The position numbers were made by a program, and so were the translations under genes. Shown here one piece after another: positions 1 through 64,000 of a stretch of 64,000 nucleotides of DNA. Below the pieces are notes generated by a model that was not told the origin of the DNA, did not search any database, and was given only the letters and a program-made list of their open reading frames with translations. Position 1 is the first letter of the stretch; each line of letters opens with the position of its first letter. Source of the DNA: Stegostoma tigrinum (Eukaryota); assembly GCF_030684315.1 (NCBI RefSeq), contig NC_081393.1, forward strand, positions 5,963,565 through 6,027,564. The letters are read 5' to 3'.

Positions 1-5
1 AACAT
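1..5 (-). CDS. PCNA: Probable start of PCNA coding region (ATG TT., continues off the left edge of the window)
   Basis: Reverse complement of 1-17 is CTCCGTGCCAAG-ATG-TT (A at -3). PCNA begins Met-Phe, and human PCNA lies head-to-head with CDS2. Only 5 coding bases are visible, so the call rests on synteny plus the promoter and intron architecture. Confidence 0.55.
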
Positions 6-17
6 CTTGGCACGGAG

Positions 18-93
18 CTGCCGCAGCAACAGGCAGGCAGGCAGACACAGAAAGAGGGAGAGGGTCACAGGCCAAGGAACTGCACAGCACTAC
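18..93 (-). other. Putative short 5'UTR intron of the minus-strand gene
   Basis: Minus strand reads GAG|GTAGTG (donor 93; alternative GA|GTGAGG at 98), then CTGTGAC, a long pyrimidine tract (CCTCTCCCTCTTTCTGTGTCTGCCTGCC...) and CAG| acceptor at 18, 12 nt before the ATG. Confidence 0.5.
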
Positions 94-115
94 CTCACTC
101 CCTCGGGCTGTGCAG

Positions 116-218
116 GAAATGAGAAGGCCTGCACTTCTGTCACTTCCTCATATAACCTCATGCAAATCAACCCTACCATATATGGTAACGGCGCGAAACC
201 CTGCTTCGTCATTTTAAA
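116..218 (-). promoter_or_regulatory. Compact core/proximal promoter of the minus-strand gene
   Basis: Inr-like TCATTTC (122-116); ETS GGAAGTG (147-141); TATA-like TTATATGA (155-148); octamer ATGCAAAT (160-167); CArG box CCATATATGG (176-185); E2F site TTTCGCGCC (198-190); half-CRE CGTCA (207-211). Confidence 0.55.
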
Positions 219-574
219 AGAAAGAGAAATAAAACCTTTTGCAATTTGGGTGTAAAGTCTTTAAATCAATTGCAAGCTGCACCTGGAGTTATGCAATATA
301 TTTCAACATGATACTCATGGGGCACTGTTATTTGCAAATAATTCTGCTCCAGGGCCAGCGGACAACAACACGGAAATTGTTGCATTTTGTGTTAATTTAC
401 GGTATGCAGTGTATCACAATTTCTACACATTTCAACAGCAAGGTCCAATGTTCACACAAAGGAATGATCATGTTAATTCATTGCAGTGAAAGAATGCCGC
501 GGCAGTTCTTTTTTGCGAAGGAACATTGGCCCTATTTCATGAAAACTTTTCATTCGTTTCTCTGTATCCAAAAA

Positions 575-1100
575 GTCGGCTGCAGACGCGCTCAGCAGCG
601 CCACTCTGCCACCCCTGGCGGCCGGAGGACGCATGTGGGAGGACCAGTTGAGGGAAGGCTTGTAGCAGCGCCGCTTTGCTGCCCCTGGCGGATGGAGGAC
701 CAGTGTGGGCGAAAACCGGGGAAAGAGCGGAACAGCGCCGCTTTGCTGCCCCTGGCGGAGGGAGGACCAGAGGGGCTGCGAGGACCAGAGTGGGAGGAGC
801 AACGGGACTGGGAGGACCAGGGGAGCTGGGAGGACCAGCGAGGCTGAGAGGAGCGGCTGAAGGGGGAACGTTGACAGCGGACGGAACCGGGAGCAAAGGC
901 GGTGAAAGGGGGAAAGTGCTGTCTCTCTCTCTGTCTGTGTGAGTGGATCCGGGGCGAGCGGCAACACCGAGCCGGGCCTCAGGCCCATCACCATGAGCGA
1001 GCTGAGGCGCCGGGGCCGCCTGGAAGACTCCACCGAGGAGCGGGTAAGAGGCGCGGCTCGATCGGCCGCTTCGGAGGGCCCCGAGGGCAGGGGCCAGCTC
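575..1100 (+). promoter_or_regulatory. CpG/GC-rich promoter and 5'UTR region of CDS2
   Basis: CpG-dense stretch immediately upstream of and spanning exon 1; E2F-like GGGCGAAAA at ~707-715. Confidence 0.6.
993..1043 (+). CDS. CDS2: CDS2 coding exon 1 (MSELRRRGRLEDSTEER)
   Basis: Kozak CACCATG; peptide resembles the CDS2 N-terminus (MTELRQR); donor CGG|GTAAGA, phase 0. Confidence 0.88.
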
Positions 1101-1107
1101 CACTACA

Positions 1108-2390
1108 CACCATCACCCCCACCCCCACCAACCATCACCCCCACCGACCATCACCCCCACCCCCACCAATCAACATCCCCACCAGCCATCACCCCCATCC
1201 CCACCAACCATCACCCCCATCCCCACCAACCATCACCCCCATCCCCACCAACCATCACCCCCATCCCCACCAACCATCACCCCCACCTCCACCAACCATC
1301 ACCCCCACCCCCACCAACCATCACCCCCACCAACCATCACCCCCACCAACCATCACCCCCACCAACCATCACCCCCACCGACCATCACCCCCACCCCCAC
1401 CAACCATTACCCATCTTCCCCACCAATCAACATCCCCACCAGCCATCACCCCCATCCCCACCAACCATCACCCCCACCCCCACCCCCACCAACCATCACC
1501 CCCATCCCCACCAACCATCACCCCCATCCCCACCAGCCATCACCCCCATCCCCACCAACCATCACCCCCATCCCCACCAACCATCACCCCCACCCCCACC
1601 CCCACCAACCATCACCCCCACCCCCACCCCCACCAACCATCACCCCCATCCCCACCAACCATCACCCCCACCTCCACCAACCATCACCCCCACCTCCAAC
1701 AACCATCACCCCCACCTCCAACAACCATCACCCCCACCTCCACCAACCATCACCCCCACCAACCATCACCCCCATCCCCACCAACCATCACCCCCACCAA
1801 CCATCACCCCCACCCCCACCTCCAACAACCATCACCCCCACCCCCACCAACCATCACCCCCACCTCCACCAACCATCACCCCCACCTCCAACAACCATCA
1901 CCCCCACCTCCAACAACCATCACCCCCACCTCCACCAACCATCACCCCCACCTCCAACAACCATCACCCCCACCTCCAACAACCATCACCCCCACCTCCA
2001 CCAACCATCACCCCCACCTCCAACAACCATCACCCCCACCAACCATCACCCCCATCCCCACCAACCATCACCCACACCCCCAGCCCCACCCCCACCAACC
2101 ATCACCCATCACCCCCACCCTCATCAGCCATCACCCCCACCAACCATCTTCCCCACCAATCAACACCCCCACCAACCATCACCCCCATCCCCACCAGCCA
2201 TCACTCCCACCAACCATCACCCCCACCCTCATCAACCATCACCCCCACCAACCATCAACCATCAATCATCACCCCCACCAACCATCACCCCCACCAACCA
2301 TCACCCCCAACCCCAGCAACCGCCACCCCCACCAACTGTCACCGTCACCCCCACAAACCGTCACCCCCACCCCTTCCATCACCCTCATCA
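1108..2390. repeat. C-rich minisatellite (units ACCAACCATCACCCCC +/- ATCCCC/ACCCCC/ACCTCC, 16-28 bp), decaying into a C-rich tract to ~3100
   Basis: Directly visible; source of the Pro/His/Thr-rich ORFs 902-3028 and 939-2465. Confidence 0.95.
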
Positions 2391-3629
2391 CCCCTTACTG
2401 CTCTGAAATACCCCCCACCCCCAACAACCCTCAGATACCCCATCCTCCACTCCACATCGTGCTAGACCCCAACACCCCACCCCTCCCCGCCCTCACTATC
2501 TCCCATCAAATAGCCCCCAATCAGTCCTACTGCCACAACCCCACCCACACCCCCTACCCATCACCCCTTACCCATCATCCCTTACCCATCACCCCTTACC
2601 CTTCACCCTCTTCCCCAGACAATCAGCCACACCGAAACGACTGCTGTGACCCCCAAATCCCTCCCTCCCTCACCCGACGATCAGCTGTACCTACACCAAC
2701 CCCTCCATCCAGTGACTGCCCCTCCCCCCACCCACCGCCCACACCGGTCACATCATCCGTACTGTCTCCCCTTTCCTCCATTGCACCCCCTACCCCACAC
2801 CCTCAAACACATCATGCCCCCTGCCCCAATCCGCTTCCAGACATGTCAAGACTCACACATCCCAGAGATTTCAGTGCCCCTGCCTCAACTCATTGCCCCA
2901 AACTGTCAGACACATCACCATCTCCATCTTATCATCATCCAGGTGGACTTCTAGCGTCATACCTCACTACCAGACACATGCCTCTTCCCTTCATCGCTCC
3001 CAGGTGCATCACTGTTCCCAGTATCTAACCACCCACCAACACCCAGACAATCCCTGAGCGCCATCTGCGATCACCTTTTCAGATATGAGCCCCTCCTTCA
3101 GACAGAACCACCTTGCCTGTCCTCCCCAAGACAGATCTTCAAAACACTCTTATCAAATGCTCCACGCCTGCCCACTTGACCCAATCCCACTCATCAGCAA
3201 GATCGCCAAATTATATCCAGAATGTAATTCTGGGATGGACAATGTCAGATGGTGTGTGGCCTGTTAGAGAATCCCAATTGGCTGAGAGCCTGGAATGGGT
3301 CTGATGGCCCCAATCTACCAACAAGTGAATCTGAGATGAGTGCAGTTTGTGATTATTCCTGGTAGACCTGGGATGTATTTGGGGCTGCTGAGTCTTGAAT
3401 CCCTGTCCTTCTGGAGGTGATTTCAGCAAAGTGACAGTGAGCCATGTTGTCAAAGGATCAAGTGGAAGAGGTAAGGGTCGATGACTTTGTCCCTTCAACT
3501 CTGACAGAACTCGGGAGAATGAAATCTCATTCATGGTTTGACATGGGATATTTTGAGGGCTGTTTTGACGAAGGCTTGGTTAAACATGACATATTGCGTT
3601 TTGGTTAAAAACAAGCAACAACAGGACTT

Positions 3630-4636
3630 GTACAATTAATGGTAGGACCAAGGTGGCGTTGTCGCACAGAGAGACTTAAGAGTTCAGGTACGAAATTCTT
3701 TGAGATTTGCATCACAGATCGACAATGTGGTTAAGAAGGTGTTTAGCATGCTTGCTTTCATTGTTCAAGCCTTTGAACGTAGGAGTTTGGATGCCATGTT
3801 GAGGTTATACAGGATGTTGACTCTTCTTGTAATGCTGTGTGCAGTTCTGGTTGCTCTGTAACAGGAAGGATGTTCTTAAATTGAAGAGGGTTCAGAGAAG
3901 ATTTACAAGGAATGGATGGTTTGAGTTGTGTAGTTAGGCTGGATAAGCTGGTACTTTTTTTGATCAATGTGTGTAATCATAGAATCCCTACAGTGTGGCA
4001 ACAGACCCTTCAGCCCAACAAGTCCACACTGATCCATCTTCCCTATAGCCCGCCTAAGTTCTACATCCCCTGAACGCTACGAGAAATTTAGCATAGCCAA
4101 TCCACCAACCCACACATCTTTGGAGGAAACTGACGCAGACACCGGGAGAGATTGTGCAAACTCCACACAGACAGTTGCCGAAGGGTGGAATTGAGCCTGG
4201 ATCCCTGGGGCTGCAGGGCTGCAGTGCGAACCACTGAGCTGCCCTTCACTGGAGTGTCGGAGGTTGAGGGGTGACCTCATAGGATTATAAAATCCTGAGG
4301 GGCGTAGATAAGGTAAATAGCAAAGGTCTCTTCCCTAAGGTGGGGTAGTTCAAAACTAAGGGCATATCTTTAAGGTGAGAGGGGAAAGATTTAAAAAGGA
4401 CATGAGGAGCGATTTATTTTTTACAGAGAGAGTAGTTCCTGTCTGGAATGAACTGCCAGAGATGGTGGTGAACACAGTTACTGTTACAACGGTTAAAATA
4501 CATTTGGATAAGTTCATGAATAGGAAAAGTTTGGACAGATATGGGCCAAATGCGGATATTTGGACGGGTTTAGTTTGGGAGCATGTTTGGCATAGACTGG
4601 TTGGACTGAAGTGTTTGTGTGCTGTGTGACTGTATG
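3630..4636 (+). mobile_element. Decayed CR1-type LINE 3' fragment interrupted by a SINE
   Basis: CR1 ORF2 C-terminal motifs (CVQFW, RRLRGDL, ...FFTERVVPVWNELP) on both sides of the 3977-4243 insertion. Confidence 0.75.
3977..4243 (-). mobile_element. tRNA-derived HE1/V-type SINE
   Basis: Reverse complement of the SINE copies at 19613, 29663 and 55803; tail ...GGGATTCTATGA. Confidence 0.8.
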
Positions 4637-5259
4637 AGGTTGAGAACAGCAACATTCAAAGTTAGATACAATGGTGACTGATATGTGAAACTGGGTATGT
4701 TAGAGAAGGATAAACGTGTGTGCAATTGTCAAGGAAATTAATCTGACAGCAGCAACATTTCCTGTTGTATATTGGCTTTAGGCAGGTTCACATGAAGTTT
4801 TCTTCATTCGTGCGTTGGGTTCCAAAGATTTCTGATGATTTATTTTTCACAAGTGACCTGTGGATGAGATTTATGTTGACGATCTTAGCAGCAGTCTGCA
4901 ACACATCCTGTGCTTTGTAGTCTTGAGCCCAGTATTGATATAATTGCCAATTGAATTTCTTGGACCTTTGCAGATTGGTGGACACTACTTTTGGTTTTCC
5001 CCCATTGAGTGACAGAAGTTCTTGCTGATCCCATCACAAAAAAAATCTGTCAGGTCACCCTTCACCTTTTCTCGAAGGGGCAAGAGTTCTATCTGTTCGA
5101 TCTTTCCCCATGTGTGCTACCTCTCAGCCTTGGTGCCATCCCAGTGAGCCTTTTTTCAACCTTCCTCCATCTCTTGATAACATGGAGTCCAAGACAGTAC
5201 GAAGTCCTCCCAGCTGCTGTCCTGCCAAGTTTCAAGGCAACTTGAACGATTGTCCTGAA

Positions 5260-5352
5260 AACGAAAAATGCTGGAAGTCACAGCAGGACAGGCAGCCTCC
5301 GTGGAGACAGACCAAGCTAACGTTTAAAGTCCAGATGACTTTCTTCAGAACG
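5260..5352 (-). mobile_element. Degenerate Penelope terminal-repeat fragment with decayed hammerhead-like motif
   Basis: Minus strand GTT-CTGAAGA-AAGTCATCTGGACTT-TAAAC-GTT-AGC (GAAA mutated to TAAA). Confidence 0.5.
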
Positions 5353-5535
5353 GAATGACTCTCCTTTGCTTTTCAGTTGTAGCTCTGTTGAAGTAAACAG
5401 CAAGTGCCTGATGGCCTGTTTTTACTGGCTGCTTGCGTAGCTGGGTGTTTTGATGCTGGATCCTGTGCCTTTTTCCCCTCCACTTTGACTCTGTTTACCT
5501 TGTGAGATGACCACCTAGGTTTGATGGTATCTGTG

Positions 5536-5689
5536 ATCAGAGATAATGGGAACTGCAGATGCTGGAGAATCCAAGATAACAAAGTGTGGGGCTGGATGAA
5601 CACAGCAGGCCAAGCAGCATCTCAGGAGCACAAAAGCTTTTGTGCTCTTAAGATGTTGCTTGGCCTGCTGTGTTCATCCAGTCCCACAC
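5536..5689. mobile_element. Fold-back Penelope pLTR mini-insertion with 16-bp TSD
   Basis: ~56-bp inverted arms centred on AAAAG|CTTTT (5636/5637); flanking direct repeat TTTGATGGTATCTGTG at 5520-5535 and 5690-5705. Confidence 0.88.
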
Positions 5690-6234
5690 TTTGATGGTAT
5701 CTGTGGCTGGCCTGATAAATACAGGCCACGTGGATTTTTTAATGTCAGAGGAAGTGTGTTTCTTGCATCAGGCGCTGTGCCTGCTACTGTTTGCACATTA
5801 GGATCCTGTTGAGGGACACATTCCATATCGTTATCTCACCTCGAAATGTTGTGTCTCAATGATCCTGAGCACCTTCTCTTTGCTGTCTGTTAGCTTCGCG
5901 TTGCCTGCTTTTGAATGTTGTAAATAAGGGAAAATGCCACCGTCTTTTATTTGATTAATTCATGTCCCTAAATGAGTAGTTCAATTTCTTTTTGCATTGG
6001 CCAAAGAAATTGTTTTTGAAATAAATTGATTGCTTTGAAATTATTTGCGAATTTCAATCTCGATCTTGGTTTCCAACATGGCTATGCTTTGCTCATTTTC
6101 TCTTGAATGTGAATTTAAACCCTATATGTAGGGAAAGATGTGCTGGTTTTAGAGTAAAGTCCAGAGGATGTTGACAAGAATGACCCCAGGGAGGTCTATA
6201 GGTCAGTACTGGATGGTGTTGAGAAGGATGATGG

Positions 6235-6600
6235 GTGATCTGAAACTTGCAGAATATTGAGATGCCCGGGTAGAGTGGATGTGATGAAGATGTTTCCACA
6301 GTAGGAGAAACGAGGACCCGAGGTCTCAGACTTAGAGTGAGGTGGCGACCCTTTACAATTGAGATGAGGATGAATTTCTAAAGCCAGAGAATGGTGATTC
6401 TGGGCAATTCATTGCCATAGAAGGCTGTGGAGGTCCTTCACTAAGTTTATTTAAGACAGAGATGGATAGTTTCTTGGTTGCTAAGGAGATCAAATATACA
6501 GGGAGCAGACAGGAGAATAGGGTTGAGAAACATATCAGCCATGATCAAATGGCAGAGCTGAATCTGGGCAGATAGGCTGAATTCTGCTTGCAGTATCTTG
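6235..6600 (+). mobile_element. CR1 LINE 3' fragment
   Basis: Similar to the 3' end of the CR1 at 14935-15550 (GAGATGAGG..AATTTC..AGCCAGAG..CAGCCATGATC). Confidence 0.7.
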
Positions 6601-9015
6601 GGGTGCAAATGCAACATAAAAGCTTCTGTTTTGATGTGTTCTAACTGGTTGATTTTGAGGAAAATTCCTTGAATGTTTTCCATTTTGAAGTTTGTCTTTG
6701 TTGGGCGGAGGAAAGCAACTCAAATAGGAAATGAAGGTTTGGAACTCAACTCCAGAGGTTTGGTTTGTTTCTTGAGATGTGAATACGTTGTTATTAGTTT
6801 GAAGGAAATGTCTTGCTGAGCTGGGCCCCTATGATGGTGTATGTACACTGATGTTGACTATGAGAGAGTGAACAGGCAAACGGTGGTCATCTCTTCACAG
6901 TGTGGTTACCTGTCTCTCAGGAAACTGACCTTCAAACTAAGTCTTCAGAGCAAGACCGTTGTAGGCAAATGAAGTGCTCTGTTATACACAGAAGCTGAAG
7001 GCGTTGATAATATCAGAACGAGAACATTTACTTTCTGAAGCCAATAGTCCTTGTTGTAGTTTGTTGTCTTGGCTTATATTCGATACTGAGAATAATTAGC
7101 CACAGCAGATTTAATCTCCATGTAGTTATTGCAATTGAGGGCAGTTTCTGCTGGCTGCTGTGAATTGAGATTAGCCTGAGAGGTCAATCATGATGAGCCT
7201 GTGCAAGCAGTGACCAGGACCTTGCTGAAACTAAGATGAGGCTAAAGAACTGGCAGAAGCTGACAAACTGATGCATTCATTGATGCACTGATGGCATCTG
7301 GTGGGTGTCCTACTGGATCTATTGATAGACACGGTGACACTGCAGAGGACACATGGAGGAAGCTGTTCTCCAAACAATTTTCTCTGTGAGTGTCAGAAGC
7401 TGTGTCATTTCTACTCTAATCAGCCTGTTAGACAGTGTCGTAAGGATTGCTGTGCTCATCCCTTGGACCCTCGCTGCCTCACATCCAGATTGGAACAGTC
7501 AAAGTTTGAGCGTTATCCCCAGCTCACTGCAATGGACGCCACTTAAAGTTCACTGCGATGGAACATGGGACAATGTGTTGGTCACAATCGTGATAGAGAA
7601 CATCGATTTTCAAATTCCCACCATCTGGTTTTAATGCCTGAAATTGTTGTGGACTGAAGCGGTTTGATAAGGTAAGTACACCAACTTAAAATGGTCACAG
7701 CAATCAGCTGACCCTACAGGTTAGCTTAGCAATGTGAAACCATAGAACAAGTGAAATTAGCTGAACTGACATGGATATTTTATCAAAAGTTGCTGAAACT
7801 CAATCAGGTGTTGATAAACTGATACCTCCTGTTTTGATTTACACCTGACTGATAAGTTTCAGATCTTGGAGATGAAAGACATCATGCTCAATTACAAAGC
7901 CTGGAAACAAGGAACTTGGATATTGGAGTACACAGTCCCTTTTCTATCGTAGCAGCTGCAGCAAAGGTCACTGCACACTCTGGTGTGATGCAGTGTACGG
8001 AGCTGAGGGCTTGATATATTCCACAGTCAAGCAACAGGCAGCAAAGCAAGATTGTGAAAGCCAGCTGGCCCATGTGAATTTATGATCCTTTTTACAAGGA
8101 AGTCAGGCACCGAAGGTGGTATTGATGGAGGGCAAAAAAGAAGGATCAACTGGTTATGGAAAGCCAGGAACTGAGAAGGAATCGGGGCTCATACGGGGTC
8201 CTCAGTGCCTGCAAAACTGTTCACTCTGATGTTTAAGATTATCTACTCACTCCCATTTCTCTCTCAAATCATACAGTGAAGCAGTGTCACTGCCAGTGAG
8301 ATTTCACTATTATGTTTTCCACTTACCATCTGTGGAAAGTCAAAGTTCACATCTCCTCACAGATGTTCATTTTACTGCTATTTTGGTTCACATCTCAAAG
8401 CAATGATTAATGGGCTTTTAATGTGCAGTGATAAACAGATTAAACATTGTAACTTCAGCTCTTAAAGTCAGCCAGATGACACAATTTCTTCTGGACAGAC
8501 AGAGACTTGCATTTATGTAACCCCTTTCACCTTCTCAGGATGCTCCAGTAGATTTTCCAGTCCGTTGTCAGAAGCAAGCCAAACAATTTGTGCATAGTTA
8601 AGTTCCCACACACACAAATGTGACACAACAAATGCATAACCTGTTTATGGCAAGATCATCGAAAGATAAATATTGGACTGGACACTTGGGAATTGTGCTT
8701 CTCCTTTCACACAATAATGCCCTTGGATGTCTTAATACACTGTTGAGAACAGACATGGACTTGGGCTATTGTCTCAGCACCTCCAATAGTGCAACTCTCC
8801 CTCATTTGTCACAGCTTCAGTTCTTTGCCTGAAGCCCTGGGCTGTGTGGGCCTTGAACCCACACCCTTTAGACTCCGAGGCATGTTCAGGATGACACTGA
8901 CTGAAGCACAGTTCCTTTTGGTTTGAGACCTGCTGACTCAGTGGCATTGCAGCATCGCCCACTGTTTTGTCTGCGATACTGTGTTCCTGGAAGAACAGAG
9001 CCTGCCCCAATTGCA

Positions 9016-9596
9016 TCAGTGATAATGGGAACTGCAGATGCTGGAGAATCCAAGATAATAAAGTGTGAAGCTGGATGAACACAGCAGGCCAAGCAGCATC
9101 TCAGGAGCACAAAAGCTGACGTTTCGGGCCTAGACCCTTCATCAGAGAGGGGGATGGGGTGAGGGTTCTGGAATAAATAGGGAGAGAGGGGGAGGCGGAC
9201 CGAAGATGGAAAGAAAAGAAGATAGGTGAAGAGGAGAGTATAGGTGGGGAGGTAGGGAGGAGATAGGTCAGTCCAGGGAAGACGGACAGGTCAAGGAGGT
9301 GGGATGAGGTTAGTAGGTAGGAAATGGAGGTGCGGCTTGGGGTGAGAGGAAGAACAGGTTAGGGAGGCAGAGACAGGCTGGGCTGGTTTTGGGATGCAGT
9401 GGGGGGAGGGGACGAACTGGGCTGGTTTTGGGATGCAGTGGGGGAAGGTGAAATTTTGAAGCTTGTGAAGCCCACATTGATACCATTGGGCTGCAGGGTT
9501 CCCAGGCGGAATATGAGTTGCTGTTCCTGCAGCCTTTTGTGCTCCTGAGATGCTGCTTGACCTGCTGTGTTCATCCAGCTTCACACTTTATTATCT
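9016..9596 (-). mobile_element. 5'-truncated Penelope-like element 3' end with inverted partial pLTR and 14-bp TSD
   Basis: Body 9016-~9530 on minus (encodes the EN C-terminal LQEQQLIFRLGTLQPNGINV); inverted pLTR piece 9531-9596; TSD CTGC(C/T)CCAATTGCA at 9002-9015 and 9597-9610. Confidence 0.88.
9116..9145 (-). ncRNA. Minimal type-I hammerhead ribozyme motif (intact core)
   Basis: CUGAUGA-A-GGGUC-UA-GGCCC-GAAAC-GUC/AG: conserved CUGANGA and GAAA boxes, stem II and GUC cleavage triplet. Minimal hammerheads are an established feature of Penelope-like element pLTRs. Confidence 0.75.
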
Positions 9597-10476
9597 CTGC
9601 TCCAATTGCAGTTGTGTATATTGAGGTTTTACGAGGAGGAGGGCGAGACTGGGTTTGGCTGTGACACCCAGTACTGCCTAATAGCCTGCTGGGATTTGCT
9701 TGACTCTGACTTGACAAACTGGTCGGGCAGCTTGCAAGAGCCCATGCCTCCAATGGAGAGGAAACTGCAGGGGACGTGGACGTGAATCCAGTCTGTATTT
9801 GCAATGGACTTGCAGCTTTTTCCACTGACCTCTGGCTCAAAACTGCACACTGGAGGTTCAGGTTAAATCACACAGTGGTCAAATCATGAACGCACTGAAT
9901 GAAAATAATGGGTTCCATTTTTGTGGAGTGGCTTTGTCCCACATTTACCTGTCTGATATTTTTAAACTCAAGGCATGAATTGGTCCTCACCTACGCTCCT
10001 TTTAAAATAGCATTCCCCTACAATTCATACTGAGCCTTGTTGACTAAATCTTGTTGCTGAATGTTAGACTGGCCCCACGTGAGCAGTGATTCAGTAGCCT
10101 CACTGTCAGCAGTGTACGACGAAGCAGGATAGCAGCCAGATCTGAGAACCTGCCTTCCCATTCTGCCTGAGAAGGTTGGTAGATAAAATTCTGCGTGCTA
10201 TTGTAGTCTGAAGCGAGGGATGACAAGGGAGAAGTTCAGTTGACCTGTGGTGAGGCTGCCAGTTAAGGCGGCATTGCTGCATCAGAAACACTGACAAGAG
10301 TGGGAAGCAGCTGGCGAAAGGTGGAATTGAGATCGCAACACTTTGCATTCGGTGCTGCATGGTGCATGACTAAAGAACACACTGACAATGATCATGATGA
10401 GGGCAGGAAAGGTAGGGGGGTGTGGTTGTTGCTGTGGGGGGGAAGGCATATTGTAACAAACAGGCTTGGTCATGGT

Positions 10477-10558
10477 CTAGGCCCGAAACGTCTGCTTTTG
10501 TGCTCCTGAGATGCTGCTGGGCCTGCTGTGTTCATCCAGCTTCTCATTTTATTATCTT
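10477..10558 (+). mobile_element. 82-bp pLTR fragment insertion with 15-bp TSD (partial hammerhead)
   Basis: TSD AGGCTTGGTCATGGT at 10462-10476 and 10559-10573; an uninterrupted copy of the same site exists at ~12657-12803. Confidence 0.88.
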
Positions 10559-10950
10559 AGGCTTGGTCATGGTGCTCCGTTTTGTAGAGGAGGGTAAGGT
10601 ACACAGGTTTATGAGACAGTTACAAAGCTGGGAAGCTTAGTGGTGCATGCTCTGACCTGCTGCTCATTTTTATGTGTTGTTCTGCTCACAAGCACCAGGT
10701 AATGAGCAGGAAGGAAGACTTGCAAAGATCATTTATTTGCACTGAAAAAGAATAAAGGGCAAGTTGCCACACAAGATTAAAGTAAGATCAGAAAAAAATG
10801 TCGAAGTGGTGAAGTTGAGTCCAGGAGCCAATTTAAATGCAAAATTAACTAGCTGTCTTAAGGAAGTTCTTTCATTTCTGGCCCAGAGAGTTGAAATACT
10901 GTGAATTCACTTCTAGAGCCAGAAGCCTCATGACAACAGGTTATAGTCCA

Positions 10951-37143: not shown

Positions 37144-38043
37144 GTAAGAATGGAATAAAACAATTGCCTTGTGCAGGGTCAGGACAAAGAGCATGGAGCC
37201 AATGTCGCTTCTCCATACAATCGTGATTTTGTGAACATTTTTTTGTTAAGCACCCAGAACTTGTGTTTTTGAAACCTTGTGGTCAAGAAAAACAACCTGT
37301 TAAAAGCCAGAGCACATACAAGTTGGTTTTGGGAATGACCAAGAAAGTGCTTTCTGCTCTCTGAATTTCCACCTTTCATTTTACTGGGCATGAGTCACTT
37401 ACTGTGCAAAAGGCAGTAGCTTCATGTGAGAAGGATTGCTGGGTGATCAAAAAGATCGTGGAGAAAGAGTTAGAAAGAGGTGAATTCACTACAGCAGCAG
37501 CAGTGGGAGATACTGCTGATGCTGGGTCATTCCTCGCAGAGAGATGTTCAAATTGAGGAAGGAATTTGCTGGGATAAATCAGAGAAGCTTTGGCCAATCG
37601 CACAGAACATGTAGTGGAGGAGTAAGAGGGCTGGAGAGAGTGAGTGATGTACTGAGTTAATATGTGCTGCCTGAAAAGGCAACAGGGAGCACATTCGGTG
37701 GGAACGTTCCCACAGGAATTGTACAGATATGTGAAAACATCTGCTGGCGAGGGGCTCATTGGTTAGCTGTCAAAAGGGCTTGCATGGGAAAGCATCATTG
37801 CATGATCCCAAGGAGCATTTAGTGAGTTGGCTGGACAATGCATTAGAATAAAGGCTGCTGGAGAGGTCTGTTACTGCCCGGTGATATGAGTCATATTTTT
37901 GCGGTCATTTTATCGAGACCATAGAGTGCAGTGATACAGAGAATGGAAGTACAGGCTTGGGGCTGAGAGGAGTCAGCAGTCTTAAACTGGGCCTGTGTCT
38001 TTAGCCTGATGTTCTCACTCTCGAGTATGTTTGTATTTTGCAG

Positions 38044-38196
38044 CTTTCCTATGTGATGTCGGGATACAAATACTTTGTCTGCCCATTTGAGTTCAACAAT
38101 GACGCCAACAGTTTCACTGTGGACTGTGAGCCATCAGAACTGTTCCAGCTCCAGGATTACGGCATCCCGTGTCTGGCCCAGTCCATTTTAGGCTCG
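38044..38196 (+). CDS. CDS2: CDS2 exon 10 (LSYVMSGYKYFVCP...QSILGS)
   Basis: TGCAG| acceptor, |GTACGT donor, 153 nt. Confidence 0.94.
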
Positions 38197-38464
38197 GTAC
38201 GTCTTCAGTGACTTTACGAGTGAAGTTTTGAGAGCTGCTTTTGTTTTTGGTGTTGAGGGGCCGGGCAGTGGGAGACAGTTTTGGAAATCCCGGAAACTGA
38301 AAGGGCTAAAAATAACAGGCTGAGCGAGTCTTCAATGCGTGTGTCTGCAGAACAGGGTCAGACGCTCGGCTTCTCAAGGCTAGAATTTTGCAACTTTACA
38401 ATAAAAAAAGCAAAGAAAAGTTTGATCCCAGGACTTATCTGTGCTTCTTATCTCATGACTGCAG

Positions 38465-38584
38465 GAGACTATCCGGTTGTACCCCTTCCAGATTCACAGC
38501 ATTGCCCTCTCTACCTTCGCTTCTCTGATTGGCCCCTTTGGAGGATTCTTTGCCAGTGGCTTCAAGAGAGCATTCAAAATCAAG
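38465..38584 (+). CDS. CDS2: CDS2 exon 11 ([12 protein letters not shown]...[15 protein letters not shown])
   Basis: TGCAG| acceptor, |GTATTT donor, 120 nt; first half of the cytidylyltransferase signature SxxKRxxxIKD. Confidence 0.97.
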
Positions 38585-39436
38585 GTATTTTTAATCCTTC
38601 CTTTCCTGGCCAGGGTTTGAGGCAGAGAGGGGAGAGATGCAGCAATATCTGGGAGCAGTCCAGCACAAGAAGAGGGAAAATGATCTAACTACCCAGCATG
38701 CAAACAAACAGGCCATTGCACTCTCTGACTGTAGCTGCTCACCTTATTCTGTCTGCAGCCTGTCTCCTGCTGCATGCAGGAGCAGGTTAACTTAGTCCCG
38801 GACTTTAGCTTCTTCTCCCGAGACCCTCCAAGTGAATCCCTTTCAAGTCGACGCAACCACCCCCCCCCCCCCAACTTTTTGAAGTGCCCCTGGAGCCATG
38901 TTGAGAAAGCCTCAGGAATTCTGAAGGACAGAGTGGCCACCTGGTCGAAACACATCAAATTCTTCCAGGACCAGGCAAGAAAGATGCTGGCATTTGTCGG
39001 GCTGCGAGGGTGACAGTCTCACTCTCTAGGTGGGGTGCTCGTGTTCACAGCTGACTGAAGAAGTGTCTTTGCTCAGGCTTAGGGAGTATAGCAGTTCCCT
39101 GTAAGCTCAGTTTGATTTTTGGATGCAAAGGGGATTGAGGTCAAAGTGGCCTCAAGGATGAAGGCTAGTGTTCCTGGTATTGAATAGAGGAGCAGGCTCC
39201 AAGAGCTGTGCACCTCCCATTTCTTCATGTCTGAGCATCAACCTGAATGTGTTTACGTGGACACTGGCAGCATCTTCCTGTGAGACTGATGCCCAACGAA
39301 TTCTCTCTTCTGCACTGGTGGGAGAAACAGGAGGTTCCCTGAGAGACTCTGTCACTGGTTCCCTAACACTGTCTTCCAGTGGCCCTGTGTGAGGCAACAG
39401 CCCAATTGACAGCCTTAGCCCTTTGTATTGCCATGA

Positions 39437-39637
39437 CCCAGTGTACCTCAGCTGCCTGCCCGACTGTCATGGCCCACTGTATTGCAGTACACCAGCCTTT
39501 GGTCATCAGCCCAGTGTATTGATGCAGCCCACGATGTGGCAAAAGCCCAGTGTATTGCTGCAGCCCACGATGTGGCAAAAGCCCGGTGTATTGCTGCAGC
39601 CCACGATGTGGCAAAAGCCCGGTGTATTGCTGCAGCT
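39437..39637. repeat. 36-bp minisatellite (CCC(A/G)GTGTATTGCTGCAGCCCACGATGTGGCAAAAG) x~3.7 plus degenerate upstream units
   Basis: Directly visible. Confidence 0.9.
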
Positions 39638-39857
39638 CGCTGCATTCTCCAACAAAGCTCACTGGCTTGAAGGAACCAGTCGATTTGATGACATTGCAGG
39701 AAGGTGACCTTGTCCCTGGATCTCCGGTGAAAGACATGCATGGCTTGCTCAGAAACTGACCACTCTTCTGGCTATTTTTGAACACATGGAGATACGTTTA
39801 GAATGAGTTCACTGTTTAAAATGAAGGAGACTGAGACATTGCGCACTGGCTTTTGAG

Positions 39858-39946
39858 GTGCCCGAGCGACCCGGCCGGTGTGTCTCTGTGCCCGAGCGAC
39901 CCGGCCGGTGTGTCTCTGTGCCCGAGCAACCCGGCCGGTGTGTCTT
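39858..39946. repeat. 30-bp CpG-rich tandem repeat x3 (GTGCCCGAGCGACCCGGCCGGTGTGTCTCT)
   Basis: Directly visible; ends ~33 nt before the exon 12 acceptor. Confidence 0.92.
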
Positions 39947-39979
39947 TGCTGTGATCTTCCTGGCCATTTTATTTCGTAG

Positions 39980-40083
39980 GACTTTGCTGACACCATACCG
40001 GGCCATGGTGGGATAATGGATCGCTTTGATTGCCAGTATCTCATGGCGACTTTCGTGAATGTCTACATTGCCAGTTTCATCAG
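39980..40083 (+). CDS. CDS2: CDS2 exon 12 ([35 protein letters not shown])
   Basis: CGTAG| acceptor, |GTAAGA donor, 104 nt; catalytic signature PGHGGxxDRFD. Confidence 0.97.
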
Positions 40084-40225
40084 GTAAGAACTCTTCCCCT
40101 GAGACTGATCATAAACACTCAGAGTAGCGTAAGCTTTCCTCAAGAACTCAGCCATTTGAAAGCAAAACACATGATTTAAGTCTCTGTTAGCTGCATTTAT
40201 ATAAAACATGTCAGCACTCAAACTG

Positions 40226-40430
40226 ACATAGGAACGTAAGAAACAGGAACATGAGTAGGCCATTCGGCCCCTTGAGCCTGCCTTGCCATTCAATAGAAGC
40301 GTGGCTGATCCAACATTACTTACATACACTTTTTGAATCTCTCTGTGTATCTAATCTCAGCCTTAAACATACTCAAGGATTCTGCCCCCTCAGCTCCCTG
40401 TGGCAATGAGTGTCAGACCCTCTGAGGGAA
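40226..40430 (-). mobile_element. CR1 LINE 3' end fragment
   Basis: Reverse of the CR1 tail (CATAGGAACGTAAGAAACAGGA...GGCCATTCGGCCCCTTGAGCCTG). Confidence 0.7.
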
Positions 40431-41384
40431 CATGCTGGAGGTGCATTTTGTAAGCACTGTGCTAGGAGGGTGAACTGTGACCTAGCAGCACTCTAAGTGG
40501 TTATTGACACGCTGGTCAAGAGGGAAGCCTTCACTTCTGAACCGCGCCTATTTCTGTACTTCCTGCAGCCTGACCACAATTTAGGAAATCTCTCTTCCTC
40601 CAACTCTGGCCTTTTCAACTTGGTACCTACAACTGAGGCTGTGCCCTCAGTCTGAATCTTGAGTATTCTGTCCCCAAAATACCCATCCCTCACTTCACCC
40701 TCAAAGTCAGCACCTATTTCGCCTCCTTTAGGATGCAGTCCCTTTCTCCAAATCTCCTTTTAGTCAGCCTCCCTGTCCCCTTGGGCCATTCTCCTGCCTT
40801 CGTGTAAATGCAAGCAATTGTTGACTGCAGTACTGCACTGAATGCCTGGATAAACACGAGAGTAAACTGTACAGTGCCCCACTCCTTGCAATCAACCTTG
40901 CCCACCAGAGAGGACAGGAGGAAATTGTATGTGTCAAGCCTGTGTTAAACCATGGGATGCGCTGCATGTACTTTCCCTTTGCTAGTTACTGTGAAACTAC
41001 TCTTGCTGGTGCTCCCATTCTTGGAGTCATAGAGGTGTACAGGACAGAAAAGGGCCCTTCGGCCCATTGAATCTGTGCTGTTCAAAGACAGCCACCAAAC
41101 GATAACTGAATGACCAAATTAGATGATTAGGGATTCGTGTGACAGGCCAGAGGCTTGATCTGCCATGGGATTGACAGTCCCAGCACAGACCAAAGTGGTG
41201 GTGATTGGACGTGAAGCCCCCCACCCCCTGACCCCCCAGCTTTCTGAGGTGCACACAGAACATCCCATAGCTCTATTTTCAAGAAACAGAAGAAAGTTTG
41301 CACCCATGTGTAGCCCCCCCACCCTGAACAACATCTCTGAAGCAGGGAAGGGGTCTTTATTGAATTGTCTCTTCTTTGTCCTAG

Positions 41385-41508
41385 GGGCCCAAATCCGAGC
41401 AAACTGCTGCAGCAGCTGCTGGCTCTCCGCGTCGACCAACAGCTCCAGATTTTCAAGAGCCTGAAGGCTAATCTGATTCAGAAGGGTGTCCTGACGGCTG
41501 GGGCTTAG
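41385..41508 (+). CDS. CDS2: CDS2 exon 13, terminal coding part (GPNPSKLLQQLL...KGVLTAGA*)
   Basis: CCTAG| acceptor; GPNPSK motif; stop TAG 41506-41508. Summed exons give 1308 nt = 435 aa + stop. Confidence 0.95.
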
Positions 41509-44500
41509 AGCTGATCCGTTCAGGTCCTACAGCCTGTCGAATGAATCCAGCCTCCGACCTTGCTCTCAAAAGACACAGTGCACGTCCAACCTTGTATCCT
41601 ACCGGTGATTTTCTTACGTGACCTCGAGGTCCAAATCCCTTGCAACACAAAAGCCAAGCATTTCTTCACGCTCTGGTCGATACAATAATTACTGAGTAGG
41701 CACGAGTTTAATGATGGGGTCTCAGCTCATCAGTTGAATGTTAAGAGCTGTATTGCCACTGATGTGCTGAGCCTGTGATTAACCACCAAACACACACACA
41801 CACTCCCACAAACACACACACCCACTCTCGCGCACACAAGTGCGTGCACAAAATTGCTTTCTATTTTCGAAAAAACAAGATTTACCATTGCTGCTTGCAA
41901 TGCTAAACAAGTGAGGAGTTTAGAGGCTGAATCTGAAACTGCGCAAAAATCATGGATCTGATCCAGTAGAATACCAGCCCGAGCGTATTATGCACCACTC
42001 GGGGAATCTTGTGTTCGTGGTAGCACTGACTTTCTGCGGTTACTTGCTCCTTAGCCAGAATGTACTCTTAGGGCAGGTTAGATGTAGCAATTTGGTGTAA
42101 CACAAGCCGTGTAATTTTGAGGGGGGAGAAAACACATTCAGCTTTTACGTTTGCATTTGTAGGGCTTCTTGAGGTAGCTGAAGGAGTTTAGAAAATTGAA
42201 CTTTGCACTGATTGTTTTGCTTTAGATAGAGAAGGCATATAGAAACAAGTGGAGTTTGCAAAAAAAAAAGACAGTGGAGCACCTAGCAGTAATGAGGTAT
42301 CGGGCTATAATGTCACTGAGGGACAGAGTTCCTGAGATGGCATGTTATTGCTCATCAACAATCCAAAGGTTGTGGTCCCACGGTTAAACGGCTGTCCGTT
42401 TCTTTGGAAATTTTCACAAACAGTTGTGGTCCCTTCAGGACAAATACCTCCACACAGCGCAGTGTCTTCAGCGATGAGCAATGTCAAATGTTACCTTTTT
42501 ACAGAAGGACCCATCCTCTGTGTGTCTAAAAAGCAGAATTTCAGCATGACCTTACCTCAGCACTGACCCACGTGTTGTTGGAAGGGGAACTGCTGCGCTG
42601 TGGTTATACATTCACTTGTGCCAGTGATTCCTCTTCTGGGGAGGTTCCAAGAACAGGCTTGGGGGCCACTTTTACATACAAGCCGAGATGGTGTCTGTTG
42701 CCGGCTGAGAACAGAGTCATGGCCCTCCCACAGCCCAGTTTCCAGACATCAATGCTGGATGGTGACCTGGACCCCTGTACAAGCTGAATTCTAACAGGCA
42801 CACCATTGTCCACATTCCCTGCTGTCTCCGGTCAGTTAGTGCTAATAAAACTGTCAGTCCATTCAACTAGATATTCCAGGAAGGGCAGGGTAGATTTGGT
42901 GCGCAACAAGTGGGATTTCTGTCGGTGTCACTGTTCGGCTGGTCACTGGGATAGGTTTTAGACAGGATCCAGCAGCCTTCCCTTGCCTTGCCCAGAGAAC
43001 ATGCAGACAAGAACAGTACAACAGCACAGTAAGTGGGAGGTCAGTGTGAGCTGGGGTGGGGGTACCAGAGAGCTGTCCATTTCTTGGGAAGACTGAGAGG
43101 ATCGACTGCACCGTGCCAGATTTTTACAGTGTAGTTCCCCATGACGGAGTTTGGGCAGGAAAGTGGCTAAAAACTCTCAAAGAGCAGGCCCTTCAACTGA
43201 CTGCATGATGAAACATAGAATGACCATGAATAGCTAAGGGACATTATTATCCTGCTACTGTTTGTAGTCACCCTTTACTTCATCACCAGTTTGTTTCTGA
43301 AAGACTGTATGCTGAAGTTAAGAGCTTTAATTCAGGTTTGGGATTAGGCACTGTTGAAGAGGGGTTACTGACTTGGAGTGGGCAAGGCAGAAGAATGTAG
43401 GAGTTGCTTCAGTTTTACTCATTTGAAGAACTTCAGTGAGGAAGACGGTCTCCTTTACAACTTGTCCCCCTTGGAGAGTGGTACTGCTGGGAGGTGGAAT
43501 AAATTACTTCAGGTCCCAACAACAGGAGAGACATGTTTTGCGAAGGATTGACAAGAGGTGATTGGTTAAGGACAGGGTAGCTTTGTCTTCGTCTGGGCTC
43601 GGTAAACTTTCCGAGGCAGGGAACTGAGAGGAAGTTGAGGTGAAATGCATTCTGCAATGACCTTGATCTCTTGAAACCATTTTGATGAGGCCACCCGTGT
43701 CCCTGTAGCTTCACTTTTACCACTTAATTAAAGAGACAGCGTTGCGCATGGTGGTGGCAGTTCCTTAACTGGGGCTTGAGTGTGTCCCAGACTGAGGTGC
43801 CAGTTTGGAGCAGTTTCAACTTTGATCCTACTTACTAGGAGCCCAGAATGTCATTGAAAATACAATTGCTGACTCAACCAGTGAAATACTTCCATTGCCA
43901 TTCTGCCGAAGGTGGAAATTATGCCTGGCTATTATGTTTATGACTGGAAACAGACAATGGCGTGGATAAAAAGACTGTGCTGATATGAAGAGGCAGGCTG
44001 AGCCAGCTCTGTGCGTATTTCTGACTGATGCCAGCTCATTGTTTGGTAAACTGCCCGTTTATTATTTCTCTTTAACTCTGATCAACGAACAGTCAGCTTT
44101 CTCAAATTCCTTGAGAGTACAGAACCCATAAAAGGGAAATTCTTGAGATCTGCAGCCTTCTTCCTAACACTGATGGCTAGCTGGTGGATGTGAGGGCGTA
44201 CTACTGCTGCTTGTCCAGGGTGGGGTGTGGGAAACAAATGTGCAGGGAATTTGGAATTTGTACAGATCTGCTCAGCTGCGAGGCTGGTTTGAATTTGGGG
44301 AGGGAGGAAAGACCAAACAGCTTCCACATTTCGAGGCTTCTTGTGTTCACGCTGAAATCAGGGCTGAAAGTTCTCTCTCTGAAACACTCTGAAGGGTAGC
44401 TGGTGTGAGTTGGTTAAATTTTGGAATTCTCCCCGAGGTGTGATCATCCCTCGGTCCCCTGTTATATCTCACTTGTAGCTCATGCTCAGCCTGATATGAC

Positions 44501-44542
44501 TACAATCAGCAGGATTTCTGCACTGCAACACAAGTATGTCTG

Positions 44543-44743
44543 GAGATAGTCGGAAGCGCCAATGCTGGAGGAGAATCTTGAGATAACAAGGTGCAGAGCT
44601 GGATGAACACAGCAGGCAAAGCAGCATCAGAGGAGCAGGAAGGCCGATGTTTCAGAAAAAGGGTCTAGGCCCGAAACATCAGCTTTCCTGCTCCTCTGAT
44701 GCTGCTTGGCCTGTTGTGTCCATCCAGCTCTACACCTTGTTAT
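44543..44743. mobile_element. Fold-back pLTR mini-insertion with 14-bp TSD inside the putative CDS2 3'UTR
   Basis: Inverted arms ~44582-44653 / ~44674-44744; partial hammerhead GGGTCTAGGCCCGAAACATCAG at the apex; TSD CACAAGTATGTCTG at 44529-44542 and 44744-44757. Confidence 0.85.
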
Positions 44744-47700
44744 CACAAGTATGTCTGTTGCAGTTGTTATATTGCTTGACCGATTTTGTTTGTACACTGA
44801 ATTTTTCTATTGTTTACATTTCTGATTGTTGGAATGTTTGTTGGTTAGGGTGTATGGGAAACAGTTTTCCAAAGTGCAGTATTTAGTTTGATTGCAGGAC
44901 CCTGTGAATGAAGGGGCCAGCAACCAGGTGCAGATCGATGGAGGAACCAATTTTCAGGGAATCCTTGTGAAAGGAGTTGGATGGAACATCACAATGATGT
45001 AAAGGAAAAAGACAAACAGTCAGTTCTTGAAACGTTCTTTTTTTCCCAGAAGCTTGCTGAAGGACAAAGCTGTTACACTGTATAGATTTGGTCTGTTACA
45101 AAAGCACTGATACAAATGAGAGTCTGTAAAATCTGTCCCCACACAAGTCCTTGTTGACTTCAACAAGCAGTATCACCTTCGTCACCAAATTCCAGCTGTG
45201 TTTCGTGCAGTGTGCATGAGTAATGCAGTATAAAGTTGCATCTTCTTAGACAGGCCAGTATGAGAGCTGCTGATGTGCAAGCGTACATTAACCCTTTAGA
45301 GGCAGCCATTGGTAGCCACTTCGCCGGTCTTAGCACCGGCACTGGGAGAGCAAATGAACACGTGCCAAAGCTGAGCTGTCGCCAGAACTCAGTTGAAGTA
45401 AGTCGTTAAAAATTCTTTGCTGATTCTCGCGATGACTGGGCTGCAAAGGAGGTATGTCGTCCCCAGTCATGGAGGGCTGTAACCTTAGCCGCACATTTTG
45501 CGGCATGAATGGAGACAGGCCATGTTCGCTTCTGTATGCGTGTACCTAACAGCACGGCTCAGCGCCCCTGTTACTACTGCCCGTGGGACCTACTGACAGG
45601 GGCGTTGTAATATTGTGATTTCACTCCCGCACCAACCACCTTCCCCATTCCCTGTTCCCAATCCAGCTCAGACACTGTGAGAGATGTCTGCAGGATCAAA
45701 GCAGGAGCGGTGAAGCCCTTTTGATGTTTTGGAGTGGAGAGTAATTTCTTTGAAAGCAAAACCTGGAAGCGACAAAGGTTGAGGGTGTCAGGGAGCTTTC
45801 AGGGATGGTGTAAGTTTCACGGTTTGGAAGGCAGTGTTTACTGTTTTGTGAAAAAACTCTTGCGATGTGTTTAGTTCCTTGAACAAATTCCATGCACACT
45901 TGCGCAACATGAAGAAGAGTCAATGCCGTTTCTCTGACCTTGGGAAGGTTCAACGTGCTACTTCTTTAGGGCTTTTTGTTGATTATGATTCATTCGTTGC
46001 AGATAATATTCAACAGTCAGTTCAGGCGTGTTTGTGTCAGGCATCCCTCTGGAGCAAGGGCCGTTGAATCTGGACTCCTGCCCTCAGAGGTAGGGACACA
46101 GCCACTGCATCGCAAGAGACCTCAATTCCTTACCACATTAGAATTCCCGTTTGCAATATTTTAATGCATCCCAGTCGGACGGGTTGAAATGAGTTAAAAT
46201 AATTCAGCCACAAATTTAACACCGAATTTAATCAGTGCTCAGGATTTTGAGAATGACCTGCAGGGGGGTGGGGGAACTCAAGGTGTCAAATTGAGAAGAG
46301 ACCTTTCTGCAGGAATTGGGGGTTGCCCACCAACTTGCTTTGGTAACGTCTCATTTCTGAGGGGAAGCACGGACTGCGGCGGTTGAAAAACTACAACGTT
46401 GCTGATTTGACGCTGCAAATACACAGCTGGGTTTGTGCATCCCCCGAGAGCAGTTGCTCCCCCCCCCCCCCCCCCCCGTGGCCAAGTCTGTGGCCTCTTG
46501 ACGCTGGATGCACTTCCCATCTCTGAGTGTCAACCCTAACTTATTCTAGTTATTCCCTCCATGAGGTGGGACTAACTGTTGTTGGAGCAGCTTTTTCTCG
46601 CTTTAGGGATATGACCTCTCTGCAGTCTTTGCTGATATGTTATTCTGCTCAGTGCAGTCGGGACTGATCGGTGCTGTGTAATCTCCCACAAGGATATTGC
46701 AAGGACCCTGTGTTTTGTTATTCACTGCGGCGGCAACGTACTACAACTTCCACTACATGTCTTTTACCTCGATGTTACTTAGGCCGGCAGGATTTAAACT
46801 CATTCCAGGGCCCTGACCATCAACAGAAACTCGCGTTTGTGTAACCTCCTTACAAAATGGGTGGCATCAAATTTACACAAAATCTCAAAGCTGTAACCAA
46901 CTCATCCAGATTAGTTGCAAATTTCTTGATGAGTTGCCTGCTCAAAATCAAGATGGTCTAACGCAACAAACTCAATTTTTTGGGATGACCCTGATGATTT
47001 GATGGGATGTGGGTTCGCCGGCCCATCCCAAATTCCCTCCACTCTCAGTGACTCGCTTGGGCCATTTCAGAGGGTAGTTGAAAACTGTGTTGTCGGTTTG
47101 GAGTCGTAAATAAAGAAGGATATCAGTGGAAAGAAGTGCAGCCGGTGGATTTTTCTAACAAGTGATGATAGTTGAATGGGAAAAAAAAAAATCCAGAATT
47201 AACAATTTAGTTCCACCAGATGGCGTAAAGGGATTATAAACGCATGTTGTTAGCTCCAGCCTCTGGATTAGTTGTCCGGTGAAATTCACACTGTCTCACT
47301 GTCTGCGCTCTACAGTGCCCCCCGAAAATGTACCTTGTAGCAATAAAATTTGCAATTTAAAATCGAGACCGGCTATTGGTCACCAGGAATGTCCAGAGAG
47401 CGGGTTGACTGCCATGGATACCTAACTATTGCAAACACAGTCGCTGGAGTTCAAACTGGGGAGAAGTTAGTTTGGTGACAAGTGCAGGTGGCTGGGAGTT
47501 GGGGTGAGGAAAACCAGGACTTTGAGAGAGACTGACCCAGATAGAATAGTACAGGAGAAAAGACTGCCAGACTCAACCAGGAGACTTAATGTCACGGCTT
47601 CACTTACTATCCACAACCTGCATTTCGTGTTTGATTTGTAAGTTCCAGCCCAGAAAAGACACATTCAGAAATTAACATTTACAGCGTGAAACTGAAGGAA

Positions 47701-48027
47701 ACTGAACTAGTATTGAAAGCTCTCGTAGGCCAGGCACACAGCATTAATTCAGAGCCGGTTAAATTACAGAATGGACTCATAGATGTTTTTATTTCAGTAA
47801 AGTGATTGAGTAAATTGTTTATTTTAATAACTGCTTTGAAATGTGTGTCTGCGTGAAGTATGAACTATCCAATTGAAGTGATACCTGCTGTCATGTGTTA
47901 CTGTACATGGGCTTGTTTTTCTATTGAATGTCAACTTTAGTGTGTGTGTGCACATTCGTGTGTAAATATACATAGTATCCCTATATATGATGGTGTTAAA
48001 GACTACACAATATTTATATATGTTGCA

Positions 48028-48047
48028 AATAAAAAGAACCAAATAAA
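48028..48047 (+). terminator. Tandem polyadenylation signals, probable distal end of CDS2 3'UTR
   Basis: AATAAA at 48028 and 48042, preceded by an AU-rich tract with TGTA motifs (TGTAAATA 47961) and followed by U/GU-rich sequence. Isolated AATAAA also occur at ~42844, ~47108 and ~47342. Confidence 0.55.
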
Positions 48048-50099
48048 AAGGACCAAGTCTTCTATTACTTCTTTGACCATGAAGCTGTCATCTTGTGACC
48101 AGTTGCTGTCACTTGTGTTTGAGACAGTGTGCACTCTGTTGCTGAGATCTCACAGCATGCTATATTATTGGCAAGCTCCACAAAACGTAGTGGGCCAGTG
48201 AGGCCTATCACCTTGCTGCATTGAGGATTTACCTCTTAAGTGCAAGCTATGCCAGTAACTCCTGATCCTGCTGCTTTTATTCCTCAAACTTGGCAAGGAA
48301 GTCGCCTGAGGCATTGACACGCATTGGCAGTAGTACGTGGCCTTTAACAAAATTCACCACGGCAACTCATCAAGGCTCTTCAAACACTACCTTCCTGCAA
48401 TCTGCATCACTTTGGAGAACCAGGGTAGTAGATAGGCAGGATTGCCAGACCCTGCAAGCACCCCTCCAAACCACTCACCATTCATGTTTGCAAATGTGCC
48501 GCTGTTCTCGGACTGTACCTGGATCATAATCCTGTCCCAAAGTGCACAGTGGGTGGTAACTGTAGCACTTGGACTGCAGTGGTTCAAGAAGGCAGCTCAA
48601 CACCACCTTCTCAAGGGCATTTAGGGATGGACAATAAATGCTGGCCCAGCCAGCAAGTCCTAAATCTCATGATTTAAAACAAAAATGAGAAGAGGGATGA
48701 AGAAATTCTCAGAGGCTACTCCTGCTGAATGCACTTAAGAGCAGGCACTGATGGAAAAGAGAGAGGATAGCATCAGCAATGTGATGGTTTCGCATTTCAT
48801 CTTGATTACTCATTCACATTGTAATTGGAGAGCTCGCCCAGATGGAGTTTTGCTCCTTAAATCTGGGTGTGATTATTTCCCGCAGGAAATAATTTCAGAC
48901 ATGTTGAATGTGAAGGAAGGCTTGAGGGTTTGCACCCGTTTCGAACGCGAGGCCCTGGGCTTAATGTCCACACTTTGTTAAAAAGAAGATTCATTGTCTG
49001 ACTTGAGAGGCTGACCCATTTATTCGGTATTGTCCCCAGATGCACTGTTTTCAAACTGGTCTGTCCAATGTTCATCACCAGATGCTTTTATATCTGATTC
49101 TTTTTATCTTTGGGGTCATGAAATACTGCAAGCACTTGCTGTGGAATCATGCTGTGCCTCATAGTGATTGCTGGGCTGCAGTGAAGCCATGTCAGGGGGG
49201 CCTTGCATGATTACAGCATGGGGATTGTTAATGTTGGGAGAGCTGGATGGTGCAGGGCAGCAGCATTGACATTGACCCCCTGCTGATGCTAGAGTCTTAC
49301 GCCAGTACCAGCCATCCTATCTGGGAGTTTGCCCCCTGTTACTTGGCTGTCTGACCCACAGGTAGAATGATAGGTTGTGGATGGATGGGTTCCCGGAGAT
49401 GCTATCACAGGACCAGGGTAGAACCACTTACTGCTTTTTCTGTCTGTTTGTGCTCGCTGAGACTGTGAAGGTCAAGGTACCAACCACACAGAGGGGACGA
49501 CATAACACAAGATTAAGTAGCTTCATTCCTTCAAAATCTGGAGAAGTTGCTGCCAGTGTTGGACAGCTGGGCCGAAATGGCCTACTTCTGCTCCCTTCCC
49601 TTCTCAACTCTGACCTCAACCCTTGCAGTCTATTTTCAGCAATTTCTTAATGCACTTCTCTTTCCTAATCCCCCCGAGGTACAGTCGCATCATCCTCCGA
49701 GTATCTCTTCCTGCCCGTTTTGTCAAAACCTGAAGACTGAGCAATTTCTCCCTTCCTGTGAGGACCTTGTCACATTTGGGCTGTGTGCGCGGTGTCCCTC
49801 TACTAGACTAACAGACTTTCCTTGGGTTTCTCAGCTGGAAAGTGCAGCCTGACCAGGCAATGCTTCTGATACGGCCTTGTTTTTCCCGGATGGGTGATGG
49901 AGCACAATGACAATGCCTCCAGCCCCATTGTTGCCCATCCCATCCCCTGAGAGCCAGGCTTCAGGAGATGAACATGCTGCTGAGCGACACTGATTTCCTG
50001 ATGCTTTTCAGAAAACAAGCATTGACCATGCTGCTGCTCACGGCTGCCCTCCACATGCACCGCCTTAGATAGCATCTCTCCTCTGCCCTGTCCATGTGG

Positions 50100-61697: not shown

Positions 61698-64000
61698 CTC
61701 AGCATTGGAGGATCCCAACAGTCTAATCCTATCAGTAGAGAGAGAGAGAGAGAGGGGATGCAGTTAATATTTTGAGTCTCACGAGCCCCGCTTCCAATTT
61801 TCGACATTTCAATATTGTGGAGTTACGCTCGGGCAAGATCGATTGAAGGAAGTGTGAACAGTCCAACAGGATGCAGCAATCTCGACGAGATGAAATCGGG
61901 AGGTAGAGGCTTCTCACAGCCGGTCAGGGAGTCTTCAGGGGAGTGCAGATTGAAACTCAATGTTGTAACAGCCAAGAAACAACCCTGGGGACGTGCTTTC
62001 ACCTGCTCGGTGACCTGCCAGGAAAGGTTATCGCAGGATTCCGATTCAGCCACAACATTGGCCACTAAACTCAGGAAGTGACCTGCAACAGCATGCTTCA
62101 CCACCAGAGCAGTGGACAAAGAGCAGGGGACTGGCATCCACTCAGTAGTTCTACTATAGCACAGTTACAACATTTAAAAGCCATTTGGACAGGTACATGG
62201 ATAGGAAAGTTTCAGAGGGAAATGGGTCCAGTTCACTTTTTGGAAACTGGGTCAGCACACTTCGGTGCTGTATACCTCGACGGCAACTTGAGGCTAAGAG
62301 CTAGCATATGGATAATGGGCCACATAGCCTCTATCTCTGCTGTGTACCACTCTTGGCTTCTGTGTGTGTGGGGGCTCAAAGGAAGGTGAGACAGACAGAC
62401 AGACAGCCAGGTTATAATCCCTCATCTGTCTGACAATGTCAGGCCCCCTGTCTGCAACAAATCTTCAAGGAATAGGAGCTGGCCATTCAGCCCCTCAAGT
62501 CTATCCCCACCATTCGGCCAGAACATAGCCCATCAGCCCCTGAGTTTCATCCAGCTGTACATACTCTTCCCTCGCTTTCCTCCCTCTCTGAGTCTAGGCA
62601 AACCATAGCCCTGTGTGTGTGTGTGTGTGTGTGTCAGACTGACATCTATCGACATGTGAGCGGCAGAACCCTCAGAATACGGGAAAACAAACAAACAATG
62701 CCTGTGCTCTGGAAGAACCTTCACCTACAAAGCCACTGCACAAAGAGGGATGAGGTCGCTTGGCTACTAGCCAGCTGCAGGAATGCAATGGGCCAAATGG
62801 CCACCTTCAGGTGATTTGAGGAGTTGCGTTTGATAGGGATGGAGCTCATTCAGCAGGGTCACGTCTCACAGGGAAAAGCCAGGTTCCAATTGAAGCACAC
62901 AAGGAGAAACTCAGCCAATGTCTCCTAATTCCACACCCGATCGTGCCCCTCAACGAAGATCAATGATGGACCTGAACATGTGAGACACAGTCTGGGACAG
63001 AGTTCTTGCTGAAAGGCAGGAGAGAGCAGCAACCCCATGTGGAACAGGCTGAAAATCCGAGCAGGGTGACTTTCCAAGCAGTCTTAGCAAGTGCTTCTCA
63101 CGCAGAGAGGCTTAGTTGAGAAATTTCAGGATGGATGAATTAACACTGGCCTACCTCACCCTAACTGATCCTGTGCGCTACGCACAATGTAATGCATTTT
63201 GTGTCTCTGTGGAATGGCACCAGGCTCAGCTTCAGAACATTCTCCACATTAGCATGTCCTCACCCAGCCTTGGTGTTTGTTAAACTTCCAATGTTCTGTA
63301 TGCCAAAAGATTAAACATCTCAGGCAAATTTGGAAATCCCATGTATATACTGTAGGAGGAGGGAGCTGTTCCTGGTATCCTTGTTAACAGTTATCCTTCA
63401 GTTAATAACACTCCCTGGACATTATCACTGCTGTGCCCTCTATGACAATAACGGCTTCCATAAGGAAGACTTGATCAGCCATGACTTGCAAGGACAGGAG
63501 AGAGAGGATTTTCCCTGTCCATCCTATTAACAAGCTTGCCCTTTAGCAGACTGAACAGGATTGAGATGCTCTCCTGGCCCCTCTCTGACAAGTGGTGATA
63601 CTGTGTGCAAAGGGGCATGGTACCTGCCCCTTACCTGGAGGATATCGGTGCCTTACAACATTGGAAAGGACATCAGTGATGGAATAGTGGGCAGTGTGTT
63701 GTTGCCTGTAGTGTGTAGAAGTGAAGGAGGGAGGTGGAACAGTTTCATACTGTGTAGTCTGCGGTGTAACTAACAGGCTACAATGCCGAGCAATTAGAAA
63801 CTGGAGGGTATGACCACCAACGGTGCACTGACATTTTCGCCATCCCATAGGCGTGATCGAGCAGAGGATTACAGCTGTAGAACATGTGTGTGTGTGTGTG
63901 ATCACATCTGTGTGAGATTGATCTTGTGTATGAAAGGTTGAGGATGAGTGTAAGTGTGGGTGTGTGAGTGTGAACGTGTGTGTGTCTGTGTGTCAGTGTG

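What the first reader, a model, noticed from the sequence alone, without database searches (positions are those of the whole stretch)
5520..5705. Fold-back retro-insertion whose apex is exactly the predicted hammerhead cleavage site
Seen: a loopless ~56-bp palindrome centred on AAAAG|CTTTT, flanked by a 16-bp TSD. In the intact pLTR (9116-9145, 58349-58378) the ribozyme reads ...GAAACGUC^AGCUUUUGUGC, so the 3' cleavage product begins with AGCU. Both arms here start precisely at that AGCT and contain no ribozyme-core bases. Inference: the template was self-cleaved RNA, and the cDNA reached its 5' end and re-primed through the AGCT palindrome. This would be a genomic footprint of in vivo ribozyme activity and a route to MITE-like hairpins made by a retroelement.
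Basis: partly seen in the sequence, partly recalled or inferred. Interest (0 to 1): 0.75.

Follow-up and report, generated by a model that had tools for sequence, protein, structure and literature searches.

The report
Shark retroelement hairpin at ribozyme cut
A 154-base hairpin left by a Penelope-type jumping gene, probably in a shark or ray, turns round exactly where the element's self-cutting RNA should cut, but hairpins like this are already known for these elements and this one site cannot show that the cut caused the turn.

Summary
Observation confirmed: 57-bp arms (4 mismatches), loopless apex at 5636|5637, exact 16-bp target duplication. It is a head-to-head inverted-pLTR insertion of a GIY-YIG Penelope-like element. 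Palindromic inverted junctions and self-priming are already in print (PMC3846280). The apex AGCT does start the predicted hammerhead 3' product, and a second copy (9015-9596) also has an inner end there.

Fold-back of one cDNA predicts a 6-nt-looped apex instead, and copy 44543-44745 needs two separately templated arms, so two cDNAs annealing through AGCT fits better. In public contigs the listed 5' ends pile up at 9146, the 5' edge of the hammerhead, 29 nt upstream of the cut (692, 723 and 144 contigs; two organisms). No row at 9112-9119 is among the 24 of 1,697 shown, though that test under-counts perfect hairpins. The cut site also coincides with the 3' foot of an inactive hairpin and a microhomology-rich spot, so cleavage is not needed. 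Odds that cleavage set this apex: about 0.45. The pile-up at the hammerhead's 5' edge is the better lead.

The parts
5520..5535 (+). Left copy of the 16-bp target-site duplication
   Evidence: Exact match to 5690-5705; two occurrences in the window. Family duplications in the window are 14-16 bp.
5536..5638 (-). Left arm: pLTR from the first base after the predicted hammerhead cut to the long-tail 3' end (103 nt)
   Evidence: 96% identical to reference positions 411-513; outer end equals the 9015 end listed for 542 and 540 contigs.
5635..5638 (.). AGCT shared by both arms: apex, first four bases of the predicted 3' cleavage product, 4-nt self-complementary word
5635..5693 (+). Right arm: pLTR from the same AGCT to about 10 nt short of the usual short-tail end; last 4 nt shared with the target
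   Evidence: 90% identical to reference 411-468; shares private variants with the left arm.
5690..5705 (+). Right copy of the target-site duplication
9116..9147 (-). Intact minimal type I hammerhead of companion copy B, used as reference; predicted cut between 9118 and 9117; alternative inactive hairpin with feet at 9145 and 9116
   Evidence: No Rfam hammerhead hit at E<=1.
9015..9596 (.). Comparator B: inverted-pLTR insertion, 14-bp duplication with one mismatch; the short arm's inner end lies 2-5 nt past the cut, in a 4-nt microhomology with the body
44543..44745 (.). Comparator D: inverted insertion, 14-bp duplication; both arms read through the cut site, and neither arm contains the other
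10474..10558 (+). Comparator C: solo copy starting in stem II, 15-bp duplication; empty paralogous site near 12706-12720
51300..51433 (+). Comparator E: solo long-tail copy starting at the hammerhead 5' edge, nested in an older inverted PLE (50996-51556)
58348..58441 (+). Comparator F: solo short-tail copy starting at the hammerhead 5' edge, 14-bp duplication
10955..12385 (-). 5'-truncated body of the same family: end of RT, CX4CXXC linker, GIY-YIG region, pLTR with hammerhead
34852..36350 (-). Second, rearranged body fragment with RT motif region and GIY-YIG; no pLTR end

Best explanation
A Penelope-like element nicked both target strands 16 bp apart. Each 3' end primed its own cDNA in the pLTR tail: one at the long-tail start, the other near the short-tail start using a 4-nt match to the target. 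Both cDNAs ended at the 3' edge of the hammerhead, most simply because their templates were self-cleaved RNAs that begin with AGCU. Both cDNA ends then read AGCT, annealed to each other through it, and were filled in, giving a loopless palindrome between the target duplications. Shown: anatomy, duplication, identity of arms, apex position. Inferred: two primings (about 0.7 on its own) and cleaved templates (about 0.45 on its own). Cleaved RNA would be a minority template: most short copies read through the cut and stop at the hammerhead's 5' edge.
For: Apex is the first four bases after the predicted cut, and stem I pairs change together between families (C-G, U.G, U-A at 2.2/1.2), fixing the register. 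The outer ends match the two 3'-end classes in contigs, 9015 and 9053/9054, like the two RT start sites of the anole element, whose protein cuts and extends both strands and is needed for hammerhead cleavage. All 3 inverted copies of this family in the window pair a long with a short tail, and in D neither arm contains the other, which a single fold-back cannot give. Two cDNA ends pair by 4 bp (-4.8 kcal/mol). Copy B's short arm also starts 2-5 nt past the cut.
Against: No loose end at 9112-9119 among 24 of 1,697 rows and no such joint among 15 of 176 shown; the peak shown is at 9146. Of 12 inner ends in the window with a known body, only 3 (from 2 insertions) lie at the cut; leaving out the selected locus, 1 of 3 inverted insertions does (p 0.07-0.42 by null). 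The monomer prefers an inactive hairpin (-11.4 against -3.6 kcal/mol) and cofolding gave no dimer stem III. In the anole element cleavage was not needed in vitro and no RNA-seq reads ended at the cut. The right arm stops about 10 nt before the usual short-tail site.
Confidence: 0.38

Rival explanations
1. Two cDNAs as above, but on uncut RNA: reverse transcriptase stalls at the 3' foot of the folded hammerhead hairpin, or longer cDNA ends are trimmed back to the AGCT microhomology. The match to the cut site is a by-product of the ribozyme's geometry.
For: The lowest-energy fold has its 3' foot at 9116, within 2 nt of the cut. 5 of 16 inverted microhomologies of 4 nt or more in the region cover the cut position. 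D and B were joined at 4-nt microhomologies. Most short copies read through the cut. Unprocessed RNA was the dominant substrate in vitro.
Against: Both arms must end within the same 4 nt; 4 other self-complementary words lie nearby and were not used here; B's inner end falls at the same spot.
Confidence: 0.35
2. One reading: one cDNA ran off a self-cleaved RNA, snapped back at its 3' end and copied itself; the copy joined the target by a 4-nt match.
For: Right arm lies wholly within the left arm and ends off the usual short-tail site. Self-priming has been proposed for Penelope palindromic junctions, and self-annealing with 2-bp microhomology and a small hairpin is reported at L1 ends.
Against: AGCT alone leaves no loop; the folded cDNA end pairs 3 bp around a 6-nt loop, predicting a looped apex that restarts about 9 nt further in. 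D cannot be a fold-back.
Confidence: 0.1
3. Secondary deletion: the insertion first carried the hammerhead as the loop of the hairpin (a cDNA ending at the common 5'-edge stop pairs back at the hairpin's other foot), and the loop was later lost between two direct AGCT copies.
For: The two breakpoint classes are the two feet of one hairpin, 9145 and 9116; an inverted 4-nt match links them. Microhomology deletions are common in Penelope copies.
Against: Two steps; the looped precursor is not in the window and not among the 15 joints shown; the DNA fold of such a cDNA did not pair its 3' end that way.
Confidence: 0.13
4. Assembly or library artefact (chimeric fold-back read).
For: Loopless palindromes are a known artefact type (recalled).
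Against: Exact 16-bp duplication, 4 differences between arms and asymmetric family-specific ends; four runs hold 0.94 of the sampled words of 4800-10300.
Confidence: 0.02

Closest known systems
Inverted-pLTR insertions of EN+ Penelope-like elements, with palindromes at the inverted junction (Arkhipova et al. 2013, PMC3846280; Craig et al. 2021, PMC8557442; passages read)
   Same: Head-to-head pLTRs, an optional 30-40-nt tail on one arm, target duplication, palindromic junction, self-priming already proposed.
   Different: Here the unit is minimal (154 bp, no ORF, no ribozyme) and the junction sits at the hammerhead cut; the passages read do not relate junctions to the ribozyme.
Poseidon element of the green anole (Frangieh et al. 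2024, PMC11167929; parts 1-2 of 4 read)
   Same: Two tail ends matching two internal RT start sites, hammerhead just upstream, both target strands cut and extended.
   Different: This family has a CX4CXXC linker (Neptune/Nematis type). That paper found no RNA ends at the cut and reports no genomic 5'-end classes in the text read; its Fig. S2 image was not seen.
Minimal type I hammerheads of metazoan PLEs and non-LTR retrozymes (PMC4209133; bioRxiv 10.64898/2026.07.22.740005)
   Same: CUGANGA core, extra base before stem II, palindromic stem III needing a dimer, many solo copies, pairs on opposite strands.
   Different: This insertion has lost the ribozyme; it is not a tandem retrozyme.
LINE-1 twin priming (PMC2837659, listing only; passage in 10.1101/2024.12.14.628481)
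   Same: Inverted, truncated insertion inside a target duplication, two cDNAs joined in the middle.
   Different: In L1 the two pieces are neighbouring parts of one RNA; here they overlap, so two templates or two passes are needed.
R2 HDV-like ribozyme and its 5' junctions (PMC3774820, abstract only)
   Same: Precedent that a ribozyme cut site shapes genomic 5' junctions.
   Different: Other ribozyme and element class; cleavage there was assayed.
MITEs
   Same: Short, non-coding, inverted arms, target duplication.
   Different: Arms are retroelement tails, unequal in length; no second copy of the unit in the window; no evidence of mobility.

Membership tests
EN+ Penelope-like element (PLE) | RT followed by C-terminal GIY-YIG endonuclease in the parent element | tested here: met
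   RT fragment hits 55 proteins, among them an 892-aa RVT_1 + GIY-YIG protein; GIY-YIG E 0.00038 but 21.1 bits, under the 22.6 cut-off, in 1 of 4 frames scanned; Atlas top hits 0.96-0.97 carry GIY-YIG in 17-21% of members. Copies are broken.
EN+ Penelope-like element (PLE) | pLTR with hammerhead downstream of the ORF, optional tail, direct or inverted arrangement | tested here: met
EN+ Penelope-like element (PLE) | Target-site duplication on insertion | tested here: met
   14-16 bp in 5 of 8 insertions examined; none convincing for the other 3.
Neptune/Nematis clade | CX2-5CxxC linker before the GIY-YIG domain | tested here: met
   CX4CXXC in two body copies; definition.
Neptune/Nematis clade | Placement in an RT phylogeny | not tested
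   No tree was built.
Minimal type I hammerhead | Core CUGANGA...GAAA, stem II, palindromic stem III, NUH cut, stem I | tested here: met
   Present at 9116-9147; stem I is only 2 bp in this family, 3-4 bp in two older families, with compensating changes. Not found by Rfam.
Minimal type I hammerhead | Self-cleavage as dimer or with protein | not testable with these tools
   Energy models favour an inactive hairpin but ignore tertiary contacts and protein.
Footprint of ribozyme cleavage | Excess of genomic inner ends at the cut site | tested here: inconclusive
3 of 12 ends in the window, not significant.
MITE | Many near-identical copies of the unit with terminal inverted repeats used by a DNA transposase | tested here: inconclusive
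   Only one loopless unit in the window; arms are unequal PLE tails; no genome was held to count copies.
Non-LTR retrozyme | Tandem units each with a hammerhead | tested here: not met
   The insertion has no hammerhead and is inverted, not tandem. Tandem 85-124-nt units of the family do occur elsewhere.
mir-3150 precursor (Rfam RF03972) | Score at or above gathering (100 bits) | tested here: not met
   48.8 bits; generic hairpin match.

The most novel reading that the evidence does not exclude
The boundaries of short insertions in this elasmobranch PLE family are set by the two edges of its hammerhead. Uncut RNA gives a sharp run-off at the core's 5' edge (about a quarter of the listed 3'-end count), possibly the transcript start; a dimer of self-cleaved RNAs, copied by a dimeric RT from both target nicks, gives loopless AGCT palindromes like this one. 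Shark genomes would then hold a countable fossil record of in vivo hammerhead cleavage during retrotransposition.
Probability: 0.3. Interest if true: 0.68.

Novelty: new member of a known kind. Interest (0 to 1): 0.4.

Why it matters
What PLE hammerheads do in vivo is open: a 2021 paper calls it unclear, and the only in vitro system found cleavage dispensable and no RNA ends at the cut. A very high-copy family whose insertion ends fall at ribozyme landmarks makes the question testable by counting junctions in an existing assembly. This single locus is suggestive only; the pile-up of 5' ends at the hammerhead's 5' edge, seen in two organisms, is the stronger observation and was not found in print in searches.

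Tried and rejected
No whole genome held. Exact tail patterns found 0 loci in viral, metagenome and prokaryote genome collections, so no further copies could be read base by base. No RNA holder listed; no statement on expression is made. The depth table was not used as evidence (one figure per contig). The 9109 loose-end row of X2 (139 contigs) mixes a subfamily difference with possible ends near the cut and cannot be read either way. Rfam gave no hammerhead, only sub-threshold miRNA hairpins. First homologue search (endonuclease region, longer proteins) scored 0 of 510 candidates; 3 of 4 frames had no Pfam hit. Splice-acceptor origin of the 9146 end rejected: no AG precedes it and the loose letters are diverse. 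Three look-ups of earlier findings returned nothing. Lunse et al. on dimer cleavage was not held; known only through a review. Supplement text of PMC11167929 had 0 hits; its Fig. S2 on genomic ends was not seen and may bear on novelty. Left out of the count of 12 inner ends: older-family copies at 5269-5350, 16650-16700 and 61624-61695 (no body to compare), a weak hit at 8980-9018, and the 34852-36350 fragment (no pLTR end).

Full report
Observation. The window holds a loopless palindrome centred at 5636|5637 with 53 of 57 positions paired; the next longest in the window is 17 and 20 shuffles gave 14-18. The 16-mer at 5520-5535 is repeated exactly at 5690-5705 and occurs only twice. Against a reference taken from the minus strand of 9015-9527, the left arm matches positions 411-513 at 96% and the right arm 411-468 at 90%; position 411 is the first base after GAAACGTC. 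The insert is thus 154 bp and asymmetric.

What it belongs to. Upstream of the same pLTR lie broken bodies at 10955-12385 and 34852-36350. An RT fragment hits 55 proteins, the named ones from sharks, skates and rays, and one 892-aa protein with RT and GIY-YIG domains. A GIY-YIG match scores just under the Pfam cut-off in 1 of 4 frames, the Atlas agrees, and a CX4CXXC linker points to the Neptune/Nematis type (no tree built). The host is probably an elasmobranch (inference from those hits). The ribozyme at 9116-9147 fits the minimal type I hammerhead of Cervera and de la Pena (parts 1-2 of 4 read). The cut between 9118 and 9117 is supported by stem I: 2 bp here, 3-4 bp in two older families, with the second pair changing among C-G, U.G and U-A. 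Rfam did not detect it.

Other copies in the window. A profile search gave 16 hits. Twelve inner (5') ends can be placed because the upstream body is known: 3 at the cut (both arms here, and the short arm of 9015-9596, which starts 2-5 nt past it in a 4-nt microhomology), 4 at the 5' edge of the core (44650s, 51300, 58348, 51455), 2 inside stem II or the GAAA (10474, 44650 left arm) and 3 in the body. Five of 8 insertions examined have 14-16-bp duplications. Leaving out the selected locus, 1 of 3 inverted insertions has an end within an 11-nt window at the cut; p is 0.42 or 0.07 by the span assumed. That is compatible with an excess but does not show one.

Genome-wide test. No genome was held and three collection scans were empty. 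I laid contigs of 4 of 21 listed runs (X1, X2 organism A, one study; X9 organism B; X15 organism C) on 8960-9410. Loose ends with long, diverse flanks mark true insertion ends. 3' ends: 9053 (1,514; 1,525; 334 contigs), 9054 (575; 575), 9015 (542; 540). 5' ends: 9146 (692 in X1, 723 in X2, 144 in X9; not listed in X15) and 9140 (152 in X1). Position 9146 is the base just 5' of CUGAUGA, 29 nt upstream of the cut; it equals 26-27% of the listed 3'-end count in X1 and X2. Head-to-tail joints from 9146 back to the tail (6-7 contigs each) point to the same end. Nothing at 9112-9119 is listed. So the cut is not the dominant sharp boundary, but a minority class there is not excluded.

Mechanism. Three points favour two cDNAs over one fold-back. 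First, the outer ends match the two 3'-end classes, as do those of the other two inverted copies; in the anole element two internal RT start sites make the tail, and the protein cuts and extends both strands (parts 1-2 of 4 read). Second, in 44543-44745 the short-tail arm holds core sequence that the long-tail arm lacks and the reverse, so neither is a copy of the other. Third, a cDNA ending in AGCT folds at its 3' end into 3 bp around a 6-nt loop, which would restart about 9 nt further in, whereas two such ends pair with each other by 4 bp and give exactly the observed apex. Against: the right arm stops about 10 nt before the usual short-tail site, at a 4-nt match to the target, which either route explains.

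Does the apex need cleavage? Not necessarily. The lowest-energy monomer fold is an inactive hairpin (-11.4 against -3.6 kcal/mol) with feet at 9145 and 9116, the two places where ends cluster; cofolding gave no dimer stem III. An RT stall at the 3' foot gives the same footprint. Five of 16 inverted microhomologies in the region cover the cut position, and AGCT is 1 of 5 self-complementary words. Collapse of a hammerhead-looped hairpin between two AGCT copies is a third route (inference). For cleavage: both arms end within the same 4 nt, a second copy ends there too, cleavage is protein-assisted in the anole element and occurs in dimers (review), which could cut two templates together (inference). 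I put cleavage at about 0.45. The 9146 end could be a transcript start in the pLTR (internal promoters are known; resemblance of the pyrimidine run to a TCT initiator is recalled, untested) or a stop at the hairpin's 5' foot.

Comparison with what is known. Inverted pLTRs with tails are typical of PLEs (passages), and palindromes at the inverted junction were described and ascribed to self-priming in 2013 (passages). Opposite-strand hammerhead pairs and solo motifs were noted in 2014. R2 gives the precedent for a ribozyme cut shaping 5' junctions (abstract only). Twin priming is known from L1 (listing; passages). The 2026 retrozyme preprint (part 1 of 5 and passages) has no mention of cleavage sites. 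I found no paper tying PLE junctions to hammerhead landmarks; subscription papers and figure images were not seen. Earlier scan notes gave nothing.

Verdict. A real, ordinary kind of PLE insertion with a suggestive apex. The follow-up worth doing is the junction histogram, which would test both the cut site and the unexpected pile-up at the hammerhead's 5' edge. Interest 0.4.

Noticed in passing
window:9146 (laid contigs): The main listed 5' end of short copies is the base just 5' of the hammerhead core, in organisms A and B; window copies at 51300, 58348 and the right arm of 44543-44745 start within a few bases of it. Transcript start or structural stop; unexplained.
   Followed up: partly
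window:9009-9021 with 9053-9056: All 6 opposite-strand joints listed are tail to tail and always long tail with short tail (80 contigs in X1, 79 in X2, none in X9 or X15); may reflect tandem inverted units or insertion at the element's own tail.
   Followed up: no
window:9140-9146 back to 9017-9062: Head-to-tail joints giving 85-124-nt hammerhead-plus-tail units (6-9 contigs each), retrozyme-like.
   Followed up: no
window:10416-10658 and 12658-12804: A local duplication (94-99% identical) in which one copy carries the solo pLTR at 10474-10558 and the other is the empty site with a single copy of the 15-bp target.
   Followed up: partly
window:50996-51556: Older PLE family with a 4-bp stem I, in inverted arrangement, with a younger pLTR (51300-51433) inserted in its body.
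   Followed up: partly
window:5269-5350, 16650-16700, 61624-61695: Decayed hammerhead-pLTR remnants of further families; the first lies 170 bp from the finding.
   Followed up: no
window:5635-5693: All four differences between the arms are transitions on the right arm, none at CpG; could be chance.
   Followed up: no
window:35122-35256: A piece of the RT region is inserted within the 3' part of the same PLE fragment, with a short repeat around it; internal template jump or later rearrangement.
   Followed up: no
window:1012-2100, 25663-26700, 59269-60500: Tandem arrays with periods of about 22, 17 and 32 bp, and long CA/CT microsatellites with N gaps near 20900-22700 and 57000-57500.
   Followed up: no
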